NCBI GenBank assembly: GCA_004022145.1
Contig: RCNU01000011.1
Strand: one strand, 5' to 3'
DNA length: 64,000 nt
Origin: Paecilomyces variotii
Taxonomy: Eukaryota
The notes under the pieces are model-generated. The model had not been told where the DNA came from. It searched no databases and was given only the letters and a program-made list of their open reading frames with translations. Numbering within the stretch: the first letter of the stretch is position 1; each line of letters starts with the position of its first letter. Positions 1 through 64,000 of this stretch are shown piece after piece. The translations under genes and the position numbers were made by a program.

Positions 1-1
1 T

Positions 2-61
2 CGCCATGGGAAGAATGTTGATGGGACTGGTTACGATCGCGGAGAAAGGGTGGTTAAGTAG
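2..61 (+). CDS. Possible 3' end of a gene entering from the left edge (RHGKNVDGTGYDRGERVVK*)
   Basis: Short open frame ending in TAG at 59-61, followed by T-rich, 3'UTR-like sequence. No family is recognisable. Confidence 0.2.
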   Translation, partial: RHGKNVDGTGYDRGERVVK

Positions 62-660
62 GTATCTGATCTATCAGCGCTCTTCGCATGCTATGCTATG
101 TGCTGTTTAAGCAGGCGTGGTGTACTTTGCGTAGACGGGTAGTTGGGGGATGGATTGAAGGATATTTCCTATCTTTGACTTTTTTTTTTTTTTTTTGAGT
201 CTGGTTTATGTACTTAATAACAAGCAAGTGATTTTGAGGTTCAGCCTCTCTCGAATATCTAAACTTGAGCATGGTGTTTGAAATATGACAACATTATATC
301 ATATTCACTTATAAGAACAGAGCTAAATATAGTCCCTCTGAATAGAAAACGCAATTGTTTAACGTAATTAAGTCTGCGAAACCGACCAAGGGAAGATACC
401 ACTCTAACTAGTTAGTTTATATGTCTATATCGGGATCATTGCACAGAAGCTCGAACCGGAGGGCATACGTGTCAGATTTAGTCATTAGTCACTTTCTAGG
501 GGAAGTTCTGTTTCAGGGTTTATTTGGTATGCGTGTTGTCTTCTGGTTGCAATTTGTCGGCATGTTGTTGTTTCAGAATGTTGGTATCTGAATTTGGGAT
601 GTTTGGTATTTGCTTATTTTTCCGTTAAGTATCGGGGGTTTAGGATCTGATGCTTTCTAG

Positions 661-715
661 AAAAGAAGAAGAAGAAGAAGAAGAAAAGGAAAAGGAGAAG
701 AAGGAGAAGAAGGAC
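661..715 (+). repeat. Purine-only (GAA)n/(GGAGAA) microsatellite
   Basis: Directly visible run aaaagaagaagaagaagaagaagaaaaggaaaaggagaagaaggagaagaagg. Confidence 0.85.
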
Positions 716-1447
716 GAACCCATGGGATATTTTAAAAAGCAGTTTACTATTTCATAAAAGGCATGTCTTCACATACATACATACAGTACATACTTCATTA
801 CGCCCAATCGACTACAGTACATCTATGCAGTTTCACCATAATTTGGCCCGATGATCTCCCTGTCGCGGGAAATGTATCTGAATAGCAAATAATGCTTAGA
901 GTTTCACGGATCTAACTAAACATAGGAATCACAGTCAAGCTTTTCCCGACCCACTTGAGCATGTCAATCGTCCGAACGATCCCAGAATAGCATCGCCATC
1001 AGCTACCAATAGACTGGAGAATTTCTAGATTCGTACCTACTACCGTACCATATGGCACACGTTTCTCCATTGTTGTTGTTGCCCCTAAGCTCCAACGCTC
1101 CGCGGAACTATACTTCTCGCAGCCAATGACGGCGTTCCAGCGACATACTCGTCGATCAGGCTGGGTGCAAGGATCCAATAGCGGACACGTCCATCGGCGA
1201 GCTTCCACAGGAAGACTCTACGTGGCCAATGGTAGGACGTGTGATTGTCAGCATGTATGGATGTCTCCGAGTTCACTGAATAGCTTGGGGTCAAAGCAGT
1301 ATCTCAGCCGTGGTAAATGACGAGTACAGCAGGCAGCCACATGTCTCGTGGAAAAGGAGTCGGGAGGTGGTCAAAATGGATGCGGTCCTGTCTAGCATTC
1401 CATCTTCTTTCCTTCAGAGGAGGATATTGTCTTTTCGTTGATTCAAA

Positions 1448-2921
1448 ATGGTGTCATTAACGTTGTTTACTTTACTGGGTAGGTATTGACCTACAGCTGA
1501 TTTCTGAAAATGCCTCTGACTGTCTGATTGAACAGGCTTCCTGTCCTATCTTGTGGCCCCTGTTGTCGGACAGACGCAATCTACGCCAGGCAGCGTTTTC
1601 ATCCTGCCGTTACAGGGACCATCAAGCAACTACACGTTTGCTGTTAACATCCCTGAGAACTCGGAGGATGTCTATTTTCATCTTTCGGGCCCAACAGAGT
1701 ACTCTTGGATTGCCGTGGGGACCGGCAATCAGATGAAGGATTCGTTGATGATCATTCTCTACTCGAATGAACACGGTGATAGTATGTAGAAATTGTACTG
1801 AGCTGGGTACTTTCATCTATCATGACTGCTGACCCCTTTTAGATGTCACTGTTAGCCCTCGTCTCTGCTCCGGTGAGCAGGAACCGGTTTTCTCTTCCTC
1901 CCTCGATGTGGTCATCTTGCCAGGAAGCGGAATTGCGGACAATACAATGACGGTGAATGCTCGCTGCACAAACTGTTCACACTGGAAGACTGGCTCTCTG
2001 GACTTGCAGTCTACCTCGCAGCCTTGGATCTTTGCTTTGGGCCCAAAGGCTGCAGACAGCATCCTACTCAAGAGCGATTCCAAATCAGCTAGCATCCAGC
2101 GGCACTCTGAATATGGTAAGTGTCGCAGAGATTCCAGTATGGCGAAATTCTTATACTTTTATACTAACACGTTCTTCCAACCAGGGCGGTTCTCCATGAA
2201 CATGAAGCAGGCTACCGGCGGCACAGGTGGAATACCATCGTCCCTGACGACTGCAACCGGCTCCCAACAAGACGGCCACATTTCCCACGACAGTAACTGG
2301 CCGGCCATCATCCACGGTCTGGCTGCCTGCGTCGCGTTCGTTGTTTTCATGCCCCTCGGCGTCATCTTCCTACGGATCTTCCCTTCCAGCGTCCGCTGGC
2401 ACTGGGTCAACCAGACGTTGGCCTCCATCCTAGCCATCGTGGGCATACTATTCGGCTTCTACCTAAGCACAATGTACACGAAGTCAGAATCATTCAATTC
2501 GGCACATCAGATCATAGGAATCATCATTCTCGTCTCCGTGCTCGTGCAGTGGTTCATAGGCTTCTGGCACCATCGTCTCTACAAGCTTTTCCAGCGCTCT
2601 ACATACTACGGCGTGGGACATCGATACTTCGGCCGAGCCGTCATCCTACTTGCGATAGTGAACGGCGGAATAGGACTATCTTGGTCCTCTGCCCTGACGA
2701 AGACGGTCGTGGCTTATTCCATCATCGTGGCTGTTCTCGGTATTCTGACAATTGCTGCTCTTCTCTGGAAGGCAGCAGTCGTCAAGAGACAGACCAGGCT
2801 GAGATTCACAGAGGAACTCGAGCTTCATCAGCAGGAGACAGAGACGAGGTTTAAAAATCCTGACAATTCCTATTCTTCCATTTCCCGCGTGGCCACTGAC
2901 CCGAATGGGCACTTGTGGTGA
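1448..2921 (+). CDS. Cellobiose-dehydrogenase-type cytochrome (DOMON) domain fused to cytochrome b561 membrane domain; putative ferric reductase
   Basis: Four exons (about 1448-1478, 1536-1781, 1843-2115, 2185-2921) with GT..AG introns. Signal peptide MVSLTLFTLLG. DOMON motifs WIAVGTGNQMKDSLM, VSPRL, VNARCTNC and HSEYG (Met/His heme ligands). b561 His motifs IIHG, WHW, SAHQIIG and GHRYFGR lie in TM helices. Confidence 0.85.
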
Positions 2922-3418
2922 GTGGTACTTGTGCTTGGGGTTAAGGGATCTGGTTCTTGAATTTTGTCTTTTTGCATATTACATTGGTCGCGTTACATAG
3001 ATTGAACATTCTTTTACTTAGAAATACAACCAAATGGCCGCATAAATCCTTTCATGACTGAAAGGAAACCCTCGTCCCAATCCTATCCCTGTAGCCTTAC
3101 AAAGATACATGCGGCTAAATCCGGTACTTTGTCACAATAAAAGCACAGTTTCGCTTTCTTTGTTTCTCTAATATCCAATATCGAGCAGTGTCAGCAGCAC
3201 CAATTTCTGGGGAAACCAAGTAAGTAACACCGTAAGCCTCAGGAGCATAATATCCAGAACCTCTCCGTCCCACGACATCAATCAAAATCTGCACTACAAC
3301 GTCCCCATAACCCCACGAATCTCCACAATTGCATCCCCTATACCCATTAGGACCTTCCCTTTGTCCCAAGTGGCGTATACAGCCCAGCCTCGAACAGGAC
3401 AAGGGGTGAATGTTGGGT

Positions 3419-3504
3419 AATCGCCCATCTATCATTGGCTACCCAGCAGTCAACCGCACCAGCTACGTGCCCTGATTGCTTTGAAATTGCTTTCTCCTGA
3501 TTGG
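3419..3504 (-). promoter_or_regulatory. Two CCAAT-N12-RWT bipartite elements (CBC/HapX-type) upstream of the CCC1 gene
   Basis: Plus strand AAT-cgcccatctatc-ATTGG (3419-3438) and AAT-tgctttctcctg-ATTGG (3485-3504). Each spacer is exactly 12 nt. Confidence 0.6.
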
Positions 3505-3742
3505 TCTCCTGTAAAGACGCACTGCGAAGATACTTCATTGTTTCTATAGAGAATTTACAAATCGTACAGAAAGGATAGTGAATGGGAAAGTGTATATAAT
3601 GGGGATGGTCACTATGGGTGTGCTGTTCCGTCCGGAAGGACGAGGATTTGGTTGAATGGCAGGAACATCAAAATATATTATCACTATCGAGTACTGCAAA
3701 GAGGATCCAGATTCCTTCTTATCCAGCTGCCAGAAACATAAC

Positions 3743-4727
3743 ATGGCAGTATACACAGAAAACACCCTCGAAACCGCCTCCCAGCCCCCTCGACTCTATC
3801 ACAGCGCGACAGAAACACACTCTAACGCAGGAGATGTCGTCCGCGACATAATCATCGGCTTTGCCGATGGCTTAACTGTCCCCTTCGCATTAACAGCCGG
3901 GTTATCAAGTCTTGGGTCCTCGAAACTCGTTATCGTGGGCGGTCTCGCTGAGCTTTTTAGCGGTTCCATCTCCATGGGATTGGGGGCTTACTTGGCTGCG
4001 GTGACGGATCGGGATCGGTATCTGGCTGAATTCAAGCGAGAGGAAGAAGAAGTGCGTGTTAAGCCGGAGGATGAGAAGGAGGAGATATATGATATTTTTG
4101 CAAAGTATGGGGTTACGAGAGATGCGTGTCAGGGGGTGGTGGATTATTTGGTTCAGGATGAGGAGGCGTGGTTGCAGGTGAGTAGTATAATATTTTCGCG
4201 GACTATTTCTGTTTCCTGTTGGGGAATTATGGATATATGTTTATATATATATATATATTGTTTTCTATCCATGTTGTTGATGAAGCTAATCGAATCTTTC
4301 TTGTCAAGTTCATGATGGATTTCGAACTCAAACTCGAAAAACCCAATGTTTCCCGCGCATGGATATCTGCTGCGACAATGGGCCTTTCATACTTTATTGG
4401 TATGTTCATTATGCACATGGCTATCCCTCATTACCGACGACTACCTATATATTTGGCAACGGTTGCTAACCCCTAACGAAAACTCCAGGAGGCCTTCTCC
4501 CCATGATCCCCTATTTCGCTATGCACCACGTCGTCGACGCTCTTTTTGCCTCCATCGGAATCACATTTGTGATACTCCTCGTTTTCGGCTTCGTCAAGAA
4601 CTACGTAACCGTCCAGACGAAACGCTCTGGGTTTTACGGTGCGGTGCAGACGCTTTTGGTGGGTGCGTTGGCAGCGGGGACGAGTTATGGGATCGTTTAT
4701 GGGATTGATCATAGTAATTTGCGGTAG
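3743..4727 (+). CDS. CCC1: Vacuolar iron/manganese transporter, VIT1/CCC1 family
   Basis: RDIIIGFADGLTVPFALTAGLSSLG, GGLAELFSGSISMGLGAYL and FMMDFELKL motifs. Introns about 4178-4308 and 4400-4488. An alternative in-frame ATG lies at 3656. Confidence 0.92.
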
Positions 4728-4992
4728 GGGAGGGGAGGGACATTAGTGGGTGTTACTGTAATTCTGGTACATTTGCTACTATATGAGCAACTACATGCTA
4801 TGATCCTAGCGTGTTGTATGATCGAGAAAGAAAGAAAGAAAGGAAGAAAACGCGTCTAACCCAGTTCTTAAATGCAAACGATCTGTAAGCAAACACCATC
4901 CATCCCGCCTCGTGTCCTGAGGTAATAACTGGTTTCGAATAAGGTAACCTTGCAGTATGCATTTGCTGAAATAATAAACAAAATGATGGAAT

Positions 4993-6471
4993 TCATGGCT
5001 GCGATTGAGTCCGTCTATGCTCGTAACACGAGGTGTGAGGCCGGAAGTGGTCAGGCCTTCGTCCGTACACGACAACCCTATTGGCGATCAAGAATCAGAG
5101 GCGTTCTAGAGGAATTGATATACAGGACATTCACTTACAGTTCAAAATATACCCGGTTCGTTTCATCGGATAGTGCTTTCCTGGTCTCTTCCACAAAAGC
5201 GCGAGCTTGACTCGCAGTCCACTGATCAGGTCAGCAATCAAAAGGTTACAGAATCCTTCTTGTTTTCATAGATCGCAGAAGACTCACCCCAAGACACCTC
5301 GTGCCGAGAGCCATTACCCAGCCTTCCATCCCGCTCTCCCAGAATTCCCGATACCAGCGACCAATTTCTTGTAGCTTCGGATCCGAACTCCACATGCCAA
5401 TTGGCCACTTGAATCGTCTCTCGCAGACGTCGACGAACCCAGCCTCCTCTATCGACTCTTTCATCGTCTCACTTATCAACCATGACTTCCCTGTCAAAAC
5501 GCCGCACTTTCTCCAGAAACACTCCCATTGCCGAAATATAGACGCGTGTGGAAGAGGGCCATTGCAGCTATGTGGGATGATGGACATTTCGGCTTGCTCT
5601 ATGTATCCGCCTGGAATGAGGTGTCTTCCACAATATTAGTTCGTGAGAAGTCGCTGGTAAGATGCTGGTATGACTTACTCGAAGCATCTTCGGTAGAGTT
5701 GATTCCAATCAGCTACGCTACCGTAGAGACATCGCATATGTATGACGTCGAATCTTTCTCGGAGCTCTTCGAGATATGTCCACTCTGAGCAGCAGTCGTC
5801 GACTTGGAATCGGAGGTTGGGTTGCACAGGGTTCTCCCAGAGAGGCGAGAGGTCCGTACCTGTGGGGATCGTGTGTCAGCGAACTGTGCAACCTGAGGAA
5901 GAATATTTCCAAACACCCTACCTGTCACCCTGGCTTCTGGGTGTGCATCAGCGAAGTTTCTGGTCAAGAGTTAGTATCTTCCCGGGTGATATGTGAGATT
6001 GGCATACTTACACTGCCCATAATCCGACACCAGTACCTATATCAAGTACATTCCGAGGATCTGTAACAGGTGCCAACAACATCCTATCATCTAATGTACG
6101 ATAGAACAAATGGTGTCTGGGAAATATCAGTATAGGCTCGGATTTCCACCATTTGTTCTTGCCTCAGGGATTGCATACGTTACCGTTTGGTGGTATACAT
6201 CTTTTTCGTCATTCGGACCCCAGTACGATCCGTCTCCTAATGGCCTGTCAGCTCGAATCCACATTGCAGTTAATGAAAGAAGAACATACGATAAGCATGA
6301 TACCGCCTGCCATTCTCATAGCGGTATGATTGAGGAGAAGAAGCAAGCGTCCTAGTGCTGTATAAGGGAATATCAGAATCCGAAAGAAATGTCACCAATA
6401 TGCGAACGCTATCAAAACATCACTCACGACGCATCGCTGTCCAATCGCTGCTCGAAATCATGTGTTGTCAT
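4993..6471 (-). CDS. LaeA-like class I SAM-dependent methyltransferase
   Basis: About nine exons spliced by hand: MTTHDFEQ..., YRYENGRRYHAY, YWGPNDEK, VLDIGTGVGLWA (SAM motif I), TDLSP, FQVDD, FDVIHMRCLYGSVADW, LIPGGYIEQAE, FKWPIGMW, VYGRRP. Stop at 4993-4995. Confidence 0.85.
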
Positions 6472-9400
6472 TTCATCCTGGGAGTCAGTCAGTCTTATGT
6501 ATGCCCAGATCAAGAATAAATCATCTGACGTTATTACAAACTCTGCAAGGTGCGCTGTAGTTCGTAATTGGTCTCCTGCTTTTCTCTGGAACATACATCG
6601 CACCCATAAGCGGGCGTCAATAGATGACTGTCACAGAGCTTCGCTTTCGTTCAAGTTGAAATAGGCTCAAAATGATTGATGAAGGTGGATCTCTTTCGGC
6701 AACGGTCTAGTGTTTGCTTATACCGGAGCGCAACCTGATATGGAAAAGTAACTGATAGTTATCGCGTGCTGCCTGTTGTGTACCAGTGGAAACGACCGAA
6801 GAAGCTGCCTAACCATATGACAAGCAGACTACGGCAGGGGAATATACCGGATCAAGCTGAGGAACTCATCCCGGTAGGCTTAGGGTGGCTGTAAGCATAT
6901 ATACCCTGCATTTTGATCTCCCAGTACGCCGTATGGCTGATTAATAGACCCACAAACAGCTACGATAATAAACTTCTGACCTCCACGCTTCGGAGTAGGA
7001 GCTCCGCGTGCAGGGAATTGTCGATCAGTCGATCCAGCCGTTGAATCCAAGAGAAATGCACCAAGGATTCTAGAGCACCCTTGGAGCAATGGAGAAGATG
7101 CGATCTACCAGCGCCATCTGGAGCTCCCCGAGGTCGTGTCATGACATTGTTTGGTCAGAAGCTATACATATGAATGTAGCGCGACCGTTATGCACCGGAT
7201 AGAGCATGGTAGACTGCGGGTGGCTTTCGGTCCGTGCCAGCAGCTTTCTCGGGTGCGTTTCCCTGGGCGATGGTGGAGTGATGCCCGGTCTCCCTTTGCC
7301 TATCCTGGTATTCGCATTCCAGAGAGGCGGAGATCATAGGAAGCTTTGACAGTGGATCGCAACATGACAGTTGCCGGCTACCTGTTTCAGATTTCTCCAG
7401 CCCCTTGTCATGGCGGACGTTAGGAAATTTAACTCGGGACTGAGACCTTCCAGAATCTCTGGTCTCCATGCTGACGCATACCAACCTTCCACAGGTATTG
7501 TTTCAGGGTCGCACAATCTGGGTTTAAGTGGAAACCAAACACTTGGGTGCAGTTTTGTTTGACATACCCCGTACGGAGTAAATTCTCTTCAAGTCGCAAC
7601 TGCTGATATGGCTGCATGACTGTTAGATGTCACTCTTGCCCGCAGAACTAGAGGCGATAGTATGGCACGTGAAGCATGTCACCTTGTTTCCTCGCTCACG
7701 AGGGCTGGTCAACCGAGAGCTGATCATTGCGAATCCTCGTTACTCTTCTGGACAATCTGCTCTAGCCAATATAGTTTGAACTAGGGGGCGGAGAGAGACA
7801 GTAATGCGAACTTCGATTCGGAAATATAGCCGAGGCAGAGTCCTAACTCCTAAGACATTGGTGGTAGTTATTCAAGGTCGCTATGGCGCATCCGTGCGCC
7901 CTTTCTTGTTCACATCCATAGTTAACAAGAGTCCTGTAAAAAAAGTAACAACTGTTCAGGCAATAATTGTCTGAAAGCTCTTCCTGCGATGGTAGTATGG
8001 ATATGGACGGAGCTCTGGAACCAAGACGGAGGTTTATCGCCGAATTGCTTCACGGGTATTATTAGTTAGTGAGCCGACGGTTTCATGCGCCATAGTTATT
8101 GCCTGCATGTTGGTAAACCGCGTGGAGCAGTCGCGGCGAATTTCATCAGAAGCGAGGTGTCTATAGCAGCGGCCATTAACAGTATCCAGGTCCCCGGAAC
8201 CACTGCAGCCGACCACAATAGACAGGAGTGATAACCAGATATAGGACAAGCCGCAAGACTATTCAAAGTTCTCGGTCGACGATTCCAAACTGAGGCATCT
8301 CTCCGTCCCTCGTTTCTGGATGAGTCCCTGAACATGGGGTGGAGAACGGGGATGAAGATATCGTCCGTAAGGAATAATAGGTGTAGACTTGAGATAGCAG
8401 TCTGCTGGGTCCCATAGGACGCCCAACCATACTGCGCATAGTGGCTTTGCAGAGATATCTAAAGCATCATCTGGTGCGGAGGAAACGCACGGTGTCAAAC
8501 TCGCAGGCCACAAGAGTGAATCCCCAAGGATCAGCGCTGCCGGAAGTGTATTTCCACACCCTGACGTCGAGCGATGCGGATTATCACCTCTAACTGACTC
8601 GTTTAACTGCCATATTTGACTCCTTAAGATGCGATGTCCTGTTTTGAAAAGGAACACATTGACTCCCAGACAGATCTGGAAGGGAGTTGCGCGCACTATT
8701 AACCAAAACGGGTATCCTTCACAGGCGGCACGTCCAAGTTACGGACCGGGCTATCGGTTAGTGCCGAGAACAACGATACATCCTCGGGATCCAGGGCCTT
8801 TATGGTTAGATAGAATATTAAATAGCAAAGGTTGTTTTAACAGGGTGCATCACTAGTTTATGGGGAGAATCCCCCGGGCTTCCGGAGACCGATGTCTTGG
8901 GACCGGACCCGGGACCAAGACTCTGCTTTGCATTCAATAACAGGCCAGCATTCAGTCCCTGCGTGATGCGGGATAACCTTGTGCTAGCAGGTTAGTTAAA
9001 GCATCCTGTGACTAACTCAAATAGTCCTCCATCCAGTTATGAAGAGGAGGGCTACTATTAACTATACCAGCAAAGGTAAGTAGTATGATATATCAAGGAC
9101 CCTTGTGTCTTTTCAGGATCATGTTCTAGTGTTGACAAGAAAGGCAGTTATTTCTTCATTAATCGACAAATATCATAACTTACTAGACCGCTCGTCCAAA
9201 AAGGAGAACTTTCTAGTTTGGTCTCCACGGGTCTGATAACAGACGAATACTAAAAGACAGGACCGCAGCGCCATTCTAACTCCCGACCCATAAATCACGG
9301 TGACAGCAAACTGAAACAAGGAAAATCGTATTATCATGGAAGATTCGACGAAATCGTTTCAAAACCAATCTGATGCCGCATTAATCCCTCCTAATCCCTC

Positions 9401-9516
9401 CTAGTTTGAAGTAACAACACAACAGGTCCAGGGATCATACGCCCTTGGCTTTCCGGGCCATCCGACTTACGGGGGCATTAACAACCCGACAAATAGTCAG
9501 CGGAAGAAGCTGGCAT

Positions 9517-10193
9517 CTAAGGCTTCTCTTCTGCAGGGGCCTTGTTCTGGCGCCACATGATAATACTGCAGATAACGGTGTAAGCAAAGAGGATGCTATT
9601 GGCTTGTCAGTTTATTTCATCGCCGCAACACCGGGATTGTCCGTCATACCAAAGAGCAATGCTGAGTCCCCAGATACTCTTCATCTCAAGGCAGATCGAC
9701 TTGGAGGCACCAATCCAGTCCGTGTACTTCACGGTGCCTCCCTCCTTGTCTAGCAGGCTGCCCAACGTCGTGGTAAAAGCATAGGCGGACGAGTTGGAAC
9801 CGGTCAGTTTGCCGATAACCTTGCAATCAAGGTATGACAACGGCTTTCCCACAGTGACGGCGACGACTATCACTGCGATGAGGACGAGCAAGTCTACTCC
9901 TGCGAAGATGAGAAATGGGAGTATTTTGTCCATGAAGAGGATAACCGTCAAGAAGCAGTACAGGACTGCAATGCAGGTCTAGTTGTAGCATTGTTAAGTC
10001 TAACTCTCGATATCTATAGATTAGATTCATTACTCACCACGCTAAGAGTCCCAATCAGAACATTTGGGGGCTTCACATGGCTATTGACCATTTCCGCAAC
10101 GAAGTTGGCAGTCATTCCAATGATGGCGATCAGGCTCATCCCCTGGAAAGCCCGCGCATAAAGGTAACTCAAGCCAACAGCACCGTGATTCAT
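9517..10193 (-). CDS. Four-TM membrane protein, MARVEL-like
   Basis: Three exons: MNHGAVGLSYLYARAFQGMSLIAIIGMTANF..., ...VVAVTVGKPLSYLDC...CLEMKSIWGLSIALC, ILFAYTVICSIIMWRQNKAPAEEKP*. Canonical introns. Confidence 0.75.
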
Positions 10194-11846
10194 TTTTATA
10201 TTTCTGTATGGAAAAGAAAGAAGAAATCTCAAGAAAGATGGACTCTTCAGAGAGATGTAAGTGTCTGCCGTGGATAGAGATTGTAGAATGTAGCTGACAA
10301 TTGGCTGTGCGGTCAAGTATAAAAGGAACGTCTTGCCAGAAGAGCAAATAATAAATGAGTGTCTTTCAGCTACTCAAACGATAACAAACAAACAGACAAT
10401 AAAAGAAAATATCGCGATCGAGATCTGGTTGATATGAGTAATGATTGCTTGGAGACAAAGCAGCCGACCAGGACAGGTTCTTTAAATATACAAGACCGCC
10501 CATTGTAGAGATGAATCCAAAAATAAAAGCTATGATTCTAGACCCTTTCCTGGGCCTAGACTCAGCATCGACATCTGCATCCGCAAACTGACCTGAAGCT
10601 GTGAGCTTGTAGAGCTCTTTGGCGTTAACTCTACTTTGCGCCGGGACTCCCCCAGTCACAGCGCGGGAAGCACCAAACACCAGCGGGAGAGCAACATTGC
10701 CAGAGCTCCAAAAATAAGAACCGCCCAATTTCCCCACCACGGCGCTTCGACGCTAGATTCTCCCCAGATCTTCTTGACCAACCGATCAAGATGCATGAAG
10801 ATGGCTGATACGTCTGTCCTGACGAGCTATGAGCTCTACAACGCCAGGTATTGGTAGATATCCCGTTTCATATTCCCCGGTTTCGGCCAGCTTCCAGCTC
10901 ATCAAGTCGGACACGAGCCTCGGTCCTCTGGGCTTGGATTACTCTGGCAAACGACGGTATGAGCAGGCGCCGTACTGCGTAGATCACAGCGCCTGTCTTG
11001 GAGACTCTCTAAAAGGAGTTGTTCAGCCAATGATTACTTTGATGCTAGATTCAGGTACCGCACTGCATACCGTCTCTTGGAGGTACTTACATGTTGAAGC
11101 AAACAGGCTAGCCGGAACAACGCCAATGGATATTATGATCCGGAAATAAATGATCGATGATAGGTAGCTCTGTTCGCTATGACCGTTACTGAGGTCCCGA
11201 ATGCAGAGGTTAACACTTTGCTCTCCTGCGCTTGGTTTGTGGCAGAATAGGATGAGGTCTTTGTGTACGTTTGGTATTTTTATACGGGCAATATGGTGTC
11301 TAGGAGGTCGCCAGCGGTGAAATGGAACTATGGAAAGATCACGGATCATATCGAGAAACTTAGGAGGTGCTATGGTATTAACCATCCTCTGGTAAGCTAT
11401 ATCTACTCGGTGGTCATCACGATACTACTTCATTGACTCTTGTCCCAGGATAATAAACGATGCAGCTCCACGGAATTGTATCACGGATCTTTCTTGTCGG
11501 TCTTTCATACATAACGCAGTTCCGAGGGCATTTGCCAATTAATTCCAGAGCCCTTTTCGGGAACAATGACGCTATTCCCGATAGGCATACTTATTGTACT
11601 TAGGAGATCTAGCGGGCATCTCAACAGCCGAAACACCGAACAAACTCAAGTCAAGATGCTCGTATTTTTTAAGAGGCATCATCCCTACGGAGAAACAAAA
11701 GTAGAATTCGGTTAGTGTCTTTACTCGTCTAGTATCATGGAATCTTCTTGACGAAAGCTTGTTCTCTAATAAAGCTTGTCTCCTACCCACAGCCACCATC
11801 ATAGGCAGCAAAGACACAGGTCTTGAGCGGAAACACCCCAAACATT

Positions 11847-13154
11847 ATGTCGAATCCAGAGCCATCTCCCCAAAAACCGCTAGTTGCGGGCAGAAAGATA
11901 ATCGTTGTCGGATGCGGCATTGCTGGTTTGGCTTTTCCTTTGGCCTTGCGAAAACAATGGCCTGAAGAATACATTGATGAGTTCCCTGCCATCACAGTTT
12001 ATGAACGAGATTGTCGCGAAATCCGCCCCGGGCGAGAAGGCTACTCGATCTCTATCCGTGGCGATGATGTGGGTTCTGGAATCCAGACCCTACACAAGAT
12101 GGGTCTTTTGGAGCAGATGTTGCTGGTTAGCATCACAGGAAGATCAGGAAGCGAACCCAAAGGCGCATTTACCCTCTGGGACCTCGACTGGAAGCCTCTG
12201 CTCAGTATTTCGGGTCCTCCCAGTGACAAAGAGTTGCCGGCAACGTCTATGCGCATCCGAAGAGATGCTCTACGGCAGGTCATGATCGACGCTCTTGAAA
12301 CTCTGTTGCCTAATGGGTCTATCCAATGGGAAACCAAATGCACAAAAGCTGAACCTATGCCTTCCAAAGTGAAGGTGACTGTGAGAAATAATAACGCGGA
12401 GGCCTCCTCAGATCGTGAAGATGAGTGCGACATCCTTATTGTGGCAGATGGTGCCGGGAGTAAGGTCCGCGCTCAGCTACGCCCGGAGGATACCCTGACC
12501 TTCAGAGGGATTGTTTGTCTTGCCGGTGTCTCTCGTTTTACAGAAGGAGAGGTCCCGAAACCTATGGACAAGAACTGGGGGGGCGTTCTGGGAGCCGGGC
12601 CGGTCGGTCTTTTTGTGTCTCCAGTAGATACACGCAGCGCACTTTGGAGCCTGAGTTACAGATCCGACCAGCCGCGAGAGAGGTTGTCTGCTCCTCTCAG
12701 CGAGGACCAGGCCGAGAACCTCCTCCGTGAGGCTCTTGACAGGGCTAAACCCTTCAAAGAGCCAACAGAGACACTCATCAAGGCTACCGATCCAGCTACT
12801 TTGGCAGTCTACAATGCAATGGACAAGCAGCCCTTCCGGCACGAGGCCAACTCGAAAATCGTCTTTATCGGGGACAGCAATCATGCCATGAGCCCATTTG
12901 CCGGAAATGGTGCCAATATGGCACTGACGGACGCCTGGGAACTTGCGTTACAACTATCCAAGTCTGTACCGACATCATCGAGCTTGTCACTGGACCTTGG
13001 TCCGGCATTGAAGGCGTACGATGAGATGAGCATTCCACGCTCTTCAAAGGCGATCAACAGGTCTCATTGGAGTATATCCATGCTTCATGCTGCTGGCATT
13101 AAATTATGGGCGTATAAATTGTTTCTCGCCCTAGTCAGACCGATCAAGGGTTGA
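11847..13154 (+). CDS. FAD-dependent monooxygenase (group A flavoprotein aromatic hydroxylase)
   Basis: Single exon with GxGxxG (VVGCGIAGL), DG motif (IVADGAGSKVR) and GD motif (FIGDSNHAMSPFAGNGANMALTDA). Confidence 0.9.
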   Translation: MSNPEPSPQKPLVAGRKIIVVGCGIAGLAFPLALRKQWPEEYIDEFPAITVYERDCREIRPGREGYSISIRGDDVGSGIQTLHKMGLLEQMLLVSITGRSGSEPKGAFTLWDLDWKPLLSISGPPSDKELPATSMRIRRDALRQVMIDALETLLPNGSIQWETKCTKAEPMPSKVKVTVRNNNAEASSDREDECDILIVADGAGSKVRAQLRPEDTLTFRGIVCLAGVSRFTEGEVPKPMDKNWGGVLGAGPVGLFVSPVDTRSALWSLSYRSDQPRERLSAPLSEDQAENLLREALDRAKPFKEPTETLIKATDPATLAVYNAMDKQPFRHEANSKIVFIGDSNHAMSPFAGNGANMALTDAWELALQLSKSVPTSSSLSLDLGPALKAYDEMSIPRSSKAINRSHWSISMLHAAGIKLWAYKLFLALVRPIKG

Positions 13155-14044
13155 GTTACTAAACAGTCCTTGACATGGAATTGGCTCTCCAAAATAACGG
13201 AGTGGTGTTGTACTATAGCACTCTCTGTCGTTTATTTCTACCTCTCCTCGATACCATAACCCTCATAATTTATAATGGACCAGAACCTGGTATTATATTC
13301 GCTATGACTAGAGTTAGTAGAACGGATAACCAAGCAACCGTCATCGCCACGCCCCCAATAGTGATCATAGACGAATATGTTTGTTCCATCTGCATGGTCA
13401 TGAAATCCATCTAGAGCTTTCTTGGAACTCGATAGTTTTTCTTGATTCCATAAAGTTTGCTCGCCAGGTATAGTTATCGGATCCTTCGATGCTCTAGCTT
13501 ATCATCTGCGATCTCAGACAGCACAAGGCTCTAGCAGACTCTCGGGCTATATGAGTAATATCTGCGCGATGGATGTCTGTCAGGTTTTCTCCTCATGAAG
13601 TAATCATCGTTACACTGATTCGTGACCAAAATATAACGATCCCCTAAGACGTTCCAGAAGGAGACATGTCTTCAATGTATCCGAATTCAAGCGTTTTGCA
13701 GATGCATCCGTTAGCAGGATCGCAGAAGATGTGTTCACTTTGAAAAGCTTGCTGAAGGCGGATTCAGTAAAACTTTTCTGATTGAGGTGGCTTTCTGCCA
13801 GTCGATCAAAAAGGAGAACTCCTAAGTACCTAGTTGGTCTGCCTGTATCTCTAACATTGATTGATCGTTGACCGCCTAGGCGGTGAACGTGGATTCTTCG
13901 GCAGAATAATAGAATTCTCCGAGGTTGCAGCAACCATCAATCGCAAATCTTCCGCCACAACAAGCAGGAGAGACTCCTTGCTTGGTTTTTACGTCTCCAT
14001 TTCTGAGAGGATACTGGAGGCTTAGGCTTTGGGCAGCTCCAGGG

Positions 14045-17000
14045 ATGCAGCGCTACATCTGTGCGCGCTGCGCGCTGAAGCAGAAACGCTCTACGGCATC
14101 TCTTGCCACTCTTTCTTTGAGCTCACAAACAGCGTTTCGCCAAAATGGACGTTTCTTATCAGCTGCGGGCGGCCTTAGACGTTCATTTCATACCGCGAAG
14201 AAGGTAAAATACTAATGGATTTGCGCCATCGTATGGAGCACGGCTAACGTTTCCCTTTCAGACTGCTGCAGTACACGAGGACTCGCCCGTCTCTCAGCTG
14301 TCTGTAGATGAGATCCTCTTGAAGACCGAATTCGAAGAGAAAGGAAATATTCGTGAATACCTACGAAAATGGAGAGAGAAACAGCCGATCTCACTTGATC
14401 CTGTTCGCGAGCCAAACCTCTCGGGCCGCCCCATGCCGTGGGTCGGCAATATGCTGAGTGATAGTCGAGAGGCCCACGATAATGACAGCGATATGCTCTC
14501 AATTACGGACGAGGCTACTTCTGAGTACTCGAGAGATTCTGAAGAAGGCGGAGACATGCAGGTACATCTCGAGCCCGGTGATCTCGTGGGGTTATCTGCG
14601 TAAGTCGCCAGATCTCGTGTCCTGGTAGTCGGCTGTCTGACCATACTATAGGCCATCTGGAAGCATACTTACCGCAATATACGTTCGTTCTATCCAGAAG
14701 CAACAGCAGTTTTACACTGCAAGAGGCAAATGGAGAGTGGCATTCGCAAAAGATCTGGACTACGTGATAAAGGGATTCGCTCCACGCGAATTAGTTTCTC
14801 CCTTGCTCCCATACTTCCCCGACACCCTGGCAACATTGAGCTCGGAGATGCAGTCGACAATAGAAGGTGGTGTGCCCAGACCAGTTGGAGCGCCTCTTGT
14901 GAAACTGTTGGCGGATTTCGACGAAGATGTCCGCGCTATCTACCGGGACAACTCGCATCGATTGGACAATATTCATGATTATATGGCTGATGACGATGAA
15001 CCTCTTGAGTTTACCCTTCGGGAACTAGCAGCCAAAGCTCTTGGGATCGATGAAACAGCTGTCAATGAGGCCACTATGTTTGCCGTACATAAGGCGATCA
15101 AGCAGCATCCTTTTATCATCGATTATGACAGAAGCTCTCCATTCAGTGACTATTATTTGGTTCGACCCAAAAGAATGGCCAAGAACATCGAAACTGTTGG
15201 CCAGTGGGTTAGAGAACATCAAGAGCATCAATTGGGAATTGCTAAGCAAAAAGAATCCGGAAACATCAAAGATCATCCTTTACACAAGTTCTTGCAAAAG
15301 GCTCAGCGTCTGATTCGGCTTAGTCGAAAGATTAGGTCGCCTACTACGATGTCCAGCGTTGGCCCAACAGCGCAGCGATATTCCCCGGATGAGACTGACA
15401 ACGGTATGATCTATCGGGAAATTTCGACCGAGAGCTTCAGCGAATCAGACCGCATCATTATTGAGTATCTCCAACTCTACTCTATACCACCCCGACGGAT
15501 GACTTCTGGGATCATTAGATCTGCGGGTTCATACATAATGCGAGCTACAGGAATGTACAGCACGCTGGGACTAAGTGCAGCATCCATGCCACTTTTTCTT
15601 CAGGAACTCGGAGTATTTTCTCCGTGGGAGAACCTACATGTTCTGGACCAATCTTTGTCTTTGCCGGGCCACGGACTGTCGCGCCGCTCAGACAAGCTAG
15701 TGGACAATGTCAAGCAGGCCTGTGAAGAAATCAAGGCAAATGGCCTTAGGGATGCTATGCAAGACCTGAGGACTGACTTCGGCGACCTTCCTGTTTATTG
15801 TGTCGATGATGCCGATGCCGAGGAAATTGACGATGGTGTCTCTCTAGAACGTATCCCTGGATCAGACGATACTTTCTGGATCCGTGTGCATGTGGCGAAT
15901 CCGTCAGCTTTTATTCCCCCTGACCATATCATCACGAAATATGCTTCCTCCCGCTATCAAACGTTGTACGTCCCTGAACGTACATATCCGATGCTCCCAA
16001 AATCGGTCACTCAAGGTTATTTCAGCTTAGCCTCTGGTCGTCCGACTCTGACATTCAGCGCAAAGATGAATACTAAGGGAGAGATCCTGGATACAAACGT
16101 CACAAATGGATATATTAGGAACGTTATCAACATAACCCATGCTGATCTCCGGCAGCTCTTCAATGATGACATTCAGAGTTCCTGGGAGACCTTCACCGTC
16201 GGAGGAGAATTTCCGAAGCGTTCCCGACAAGGATTGAAACGAATAATGTCTGAGGAGGACAAGACCACATTCCACACATTGAGGCAGCTGATGCTCGCAT
16301 TCAGAGAGCAGCGACAGAAAAGGGGTGCTATTGACTGGCCAGCTCCGGTTGAAACGCCGGTCTCTGTTTTCCTTGGAAATAGATCGATGCCCTCTCATAA
16401 GTTGAATGTAGAGGAAGGGAGACATTTCTTGGGTGACCCTGTGATCCAGCTGCAATATCGAAATTTCGACCCCTACGAGGTGGCAGATCTCACCAAAAGA
16501 AACTTGATATCTACAATCATGAATCTAGCTTGCTGGATTGGGGGGCGCTGGTTGGCCGACCGCAACATCCCTGCTGTCTTTGACGGGACATGGTATCACC
16601 CTGAATATGCTAAACTAACCAGAGAGAATATTTCTGAATACGGTGGGACCAACTGGTTGGATCTCGCAGCACCCAAGGGAATCTCGTCCTCCAGTGTGAT
16701 ACCCCATGTCCCCCTCGGCCTAGATGCTTACGTCAAGACGACCAGTCCCCTCAGACGTTATGTCGATCTGTTAGCACACTATCAGATCGAGGCAGCGTTG
16801 CGGTATGAGAGTGCCCACGGCACACTGCTCGATGCCAGAGAAAACGCATCTGTCGTGCCCTTCCAGAAGTTGGAAGTTGACAGATATATCGAGCGTGCCA
16901 GTTGGCAGCGTATCAGACTGAAGCAGTGTGCCATGTCATCTGACCAGTTTTGGGCCTGTCTGTTCCTCTTCCGCGCATTCTATTTCAACGAATGTGCATT

Positions 17001-17262
17001 ACCAGAGACCCATACTTGTCTGCTGCACAACTCTTACAGCAATACTGCGCTGGCGGGATCCGCGGTGGGCGAGGGGTATGCCGGTTTGCTTTTACCGTTT
17101 GGGGTCAGATGTCAAATTGTACTGCCACCTTCTATGACAGATGTCGACATAATGAGCATGGTGGAGGCTAAAATAGTGTCTGTTGACATGTCGCGTACCA
17201 TGGTTCTCCTGGAAGCTGTTAGACTTGTTAAACACTATGAGAGGGTGGGAGAATGGGCCTAA
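14045..17262 (+). CDS. Mitochondrial RNase II/RNB-family exoribonuclease (Dss1/Cyt-4-like)
   Basis: Basic N-terminal presequence MQRYICARCALKQKR. RNB motifs VDDADAEEIDDGVS, RVHVANP, YVPERTYPMLP and TSPLRRYVDLLAHYQI. Two introns near 14203-14262 and 14600-14652. Confidence 0.9.
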
Positions 17263-19783
17263 GTGGACCGACAAGCTATAAACGCCCGGGCTATCTCGGC
17301 TAGACCTTGACATCCTGACGATAATACTTCTGGGGGACCTCAGCGACGTTTTCCTCTTTCCTTTTCCCACAGGTGCTCATGCAGCTTCAGGTGGCGATCA
17401 CGCGTTCCCGATCATGTTCATGTCGATAGACGTGGATATGTGGAATATCCTCCGGTTTCCAAAATTCCCCATACGTTCCTGCTCCACGAAGATTCTTTTT
17501 TCTTTTTTTCTGAATATCCACGAATCAGGACACTACACGGCGTTGCACACCCGTCACGATGGTACGATAGTCGCAGAAAGTCTCCAGCTGAAACACATTT
17601 TCGCGACCTGAGACCGCCATTGGCGCCCCCAGGGATGCGGCAATCGCGTTTCCTACTATTATTTGATGACCCGACTCTCTGGGAACTTGGATGTCATCTG
17701 CAGGTCAGCCATGACAATTATTATTACTGGTACCTGCGCTAACTAGGAGCGACCTTGGGGCTGACGAAGCCGGCTTCCGCGAAGGGATCTGTGCGTACTG
17801 CCACGAGACGGTGTGCGCCTTGTATATTCGTCCGGTGTATAGTTAGATATGCAAGACTAGCACAAGCGACCTTACTATGTATGATAGATCTAATCAAGCC
17901 CTCTCTACCGTGAGACAGCCTCGGATTTCTTATCCGTAGTCAAGTTACACTAGGAAAGCATTATTAATTCTACGAGCCCCTTAGACTACTACGTTCCAGG
18001 AGCACGGCATCGACAATGACAGGATGAGTCCCCTCGGGGTCGCAACCCCCATGGGTTTATTAGGTTACTGTCAAGCCACAAGCGTACCGTATCTTGGGAT
18101 CAGGAGGACAAGCGAGAAACTCTCCACTTTCGCGAGCTTCCTGTGAACTTGGTAACTTGTAGGTTTTAGACTCCTTGGTAGGTGATCTCGGTGATCGTGG
18201 AATAATAATAGGTGATTCCGGAACGTATAATTTTTGTGCATAATTAGGTACCCTCTTCAATCGAATTTCTGCCCTAGTTACCATACTGGGCGATTCGTGA
18301 CCTCAGTAACTATCTAAGTACGCTCTGGTATTATTGATTTACGACTATAAACACCGCACAGTATAGTACACCTTATTTTTCCAACAAGGCTATTAACTAA
18401 TTAATTCTTCGAGAACTCCGTCTTTCAGTACGAAGAACTTCTTTCTTTGCCTGTCTCTCCGTCCCGGTCCCGACATATGTACCTCGGCAATAGAAATATA
18501 CTAGTTGCTGTCTGTGAGTATGTCCCCGTTCAAGCACAGACACTAAAATCGGCATTCCTGACATATTCAGCTCTCCCGCGACATCCGCCACCAGTCAGGG
18601 CCAGCGTCACCGAGATCTTGATATCTCCGCCCCGACACTAGAGTCTTGGAGGCTCCGAGGCTGACGCTCAGACAAGCCCGCCGTCCTTGACAGGATGGGA
18701 TCTTCAGCCACCGCCCACACGGAAGGGCCGACCCTGACAGCCTCAAAGTGCTTTTTGATCGGCAGTAAGTCCTAGGGGAAGGCTGTCAATTAAACTAGAT
18801 ACGAGTAACCTCGTCGCGTGGCCACCCAACCGGGAATTCATCCGTCTTCCGCGGTTGAACTACTGCAACCACGGACTGTAAAAAGTCCCGATCTCAATGC
18901 ACGATATGAAAGCTAGTGAAAGCATGCAAACTGCAGACAATCTATCTCGTGTATAATCCAGCCGGGTGGCAAGGCGGTTTTAGACTTCGAGGACTATTTC
19001 AGATCTTCAGGAGAACAATTGTTGTTGGGGATCTGGGTTCGTGTACTCTTCACAGTCGAAATCTCACGGGTGCGTTATGCAGTGGACTGAAACTGGGCAA
19101 CGTTTCGTCAGCTGTCATGTAAATCGTATAGATCCTAGAGCTGATGCTAATTGGTGGTCTTGTTCGGTATAGGTATGCCGTCCAAGTCGCCACGACCGGC
19201 TTGGGATTGATTGCTTTTTCCAGGACCACGCAAACGGGTGGCCCCGTCCAAACTTCAGATACGCTGTCAATAGCTTAGCTGCAGACAGGGACCCGTTCGG
19301 CCGGAGAGGAACGTTACAAATACCTGTCTTTTGGGCTGGGGAGACGGGGATCGTCTCCCGGGTTCGGTCGAGACTTTCAGGGACCTATGCTATCACATTG
19401 TGGGGGAGATCTCAGGTTCTTAGTCCCACGATCTGATCAGGCATTTCGCCAAATGTTAACGGATTTGGTTGTAGTCGAGCTGCTCCGTAATTAGATCAGG
19501 AGAAGCGTGGATCCATCTGGAATAGTCGATCTGTACTAGTGACGCTGAAAAGGGCTTAGGAGGGGTTTGATATAGAGAAATTGTCATAGCTGAGAGTAGT
19601 ATATTGATAGAAGCATAACTTACCCAGCATTTATGTCTGTCATATATTCCCACTGTATCCTCCATCTCCATCCTGTTGTAAGGCTGACTCACATACAGCA
19701 AGTCTCACATTCTCCACCCCTAGTGAATACGTTTCTCGCTTCCCCATAAGCCTGAGACTCCATTCACAAACATCTCCATCTAG

Positions 19784-22443
19784 ATGATGGACGTCACGTT
19801 GCAAGATGGTCTATACCTCGACAGTAGTATGCCGCCCAAATGCGGTATACAAGTCAAGAGGACCATGCGTCCGAGGACCAGTTGCAACCAATGTCGCTTC
19901 CGGAAGATCAAAGTAATACTCACATATCTGTTTTCCCCGGAAATATCTATAGCTAATTATATCTTCCGTGTGCTCAGTGTGACAGGATAAAGCCTTGTTC
20001 TGCTTGTTGTTCTCGGGGAAAGCCCACAGATTGCTGCTTCCCCGTAGATGCAAACAACAGAGCGATTGATCAGGCTCGACAACTCAGACTCCTGAGAAAG
20101 GAAAATGCCGAGTTGAGAGAGCTGTTGGAAAAGAAGTCGCCTCGAGACACGCACCTTCAGCTGATTGAAAGTGCCAAAAACGTCAAGAGGCTCCATGCCT
20201 CTATCTGGCGCCAACTGAAGGCTGAAGAGCCGTCTCATACCCTGGTCTACGGGAGCCCTTCAGGGTCTGAAATAGGAGAAAAGGTAAGCTGAATTTACGG
20301 TTTAGAAACACCTTCTGTCGAACTGACACTGATTTGTCCGCAGCTGCACAGTCTTCAGAACCAACCCAGCGACTGTAGGCCAACGTCGTTGGCTCACCCA
20401 CGCCTGAAAAATGTGAACATCCTTTCCTACCAAGACGCACCGGCAGACCCGTTTCCCTGCCTCTGGGAACCGTCTTCAGGCACAAAGCCTTTGCTTCAAA
20501 TACTCCCCTCTCGAGAACAGATCCTCGAACTCTTAACGATATTCGACAGCCAGGCACGATGCTTCCAGTACCTCCCCAATAAGCTGGCCACACCGGAGAT
20601 TAATGCCTTCTTGGAGAATTTGCATGTCTGCGCTGAGAGAAACCCCCAAATGTTAGCTCTCATCCTGGCTGCTATGGCTCATGCTTTACAGTTCAAAGCG
20701 TTCCGAAAGAATATGCCGCAATCAGCCGTGGAAGAGACTGAGAAAGAACTCGTACAAGCAAATATTTATGGTATGTCCACTCCGATATAAGCCTCGGACG
20801 TTTTGCTTTGCTGATCAGAACTAGTTGCGGCCTCAATGCATGCGTTGCGATTAAGCAGTTTCATGAACCGTCCGACACTGCTTGCTGTCCACACTCTCTT
20901 GCTTATTGGGGCATACCTTGTCAATGGCGGAAAGTTCTTAGATGCATATACTCTGTATGGGCAGACAATACGCGTTGCACAGGGAATGGGTCGTATGTAT
21001 TTTCCACACGTTTCCATTCGGAAAATGGCCTAACTTTGCAATGTAGTGCATCAGGATCCACAATATCTGGATTCGTGCGCAGACGAGGGAGAGTGTAACC
21101 TTCGCCGGAACACATGGTGGTTAATGCTCTTCGTGGACCAATACTATTCCAGTACGCTTGGACGTCCTCTGGGTGTGTCTGGAACTGGTGACTGTTTGCC
21201 TGCTTCTCATTTGACATTCTCTGAGCTGGCGGACAGCCAGAAGGCCGGGCGTCTGGAAACATACATCAATCAATATACCGTCCTCAGCCGACAAATCCTA
21301 TCGTGCGACAACTTGACAAATGGAAGGATAGACGCATTTAGTGACAGGCTACTTCAGCTTCTTGACACCCTTCCATCGTTGGTTCGCTTCAACTCGTCGT
21401 GGCTGAAGGAAGGGTGTGATAATGTCCCGGAGTGGCCACTGAACTTCCATGCCGCCATGTTTCACAGCAATACGCACAATTATCTGATCCTTCTAAACCG
21501 TCAAAGGCAGATTGGCACGGTGGAGAAGAAACAGAAGAAGACAGATGTATACCGGCCTGAGCCAGGATATGCCACTGTGGTGTCCAGTTGCCATGAGGTA
21601 CTACAAGCTTTCTTCTACTTGCACAAGTACCTGCCTGACAAGCTTGCGCATTGGCCGATCTGTCAACATGCCTTCAACGCTGCAATGCTACTTGGCTTTA
21701 ACGTGCTCGAGCACGGATGTCATGCTGGCTCCGGAGACCACAAGGCAGTTGCGTCGACATACAGCATCTTTCACGAATTGCATGAAACTGGAGTCTCCCG
21801 GCCAGCGAAGTTGGCAACTTTGCGTCTGAGAGAATTGCTAGTAACCCATAAGCAACCCATTCTGGACCAGAGACTTATGGGCTCACATGGCATGCTACTT
21901 GTCGAGGATCCGGAAATCAGAGGTATGGTTGGCAATGCATATGCTCCTTTTGCCTGGTCAGAGGCCTCGATCCAGTCAAACACAGAGGAGCCTGTCTATC
22001 AAAAAAGACAGCCAGAGCATACCAGTCACATCGGTGCAATGGAACATGCAAGAATGTTCAATTCCCCTGCGCCAAGTGAACACAGCTCGCCTGGCAATAG
22101 CACGCCTGTAGCGCATAGCCCCGACCTCAATTCCGAAAATGCAAGCAGCACGAACTCTCCCGACTGCGCATTAACACCAGAGACACCAACTTATTGGGGT
22201 CCAGAAGACAGATGGACTGCAACACATGCAGCCCCAATGCAAGCACACCTAACGTGCCCTCCGTTTCCGACGCAGCTACTCAACCAGCAATTGTTTGTCT
22301 CCTCGGCCCCGGTGCAGGAGCAGCAGCATCACTTCTATGCTTCGCCTAGCGTATACCATCAGGGATACACCGACTGGGATCTCGCATATCCAGGCATGGG
22401 CACAGATATGTCATCTTACTATGCGTACGTGAGTATTTCATGA
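19784..22443 (+). CDS. Zn2Cys6 transcription factor with fungal-specific TF domain
   Basis: SCNQCRFRKIK|CDRIKPCSACCSRGKPTDC split by an intron, then a coiled coil. AQGMG(L)HQDP and RRNTWW...DQYYSSTLGRP middle-homology motifs. The start (19784 or 19829) and last exon are uncertain. Confidence 0.85.
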
Positions 22444-23050
22444 ATATCGACGATATGTATTATATGGGCATGGAAGACCCTTTCTCTATATATGTTTGGC
22501 AAACAGGACGAATGTATACCGTACATTGTTTTCTTATGGTGTCTTTTTGGGTCTGCCGTGTTAGGAGGCAACCGCTCAGGGATTCATATACCTTGGAAGT
22601 CCTTGGAGTCATTGGAATTATATATCATCATGTATTGTGGAGATAGCGACCTATAAATTTTAATTTCTATACATTGATTAGAACATATCAAGAGTCATCA
22701 AAAGACATTTCACCCAAGACGCCGAGCGGTTCCAAAATCCTTCGAGATGCACCCAGATGTTATCAGAGCACAGGAACTCGCACGAACGGTAATAAGGCTC
22801 CATATCCAGTGCGATATACTCGATTTATACTGAGTCATCTTGTTCATTGCAGAGACCAGTTGGTTTCTACACTCCCCACTATCTCTTTCACAATATCGTA
22901 CAGATGTCCTATCCGCCAAAACCTCGCTCGGATGAAGCATTAACACTCATAAAATCGAAAACGGCACTGTTTCGCTTGTAGAAGCTAGCTGCCACTTGTA
23001 TTGACGGTGTTGGGCAGCAGTGCGTTCTGCCTGTCGTGGAGATAACTGAT

Positions 23051-23451
23051 TTAGAGACTTTGGAGAAGTCAGCTAGTGCCCCTCGGATTTAAAAACTAAG
23101 AGTGGTCTAGTAGCCACTAGTAAAAAGCAGCTAATAGTCACTGTCTAAAGAAAGGAGGAACGTTCTGGCGCGGCGACTTACGGAGGGAGGAGGAACTCGC
23201 TCAGGCTGCTGTGGAGGAAAGCAACGGCGGCCTGGAAACTCATATTAGCACCAGCATATTCACATCGACAGTTCCACGCATGATTTATCTCAAAGGAGAG
23301 ATGAGTATGCAGAACTTACACCAAAGACCAACACGCTTCTCACGACAGTCGTGTTGTCGGGCGAAGTGATCTCGTTCCAGGCGGAGCTGAGGAAGCCGCG
23401 CTGCTGACGGGAAGAAGAGGCATGGACGACAACGCGCTGCTTGGGGGCCAT
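23051..23451 (-). CDS. TOM6: Mitochondrial import receptor small subunit Tom6 (62 aa), absent from the ORF track
   Basis: Exons 23451-23320, 23231-23182 and 23057-23051 give MAPKQRVVVHASSSRQQRGFLSSAWNEITSPDNTTVVRSVLVFGAAVAFLHSSLSEFLLPPL. The ITSPxN..VVRS..FGAAVAFL signature matches filamentous-fungal Tom6. Confidence 0.85.
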
Positions 23452-24377
23452 TGTGAATGGATAGGATTATTCAACTTCTCGAATTAAATGTTGATGAAGC
23501 TGTTGTTCGTTGTTGAGATGAGTCGAGCTGCCGTCGAGAAATCTTTCAGCGGCTCGGGGAAAGGGTTGGTCTGAGCTTGGCGTCATCACCTCTTGCGCTT
23601 GTGGGTTCTCTGGGTGACCGTATCTTCATCACTTCAATCTCTTGGGCCGATAAACTTGGATAAATGCAAATAGGAGGTTTTCTACTGATATTTCTCGCTT
23701 GATTTGACTCTACTAACAATCTATTCAATCCTTCCTCATCGCGCACTGGGATTCGTAGGCTATGCATTGAAGAACTTAGTGCGAGACACCTTAGTGTACT
23801 CAAGTACCTCGGCAATCATTCCGCCAGAGCGCTATCAGCTTTATCATCATACCTCGAGAGACTTGTAACTACCTTGCAAGAGTTCTCTGAGTTCTATTTA
23901 ACTTTCGAATTTCGGCTAGATAATACATGGCTTGTTCGTTCCTGCACTGGCTCATTATCAGTTGGCACGCGAACAGAGAGCTACGAGGGCACAAGTCCAG
24001 TCAATGCGAAATAAATATTTATATTGCGCAGCCGAGTGAAAGTCCATCTGGCATCAACGGATGTCCGATATCTCTCTACTAGTGCTTAATACCGTCCACG
24101 ATACCCATTTGATCGGATGTTTGCAATTTAGCGCAGATGCATCAGTAAAACCCTGCTCCGTGTAACCACAAGCTAAGTACCTAGCTGCCCAGAAGGTGCG
24201 ATACTCTTAGTTCTTATCAACGGAAGGGAAAAAGCAAACCGAGCCGCTGATAGTCAATTCAGAATTATAATCGCCAACGAGAGAGGTCTATATATCTATC
24301 GAGACCAGTAAGGACCCAGGCGGCCCTCAAATCTACCAGACAGGCATTATTTGTTCCAGGAGACACATTCTCAAAAC

Positions 24378-24815
24378 ATGTCAACCAAGATATTTATCAC
24401 TGTCGAGAAAGGAGACCCCCTTGATTACATGGAATACCGCCACACAGCTCTCCATTTAATTTTCCCCGATGCAACTCAATCTGTCATGCATGTGGTCGGT
24501 ACCCATGGGATGTTCAATTTCCAGGAGAGGGAAAACTATGACCCATCAACCAGCCCTCTTTACGTGAAATCGACTCCCGTGGCAGATATTCCGGAAGCGA
24601 TCGGTCCAGCCTTGATCAAATTGATTATTTTGATGACGCCTGTCAAAAATAAACCTGAAGATATGCCTTGGAACTGTCAAAACTGGGTTGCGGATGCTCT
24701 TTCTCGCCTGATGACGTATGGTTATCTTACGGAGGCTGAACGTGAGAGGGGAATTGATGAAATGGTCACGGCGTGTTTCGAAGCGGAGGACGAGGAGAAT
24801 AGGCCAGCATTTTAA
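24378..24815 (+). CDS. Conserved fungal hypothetical protein with H...WNCQNWV motif (possible permuted papain-like fold)
   Basis: Single-exon 145-aa ORF with YRHTALHL, HVVG and WNCQNWVADALSRL. TATA-like tatatat at about 24289. Confidence 0.7.
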   Translation: MSTKIFITVEKGDPLDYMEYRHTALHLIFPDATQSVMHVVGTHGMFNFQERENYDPSTSPLYVKSTPVADIPEAIGPALIKLIILMTPVKNKPEDMPWNCQNWVADALSRLMTYGYLTEAERERGIDEMVTACFEAEDEENRPAF

Positions 24816-24969
24816 GGGACTGTGGGTAATGTTGTTAGTATGTCTATCTTTTAACGATATAGTATGGTCTAGCCTCGCGGGCACATCAGTGTATAAAGGA
24901 TAAATACAAAGATTACATAAAGGCACAGATGAATGTTTAGGACATCTAGGAATGGTAGCAAACTCTTCA

Positions 24970-25762
24970 TCACGACCTAGAGATGCGAGCCAAGAAGGAC
25001 ATGCCTATGTATTCTGTCTTGTATTTAGGCGGGAGTATTAGAGCTAGATAATCGGGCCAGTCTCGCATTGGACGCAAATGAGCATGGCCTTTGATGTATT
25101 CCCAATGCTCTGGATACCAACCACCAAGTTCCCAGTCCAGGATAGCAGTTACATGCCCTTCATCATCGACCAGGATATTCCTAGGAGCCAGGTCCCCATG
25201 GGTAAAGACGATGTTGTGGCCATCTTTGACGGCATCCTTCGCATAATCTTTTAAGAGTTGTGGTATCTGTGGGATGACATCTGCCAGAATGAAGTCGTTG
25301 AAGAGCTTTTCGGACTCAAAAGGACCACCATCGACAAAGGCCCTGTTACCGATGATGGCTTTCCCATGATTGGCTCCTCCAATGTAGTCGCCCTTGAAGG
25401 CTCGAATTTGTGAGACATAATCACGGAGCTCTTGGGCGACAGAGAGCTTTTGGTCGGAATTCATGCCATCCCAAGCTTGATCGAGTCTTTTGCCTGGCAT
25501 ATAGTCCATGGTGATTGCCTTCACTTTTCCATCTTCCCACTGGACATCGTGTACTTTCGGCACCGGTATGTTCGTATTGGCAGCGACAAACTTGAGATTG
25601 TCTGCTTCATGTGCAAAGAGTGGCCCAGACTTGACGACACGGTCCTCGCTAACTCGCACAACCTTGCGAGCGTACAGCTCATGAATGATCTCTCCTTCCT
25701 CTACCACATTTTAGTATCTTATGTTCAAAGAGGCAAGTAGGTTCTATACCGTTCACCGTCAT
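24970..25762 (-). CDS. APH/choline-kinase-like phosphotransferase
   Basis: Exon 1 at 25762-25750 (MTVN), 49-nt intron, then VVK, IPVPKV, MDYMPG, FTHGDLAPRNILV and ILDWELGGWYPEHWEY. Confidence 0.88.
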
Positions 25763-26553
25763 GTTGTATTGTGGCTTACAAGCCGTACATTTATAGTCCT
25801 GAATGGGTAAGCTGAGACTGAGGGCTAACGATCATTGCTGCGAAGGGGGCGGTCATTTATCAGTGACGGTTACTCATGTAAGTACGGAAGTCTTGGGCGC
25901 TAACCGTTGAAACCCAATAACTACTTAGGGACTTCTGGAAGTCAAGTTCCCTAGTGTGCAGTTAACGCCCTCACAAATGGGCGCTACATCGCTAACAAGA
26001 TGTCTTTTTCTGAGATGTTAGTCAAAAGACAGAGAGCTAAACCATTAGTTATACTCTTAGTTGACTGTTTATCTAAGATCATAAATTAACTATCTTATCC
26101 TGCTCTGTCTGTGCTCTTTTAGCATCGTATTCATGGATTACAGACAGACGATTACAGCTAGTTATAGTTACAAGAGAGAGAAAGATCATGGGGGATTGTA
26201 TATCTGCCGTTATGATTTCATTATAATTCAATTTACTGATACCTATTCTATAAGATTGACAGCTAAACTTGATATGTAGATACTCTGGTGGGTAGTCAAC
26301 TTACGCTGCAGGCCGACTGATGACTAAGCACAATGACATTCGACCATGTCCGCGGCGGCGTTCCGAAGGCTCTCAGGACGCATAGCTTCAATGACGGTGC
26401 GCATATTGCAAGCAACTGTCGGGTTATAGTTCTTCTCAAGACGACCTTGGACATTTTCTCTATTCCAGAACGTGGGAGAGATTCGTCGATCAGGCTCGCG
26501 TGTTTTGTGCAGCTCAAACCTTTCGGTCCCCGCGCGCTACGCGCTCCGCAGTA

Positions 26554-28879
26554 ATGGCGAGTATCGACGAGCTTTTCAAGGTACGTTGAATAGGGCCATT
26601 GGGTGTTTGTTTCCTGTGAGCATGCGATGTGGGTACTCATTGATATACAGAACCCTGTAATTACAGGAGGCAATAAGCGCAAATTCGAACCGAATCAGGA
26701 TCCAAGTACGTCCTTCACCTGCGCGAGCGATCTTCTATCAACATTCACGACTCTCACAGCGTCCAATGTATACTAACGTGCAGAAGATGAACTATATAAG
26801 GCAGCTAAGCTAGGTGCCAATGGAGATGTGAAAAACAAGGGTAAAGCGCCTATGGTCGAGGACGAAGGTGCAGAAGAGGACGACGGTATCGCGGGCCCAG
26901 AGCTCCCTCCAGATTTCGAAGAAGATGTACCAGATGACGAGGAAGGCCGTTTCTTCGGTGGTGGTATGGCGCGCGAGACGGCGAAGGCAATGGAGTATAT
27001 TGATCAGGTGGATGAGGAGGGGCCAGTTGCGGTATGTAGTATCAGGGCATTACTACTTCGTGGGTCATCATTATGGTCCTTGGCTGACTCGTCGCGGTTA
27101 TGATGTACAGCCTGAAAAGATCGATAGCGCCTGGGTGCGTCGCCTCGCACTGAATTTCGAGAAGCGGATATCGAAGAATGCGGAGCTGCGAGCAAAATAC
27201 GAGAATGATCCGCAAAAGTACGTCTAGTATAAACATTGAGATCAGGACTGTTCAAGCAATACTGATGAGGGCCTAGGTTTATGGCATCTGAGGCTGATTT
27301 GGATTCCGATATCAAATCATTGTCTATCCTCTCTGAACATCCGGAGTTGTACGACGAATTCGCGAAATTGGGATCCGCGGCCTCACTTGTCTCCCTCTTG
27401 ACCCACGATAACACTGACATAGCAATCGATGCTATTCAGATTATCAGCGAACTGACGGACGAAGACGTTGAAGCGAAGCAGGAACAATGGGACAGTCTTG
27501 TCAATGCGCTGGTTGGTGTTAATTTCCTGCAGTCTCCTAGCACTGGGCTTACGTCTTTTAGCTGGATGCCGATGTTATTGATCTGATGACGTCGAACCTC
27601 TCTCGATTGGACGAAGAGAATGAAACTGACAGAGCAGGAGTTTACTATATCTTGAGTAAGTAACTAATCTGTCCACTGGCGTGTCATATTTCTAACGGTG
27701 GGATAGGCGTCCTCGAGAACCTAGCTTCGCAGACATCCATCGCAGAGAAGATTGGGGAAGGTCATGATGTCTTCAAGTGGCTACTATCACGGATACAGAG
27801 AAAGGAGAGCCCCGTCAGTCAAAATAAGCAGTACGCCGCTGAGATTTTGGCCATCCTGTTACAATCTTCTGCCAAGAACCGAGAAAAGTTCATCGGTCTA
27901 GATGGTGTCGATGCCCTACTTCAACTTCTCAGCCCTTACCGGAAACGGGACCCTGAGAAAGATTCCGATGAGGAGGAATACGTGGAAAATCTGTTCGACT
28001 GCTTGGTCTGTCTAGTGGATGAAGACGCTGGGAAAGAAAAATTCCTTGAGGGTGAAGGAATTGAACTGGCGCTTATCATGCTCCGAGAGGGGAAATTCAG
28101 CAAGCAACGAGCCTTGCGAGTCTTGGATCATGCTCTTGCGCCGCAGGGAGGTGCACCTGCTTGCGAACGGCTGGTGGAGGCAGCTGGTCTGAAGACGGTG
28201 TTTGGCACGTTCATGAAAAAGGTGAGTCCCTCGCCTTGCGCTGAATTAGTAGGAATCTGACTCTGTGTAGCAAGAGCATCAGACCATTGAACATCTGCTC
28301 GGGATCTTCAACTCCATGCTGCGCCTTCTACCTGGTGGTTCCGCTGCGCGGATCCGAACACTGGCGAAGTTTATGGAGAAAGACTACGAGAAGATTGAGA
28401 AACTAGTCAAACTTCGACGCGACTACGCGTCGAGGATAAGACCGGTCGAGGAGGTCATCGAAAAAGAGCGGAAGTCGCTAAGTAAGGAAGATCAGGAAGC
28501 CATGGCTGCCGAATGGCTATCTCGTCGACTCGATGCGGGTCTTTTCTCACTACAGGTATGAAAAATCTCTGCGTACGTGCTGTGCAATGCTAATATTTTC
28601 GTAGATGATCGACGTTATTCTGGCTTGGCTAGTTGCCGAGGATGATGGCGCGAAGAAGAAAATCGAGGCGCTCCTTGCGGACCGTGACGAGGATCTATCG
28701 CTTGTCCGGGGCACTCTCGAAGGTGAGCGCAACCATATTGGCCCTTATTCTTCGAATCCATCGTGCTGACAAATATAACAGAGCAAATTGAGGGTCTTGG
28801 TGAGGAAGATGCTGGTGAACGGGATTTGAAAGGGATGCTGGAAACTCTACTGCAGTTCACGCAGCCTAGCGGGAAGTGA
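26554..28879 (+). CDS. CTNNBL1: Beta-catenin-like protein 1 (spliceosome-associated, DUF1716)
   Basis: Multi-exon: MASIDELFK, DDEEGRFFGGG, FEKRISKNAELRAKYENDPQKFMASEADLD, HDNTDIAID, NKQYAAEILAILLQ, EEYVENLFDCL, RRLDAGLFSLQ. Confidence 0.9.
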
Positions 28880-29350
28880 TGGCCACCTCGTTCCCATGTA
28901 ATATATACTAGTGCAATAATAATGATTTCATAATCATTGATAAAGCCTTTATATTGCCTGGAATAATATGGTGAATTAGAGTGTTGTATTCAATCACGTG
29001 ACAGTCCCATAACAGTTAGCGCAAAACTCGGCGCTAACCGGGGACTCGGCGCTAGTGGCGGCTCTGCTCAAGATCCAGCCAGAGCAACGGCGAACAAAGC
29101 GTCCAGGCTTGCTCTCCTTCACTCATCACGGCTGGCTTGGGATTGTCGCCGTGCCATCTATTCATCATCAGGATTCCTGTATCACAGCACTTGTGTCTTC
29201 AAAGTGATCGCTGTGACGCCTTCCTAGTGAGACCGCGCCCTTACCAGCACTGGGGAGCCCAGCTGGCAGCCGACCTTTTCGCTTGAGCGCGACGCGCCCT
29301 TTTGCGCTCACCAGGGCTTCTTCGACACCGTCTCGGTCCAGTTGCCCAAG

Positions 29351-32300
29351 ATGGCGGAATACGACGATACCTATGAAGATGAGTACTATGATGATGTCGA
29401 CGAGGGGATTACGTCGGAGGACTGCTGGACGGTGATTTCGTCCTTCTTCGAGTCCAAGGGTCTGGTGTCGCAGCAGCTGGACTCGTTCGATGAGTTCATC
29501 TCCTCGACTATGCAGGAGTTGGTCGAGGAGCAGGGACAAGTGACACTCGACCAGACCCTTCCGCCAAATGAAGACGAAGTTGACCCCGTCGTGCTACGCC
29601 GGTATGAGCTGAAGTTTGGAACGGTCATGCTGGCGAGACCGGCAATGACTGAAGGTGATGGCGCGACGACAATCATGTTGCCACAGGAAGCTCGTCTACG
29701 AAATCTTACGTACGCGAGTCCCCTGTATCTGGGTATCACGAAGCGGATCATGGAGGGTCGCGAGCGGCTTGTGGCGGACCGCGATGATGAGGATGGGCTG
29801 GCGACGGAGGAGGAGCGGAAAGCTCGAGGCACATACTTGCACTGGGAACAGAAGGAACTGCCGGAAGATCAGGCAAAGGAGGAGACTGTCTTCATCGGAA
29901 AGATGCCGATTATGCTCAAGTCAAAATACTGTATCTTGAAGGATCTCAGTGAGCAGTCCCTCTACAACTGGAACGAGTGCCCATACGACTCTGGCGGTTA
30001 CTTCATCATCAACGGAAGCGAGAAGGTCCTTATCGCCCAGGAACGCAGTGCCGGAAACATCGTTCAGGTGTTCAAGAAGGCACCTCCGAGTCCGACGCCA
30101 TATGTCGCCGAGATCCGAAGTGCTGTCGAGAAAGGTTCGCGTATCCTGTCGCAACTGTCGCTTAAGCTCTTTTCCAAGGGAGACAGTGCGAAAGGAGGAT
30201 TTGGTCCGACCATCCGATCGACTCTTCCCTACATCAAGACCGATATTCCGATCGTTGTCGTATTCCGTGCGCTCGGTGTCGTGTCTGACGAAGATATTCT
30301 CAACCACATTTGCTACGACCGTAATGATACCCCGATGCTGGAGATGTTGAAACCGTGTATTGAGGAAGGTTTCGTCATCCAGGACCGCGAAGTTGCCCTG
30401 GATTTCATCAGTAAGAGAGGATCTTCGCAGACCAGTATGAACCATGAGAGACGTGTGAGATACGCAAGAGAGATCATGCAGAAGGAATTCCTTCCACATA
30501 TCTCCCAGAGCGAGGGAAGTGAGACTCGAAAGGCCTTCTTCCTGGGCTACATCGTTCATCGACTGCTTCAATGTGCTCTCGGCCGTCGCGATGTTGATGA
30601 TCGTGATCACTTTGGAAAGAAGCGTCTGGACCTTGCTGGTCCTCTGCTCGCTACGCTTTTCCGAACCCTCTTCACCAGAGTTACTCGTGACCTTCAGCGA
30701 TATGTTCAGCGCTGCGTTGAGACCAACCGTGAAATCTATCTCAATATTGGTGTTAAGGCAAGCACCTTGACTGGAGGTCTGAAGTATGCTTTGGCCACAG
30801 GTAACTGGGGAGAGCAGAAGAAGGCTGCCAGCTCTAAGGCCGGTGTTTCTCAAGTGTTGAGTCGTTACACCTATGCGTCTACGCTTTCCCATCTTCGCCG
30901 CACCAATACGCCAATTGGTCGTGATGGAAAGATCGCCAAGCCTCGACAGCTTCACAACACCCACTGGGGATTGGTGTGTCCGGCTGAGACTCCTGAAGGT
31001 CAAGCTTGTGGTCTTGTCAAGAACCTGGCGCTTATGTGTTACATCACTGTCGGAACGCCTAGCGAGCCCATCATTGATTTCATGATTCAGCGAAACATGG
31101 AGGTTCTGGAAGAGTTCGAGCCGCAGGTGACGCCCAACGCGACAAAGGTGTTTGTCAACGGAGTGTGGGTTGGTATCCACCGTGATCCAACCCATCTCGT
31201 CAACACCGTCATGTCTCTGCGTCGCCGTAACATGATCTCCCACGAAGTCAGCTTGGTTCGCGATATCCGTGACCGAGAATTCAAGATCTTTACCGATGCT
31301 GGTCGTGTATGCCGACCGCTCTTCGTCATCGATAATGACCCGAAGAGCGAGAACTGCGGTTCTCTGGTCCTCAACAAAGAACACATCCGTAAACTTGAGC
31401 AGGACAAAGAGCTTCCGCCAGACCTTTCACCGGAGGAGCGCAGAGAACGGTACTTCGGATGGGATGGACTGGTTAGGTCTGGAGTTGTGGAGTACGTCGA
31501 TGCAGAGGAAGAAGAGACCATCATGATCGTTATGACGCCTGAAGATCTAGAGATCTCTAAGCAGCTTCAGGCCGGATATGCTCTCCCTGAAGATGAGGGC
31601 AACGATCCCAACAAGCGCGTCCGGTCCGTCCTCAGTCAGAAAGCGCACACCTGGACACACTGTGAGATCCACCCCAGTATGATCCTCGGTATTTGCGCCA
31701 GTATTATCCCTTTCCCGGACCACAACCAGTCTCCTCGTAACACCTACCAGTCTGCAATGGGTAAACAAGCTATGGGTGTATTCTTGACGAACTTTGACCA
31801 GCGAATGGAGACGATGGCCAACATCCTTTATTATCCACAGAAGCCGCTGGCCACTACACGGTCCATGGAGTTCCTCAAGTTCCGAGAACTTCCAGCCGGG
31901 CAAAACGCCATTGTCGCCATTGCTTGCTACTCTGGATATAACCAGGAAGATTCCGTCATTATGAACCAGAGCAGTATTGACCGTGGACTGTTCCGCAGTC
32001 TGTTCTATCGTACTTACACGGACTCCGAGAAGATGGTGGGGCTGACAGTGGTCGAGCGTTTTGAGAAGCCTATGCGCTCCGACACCATCGGTATGCGGAA
32101 GGGTACGTACGACAAGATCGACGAGGACGGTATCATTGCTCCTGGTGTCCGTGTGTCCGGTGAAGATATCATCATCGGTAAGACGGCCCCTCTTGCCCCG
32201 GAAGCAGAGGAACTCGGTCAGAGAACGAAGGCGCACACCAAGCTGGATGTCTCGACACCGCTGCGAAGTACCGAAAGCGGTATTGTCGACCAGGTTTTGG

Positions 32301-33223
32301 TATCCACGAGCAACGATGACTTGAAATTCGTCAAGGTGCGGATGAGGACCACCAAGATCCCCCAGATTGGTGACAAGTTCGCTTCCCGTCACGGACAGAA
32401 GGGTACTATTGGTATTACATACCGCCAGGAAGATATGCCATTTACGCGGGAGGGTGTCGTTCCTGATTTGATCATCAACCCTCACGCTATTCCATCGCGT
32501 ATGACTATTGCACACTTGATCGAATGTCAACTGAGCAAGGTGTCATCGCTGCGTGGATTCGAAGGTGATGCCACGCCGTTCACGGATGTCACTGTCGATT
32601 CCGTGTCTCGCCTGCTGCGTGAACATGGCTACCATTCGCGTGGATTTGAAGTCATGTACAATGGCCATACTGGACGGAAACTGGTGGCACAGGTCTTCCT
32701 GGGACCAACATACTACCAACGTCTACGACACATGGTGGATGACAAGATCCATGCTCGTGCTCGTGGACCAACTCAGATCCTGACCCGGCAGCCGGTAGAA
32801 GGTCGTGCACGTGATGGTGGTCTCCGTTTCGGAGAAATGGAACGCGATTGTATGATTGCTCACGGTGCCAGTGCTTTCCTGAAGGAGCGTTTGTTCGATG
32901 TGTCGGATCCTTTCCGTGTCCACATCTGCGACGACTGCGGCCTGATGACTCCCATTGCGTAAGTATTCTGGTTCCTTGTCCCGTAGTCCCTATTGCTGCA
33001 GTTTCTACGGTTTTGTTTCTTTCTTCGTGCCTCATTTTACTAACTCCCGGTTCCCTGCAGGAAACTCAAGAAGGGCTTGTTTGAGTGCCGACTGTGCAAT
33101 AACAAGCACCGGATCTCGCAAGTACACATCCCGTATGCCGCCAAGTTGCTCTTCCAGGAGCTGGCCTCCATGAACATCGCGGCACGCATGTTTACCAACC
33201 GCTCTGGAGTATCTGTGCGATGA
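29351..33223 (+). CDS. RPB2: DNA-directed RNA polymerase II second-largest subunit
   Basis: [58 protein letters not shown] and [12 protein letters not shown]. One intron at 32959-33060. Confidence 0.99.
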
Positions 33224-34058
33224 TCAGATTGATTATCAGTCTCAGATCATCGACTAGCCCGTCGGTCTCCCATCATCTGTTCGCTACCTACTGGCAGGTA
33301 GCTGGGGGTCTTGGTGGATACTGCGTTGTAATTATTCATAATTCTTCACAGGCTTCACCCAGGACTCAAAAATCATATATTACTCGTATTCCCTTCTCTG
33401 GTCTTTCCGCGATGTCTTTCCGAGAATGGCACCTTGGCATCATCTGGCGCACAGCGAATTTGTTATCAGCTTTTCCTATTTTTGTTCTCTACGGGATGCG
33501 GGAATAGAGTGGGACAGCCGTAGATATTTCGTCGGCTGTTGAAATTGGATTTGGACGATTGCTCGTTCTCTTGCTTGATAGGCGTGGAGGGTAGTAACCG
33601 TGTCTTTAGCCCTCAAAACCTGTATTTTACATATGTTGCAAAATAAATTAAATAAAGCCATCTCGATCTGACAATTAGCATTCCGCATAGATCAGACTGC
33701 AAGCTCTCCTGGTTCCTTCAGCTAGACCGCTAAATTCATTATAAACTAGCTTTCTGGAGAAATAGGTTCATCTCTATAAAATCTTTTATTTCTGATTTTA
33801 ATTTTTATCTTTATAGATACTCAACAGTGAAAGGGAATTGGGGCATATGGCACCTACAACAACGTTGGAGGGACGTGGTTAAAGTTGGAGTACCGGAACG
33901 GAGGGGTGGGAAGAGGAATTGATGTGCTGCGAGAGTTCATGTAACGATGTTTGAAGAAGCATTGGATGGGATTTAGTGTTATGGATATGATATATCCGAG
34001 TCTATCGTGACGTATATAATTAAACATCTGCTATCAATATATACGGTCTATCATGCAT

Positions 34059-35754
34059 TTAACCGATTATCAACCCAAACCGTCCTTTTCCAGGCGTCAC
34101 TCTAAATATCCATTTCTGTCCTTTGAATTCTTCTCTTTCTGAAAAAGTCACATCCACAGATTCAACCGGGGGACTCAACGATGCCGCCACTGCTTTCGTA
34201 TTCGTCTTCGGTTCCTTCCATGGACCTGTCACGGGGCTGATATCAAACCGCAAGATAAGCATTGCTACTAGAGCCAAGATTTCTCCCGTGGCGAAGTGCC
34301 GACCCGGGCAAATACTGGGAGATATTCCAAATGAAAGGAACGCAGATGCTTTCTGTCTCTTATCCGCCGACTCGCCCAGTTTCGTAAATCTCCAGGGATC
34401 GAATTCCTCGACGTTAGAGCCCCATGCTGGTTTGTTCCGGTTGATTGTCGCGGCTGGGACCGCAATGATTGAACCCTTTTTCAGTAACAAGCGATCGTCC
34501 AGAGTTGTATCTTCATATACTACGCGGACTTGTCCGGAATTGGACCTGAGTCGAAGGGTCTCCTGGAAGGATGAAAGTAGTAGAGGGCAGTTATTCCGAA
34601 TATCGGCTAGGTCTAGTACGTGTTGTCCAGTAGAATCAACCGAGAGGGCTCCCTGACGAATCTCGTCTCTGATAGCCTCCAGCAGTGCTGGACGAGAATA
34701 GATATCAAAGATTGTCCAAAATCCAGTCGGGACTGTGTTTGAGAGTATCCCGAGCCCCATTACGGACTCGAGCCGAGCAATATTTTCCAAAGTCGCTCCA
34801 CGGTCATGTTGTGTCTTGAATCGGGCATATGCTAGTGGAGAAGCATCGTCATGTCCGTGTTCTTGATAGTACCGAATGAAGGATTTAACGAGCAACTCTC
34901 TCCCTTTCCGGGCCTTCCGTGCAGTGATCCAACCAGCTATATTTATCATTAATAAGCTAAGGTTGGATTCAACGTCCCTATAATACTCATCAAGTAAGCT
35001 GGCGACCTATATATGATAGTGAGTGACTGTGAGAAGTACCAAAATGCATCCTGAATAGTACGTGATTTGTACGGATTCAGTGGACCATAGACAGCATCCG
35101 TACTGGCAATAGTCATAGCATTACGACACCATTCAACCAGATCGATCCGACGATTCGGATATAATGCGAGCTCATCAATGCTTCCATTAAGAACGTCGAT
35201 CATCCGTCGATTCATATGGTCTAATCCATCACCCAGAAGAGAGGGATGCATCGCCTGAACAACCTCATTCCCGAGTCCTTTGCCGCCAGACGCTGTCTCC
35301 CGCAGAAGTTCAAGAGCGGAGCCTTGAACTCCCGCAAGGCGCTCTGCAGCACTGGTGAAAATTGGATCGAAAGATAACGTTCGGTGATTGCGCTTGACGG
35401 CAGATACCAAGTCGGGGGATGTGATCACGCTAACTTTGTTATTGAGCATTTTTAACGTGAAGATTGGCAAAGAGCATTTTGAACTGGTGTCATTGGTTAG
35501 TATTCGTATGAAAGATAAGTATGTGTATGAACGACATTCAATGTGCTGTAATATAGAGCAAATAAGTACCTCTGCATCGAAAAATATTCGATTCCATAAT
35601 GTATGAACGCGACAACATGGCCAATCACGGGGACTTTGCTATGAATAAGAGGAGGCTCAAGAGGATCTGGCGTGTCGTATTTCTGGTAGAGATACAATGC
35701 ACTCCCTAGTAGAATAATTAATAGGATGACTCCTACAGATATAGTTCCTGACAT
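34059..35754 (-). CDS. Cytochrome P450 (CYP7/CYP8-like fungal group)
   Basis: N-terminal TM anchor and PP/PVIGH region, ETLR K-helix, FDPWRF, heme motif FGISPSICPGRHF. Two introns. Confidence 0.92.
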
Positions 35755-38496
35755 GGTTTGGTTTGGTCTACCAGGGGTCTCTTCTGTCAATGAACGAAAA
35801 CAGGTGCCAATAAAATGCGGTTTATTTGTCCAAATTCAAATGTTATGTACTAGCCGTTTCTGGAATTCGCTTACATGTTCGAAGATTAAACTGAACTAGT
35901 TAACTAGTTAACTAAAAGGAGTATGATCTGTCACTGAATAATTGCAAACTGCTACATTTTTAACTTCCCGCGATACTCTCAAATGGCGCCGGCGCGGAGA
36001 CACTTAGCAATACCAAACCCACACGGGAGATGTAGGCATGAGTTTGACCAGATCCATGGATACTGTCAAGTATAAATATACAATCAGCTTGAACAGTAAG
36101 ATTGTCCCTTACATAATAGACTTAATAGGGAGTGTCTAGTCTGCTGGCCATCTGTTTCGGCCAAGATATTGTCGGGGTTCATCATAAAGCGAAGGTAATG
36201 TTAACTATTAGGGACCCTGGCAAATGGTACAAGTGACCTTGCACTATCTAACAAATCCTGGGCGTCTAGCTGTAGGCGACTGACTGAGTAGCTCCGTCTT
36301 ACAGATGCTTGAATCTTTCCGAGTTCGTCTACTCGCACGTCGCACGCATCATCAATCCAATGAACGCTTTCCTTAGCAACATATTCTCGACAAGTCTCCG
36401 ATCTGTCCCGCTGACCTTTGACAGAGAGAGGGGTAATGCTCACGAGGAACTCGGAAAAGCCAATGCCAACTCTGGAGCCCGCCTTGGTCCCATAGGGATG
36501 CCTGTTGGAGTAGTATGTGTTCAGGCAAGGTGGGAGCCATCATGCAAGTTTCTAGGTCAAACCCGGACGTCTCCATGCGGAATTCGTAATTAGAAGAGGT
36601 GATCCTGGGACATGATCACCGATTGCTCGTGAAATAACCTGACAGAGTGTCTGTAGGAAGGTTATACTACATAAACTTAAGATGATGTATCCAGATACAT
36701 ACATCTGTATCAATGCAGACTCCAAAGATGCAGTCCATCTTGGTCCGTTATTGCTAATCATAGTGGGCATTTTCTGACCATCATTAAAGGATATCCTTAG
36801 CACGTCGAGAGTAGGAGATTGGAGTTGTATAGATGATGCAGATGTACTATACATCATTCAGTGCTAGCATCTTTAGCGGTATGCATCTTCCCGAGAACAT
36901 TGTGTTCCCCTCAGCTGCAGTGGAACCGCTATTCCAGAATCTGGCTAGATATATGACAGTTGTCGAGGATAGTTATTAACAAACCGTATGCATGCGTCCA
37001 TATGAACTCCATAACTCAAGGTTGCGGTCCGTATAGCGGAAACCAACATGATCGCATGGCTGAGAGTGGACAGGATGATAACAGGCCTAGGGCCTTAGCT
37101 CCCTTGGTCTCCCAGGATGTCCATCTAGTCTTGTGCTTCTCGTGTGTGCCATCCTGGCTGCTGGTCGATTGCGAAAGGTGACTGGATGGGCGTTCTATGC
37201 CTGGAGGGGTGCCGGGCGCTAAATATCGTACTCTGGTTGGCGCACGAAAGCCCCGATGCGATGTGATCGCGACGAACACCAAAAATAGTGGACGAGAAGC
37301 CGACGGAGACTCTATTTTGGGACGATCACAAAATCGTCAGTCGACGCCCTCTGCAGCGCAGTCACCAATAGGGTCGGTATTCTAGATGCTTGGCTTGTTT
37401 CCCCCTCTTTGAGCTGATCCCGTCATTGGCAGTGGTGGACGACCATCACAATCGCCTGCAGAAGATGGCCGATGGATGGATTGATGATGGCTGATCGCCG
37501 GGATGAATGTGAACCACCGGATAGCAGCATCTCGTCGTCCATATAATCTGCTTGATCGCCCCAGCTCCAAGTCTCTTTTTCTTCCTTTTCTTCTCCAGCA
37601 AGCTTTTGCCTTTTCCAGAGCTGCCCATAGTTCGGAAGTCCCCCGGTTAGCACTGGTTGCAACCGTTTTTGTTTGTCTGTTCGTGGTTCTGATCTCTATA
37701 ATCTAATTGTTCAATTGCTTTGCTTTGTTGCATCTTTCTGAACCACATACATACATACATACGTCCACCGCCAATCCAACAAACAAAAGTAATAGACAAA
37801 CGAGCAGTGCTCTTGTCTATCTGTGGCCGGTATTAATCGGGTTGTCTCCTTGACTTTCGAACTATACAAACCAAAAACCAACAAACTGCTTTAATTACAA
37901 CGTCGCTGGTTCGACGTCCATCTTGTTGTTTTTTACAGCTCTGCCTTGCTCGGGCCTGAAGTTTCGGTCAGGTTGATTTTCGTGTGGAGGGTTAATACTG
38001 TTTCTCGACTGCAGTGTTGGACGAAGGATCCACGCCAAAAAAGTTGTCACTTCAAATTCGTGTCTTGTCGCGATCTACCTAGTCATTCGGTCTTCTTTTA
38101 CTTCTCGTCGAAGTTAATCATTTCGAGAGTCTCCGGTAGTCTCTTGTCAATTTCATCTTCTCTCGAACCCGTCCGGTTGCCATTGTGGCTCGATCTCAAT
38201 CGCAGACGGTATCTACCAAATCTCTCGACCATATCTTCGACTCTGTTAGCCAGTCAAGCCAACACGCTGGCTTGCATCTCGTGAAGACCCATCGCTAGAT
38301 ACATCTTTCGCAAACCTCCTGGTTTCCGCTGAGGAAGCTCTGTCTCCGACACCGAATCGTCGACAACATATATCTCTTTAATTTTATCGTCTTTCGTCCA
38401 TTGTTTAACGACCTTACGGCCCTCCTTCTACGGGAATCATAATCTAATATTTATTTCTATTTCACCTTTTTTATACAATTCGTTACTGCATCCATA

Positions 38497-39346
38497 ATGG
38501 CGACTGTGCAGCTCAACTTCTCTCTTCGGACCTCTGCCAACGTCAAGACGGTCCACCTCGTCGGATCATGGGATAAGTATTCTCGCCAACTCCCTCTTTC
38601 CAAGGATACTTCGAAGTCGGGATCATGGACAGGCAAGTTCCGCTTTCAGACATCGATGCTCAAGCTGGGTGGGCGGTATTGGTACTACGTAAGTCTACCC
38701 ATCTCCCTCGTCAGTTATTTCACTTCCAATCCCCAGGATTAACTAAATCATAAAGTATATCATGGACGGCTACCACGTTTCCCACGACCCCGCGCAAGAA
38801 TACACCGTTGAGAAAACCACCGGACGAAAGCTCAACGTCTTGGACGTGCCTGACCCGCGTAGTCCCACGTCTTCCAGCCACCACTCCCGACGCCAATCGA
38901 CCGATATTCCTAAAGGCCGCGCTCTATCGCCATCCAAGATCCAACACCCAAGACCCTCGAAACCCTACGAGTCGCGCCAAATCCGCGAAGATGACTTCAT
39001 CGTCGAAGAACTCGCGGACCAACTCGCATCATCCCGCCTCTCGGACGGGTACTACTCGAACAGCCCGCCTAGTTCCGTCGGCTCGTCGCTCTCCTCTCGA
39101 TCAGATAGCTCGTCCCCCTCTTCGCTGTCTTCTATGAGTGACCCGCCCACGCCCATCTGCCGTTGCGAGAGATACGGTATTACCCGCAAGGGAGACCGTG
39201 TCAAGTTAGACTGTGGCGGTAGCCGATGCGGATACTTCACCGAGTCATCTGAGGGATCAGACTGTTCGTCCGACGCGGAGTCCGATCACGACTATAGAGT
39301 CGCAAAGAGCGCTGCTCGTCGACAGGGCATCGTCGTCCGGAGATAA
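38497..39346 (+). CDS. esdC: EsdC-like early sexual development protein with N-terminal AMPK-beta-type glycogen-binding (CBM48-like) domain
   Basis: VHLVGSWDKY, YWYYYIMDGYHVSHDP, Ser-rich middle and Cys-rich C-terminal CRCERYGITRKGDRVKLDCGGSRCG. One intron at about 38689-38755. About 260 aa. Confidence 0.8.
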
Positions 39347-41156
39347 GCCAAGCAAAGGGACCATCGATCTTGATGGAATGTCCGACCTTTTCAATATGAG
39401 AGAGATCGTTGAAAACCTACACTTCTCGAACAGTTCTCGAGTTACGGCATCACATCAGAGCCATTCACTTCGAGAAGTCGACCCGCGCGCACACGTCGTT
39501 CGCATGTGCATTAATTTATTCTTTTTTTCTTCCAAGAACAAAAATATCAAGAAAAAGAAAAACCAGCACGGCCAATATCTCGGTGGAACGTCTTCTTCCC
39601 TACATGGGATGATGATGGCGATGACGGAAAGCACACGGCCCGTGGCAAAGCTGGTCTTCGTTACGCGTTGCTTCTCATCTTCATATCATGCTTATCCCTT
39701 GATTAAAAAAAGCACGGGAAGAACGCCGAGTCGCTTGACAAGGCCAACACATGAATACCCGCTACGTATCTCCTCAATATGGATACATTTGAGGATACGT
39801 CCAGGTGGGAAAGAATGACAAGGTCGTGTATCGTCGTCTTACTTGCTGTCTATCTTCTGCGTGCCGCCAGACAGTGGCATTCAATTCACAAGACAGGAAC
39901 TGTCAGATTTTATGACAAGTGGACGATAGCATACGACAATCGTGGTCTAGTGATGTTGTCTAGGTAGGCAGCCAAGTTAAATCAATAGATAGTGCCTAGA
40001 TAATCGAATTCAAGATGAATCAAGACCTTCAAAAGTACCTAATAACACCCTCTAAATGACAAACGTCTATGCTGAATCAATGTCTATCCTTATATGTCTT
40101 CTGGTATACAGATGCCAATCTATGGAACTGGACAAGTAACTTGAACCTGTCTCGCCCTGAGTTCTCGAGAGGGTGATTGGTAGTCTAATGTTAGAGGTCC
40201 AGGTAGAGTCTCGCCAACTAGGAGTTCTCCTTTTTGGTCGAGTGGCAGAAAGCCATCATCTAATGCCACACTCCGTATTTTCCTTGGCATATCTCATATC
40301 GACAGGCATTGAATCCTCCTGCAGAGTTACCTCAAGCGTACCTATCTATCTACACTCTGTCCCACTTTAACCATTCTTCATTATCGTCATTGGATTCTCT
40401 AATTGCCAGCTATAACTCTCTAGTGCGTGGATGTACATACATATGTATGTGCTTGATTTCAGAGCAAAAATCTGAATAACCGTTCGATAATCGTAGTAGC
40501 CAATCTCCATTCCCGGAACTAATCTAGCTTATCCCAACAAAACCTGAAATTTATGGGACGGTTCCGGGGAGATCGAATCAGGGATTCGCCCTTTTGAACG
40601 AGTGGCGTAGCGAGTTACGAGATCTTCCAAGTCATTTGCCTATCGCTTATGCTAACGAATGCGGAACACACTACAGTACTAACTAGGTAACTACTACTAC
40701 TACTACTTACCATCACCTTGCGGGGTACGTAATTTAATATCAACCAATTGCCAAAACCGGTAGATCCTATGTCCTCTCTCTCATACCAGTAAACGCGGTT
40801 TCTAAGGTTTACTATCTACCACTGGTAGGATTATCGCGCCTATGAGATGTGCGTTTCAGGGTGAGCTACTGAACACTGCTTAGTAGAAGCTAGCCCCCTT
40901 GATTAACATGAGGTATTTCAACCCCGCTGTATAATAATAATAATTAATCCATAACTACCAGGGGGAACCACGCTAGAATGCGTTCAGTTATCAAACCTGG
41001 TAGCGATCGTTCACTAAACGATCACATGATGAGAGTGATGTCACCCGTTGTAGAAAAGAAGAGGATACATCGTCTCTCTCTAACATTCTGTCCTTCTTCT
41101 CTACATCTCATTCTTCCCAAATTTCAAATCCACGTTGCCAGCGCCGATTTTCAACC

Positions 41157-41982
41157 ATGGCATATTCTCGGTCAAAGATACCTATCCCGCGGTTGCACAC
41201 TCGATCTGAGTCTCTCAGTGACCATACACCGCCCCAGCGGCGGCGCGCTTCTCGCGCGTGCCAGTCCTGTCGTGCGCGAAAGGCGAAATGCGACGAAGGC
41301 TGGCCAGCCTGTGGTCAATGCAAGGACTCGCATGTTCAGTGTGTCTACACGGGTGGAAAACGCGAAGAGCGCAACAGGTATGTATAGTATTACTAGCAAT
41401 TCCTCCGTGTCAAAAGGGAGGCAAGATCGCTCATTATTCACGCAGACGATTCGAGCTGCTCTCGAGAAAAGAGGCCGAGTATGAGGCCGTCTTATCGCAC
41501 ATCAGTCTCGCCAGTACCGATCCTTTGAGTCGGCTGGCAGCGCAGACGGTTCTTGAAAAGGTGCGAAATCCCTCGGTGCATCCACCACCTCCCAATGTAC
41601 TTCCTACCTGGGTCTGTCAGAATCTAATAATTTTGCGGACCGCTGCACTTAGTTTTCTCCCGATAAGATGGTTTTGAATCCACCCACTGTTCCGCCCGAC
41701 GTGGGTGCATCGACCTGCGATCCACTGTCTTCATACGTGATAGACGATGCACCCCAGCAGCCATTGGCGCAGCCGATCGGTTACATTGGCAATCCATTTC
41801 CAAGCTTCAGTCAGGTAAATGACGGATCACATGGACCTGTGAACGATCTCGGTCTGGGACTCGAAGCGAGTACAATCGGTACTGAGCCTGGCCACAGGGT
41901 ATCTTCTACCGCTTCGATGACTTATCTCGATCCCAACTTTGCCTTTGTCAATGACCTGGACGCGGCGCATTTTCTGACGTGA
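41157..41982 (+). CDS. Short Zn2Cys6 DNA-binding protein (~221 aa)
   Basis: RASRACQSCRARKAKCDEGWPACGQCKDSHVQCVY. Exons 41157-41377, 41446-41560 and 41653-41982 splice in frame. Confidence 0.8.
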
Positions 41983-44028
41983 TTTCTTCAAATTCCTCCG
42001 CCTTGGCAGGACACCGCCTTGACAGGACAGGATTCTCATTACTTGACAGAAGGTGCGTGTTAAATTTGTCTTGCGCTAAGTCGTGTTTTCTTTTCTATTC
42101 TTTTTTTTTTCACCTTGATGTCTGTTTCTCTTACTGTTTCACATGTATGTCTGGCGTTTTTCGATTATGTGGACCAGGAGCTCTCTTAGAAATAACCGGA
42201 CAGGCGGCATAATTATTTGAGCACTTGAAGCTCTTGCTGCGAGTTCGAAAAATGCTACGGGACGATCATTGTATCTCGTAGTTTAATGATGTAATGGAAA
42301 TATGACAAGATATCATATATACATGTATATATGTACAATGCACAGCTAGTATATTCTATACGATGGGGGGGGAGACTTCTAGCATCTAGACTCATCGTAT
42401 AATTAGAATCTAACCCCCCTCTACATCTAAAGTTAGGCAAACAATTAGTTCATTAACTAAGGTTCAATCTATACCATTTGCCCCATGTTCTAGGGCATAA
42501 AGAAATAACTAAAGAACTAATAACCCTATCTCTTCATCACATGTCTAAAGTTAATCGATTGAATAGTTAAATAGTCTTACTCTATAGATATTTATATCCT
42601 GCAGGTTAATGGAGAACGGGCAATCCAGTTCTTTTATTGGAAGTTGGATATTGCACGGCAATATTTCATCCAGTAATGAGGAGTTATATATGTAGGGGGA
42701 AGAAAGTGGTTGGTTGGTCAATCCTATAAGAAGATAGCCTTGTTGCCTGAGACCCGAGGTCTCGATCTTGATAACAATTTACCTCCTTTACCTCCATTGT
42801 GTTTAAAGCCGCAGGGACGACTGCCATGGAGAATAAGGAAGAAAATAGAACTAAATATTCATACTCGCTATGGAAGTGAAACATGCTAGACAAAGATGGG
42901 ATAGATTTGAAATAATACATAGTAGGAATGAATGAGATATGCTGTAAACAGTTGCTATTTTTCTGTTCAGGAAGTCACCAGCCTTCCTTCCATGGGTAGG
43001 TTCGACCTTGGTCTATGCCAAAATTACAAAAACAAAGAACGACTGAGTTGAAATGAGTATGATGCAAAAAGAAAAAAAAGAAGAAGAAATGAGCCCATTA
43101 AGAGAAGAGTACTCCCAACGCAATGCTAAAGGACCGTCTAAGCGATATCCGAGCTAGAAACCCCAAGGATGCAGGAGTGCAATGCAAATCAAGATATTAA
43201 CGCCAATTGCATCTCATCACGTTAGGATGATCGTGTCTTCAAACAGACTTGCTGTTACTTTTCCAATGATCCACATCACAAATCGCACCGTCTCTCTTAT
43301 TCCATCAATCATGTTTTGTCGAGTAGTGAAGAAAGGAAACGGTTTGTTCACGTAAGTTGTCGAGAATTGGCCGCAGTCGCATCGAATAACCCACAATCGT
43401 CGTAATGGCCAGCCAGTAGAGCAGAGAAAGTTGGAGACGGTTGGTCGATAGATTATGTCGCACAAACTGATCCACAGCAGTACTCCTCACATCTCGATAG
43501 CCAGCTGCACTCTTCGGGAGCAGTATGATGCAGGTCTATCCAGCAAACAGAGGAAACGTGTCCCATTACCAGCAGCCTATGTCGACAATCCCGGACGTCA
43601 AAAGAAACACTGCAGATTTCAAATCGAAGGGACATAAGAAAAGATGGCTCGTGCCGTATCGCCGCAGGAACCGGTCCCGAAAACTCCAGTAACGACTGAT
43701 AGATGAGATTATCGTTTTTTTTTTGCTTTGTTTTGTTTTGGTTTGGTTTTTTTGGGGAAATGGGCCTGCATTTCCGTGGTTTATGGTAGACAGAGAGCCA
43801 AGGTTAACACGGGGAAAGACCGGAAGGTCCACTCGTTCCGCTATGGAGGCATGCCCAGCACACCGACAGCTTCTGAGCAAACGAACCAAGCTCTCCCTCC
43901 TATGCTCTCTTGACTCTCCTCCACCCTCAAAAGGCCTCGTTCCCTGAAATCCATAGCTGACATCGTACAAGGGTGCCGTTGGCTTTAACCCCTATCCAAG
44001 TTGTCCCTTCTCGTTCAGACATCATTAT

Positions 44029-44223
44029 TCATTTGTAGCTCGTGCCTGGGGGTCCATTTGGACCACCTCGTCCGGTAGAGTGAGTCGGACACGCATATCC
44101 CACCAAGACAGTCTTCTCCTGCACTGTATGGCCACGTTGGCCGAATGCTTCGCATGGATCAACTGCGTGCTTGTAGTAGAGGCATCGGCATACGGAATAG
44201 CGTTCAACAACTTGGTAGCACAT
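44029..44223 (-). CDS. 64-aa Cys/His-rich microprotein (MCYQVVERYSVCRCLYYKH...)
   Basis: ATG in good context (TTCAAG-ATG) and a TATATA box about 155 nt upstream. Ordered pattern C2, C12, C14, H19, C24, H32, C45, H48. It resembles small hypothetical proteins I recall from other filamentous ascomycetes. Confidence 0.7.
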   Translation of the reverse strand: MCYQVVERYSVCRCLYYKHAVDPCEAFGQRGHTVQEKTVLVGYACPTHSTGRGGPNGPPGTSYK

Positions 44224-47200
44224 CTTGAAAAAGAGTGATCTGCTTTCTTGGATATGGTTGTTCTTTCGTGATTTATAGTCAAGGAATGACTGCTCGCAAT
44301 GAGATTGAGGGCGACTTAAACAGCAAGGCGCAATGGATGTCAAACGGAAGTTGGAAAGCGTCGCCGCTGTGAAGGGGTATATAGAGATCAATCTCCAAAA
44401 GAAAAAGGACGATTCCAGCAATCAGGATACGGCAACCTGACTGTTTGACCAAAGAGGCAGGCTTGACAGAGGCACAACAGGGTATAGCAAAGGATCAATA
44501 AATCAAATACACAACTGCTTCAACGAATGGCGCACTGTAGCAAACTTGTTGACAGCATCTCTGGTGGCCAGGCCAGACGATTTATATCCAAGAGAGAGTA
44601 GGCAGATGGGATGGAAGTAGAGAAGTTTAGTTTTAGAAAAGCCAGCCACAAAGTGGCCGGTGATGACCCTGCACCCGGGCGCGCCATGGACCCAGACAGG
44701 TACGGCGGACAGTTCTGCAAGGCGTCCACTGGATCCAGCATAGTAGTCTGTCTGTCTGTCTCCAGAAAGACCAGCAGTATGGTTCCCGCGAGATAGATCA
44801 CCACGGTACCGAATCAGTTAACCGCAATGCCAAAACAGGGCCCGAGTGCGAATATAGACTCATAATAGAGTCTCCGCCTGCACCGCCAGAGACGGGGCTT
44901 CCGCGGACAAGACCGAAAGACTATCACCAATCAACCGTGCGAGATCACTGGAATTCCTGCCAGGCTGCCCACCTGATGACTGCTTGCCCTAGCAGCTCAA
45001 GTGACAGCCTGTGCGGAATTTTATCCACCATGACGGGCACTTTGACGACGGCCAGCAGCTGGACAGGCGCGGGAATCGGCTGCTAGAGCAGCCACAGTCC
45101 AACCGGACTTGGCGTAGGGTTCGCACTCAGCTCGATGCGAGATCGACAGCGTTGCCTTATCCACTAGGTCGGGCCCCACGTCAGGGGAGAAATCATCTTG
45201 TCGGTCTTGTGCGATGCATAGTTGGGTCCGATCGCTTGCGCATCATTGACTGTCAGCCTCGAAGCTTTGAAGAGTGATCCATCTGCTGAATTCGTAGTAC
45301 AGAGGATGGGGCCTCGTGAGTCGCTTCAACATTCAAGTCCATCTGGTAGTGGGTGTGTTTTCGCTCCCCTAATTTCGAGAAGTCATTGTTTCCTGCAACA
45401 GACGGACTCAATGCAGACTCCGGTTTTCCGGGATCTGACCAATGTCTCTTGTCCCTCGGGCTTCAAACTTCTAAAGTAGAGACAAGCGCTTGACGTGCCT
45501 ACATTAGTCGCGCGCGCACCAGCGATAGCGTGCAGCGGTTCAGCTTGACGCATCCCGATGGAGACCAGGGTGGACAGTATACCGCTGCCCACTGGACCCT
45601 AAGCGCAAGACCGTTAGAACTTAGAGACATCTACGGTACTTTGTTTCGGAACCTGGAACAGGCGTCTCTTTGAGGCCAAACAAAAAAAAAAAAACAAAAG
45701 CAAAAACCCCGATCATGTGCTAGGCCTGCTCAGGGACCCCGGTCGTAACTTGTCTATCCGATCCAGGTCTCTATAACTTGTCTCACTCAGGATCTCACTG
45801 TGAAGCATCGGCGTCGACGGCATCGCTGATCGACTTCGGCCATGAGCCTGAGCCACGGTGGACCGGGTGAGGCGCAGCAGGGTCAGGATTTCGTCCGGGA
45901 TCGCTTTCCCCGAACATCTAAGAGTCCTAGCTTACTAGTATAGACAAGCAATGATGCAATCTCACTAGATTGGTTTGCTCAGAGCGTCATCCTGTGTTCA
46001 ACTTCGTGGCTATCGGCAACAATAGTCAGTTCCAGATGAGCGAGATCTCGATGCCTGAGCAGTCGAGGGCGACGAGGCGTGTTGATTGATCGGCCGCAGC
46101 CGAAAATAGTTGCCGGCGGTCGATCTGTCCTCTCAGACTCCAGGGTACATTCCATTTCTGGGATGTCTGTGCACAGGGCTACGGCAATCTTCTCCAAGAA
46201 GTTGTTTCTGCCATGACCCCAAGTCTCAAGATGGTGCTGCTATTATTATTACACGTCAAAACGTGATGCGAAGGCCACTTTTCTGCCTCGGGCACTCATT
46301 ATTATTATTCTGCACATTTCAGCTGCCTTCTGTTCGTCCCAGACCTGATCAGTGGGGCCGCGTGGAGACCGGCTAGAGTTAGTGAAGAATGGTCGTCATC
46401 GGTGATTTGGGCGAGTGTATAGTAAGTTTACTCTAGAGTAAATCGAAGCATGGAAGTATTAGCATTGAGCAATCAATTCGATACTAGCAGTGCGAATATG
46501 CTCCATATGCATTTCCCCTTTTTGGGTCTGGAGAGCCGCATGGCATGGTTCTGCTCGACATGATCGGAACCATGGTACATTGTCAGAACAGTTCTTGCGG
46601 GGGCAAATATCGGGCAAGGCACTTAGCTAGTACATAGTACACGGCAACAATTCAACACGGAAGCTGAATGTTGCCCATCATTCTCCTGGTAGGTACCTAG
46701 ATGCCCCCACGGATAACCCGGAAGAAGACTCGTCTGTCGAGAATTTCCATCTCCTTCCTCGCATACTGATTTTCGCCACTGACAGCTGTGCTTTGGACTA
46801 GTACACTGTAAATCGTAAGTGTCTGATCAAAGAAAGTGAGGCCCGTCACTACTGCAAGTAAGAAGAGGCTTGAGTCATTTGGGATCAGAGGAGCCACCAG
46901 CCACAGAAGACGGGGTGTCAAAGGACCCATGGGTCAAAGTGCGAGGAATCTTCAGCACCAGCCTCACCAATAACTAACTAACTCACGATGAGTTAGTGGA
47001 TGGAGCCGGACAGAATCGATTGATCGACTAACTATGTAGTAGGTAAGGAGCTAGCCATATCTATGGCAACTAGGACAAGAATAGCCAGCAGGGGAGAATT
47101 CCGTCGGTGAGAGCAGAAAAAATCCGCGAGAAAATCGCATGGGCTGCCTGCTCAGCCCTACGGACAAGCCGCACTTTACTGGAAACAGCTTAGTGTCCCC

Positions 47201-49174
47201 TAGCCACACCCCTGTGCGGCTCATTCTGCCGCCTTTTCCACCAATCACCATCCAAGCCATGAGTGTGGCGGTGAACCGTCCACGAGCCGGCGGCCTGAGG
47301 CTCTCGTGACTTGTCGCGGACCGCTCTTTGATGACTATCGTGTCTATGTATGTATGTACATCGCAGACGTAATCCTCATTATTATTCTGACTGCTTGCTC
47401 AGTTGTAGTTATTGGCTCTGATGACGGAAACCTCCCTGCAGAAAACAACCAGGCAACTACTGATGACGGTCATGAGATTAGCATGTCACGTCTCGAATGC
47501 AAAAGACCTCTGTTTTATTTATTTGTTTCTATGAATTACATGAAATTTACTACTGCAGTATGTGGATACTAGCTGATCATAGACCCAGTATACATATCCC
47601 ACTGTCCACATGGCGAGTAAGTACCTACCTAATTACTATGGTACACAGTTAGTCGCCAATAGTACTGTACTGATATATTTCCAGAACCTCCTATCCGGTC
47701 ATCTCCGTTCAAACATTTAGTCAACAAATCAGACACTTTCTAAAACAGCTGAAGCACCCACACAATGCACGTGACGATCTGTTCCGCAGATATTGATCTG
47801 CTACAATTGCCTCTTTGCTCGCATCATATCAATCAGCAACACCCTGGTTATTTTCCAGGGATCAACGTTGCCTCCCAGAAACAAGCTTGATATTCCCTGC
47901 GCTGATCCCTTACATGGTCCTCGTGTCCATATGACTCAGGAAATAGCTGTCTCCATGTGGTTATGGATTCTGGAAGCGTCTAGGCAGGCCAGATCCAATA
48001 ATCAGAAATCATGACTCTTCTCATCGGGCTATCCTGTAGACTGCCCAAACATATTCTAAGATATATGTGGAATATCTGCAGTCATCCCGGTAGTATTCTC
48101 CCCACGAGCTTTATTAATGACCTAGACACGACTCACCCCATCTTTATGAAGTCGGACACATGATGCTATCAGTCATCTTGTCCGTTGGCAGCTGAGCCTC
48201 TTCACTTACTGCTGCGATCAGGGTCCCCTTAGGCAGACAGGCATCGTAAGGCTCGCTGCTTCACGTTTCACAGACTATCAATCAGCAAGCAGACCGATTC
48301 CAGACCCAGCGCAACGGGCAGACTGACACGCTCTCCTACTGTTGCTTACTACACCCTGCCATCCTGATACTGCCTCGATAGCGGGTCTCAAACAAGGGCC
48401 TTTCGACCAGATTGATAACATTATATACATCCCTGTCTGTTGTCCTATTTTCATCCATCAAATAACTAGGCCTGTAAACCTCCAAGCCTCGATCCTCTCC
48501 GATCAATTGCTTATATGTCAGACTCATACTCAGGCATGACATGAACCGTACGATCAACTGCAATGATTCATCTTCTATAAACCTTTAGTCCCACTTTCAC
48601 GCCCATAATCATACCCATACTTTTGAAGACATCGGTGTCGCATCATGAGACAAAGCGATGAGATGCTATCAGTGTTGGTGCTCGTGCTGATGCTGATGCT
48701 TTATCATCGATTCAGCCTCAGTCATACCTTCCCCGCTATCTATATTATTATGTAATTGAACGAGCCTCAAAATCAGAACTGCAACATCGTACATGAGCCA
48801 AAAACACAAGAAAACACAAGAAAACCTTTGGCCTCCTTATTCGTTAGCGGAAACTTGGCCTGAAATAAAATTGTAAGTGGTGTGTTCTGGGTAAGTTTAG
48901 GTATGCGCTGATGTCAATTCATATAGATTTCGTCCCCAGTTCTAAAGCTGACAAGTTATAGTTGACGAGAATTATCACTCGGTGTAGTTACCACATTGTC
49001 TTCTGGTTATGGAAGATGCTTAATGAATTCTGTGCAACGATGGAGAAATATTTTCATGAAGGTTGATGAATTATATTATCCTTATGGTGAAATTCATTGA
49101 ATGCGAATGCAACTTGTCCCCAGATACCATGATGCTTATAGTAGTTTTCACTCCATGACACCGGTTAAGTTTTG

Positions 49175-49219
49175 TCTTCTCTTCTCTTCTCTTCTCTTCT
49201 CTTCTCTTCTCTTCTCTTC
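49175..49219 (+). repeat. (TCTTC)9 pentanucleotide microsatellite, downstream of NUP85
   Basis: Directly visible. Confidence 0.95.
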
Positions 49220-49387
49220 TCCCTCTCTTTTCTCTTGCAATGTAATGTGATATCAGATCGCTCCAGACTAGTCCAGTTACAGTGCAGAAATAAAATATAA
49301 AAAAAAAGAACACGATCATATGAGAGGCACACATAAAACATTGCAGATATCACAGCTTGAACAATGCTCAATGATCATACAAGTAAG

Positions 49388-52300
49388 TCATGATGAGACG
49401 ACCGATCCCAACGCGCCGAAACTCAAACCGCGGGCTAAGCCAAGACGGAGAATACGGAGAATATCAGAGCCCTTTGCATCTTCGGGTAATCCGGCGCGCC
49501 AGTCCCATCCTCTCTGGACGGTCTCGGATTTCTGGCCTGGTCGAGGGACGAGAATGCCGGAGCCGGAGCCGGAGCCGGAGCGCGAGCGGGAGTGAGATCC
49601 AAGCATTTCGTTGCCGATGAGGGAGAACCCGCTCGAGGCTGTCGCGTTGGAGACGGATTTCTTGAACAGTGTTCGTGGGGAGGGTGGCAGGACGAAGGAG
49701 GCAGAGGAGTCACTTCCTGATGTAGAGGACCGTTCGTAGGAGTGATAGTGCACGAGGGTCGAGCGGAAGCATTCTTCACACTGGGCGTAGACCCGCGGAG
49801 TGACGGTTTCAAGATCTTCGACGGCAGAGAGAATGGTGGATTGCTGAGAAAGTGTAAGAAGGGCGGTTGGTTCTATATCATGTTAGCATTTGTTTTCCCT
49901 ACTGACCCGATCTGGATATACTTACGGTCCACAAAAATCAATGCCTCTCCTAGCAGCGCGAGCAGGCCGTCCACTTGCACGGCTGAATCTCGGTCCGGAT
50001 CATACAGTCCGCCGTAGATACTGTCGGCTGCACTGCGGATGACTGCAACCAAAGCATCCGCTGCAGCTCGTTTCCTTGCCAGCGGCTTGTGCTTAGGCTT
50101 CTCGCCCTCTTTCAGGTCAATCTCTTCATCACGGATATCGTAGAACCGACGTAATGTGGCGTAACCACTGAAGTAGAACTGCAGGATGCGGGCGGCTTCA
50201 TTGTCGACAGCTGCAATAGCTGACAAACAGGTCTTGGGCTCACTGATCAGAGATCTCAACTGCTCGTCCAAATCTGCTGCGGCCGGGTAGGCACGGGACT
50301 GCACGAGGGAATATGATGTCAAAAGGTCAAGGACGGATTTGACTTTACGAGAGGAATGAGCACGAGCGTAGCAGACAAGTGCTAGGCCGTATTCTTCGGA
50401 TTCGGAGGCGACACGGTCTCCGTATCTCTGTAATATCGTTAGCACCGAAGTCGAAAAAAAAAAAAAAAAAGAACCTCGAAGAAAATGTGGATTGGCGGAT
50501 ATTTGGGGAGGCAACTGACCTCAGATACTCTTCTCCCTTCATTATCTAGACCAAGCTCGGTGCACAGCAAGACCACCTTGTCCATTTGCTCCGCTGTGTC
50601 AAGTGGTATCCTGTCAAGTATCTCTGAAACCTTCTTCTGCATGGTATCGGCGTCATCAAGTCGGCTAAGGATCTCCAAGGAAACCTCCCATCCGTCCCGT
50701 ACATCATCCTGGTGTTCAAAGCGCTGGCGACCAAACAGTCCTTCAGCGTAGAGCACGAGGATATCGTCCTTTTGAAGACGACGAGTAGCCGCGTTTCCAT
50801 CTTGACCGTAAGAAAGGACCATTAGATCGTTCTCACTCAAAAGCCCTGGCAACGGCTTTCCTCCAGCCGCAGTGTCGAGCCAGCCGCCCACAGAGGCAAT
50901 TTCTGCTACCGCAGAAGCTACGCACAAGGACCAGAGCTGCAGCAACCCGAGAACACCTTCGACATTGCCCTCGAAAATCGATGCTAGACCAACCTCAAGG
51001 CTGTTCAAGGAGTTCAGACGGAATGCAGCTTCTCCTTGTATTTCATCATTCGTAACGCAGGAAAACGTATAGTCAAGGCGACGAAGGTAGGCGTCCTCGG
51101 GATTGGCATCTACGGAGCGGGGCACGTGTGAATGCGATTTCGTACGTGAACGCTTCGCGCTGGACGTGCTGGCATCGATGTCTTTCTGGCTGATAATCTC
51201 ACTGTCATCTTCACCGTCCCACCAGACCGTGAGCCCAATCGTGGCTTCCACCCAGTCTTGAGACTGCGCCATAATGGCAGTCGAGTCACCAAGAAGGATT
51301 CCGTATAAAGCTTTCAGATTCTGATAAATTGTCCAAGGCACACGACTCTCAGCCATACGGGCCGACTGGGAAAACGAGGGGTAACCACCTAGTCTCCGGC
51401 TCGTATCTTGCCCCATACCGAAATTGATCGCCTGGAAGCGAGTTGTGGGAATTGGAAGTGGTGGAGGCGGTTGGTCCTGGCCCTCAGCAAACTCTTCGAG
51501 CTCAGCTAGAGCATTAACAACGCGCTTCCTATAGGACGTCCATTCTTCTCCCTTGATGTCCCAGTCATCTTGCTGCACAAGAGGCGAAGCATCCAGAATC
51601 TGAATCGCTTTGTTGACAGTCTTCTGAACATTCTGAAGCTGGGCTCCACGGTAACCAGCTTGGGTCAATCCATCCTCTAATGCAGATCTGGCGTAATTAA
51701 AATCCGCAGACCGTAGAACCGCAACCACTTCGGAGTGGAAACCCCGCAGGACAGAAGCCTGGACAACCTCCCAGAAACTCGGAGATGCCGTAGGATTTGG
51801 ACTGACATTTTGCAAAGTCTGTATGTCGCCCGTCTGAGGAGGGTGGAAGTCGTTCAACCAATCCAGCAGCACTTTGGGGACGGGTTCGTATGTCTTCGCG
51901 CTGGGACCGGACAAAACCAGACTTCGAGCTGTCGCGCGTACGGCAGAGCCTTTGCTGCCTCCCAGATTGGCATCCACCAGCGGTGGATGGTGAAGCTGGA
52001 GGAGCAAGGAACCCAAGAAACTGGCCTTCGCGACTCCAGGAGCATTCTCGCCGGGCCCAATGCCACTAGCTGCATTATACGGCCGCTGTGTCTTGCTCTC
52101 CCTCTCTGCGCACTCGTACCATATATCCGCTAGTTCCGTCGACGCTTCCGATAGTGCTGCCTGAAAGTCGACCTCCTTGAACTCCGACTGGCGCACTTTG
52201 TCGTACATCCGACATACCTCGTCTTCTGTCTCAATGATCATATCGCTCGGTTCAGACACCATCGCCTTCTGGGTCCTAGTGGCCAAATCGCGCACTATCG

Positions 52301-52994
52301 ACGGGATAGTTGAGTCCTTTTTCCTCGGCGCAAGCTTGGGCTTGCTGGCTGGTGCTGGTGGGTTTGCCCATCGTTCGTCCAGCTTCGCGCGCTTCGCGTT
52401 GTTAGGGTTAGAGTAAATCGATTTCCGTTGACCAAGTGGCGCCGTGTTACCAGGCCCTGTAGTGCTGTAGGTTGAGCCAAAGAACCCGAAGCGGTCCTCG
52501 GAGATATTATTTGTGTTTTCGACGTCCATGCCACCGTCGTCCTCTTCGTCGTAGTCTTCGTAGTCCTCATACTCCTCTGGACCTCGACTAAACTGTGAGC
52601 TGTATCCACTCCTGTTTCCAAAGTCCATTGAGTCACCAAACTGGGTGCCGTTGGTTGTGCCGAACAGAGACTGCGACGCAGCAAACGGCTTGCCAGCGCC
52701 CGCCTTCTTTGTTCGTGGCATCGGGTAATTGGAGGATGCGAACGACGAATCCATGATGCTATCACCGCCGTTGAAACCCGATTGACTGAACGCGGATTCT
52801 GAAAAGTTCAGCTTCGACCTTCGACTCGGCTGTGAACTGCCAAAGATTGTCGACGGCGGAGGGCCCTGCGGAGTGAAGGAGTGCGCTGAGGACGGTGGAA
52901 CCCCAGCAGGAGTCGTCGAAGCGTTCGAGGAAACACCTCGTGATCTGTTGGGAGTCGATGGCGGACTCGATTCGTATGGAACACTGAACGCCAT
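49388..52994 (-). CDS. NUP85: Nucleoporin Nup85
   Basis: Low-complexity N-terminus, then LLLQLHHP, VLLDWL, SFWEVVQASVLRG, DWVEATIGLTVWWDG, YGLALVCYARAH, LFYFSGYATLRRFY-like segment and C-terminal RGWDWR. Two introns. Confidence 0.85.
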
Positions 52995-53841
52995 TGTGCT
53001 CTCTGCGCCTCAAAGCGCCGGCGGAATCTTTAGTGGAGCGTAGCTGGAGAGCTGTCCGTAAACAGCATAGGAAGGTTGTCTGGGGACGAGGGCCTCTTCT
53101 GTAGTGTGGCAACCCGGCGCAGTCTGCGCTGACCAAGTCTTCTAGATAGGTCGCGTGGAAACAGACTGTCGATGGATCAAACGAGAGCAGACTCCGCTGC
53201 TGTCACGACGCTCTTGGAGCTCCCATCAACATGACTTTCTGAGCCCAAAACTGCCTCTCTCGACACGCCGACGCGCCGGCAGAGCACGTGGTCGTCATGT
53301 GACCCCACGTGACTTGCGCCCAGCGAGTCACATGATAGCGCTGTGGTTGTGATTTCTGAGAACTTGAACTTGAGATACCCGATTGTCTATATGTCAATAA
53401 CCTTGGCAGAACGATCAAACCAACGGTTGATCCATTATCTATTGATCCAATATTACATGTCTGTCTCACTAAGCAGCTATCTCATTGTAACTAACGCATC
53501 TTGGACTATTAGTTCTGCTACGCAGGTTGAAAACAGATCCTCCTAGCTGATGGTTCCATTGACTTTTAAGTTTCTCAGGAAACTACTTACGTGCGTGAAA
53601 ATAATCTAAGTTCTCAATGCTTTGCTTCCAGATGTATATGGATCTAAGATAGTATTTCGCACCTAAGGAGGAAGTTAAACTGCGTGGCTCTCGACTGTGG
53701 CGGAGCCGCGACAAAAAAAACCGGTATGGTACAGTGGAGTTGCAGTTAGGCTCCTTTATTATGTACCTACAACACGATCGTCCGCCATATCTTCTCGTCA
53801 CGCAAGTTCCAACCGAAAAAAAAGGCTATATCTGATATCTG

Positions 53842-55167
53842 ATGTCCACCAGACGAACTCATCGGAAGTCACGTCATGGCTGCCTTCAGTGTAAACGCAG
53901 ACGAGTGAAGGTATGCTGTTCTCTTTTTCTTCTTCTCTCTCTCTGTTGCGGGCGCGGAAAAAGCTATATTCCACTATAAATCTTCTTCTAGCGGTCTACT
54001 CAAGGAATATTAGTCCGAATACTTACATCCAACAATTAGTGCGATGAGCAGCGTCCACAATGCATGAATTGCGTTAAACGCCACACAGAATGTGAATACG
54101 GCGCAGCCACTCCGATTCTCTGGAGAAATGGCGATTCTAGTCAGAGTCTGGAGTCTCCCCAGTCTGGGACGACTGGGGAGGCCGGCATAAATGTAGGATA
54201 TGAAGCGACGAGCGACACTACTTTCGAGTTCTTTGGGCGGCTCAACAATGAGGACGCGACAGCGACTCCTGACCTCAACATGGTTGACCTGGAATTAATG
54301 ATGCACTGGTGCAGTTTAGCATACCGCAGTCTGACACGAGATGAACAAAGCGATTACCTATGGCAGAAGGCCATCCCAAGAGAAGCCCTATCTCACCCAT
54401 TCTTGATGCGTGGCATACTAGCAATGTCAGCGCTCCATCTGGCCGTGTCCAGCAGCGGCCCCCAGAAAGCCGCATACATCAGTACAGCAGTCGCACAGCA
54501 AGATCAGGGTTTGGCTCTTTTTCGGGAAATGCTGGGAGATATAAACCCCTCGAACGGCAAGGCAATGTTCGCGTTCTCGAGTTTGGTGGTCGGTTTTGCG
54601 TTTGCGTTTCCAATCACTCCAGACTCCTCGGATCCGTTATCACTTATAGACGATCTCTATCGCATTATCATCTTGTGTCGCGGTATGCAGGAGATCTTGA
54701 GCACTTCTCATAGCTGGTTGGAGCGGGATAAGGACATTGGTCCCACTTTGAAAGGACTAGACGAAGATATCGATCCCTCAGAGGACGTGAAATCGATGTT
54801 GAAGAGCCTGCATTATGCCAATGAGCAGAATGCTTCCAGGGGAGCTGGCTACGATTTTGAAGCTTATAAAGAAGTCATTGACCGAACCGGTGTTGCATTG
54901 GACCTAGCGCGATATGAATCAGGGCGACTTACTATTGCGGCTTGGTGGCCTATCAAACTTCGCTCGGAATACATTGATGATCTCCGTGAACATAAAGGAT
55001 TTTCTCTCACTATCCTTGCTTATTATTGCTTGGCCCTGCACCGTTTGAGAGGGAACTGGTTGGTACAAGACTGGGGGGCCAGAGTCCTGAAGGTCATTTA
55101 TGATTCTCTCGATGCCGACCTCCGACCTCTCCTCAATCGAGCCATGGAAGAAGTCTTTGACTGCTAA
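53842..55167 (+). CDS. Upc2/Ecm22-like Zn2Cys6 transcription factor
   Basis: RRTHRKSRHGCLQCKRRRVK|CDEQRPQCMNCVKRHTECEY. C-terminal DLELMMHW, HPFLMRGILAMSALHL, AAWWP and ILAYY...W segments are typical of the Upc2-type domain. Confidence 0.85.
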
Positions 55168-55446
55168 CTTTCTGGTCAAATATATTGACACGGAAATACA
55201 TTGGTTTGTTGGCATTGCTCTTCAGAGGCAGATACAGGAAATCTCCGACAAAGGGAGATTAAATAATACAGCCTCCGTATATGTCTATATGGCGCAACCA
55301 TTAAAGCTATGTTACAAACTGTCCAGCTTTCGGTCTGAGGAACCAGGACGGGAATATCTTGGCGATACATAGCGAAGACGGGGATAAACAAGGAAGGTTT
55401 CCTCTTCAGGTCTACCGATACAACTTATGAACAACACGCCAAAAAT

Positions 55447-56427
55447 CTAAACAAACACCGTCGCCTCCGTGATCGAAAACCCTCCCTTGGCAATCATAAC
55501 TCTCCCCCTGCCCAGGAGACAATTAATCTCGCTCGGGTGGATGACTGCGAAAGTTAGCATCACCAGGAACATGAGAACGGCGTCAAAGACGTATAAGTAA
55601 ACCTCCGTTCGCAAGAGAGCACCGTCGTTGCCTTCTGCGTATTCGGCAACACGAAATACGGATCGGATTAGAATTAATACGCTTGCCGCGTATAGCGCAT
55701 TCATATGCTTGCGCCATGGGATGTATCCCGCTTCCGACTGTTCTGTTGGTGTCTTCGATAGGCGACGTTGGAACGTCAAGGCACTGCAGACAAAAAAGCA
55801 GAAGAAGATTATTTGCACAAAGAGACCGCCCAGAATGACTCCATTCCCTGTGCCTTGGTTTCCTTGAACTAAAATTCCGGCACCTATTGTTCAAGTTTCG
55901 TTAAATCACGAGCCTCACCATTGGCAACAAGTGGAGGATGCTTATGAAACTTACCTGACGCCTGCATCAGGAATGATAATACATCACCCGACACGAAGAT
56001 CTTTGTGAGCCAACTCACACGTATCAAGGAGTGCCTCTCTCCCCCGACTAGGACTATTATCCGCCCCAATTCCATGTATATACTCGCGGAGAAAAGAGCC
56101 GGTGCGATCAGCAAGAGCGTACTCTGTGTTACGTACGGACCGAGAGTCCAGTTTGGAGACTGCTGTGAGGAAATGGCTCTACCGATATATCCGATACTCT
56201 CGACTGAAGGAAAAATATCATTAGCTCAAGTCTTTAGAGCGTAAGCATTTAAGCTACTCACAGTAACCACCGATGACAAACGGTATGAAGAACCAGGTAC
56301 GAGTCCGGAATAAATAAAACGTATGAAGCAGCGTCGCAGAGAGGAAGAGGATGACAAAAATCACGGCCGCCGCTATGGACGGATTGTACTGATAGGCTTT
56401 CCAACTTCCATAATCGCTACCTGCCAT
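55447..56427 (-). CDS. RTA1-family 7-TM lipid-translocating exporter
   Basis: YQYNPSIAAA, LIAPALFSASIYMELGRII, TKIFVSGDVLSFLMQASG, LIRSVFRVAEY and YVFDAVLM. Two introns. Confidence 0.92.
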
Positions 56428-56621
56428 CTTGACGAATTGATGCTATAACGGATCTTGATGCTCGATATATGAATGGTCGCCGCTGCTCGGGGAAGAACTC
56501 TTTCACAGGAGCAGTTTCGCAATAGAGTAAAAAAAAAAAAAAGGAAAACGAACGAATGTTATAATAAACAAATGAAGAGCCCTTTTAGTTGCCTCCGAGA
56601 TGAAAATAGGTGTCTTTACTC

Positions 56622-57007
56622 TCGTCTATCCCTCTCCTACACCAGCCATGAGATCTTACTTCTCGTATATTAGGTACGTATTCGTACATTATACCATATC
56701 CAGTATAGCGCAAACGAAACATATCAACGCCAAGTCTTAAAAGTTGTCTGCCTAAGATAGAATAAATCCACTCGACTCCACTATTTGCTTTTATTTATAG
56801 CTAACATTGGCGTCGATCGTCCCTTTTACGCAGCAATTTTATTTTATCCGGTGAACCGATACCGAAGAAGGGATACAATACGAGCTTCGTATTCGTAGCT
56901 ACCTATGTATTCGCTCGGGTAGTTAGTGGACGGATTACTGGTATGTTATCTCAGGTAAGCTGCTAACCATGCTTGCTACCAGGTAAGTAACTACCATAGT
57001 TATACGA
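56622..57007. promoter_or_regulatory. Cluster of TCGTA(TA) sterol-regulatory-element-like sites in the RTA1 promoter
   Basis: TCGTATA at 56663, TATACGA at 57001, inverted pair AATACGA-gct-TCGTATT at 56877-56893, TCGTACA at 56682, TCGTCTA at 56622. Confidence 0.55.
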
Positions 57008-57063
57008 TTTCTTCCTTTTGTTGGATCTACCTTCCAATGTATCCACTGCTTTTGTGACACCAT

Positions 57064-57455
57064 TCAAGCCACTCCGGCTATCTTCTTCAACTCTCTGACA
57101 ACGTCTTTATCACTTGGCCGGCTCGTGCCCATAGAGAACCTCGCAACCACATCTCTGTTGTGTCGCTGGACATAAACAACATATTGAGGAGGGGAGTCCG
57201 ACGTTTCCATTGTCCGGATTTGAAATACGCCTCCGGTACTGGATTTCTTATCTCCGTGAGCTTTTCTTCGCACCCCTGTTCGGCCCCAATAAAACCTGAT
57301 GCCGTCTTCTGGGATATTTTCAATGTATTCCTCTAAGGTAGGTTCGTCTTTGGGTTTAATTTTCTTAGCTTTCCCTCTCGCCTGTGAGACATACGTTAGC
57401 GACTGCTGTTTACGAAGACAATTTAGAGGGAAGCAGAAAGATATAGAAATACCAT
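57064..57455 (-). CDS. Orphan basic protein (~106 aa) with an ATG-only first exon
   Basis: ATG at 57455-57453, intron GTATTT...GCTAAC...CACAG at 57452-57382, then an open 318-nt exon ARGKAKKIKPKDEPTLEEYIENIPEDGIRFYWGR...KKIAGVA*. Confidence 0.6.
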
Positions 57456-58263
57456 CTTGATCAGTTCTTTGCGTCGTCGTATCAAGCTAATCTCAAGAGA
57501 TACTTTGTTATGCGTGGTCATTTCTGTGATGTGTGACTGTGTCCAGCAGGTCTAATATTTCAATGATTGAGTCAAACTTCGAATGCTATAGGATTCACAA
57601 GTAGAATGGATATCACATGTTGTTTAATCTGGTGTGTGAGGATGGAAAGACGCTTATTTTCGATCTTGGGGCAACTGAGATGACTCTTACTCTGTTAATT
57701 ATACTAATTGTTTGTTTTCCTTTTTTCCCTTTATTGGGAAACTGCTCCTATAAAAGAATTCTTCTCTGAGCAGTAACAATTATTTAAAAATATATCGAAT
57801 ATTAAGCCCCGTTATAGTATTAAATCGTCAAGATGGCAGGTAGCAATTATAGAAGTTGAAAGGCCTATTAGTATAACCCGTCCATGGCGGCAGCCATAAT
57901 TATAGTCCTCTTCCTTTCTGCGACGTTGCTTACTACGTTAGAGACCCAGTTCTTGCTAGCTCGAAAAGCGCCCTGATTACTACATTCAAAAAGGAGTTGT
58001 TTAGTCATATTCCCAGAAATAAAAGCAGGTCAAAATAATAATGTCCATAATCCACTTAATAAGCGTCTTTTCCATTACTTGCAGTTAACTTATATCAATT
58101 TGCGTGAAAGTTGACCCTTCCAGAACAGTCACTACGGGTAGGTACCTAATTCAGCAATTGAAGGAACTTGTTACTTCACTGCAGTCCATAAGGTAAACTG
58201 TTGAGTGACTATTAAATTAGATCTAGTTAACTATGTAGTTGATAAAGGAAGCGGTGACTACCA

Positions 58264-58357
58264 GGTAGGTACCTACCGACTAGAGGCTGGGTGAATCCTA
58301 TTTCCTTAACAAACAAATAGGGATACAACAAACAAATAGGGATATTCCTATTTGTTT
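58264..58357. repeat. 14-bp palindrome plus 18-bp tandem duplication and hairpin
   Basis: GGTAGGTACCTACC at 58264-58277. AACAAACAAATAGGGATA twice (58308-58325, 58327-58344). AAACAAATAGG pairs with CCTATTTGTTT. Confidence 0.8.
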
Positions 58358-58787
58358 ACCAACTTGAATTTGTTTGCTGCGGGAATAGATACCCTATATC
58401 ACATGATGTCCTGTCCCAGTGTATAGGTACGGCCAGCAGGAGCCACCGAAGGGGGCACAGTCACCTATAACAGTTAAATACTAACTACTGTAAGCTACCT
58501 GTCATTCGATAACTACCTCCTCCTAGGTAACAAACACATCACCGCCCCAACTTTTGGCGCATACACGACTTTACAAGGGCGAGGGATTTCTTATCGTCGC
58601 CAGGAGACAAGCATACGATTTGCTCCTTTTCTTGGATGGATCTACCCTCTAATATATCCACTCTGATCTATCCATCTCTCACTGTGTCATCCCCGTCGTA
58701 CGTGGAGACCGGCCACGACAGTCGTTCTGCCTACACTGATTGAGTCTCCAGTCTCGACAAAGAACAAGAAAGCTCCAAAATATCAAA

Positions 58788-59858
58788 ATGGAACATAGAG
58801 AGCTGAAGTGAGTGACTCTATATGTATTTGTCAACTACATGTTAATAGATAACAGATGTCCCTATATTCAGGGCAGCAAAATCACGTTTCAACTAACGAC
58901 ATCGTCCTCAACCGAACCCCGGTTTATAACAGGCACAATTGTCGAACTTTTCAAATTCACGCTCTCATGTGTAATGGCTATTATGCCAGATGATCCATAT
59001 CTAAAGGAGCGAGTGATTTTGAAGCTGTACGATCGGCGTTTCGCAACTGAACTGCGCGAAGATCAGCGAATTCAGCCTTGGACTCTGGAAATTGAGCAGG
59101 AATACCAGCAATTTATCCAGGACGGCAGAGCGTCAGACTTTATTAGAAGTTTACACACTGAGGACGACGAGGACGAAGAAGAAGAAGAAGAAGAAGAAGA
59201 AGAAGAAGAAGAAGAAGAAGAAGAAGAAGAAGAAGAAGAAGAAGAAGAAGAAGAAGAAGAAGAAGAAGAAGAAGAACCATGGAATGCCGCTCAAGATGAA
59301 GCATATCTCTTTGACTATATGCAGCGGCTCTATGAAGCGGAATATGAAGTGTACCAAAAGCTGGAAGATATTCAAGGAAGAGATATTCCACGCTTTCTTG
59401 GGCGTGTTACAATTCCAGGGAACGATTCGCAGAGCGCTACAGTTAGCGAGTATGTTGACTGCCCTGGGATCCTTTTACAATATATCGAAGGAGTCCCTCT
59501 GAGTGATCTTGCCTCATTTGCGCCAAAAGAGGCATGGCAAGAGATCTGCGAAGATGCCATTCGTATTGTGAACCTGCTTGGGGATCGCGGCATACTTAAC
59601 GAGGATGTCAAACCATGGAACTTTATTGTACGCAAAGAATCGGCTGTCGATTATAAAGTCTTCATGATTGACTTTGCGTTATGCAACTTCCGCGAGGAGT
59701 ATGAAGATGAAGAAGACTGGTTGAAATCGAAGGCACTGGAAGATGAAGAAGGTGCAGTAGGGTGTGTCATGGAGTCGCGCTTGGAAGGGGGTTTTGTGTA
59801 TCGTCGATCTGCCAGAATTATGGAATTGGACGAGAGATTCCTGTCGCAGTTGCTATGA
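58788..59858 (+). CDS. Fungal protein-kinase-like protein with poly-Glu insert
   Basis: Exon 1 at 58788-58807, intron to 58855. ILKLYDRRF, EYEVYQKL, IPRFLG, GILLQYIEG, ILNEDVKPWNF and MIDFA map onto kinase subdomains. Confidence 0.8.
59175..59276 (+). repeat. Perfect (GAA)34 coding trinucleotide repeat
   Basis: 102 nt of uninterrupted GAA, in frame as Glu. Confidence 0.95.
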
Positions 59859-59988
59859 CTGGTTTATACGTCAAACAGTCTGGACACTATGAGGAGAGAG
59901 AACATATGCGAAGTCATGCCACAAATATGTTCCGACATCGACCTCCCACTAGCCCTGGTTCAAATCTATTCTATACGGATATTCCATT

Positions 59989-61091
59989 TCAACGAAAACT
60001 CCTCTCCACTGCCTCACACGCCAATGTGATCGCCTTCTTTCCTGCCTCCAGCACCGCATCCATTGCCAGAAACGGATGCGGCATACCCTGCATAACATGC
60101 AGCTCGACGGGCACGTCTGCCTTCTTCAACTTCTCCGCATACTGTTCCCCCTCCGCCCTCAATACATCCAATTCTCCCACAATCACCGTCGCGGGAGGTA
60201 ACTTTGACCAATCATCTTCGTAAAGCAACGGACTTGCTTCTGGGTTACACCAATCCGCTTCGTTGGGGAGGTAATTTTTCCTGTACCACATCATCTTCGG
60301 CGCCGGAAGGGCTGGGGTATGTTGGAATTCGTTCCAGGACCAGTTATTGGCGATTGTCGCCGTGTTGTCTGTGACAGGGACAACGAGGACTTGAGTCTGG
60401 AATTTAATGGAGAGCTCAGGTCGAGAAAGGGACTTGTGTGTCATTATCGCTGCGAGGTTTCCGCCTGCGGAGGAACCGCCGGTGGAGAGTTTGCTGGTGT
60501 TGATTGATAGACGTGAGGCGGTTTCGGGAGAGATGAGCCAGAGGAGGGCTTCCCAGCAATCATGGACAGCGGCAGGGAAAGGATCTTCGGGGGCGAGTCT
60601 GGTTTGTAGTCAGTCAATTTCATTTCAATAATCTAGAACATATGTATGATTGATAAGTGCTATCGGAAGACGAACCTGTAGTCAACAGTGACGACGACAC
60701 ATTTCGCTCTCACGCAGATATTACTACAGACTGTATTTTCGGTATCGATATTCCCTAGCACCCAGCCACCTCCGTGAAAATATAAGAAGACAGGCCAGCC
60801 TCCCTCGGGCCTCGTTCCTTCTGGTGTGAACACTCGGACTGAAACATCAGGACCTTCCGTCTCTTGTCGCTTGATATTGATATCTTCGGTCTTTCCGACT
60901 TCGAGGACTGGACCTCCCCCCGGGATGAGGATTCCGCTCGTTCTGGATGCAGAAACAGGCTGCAAGTGGACTTGTTGCTGGTTGATGATGTATTTACTGT
61001 AGAAAGCGACGTATTCTGGGTGTAGTCTATCGCGGACAGACTCGTGCAGTGGGTATGGAGGTTGTGGTGCGGGATCCGCAGAGATAGACAT
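59989..61091 (-). CDS. Alpha/beta hydrolase, HSL/GDXG-type esterase
   Basis: YFHGGGWVLG, VDYR|LAPE, nucleophile GGSSAGGNLA, GELDVLRAEG and MPHPF. One intron. Confidence 0.92.
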
Positions 61092-61729
61092 GGTGGTTTA
61101 ATTCAACTTATACGTATATATGTATGATCTTTGCAGTATACTACGGGACATATGGTGATAAGGTCTATTTATCAATTCCTGCCCGGATTATTGTCCGATA
61201 AACAACTCTAAGTAAGAGGGGGGAAACGAAGCATACCTTGTGAGCCATGGCCCCCGAATAGCAGCTTTTAGTATTATTATCCATGACAACCTGCATGAGA
61301 CTCATCTGATCTGATCAGCCTCGTCCGATACGCATTGTCCGATCGGTTGCTTAGTCCCACTTACTGCGCGGGATGGTCTGGTCGATGCGGGGTTGTTTGA
61401 GATAACCCGGCTGGATGTAGCAACTCCGTTACATCCTCAACAATCAGCATCGACTACCAAGGAACTACTACAGGAACGCTATCCGCTTAAGGGAATAGGC
61501 TGATAAGCAGTGTCATTGCGGCACGGCATGCCAAACTCTGGTCAAGACGATGGTACCTGGCGCTCAGTAATTGGCTTGAGATCGGTTCGGCCGACGCGGC
61601 GAGAACTAGATAAGCAGACATAAATGGCAGTAAAGCAGCTGACAGAAGACAAGGTAAATCCTGGATCAACCTTTGCTTTTTCTCATCTTGCATTGAAGTA
61701 TTGCCCGCATAAGGAAAACAGAAATAAAT

Positions 61730-62239
61730 ATGTCTGCCAAAACTGCCGTCTTGACCGATAAGGCACCCAAACCTTTACCGGGCATTTACTCTCAGGCAAT
61801 CATCGCCAATGGTGTTGTGTACTGCTCTGGTGCTGTCGCACTTGACCCCGCTACAGGAAAGCTGATCGAGGGAGATATTAAGGCTCACACTGTGAGTCCA
61901 AATCTCTTCGCTTGTTGAGCTCAGTGGATCGATGCCGACTGACATTCTTTTTAAGCACCAATGCATCAAGAACCTCACACATGTTCTGGAAGCCGCCGGT
62001 ACAAACATCGACAAGGTTGTGAAGGTCAACGTCTTCTTGGCGAATATGGACGATTTTGCTGAGATGAACTCGGTCTACACGCAATACTGGGGTGATGTCA
62101 AGCCCTGCCGAACGTATGTCGCCATTCTGGCAACACTTAAGACTTTGAAACTTTGTACTGACAGGTTTCTAGATGTGTTGCCGTTAAGACTCTTCCACTC
62201 AACACTGATGTGGAGATCGAGTGTGTGGCAGTTCTATAG
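61730..62239 (+). CDS. RidA/YjgF/Hmf1-Mmf1 family enamine/imine deaminase
   Basis: IYSQAI, SGAVALDP, VVKVNVFLANMDDFAEMNSVY, PCRT|CVAVKTLPLNTDVEIEC. Two introns. No mitochondrial presequence. Confidence 0.92.
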
Positions 62240-62328
62240 AATGGTGGACCAATAAAGGAACAGCTCGCAAATGTAGACGACCTTGCATGGTCTATACGAC
62301 ATACAGATAGTGAAAATTGAGAAAATAC

Positions 62329-64000
62329 TCACGCTTCCTTTTCAATAAGCTTGCCAAGTGTTCCATGAGCTTCCCGTAGTAGTTCCCATCGGCATCCTTC
62401 TAGACTGGCCTGGACGGCTCGTATCAGCTCTCGGGTCTGCCATGTCACCTTCCTAATCTCGTCCGAATTATCACGAAGAAGCATAATCATATGGACCAGA
62501 TACTCTTCTGCGCTGCATGATGATCGCCTCTTCTGCCATAATCCCCTGTCGTGTACCATAAATCCATACACCCAAAGAACTAGCGTGGCTTGGTACAAAG
62601 ACCACGGACGCAAAGGGATGTTATCTGTCCTGGCACGGTATTGTTGTCCTGTAAACATGAGTTCTTGAATGAGTAGCAGGCAGTGATAAATAGCCTTCTT
62701 TGACTCCTGCTTCAGGCTCCAGGACAGTAGGCGCCCAATCGCTTGAAACCGTTCGCTGTCCGACAGCAGACTGCCTGATAGTGATGGGGCCCCTGCTAGG
62801 ATGTGAATGTCTGCCATATTGGTGAAAATAGCCACGTAAGCCATGTGATACAACGGTTTCGACGCTTCGAGGGCTAAGGACGAGCTCCGGGAGACAAGCG
62901 AGAACGACCAAGTGTCCAGTGCTTTCTTTAAAGTATCTTTCCGTGTGTCAATGGGGCCCAGGCGGGCCGAACTCTCCAACGAGTGTTGCCCGACTCCTAG
63001 CGCAGCCAACTCCCTGGCCTTGAGGTGATCTGCTACGCTGAACAATCCATGTAAGAGGATCAGCCGTGCATAAGGGCTGCAGTTGCTATGGATCGGGGTG
63101 CCTCCCAAGAGTCCCTTCAGAACCGGAAGGAAACCAGGTGATTTTGGCGTCTTCTGCATGGCCCGATGCCATTCCTGGGCACTTTTACACTCCCAGAGGC
63201 TATCTGCACAAGGCAATAGCAGCTGCACGTCGTGGACAGATAAGACGCAACTGCGTCCAAACATAAAGCTATGCTGTGCATCCATGACAAAACCAAAGAA
63301 TGCAGTCCTGTACGAAGATTGTGCTTCAATCCACCAATGCCACGATTGTTCCTGGGTGGTAATATCGCCACTACAAGACCGAGTCTGCAATGGCGAGTAT
63401 GTCACTCCTTGCTTCATAAGCTGATAACAGGTCAGTTTTTAAATGAATTGCGATAGGAACAGTTCGTTACCGTGATTAGAGCTCCGTGGAATACATGAGA
63501 AAGTTGATGGTGTTTCCTTGTCGAAAACATCATCTCATGTGTTTGGATTAGGAGCAGCGTCTGAAGACACCAGAGCGATGCAGGGGGTCCAAAATCTCGA
63601 GTCTGGAAGTGACAATCAGCAATACCGAGCTGCAGGGATATGATTATATGATACACACGTTAAAGACCATGTAGCGTAAAGAGTCATGGATATTTATCGA
63701 CGTTCGAAAATGCTCGTCATCATCTGATAAGGTCGAGCCCAAAGTTACAATGGCCGCAATCAGCAAAGGAGGTGCGGTCGCCGGATCCAAGGTAGACGGA
63801 TGTAGTATAGGAAAATGCGGATGATAGTTGAGAAAATAAAGGTCGTAGAAATGACATAGATTTAGTGGGTAGAAAAAAGACGATGTCAGGATATCTGGAG
63901 TCAGAGTGTTCAACGCCACTAGAAGATTTTTTCGTACGGTGATCCATGACGACGATGTTGAAGAGTTAGGTGAGGCTGGTAAGTCAACGTGAGGAGGTTG
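62329..64000 (-). CDS. Fungal-specific transcription factor domain protein (probably C2H2 type), 5' end outside the window
   Basis: YFLNYHPHFPILHPSTL, LLIAAIVTLG, LQTLLL, WHWWIEAQSSYRTAFFGFVMDAQH and LPCADSLWE. The frame is open to the window edge. Confidence 0.82.

What the first reader, a model, noticed from the sequence alone, without database searches (positions are those of the whole stretch)
44029..44400. Candidate zinc-binding microprotein gene (64 aa) with its own promoter and ~5 kb of upstream non-coding DNA
Seen: MCYQVVERYSVCRCLYYKHAVDPCEAFGQRGHTVQEKTVLVGYACPTHS plus a short Gly/Pro tail. It has five Cys and three His, enough for two Zn sites, and no signal peptide. There is a TATATA box at about 44378-44383 and a good ATG context, with no other gene until NUP85 ends at 49388. 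I recall near-identical N-termini among uncharacterised ascomycete proteins but know of no assigned function. Inference: a conserved, tightly regulated intracellular microprotein below usual annotation cut-offs. This is the best candidate for undescribed biology in this window.
Basis: partly seen in the sequence, partly recalled or inferred. Interest (0 to 1): 0.75.

Follow-up and report, generated by a model that had tools for sequence, protein, structure and literature searches.

The report
Conserved fungal Cys/His microprotein gene
This is a real, transcribed gene for a 64-residue protein whose 50-residue cysteine/histidine-rich core is strongly conserved across many filamentous ascomycetes, yet it matches no described protein family, solved structure or paper found here.

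Summary
The ORF at 44029..44223 (-) exists as described: 64 aa, 5 Cys and 3 His. It is a protein-coding gene under strong purifying selection (median dN/dS 0.09; third-codon-position entropy about three times higher). Contigs from RNA libraries of two studies cover it unspliced. It belongs to a large Pezizomycotina family (477 clusters at 50% identity). The family is defined by a ~50-residue domain that always starts at Met1-Cys2 and has eight near-invariant Cys/His plus an invariant Glu7. The domain occurs alone (53-87 aa, conserved synteny) or at the N-terminus of 385-1000 aa proteins that have no known domain. AlphaFold2 predicts residues 1-50 confidently as three strands and a helix. No Pfam, PDB-sequence, fold or literature match was found. 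The best reading is an undescribed two-metal (probably zinc) mini-domain that acts as a binding module; its function is unknown. RNA contigs run through the TATATA hexamer, and a strain variant changes it. The 5-kb upstream gap is not conserved in relatives and carries a spliced transcript. The gene is not below annotation cut-offs, since dozens of genomes list it as a hypothetical protein.

The parts
44029..44223 (-). Coding sequence of the 64-aa microprotein (ATG 44223..44221, stop TGA 44031..44029), with no intron
   Evidence: Searches give the ORF. Colinear RNA-library contigs cover 43761..44969 (X5) and 43761..44832 (X7) with no joint. Similarity to relatives starts at Met1 and not upstream of it.
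44074..44223 (-). Codons 1-50: the conserved N-terminal Cys/His domain (M1 C2 E7 C12 C14 H19 C24 H32 C45 H48)
   Evidence: Alignments A1 and A2. Counts over 304 unique in-register domains are. AlphaFold2 block-mean pLDDT is 87-95 for residues 1-50, with strands 2-9, 15-21, 34-41 and helix 46-52. NG86 median dN/dS is 0.09.
44032..44073 (-). Codons 51-64: short Gly/Pro-rich tail, predicted disordered. It lacks the DSG[YF] motif that most relatives carry.
   Evidence: pLDDT is below 50 for residues 54-64. DSG[YF] is present in 67 of 99 near-length homologs and in 39 of 43 unique short-form loci. It is absent here and in the Talaromyces-type relatives P0001-P0003.
44224..44557 (-). 334-nt stretch upstream of the start codon with no ATG on the coding strand; probably the 5' leader (inference)
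   Evidence: upstream ATGs occur only at 44863, 44741, 44687 and 44558.
44378..44383 (-). Other TATA-like hexamers (TATAAA) lie at 44272..44277 and 44581..44586.
   Evidence: Sequence. RNA contigs span it, and a strain variant at 44379 changes it to TATACA.
43761..44969 (.). Span covered by single unspliced contigs from RNA libraries (strand not given by contigs). Further contigs at 43094..43709 lie beyond a skipped repeat at 43710..43760.
   Evidence: table 8, records 9 and 16 and records 8, 14, 15, 20. Eight RNA rows from three studies hold 0.57-0.66 of the words of 43700-44600.
44986..46997 (-). Upstream region covered by contigs of run X3, with a joint that skips 46798..46967 (CT..AC on +, which is GT..AG on -). 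This is either a spliced non-coding RNA or a long alternative 5' leader.
   Evidence: table 5 and table 8 records 2 and 3. No Pfam family in any of the 10 longest ORFs of 44450-49300.

Best explanation
The locus is a real, intron-less, transcribed protein-coding gene for a 64-aa cytosolic or nuclear microprotein. Its first 50 residues are a member of an undescribed domain family of filamentous ascomycetes. The domain always sits at the very N-terminus (Met1-Cys2). It carries eight near-invariant Cys/His (C2, C12-x-C14, H19, C24, H32, C45-x2-H48) and an invariant Glu7.

Shown here: coding constraint, family membership, synteny, transcription, and a confident predicted beta-beta-beta-alpha fold with no detectable known relative.

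Inferred: the eight ligands bind two metal ions, most likely Zn2+, which rigidify a domain too small to have a hydrophobic core. The C12-x-C14 knuckle in the first hairpin and C45/H48 at the start of the helix would form one treble-clef-like site. C2, H19, C24 and H32 would form the other.

Further inferred, and weaker: the domain is a binding module. The stand-alone form would work as a small adaptor or competitor that shares a partner with the 385-1000 aa paralogs carrying the same N-terminal domain. That is a microProtein-type mode of action.
For: Homologs: all 99 of 99 near-length candidates match at E<=1e-3, at 59-88% identity, across Eurotio-, Dothideo-, Leotio- and Sordariomycetes. There are 477 cluster representatives at E<=1e-3 and 308 at E<=1e-10.

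Conservation: over 304 unique in-register domains the counts are C2 301, H19 300, C24 303, H32 300, C45 295, H48 292 and E7 304 (C12 and C14 were fixed by the register filter).

N-terminal position: the domain starts at residue 3 or earlier in 208 of 321 proteins. In 109 of the 113 others a Met sits at domain position 1.

Coding constraint: across 44 unique short forms mean pN is 0.18 against pS 0.81. Median dN/dS is 0.09 in the 242 pairs with finite dS. Codon-position entropy is 26.8/20.5/67.2. Both strain variants inside the ORF are synonymous.

Gene structure: 59 of 79 metagenome loci have uninterrupted short ORFs of 53-87 aa and 14 have long ORFs of 385-457 aa.

Synteny: a NUP85-like gene lies upstream in 5 loci. 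The homolog of the gene at window 38443-39343 lies downstream, convergent, in 12 loci.

Co-occurrence: short and long forms are listed for the same genome in three species, Leptodontidium sp., Phialocephala subalpina and Corynespora cassiicola.

Transcription: unspliced contigs from RNA libraries of two studies cover the ORF. X5 also carries a GT..AG-spliced contig of the neighbouring gene, so it holds processed RNA of this organism.

Fold: AlphaFold2 on 130 sequences gives mean pLDDT 82.5, with block means of 87-95 for residues 1-50.
Against: No metal was measured. I could not inspect model coordinates, so the two-site assignment is inference from ligand positions relative to predicted secondary structure. 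Translation itself is not shown, since no Ribo-seq or proteomics data were available. The RNA evidence is contigs only, so strand, ends and expression level are unknown. No known zinc-finger family or fold matched, so 'zinc finger' is an analogy and not membership. The window copy lacks the DSG[YF] tail motif of most relatives. Nothing here shows a binding partner. Whether this genome has a long paralog could not be tested because no genome is held.
Confidence: 0.7

Rival explanations
1. The conserved Cys/His bind a redox-active centre (an Fe-S cluster, or a redox-switch zinc-thiolate site) rather than purely structural zinc, and the protein is a small redox or metal sensor or carrier.
For: C12-x-C14-x4-H19-x4-C24 is a compact 3Cys-1His set, and C2/H32/C45/H48 is a 2Cys-2His set. 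From recalled knowledge, such ligand sets also bind [2Fe-2S] clusters (CDGSH and Rieske types). The weak, non-significant Foldseek rows include the Zn(Cys)4 domains of PerR/Zur/Fur sensors (best E 2.8).
Confidence: 0.15
2. The key feature is the invariant Met1-Cys2. After Met removal, the free N-terminal Cys would be modified (oxidised and arginylated as an N-degron, or lipidated), so the domain would be a conditional stability or localisation signal.
For: M1 occurs in 300 and C2 in 301 of 304 unique domains. The domain is never found behind an N-terminal extension that lacks a Met at its first position, in 317 of 321 proteins. Most relatives also carry a DSGYxS tail motif (67 of 99). From recalled knowledge this resembles the beta-TrCP-type phosphodegron DSGxxS, which hints at regulated turnover.
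Against: AlphaFold2 places Cys2 in strand 2-9 at block pLDDT 95, so it is part of the fold and probably a metal ligand. From recalled knowledge, N-terminal Cys is not a destabilising residue in budding yeast, and no fungal N-terminal Cys oxidase is known. The window copy lacks the DSG motif.
Confidence: 0.1
3. The window copy is a decaying or truncated version (64 aa against the usual 72-87 aa), or only the first exon of a longer gene.
For: It is shorter than most orthologs and lacks the DSG[YF] motif. Long forms with the same N-terminus exist.
Against: All conserved core residues are intact. The closest relatives share the short tail, including the 64-aa Talaromyces pinophilus protein P0001, together with P0324 and P0061. 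RNA contigs are colinear through the stop codon with no joint. Both strain variants are synonymous.
Confidence: 0.03

Closest known systems
Uncharacterised 'hypothetical proteins' of Pezizomycotina with the MCY..ERY..C.C.Y..H..D.C N-terminus (e.g. Talaromyces pinophilus DPV78_011283, Aspergillus clavatus ACLA_065600, Parastagonospora nodorum SNOG_11515)
   Same: Same domain with all conserved residues, 59-88% identity, same small size and conserved gene neighbourhood.
   Different: The window copy has the short tail type without DSG[YF]. None of these proteins has a name, Pfam family, structure or paper that I could find.
Small two-zinc or treble-clef-type zinc-binding domains (recalled structural classes)
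   Same: Eight Cys/His in 47 residues. A C-x-C knuckle lies in a beta-hairpin, and Cys/His lie at the N-terminus of a helix.
Plant microProteins such as MIF / ZF-HD dimerisation-domain proteins and LITTLE ZIPPER (recalled concept)
   Same: A stand-alone copy of a domain that also heads larger paralogs in the same genomes.
   Different: There is no sequence relationship: Pfam ZF-HD_dimer is hit by 2 of 130 members, best E 0.0034, and not by the window protein. No dimerisation or competition has been shown.
Pfam PF14194 Cys_rich_VLP
   Same: A weak local match of residues 2-23 to profile positions 35-55, recurring in 45 of 130 members.
   Different: The score is 13.5 bits against a cut-off of 27, the best E among members is 0.0091, and only 21 of 57 profile positions are covered. 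This is not membership.

Membership tests
Pezizomycotina N-terminal Cys/His ('MCY') domain family (unnamed) | Domain begins at Met1-Cys2 of the protein | tested here: met
   for the window protein. for the family: M1 in 300 and C2 in 301 of 304 unique domains.
Pezizomycotina N-terminal Cys/His ('MCY') domain family (unnamed) | E7, C12-x-C14, Y16, H19, D22, C24, H32, V41-G42, C45-x2-H48 in register | tested here: met
   all of these are invariant columns and present in the window protein; each is present in 292-304 of 304 unique domains.
Pezizomycotina N-terminal Cys/His ('MCY') domain family (unnamed) | Short-form orthologs lie in a conserved neighbourhood (NUP85-like gene upstream; homolog of window 38443-39343 downstream, convergent) | tested here: met
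   5 loci have the NUP85-like gene and 12 loci have the downstream neighbour.
Pezizomycotina N-terminal Cys/His ('MCY') domain family (unnamed) | Tail with a DSG[YF]x[ST] motif (present in most short forms, not all) | tested here: not met
   67 of 99 homologs and 39 of 43 unique short-form loci have it; the window copy does not. The motif is not universal, so this does not exclude membership.
Pfam PF14194 Cys_rich_VLP | Score at or above the gathering cut-off (27 bits) | tested here: not met
   13.5 bits, E 0.082.
Pfam zinc-finger families (C2H2, CCHC knuckles, ZF-HD_dimer and others) | Significant HMM match | tested here: not met
   no such family for the window protein at E<=10. ZF-HD_dimer in 2 of 130 members, zf-CCHC_3 in 1 and zf-CCHC_6 in 1, all below their cut-offs.
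Structural zinc-binding domain (functional class) | Stoichiometric Zn bound by Cys/His in tetrahedral sites | not testable with these tools
   Eight conserved ligands are present, but model coordinates could not be inspected and there is no metal assay.
Known solved folds (PDB) | Structural similarity of the predicted domain to a solved chain | tested here: inconclusive
microProtein-type regulators (functional class) | A small single-domain protein plus larger paralogs with the same domain in the same genome | tested here: inconclusive
   Met in three named relatives. The window's own genome is not held.
microProtein-type regulators (functional class) | The domain mediates protein-protein binding that titrates the larger paralog or its partner | not testable with these tools

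The most novel reading that the evidence does not exclude
The strictly N-terminal Met-Cys domain is a previously undescribed two-metal fold in which the N-terminal Cys2 takes part in metal or redox sensing. The stand-alone 53-87 aa form would then be a fungal microProtein that competes with the 385-1000 aa paralogs bearing the same domain. In most lineages its turnover would be set by a DSGYxS phosphodegron-like tail. Together these would form a hidden regulatory module shared by many filamentous ascomycetes.
Probability: 0.12. Interest if true: 0.8.

Novelty: new variant of a known kind. Interest (0 to 1): 0.55.

Why it matters
Few microproteins of filamentous fungi have a known role. In the passages I read of a 2024 review (PMC11413187), the characterised fungal cases were mostly from S. 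cerevisiae, and a term count found 'zinc' and 'cysteine' nowhere in its main text. Here a 50-residue domain keeps 59-88% identity across fungal classes. It has eight conserved metal-type ligands and a fixed position at the N-terminus. It heads both microproteins and large proteins that are otherwise unannotated. Defining its metal, structure and partner would annotate hundreds of 'hypothetical proteins' at once, including some in plant pathogens and industrial moulds, and could add a new family to the zinc-binding domains.

Tried and rejected
- Homodimer with 4 Zn: no verdict (score 0.01 against a mark of 0.32). This is not evidence either way.
- PDB sequence search with the A1 profile: 0 hits at E<=10.
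- ESM Atlas: only unnamed Ascomycota clusters, and no usable named cluster.
- Tree of 171 domain sequences (52 columns; proteins of 113-329 aa and those not starting with MC were left out). It was unresolved: 3 of 168 inner branches were starred. Short/long labels needed 27 changes against 42.4 in shuffles. Whether the short form arose once cannot be told.
- Ligand co-loss: the apparent losses are mostly register shifts or truncated gene models, so they do not help assign sites.
- N-terminal extension of the protein (130-aa stop-to-stop frame): rejected, because there is no similarity upstream of Met1.
- Own genome: not held, so paralogs in this organism were not tested.
- Rfam and tRNA scans of 41500-50000: none found.
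- Pfam on the 10 longest ORFs of 44450-49300: none.
- RNA evidence not used: stretches without RNA-contig cover in X5 and X7 (e.g. 45121-46071) and contig depths are not evidence. X8's 6.7-kb contig spans genes and intergenic DNA alike and was set aside as DNA-like. X3 showed no depth over the ORF although the index lists it as a holder; this is unexplained.
- Literature: 0 papers for seven peptide motifs and ten locus tags. A general search listed 15 papers, none on this family judging by title and the start of the abstract.
- Earlier findings of this scan: none.
Full report
**Observation.** It has Cys at 2, 12, 14, 24 and 45 and His at 19, 32 and 48. The TATATA hexamer is at 44383..44378, and the start codon has A at -3. 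No stop-to-stop ORF of 150 aa or more lies between 41677 and 49388. The ORFs from 49388 upward belong to a gene with a Pfam Nup85 match (E 3.9e-19). A Zn(2)-Cys(6) gene lies downstream, convergent, at about 41004-41982 (Pfam Zn_clus E 3.3e-9; three GT..AG joints in RNA contigs).

**It is a coding gene.**
- A word-indexed search of 5.8 billion proteins returned 99 of 99 candidates at E<=1e-3. These were 50-111 aa long and 59-88% identical. Every source name was 'hypothetical' or 'uncharacterized', from Eurotiomycetes, Dothideomycetes, Leotiomycetes and one Xylariales species.
- An exhaustive phmmer search found 477 cluster representatives at E<=1e-3 and 308 at E<=1e-10. Two of the listed hits, P0105 and P0174, are repeat artefacts and were dropped from later counts.
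- A scan of metagenome contigs found 195 relatives among 240 candidate stretches, and 80 loci were kept. I examined 79 of them; L031 was left out because its match starts at residue 4. Of the 79, 59 have an uninterrupted short ORF of 53-87 aa, 14 have a long ORF of 385-457 aa, 5 are cut by the contig end, and 1 is 132 aa.
- On the 150-nt core of 44 unique short forms, mean pN is 0.18 and mean pS is 0.81. Median dN/dS is 0.09 in the 242 of 946 pairs with finite dS. Entropy by codon position is 26.8/20.5/67.2.
- Similarity to relatives begins at Met1. The in-frame upstream stretch (the 130-aa stop-to-stop frame) aligns only with gaps and without conservation.

**Transcription.** Eight RNA-library rows from three studies hold 0.57-0.66 of the sampled words of 43700-44600. 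I laid four runs.
- X5 and X7, metatranscriptomes from two studies, each give one unspliced contig, covering 43761..44969 and 43761..44832. Each contig has 12 letters that differ from the window, so they come from another strain.
- Both differences inside the ORF are synonymous: 44164 (Ala20) and 44191 (Val11).
- X5 also carries a contig of the neighbouring Zn-cluster gene with a GT..AG joint (41374/41443). It therefore holds processed RNA of this organism.
- X8 gave a 6.7-kb contig across everything and looks like DNA, so I did not use it.
- Contigs cannot give strand, ends or expression level.

**Promoter and leader.** In that strain position 44379 is G on the + strand, which makes the hexamer TATACA. 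On the coding strand there is no ATG between 44557 and 44224, a stretch of 334 nt. Upstream ATGs occur at 44558, 44687, 44741 and 44863. A TATAAA lies at 44586..44581 and another at 44277..44272. My inference is that the main start site lies between about 44550 and 44240. This needs 5'-end data.

**The 5-kb upstream gap.**
- No Pfam family matched any of its 10 longest ORFs, and there is no Rfam family or tRNA.
- Run X3 (organism-labelled; typed as RNA by a guess, but spliced in the neighbouring gene) has an 1806-nt contig at 44986..46798. It also has a joint that skips 46798..46967, with CT..AC ends on the + strand, which is GT..AG on the minus strand. Part of the gap is therefore transcribed and spliced on the same strand as the microprotein gene.
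- The gap is not a family feature. From the NUP85-like gene to the microprotein it is about 5.5, 2.5, 1.8 and 1.3 kb in L006/7, L058, L055 and L034. Over 32 loci the median distance to the nearest upstream ORF of 150 aa or more is 1.4 kb, and the maximum is 3.1 kb.
- Only one non-coding block is conserved with a relative: 45587..45504 against L006/L007 (76% over 86 nt, E 5e-8). Its core is 49 nt at 86% identity.

**The family.**
- Of the 323 proteins held, 321 match an HMM of alignment A1.
- The domain starts at residue 3 or earlier in 208 of them. In 109 of the other 113, a Met sits at domain position 1, so those look like upstream-extended ORF calls. In effect the domain is always N-terminal.
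- Over 304 unique in-register domains the counts are M1 300, C2 301, E7 304, H19 300, C24 303, H32 300, C45 295 and H48 292. C12 and C14 were the register filter. The apparent losses are mostly register shifts or truncated gene models.
- Long forms of 344-998 aa carry the same N-terminus and no Pfam domain (0 families in 10 of 10; '-' for all listed except two Aspergillus alpha/beta-hydrolase models, which are probably fused gene calls).
- Short and long forms are both listed for Leptodontidium sp., Phialocephala subalpina and Corynespora cassiicola.
- The short form keeps its neighbours. A NUP85-like gene lies upstream in 5 loci, and the homolog of window 38443-39343 lies downstream in 12 loci.
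- Most short forms have a DSG[YF]x[ST] tail motif: 67 of 99 homologs and 39 of 43 unique short-form loci. The window copy and its Talaromyces-type relatives have a shorter tail without it.

**Structure.** AlphaFold2 on 130 sequences gives mean pLDDT 82.5. Block means are 87-95 for residues 1-50 and below 50 for residues 54-64. The model has strands at 2-9, 15-21 and 34-41 and a helix at 46-52. Nothing known matches:
- Pfam: only Cys_rich_VLP, at 13.5 bits against a cut-off of 27. Across 130 members, that family is hit weakly by 45 and ZF-HD_dimer by 2.
- PDB sequences: 0 hits at E<=10.
- ESM Atlas: only unnamed Ascomycota clusters.

Very small domains score low in all of these, so 'new fold' is not shown.

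**Mechanism.**
- Shown: a constrained, transcribed microprotein with a confidently predicted compact fold and eight conserved metal-type ligands.
- Inferred: it binds two metal ions, most likely zinc. One site would be built from the C12-x-C14 knuckle plus C45/H48 at the start of the helix, an arrangement I recall as treble-clef-like. The other would use C2, H19, C24 and H32. I could not inspect coordinates, so this assignment is open.
- Inferred more weakly: the domain is a binding module, and the stand-alone form acts as an adaptor or competitor relative to the long paralogs.
- Rivals: a redox or Fe-S centre; a role centred on the N-terminal Cys; and a decaying or first-exon copy, which is unlikely.

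**Literature.** I found no paper with any of seven peptide motifs or ten ortholog locus tags. A general search listed 15 papers, none on this family judging by title and the start of the abstract. For the review PMC11413187 I saw passages only; a term count found 'zinc' and 'cysteine' nowhere in its main text. Supplements and most subscription-journal papers were not searchable.

**Verdict.** It is already present in databases as a hypothetical protein, so it is not unannotated biology. Its domain, though, is undescribed, strongly conserved and positionally constrained. The promoter and 'tightly regulated' claims are not supported. Interest is moderate (0.55).

Noticed in passing
window 45504-45587 (minus strand); L006/L007 8826-8910: This is the only non-coding block conserved with a relative: 76% over 86 nt (E 5e-8), with a 49-nt core at 86% identity and an identical 12-mer 36 nt upstream of the core. 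It lies about 1.3 kb upstream of the microprotein ATG, at a similar distance in both genomes. Three of the four single-base differences fall in one codon phase, which is too few to call it coding.
   Followed up: partly
window 44986-46997: Run X3 has an 1806-nt contig here and a joint that skips 46798-46967, with GT..AG ends on the minus strand. The 'non-coding' gap therefore carries a spliced same-strand transcript, either a lncRNA or a long 5' leader.
   Followed up: partly
window 38443-39343 (+): A two-exon gene with no Pfam hit on either exon is the conserved convergent neighbour of the microprotein in 12 loci from several fungal classes. It was not identified.
   Followed up: partly
window 41004-41982 (+): A Zn(2)-Cys(6) transcription-factor gene. 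RNA contigs show three short GT..AG introns, with joints at 41374/41443, 41558/41651 and 41811/41895.
   Followed up: partly
L001, L036, L044, L059, L069, L071 and relatives; P0113, P0117: Long paralogs (385-457 aa as uninterrupted ORFs; up to 998 aa in databases) carry the same N-terminal domain followed by an acidic Ser/Asp-rich linker and a helical region (pLDDT above 90 in blocks). They have no Pfam or fold match, so this is a second uncharacterised family.
   Followed up: partly
tails of short-form homologs (P0001-P0099; 43 unique loci): A DSGY-x-S/T motif is conserved in most tails. From recalled knowledge it resembles the DSGxxS phosphodegron. It is absent from the window copy.
   Followed up: partly
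window 43710-43760: An A-rich low-complexity repeat in the 3' region breaks the RNA contigs. Contigs continue to 43094, so the 3' UTR may be up to about 0.9 kb, or a convergent transcript may overlap here.
   Followed up: no
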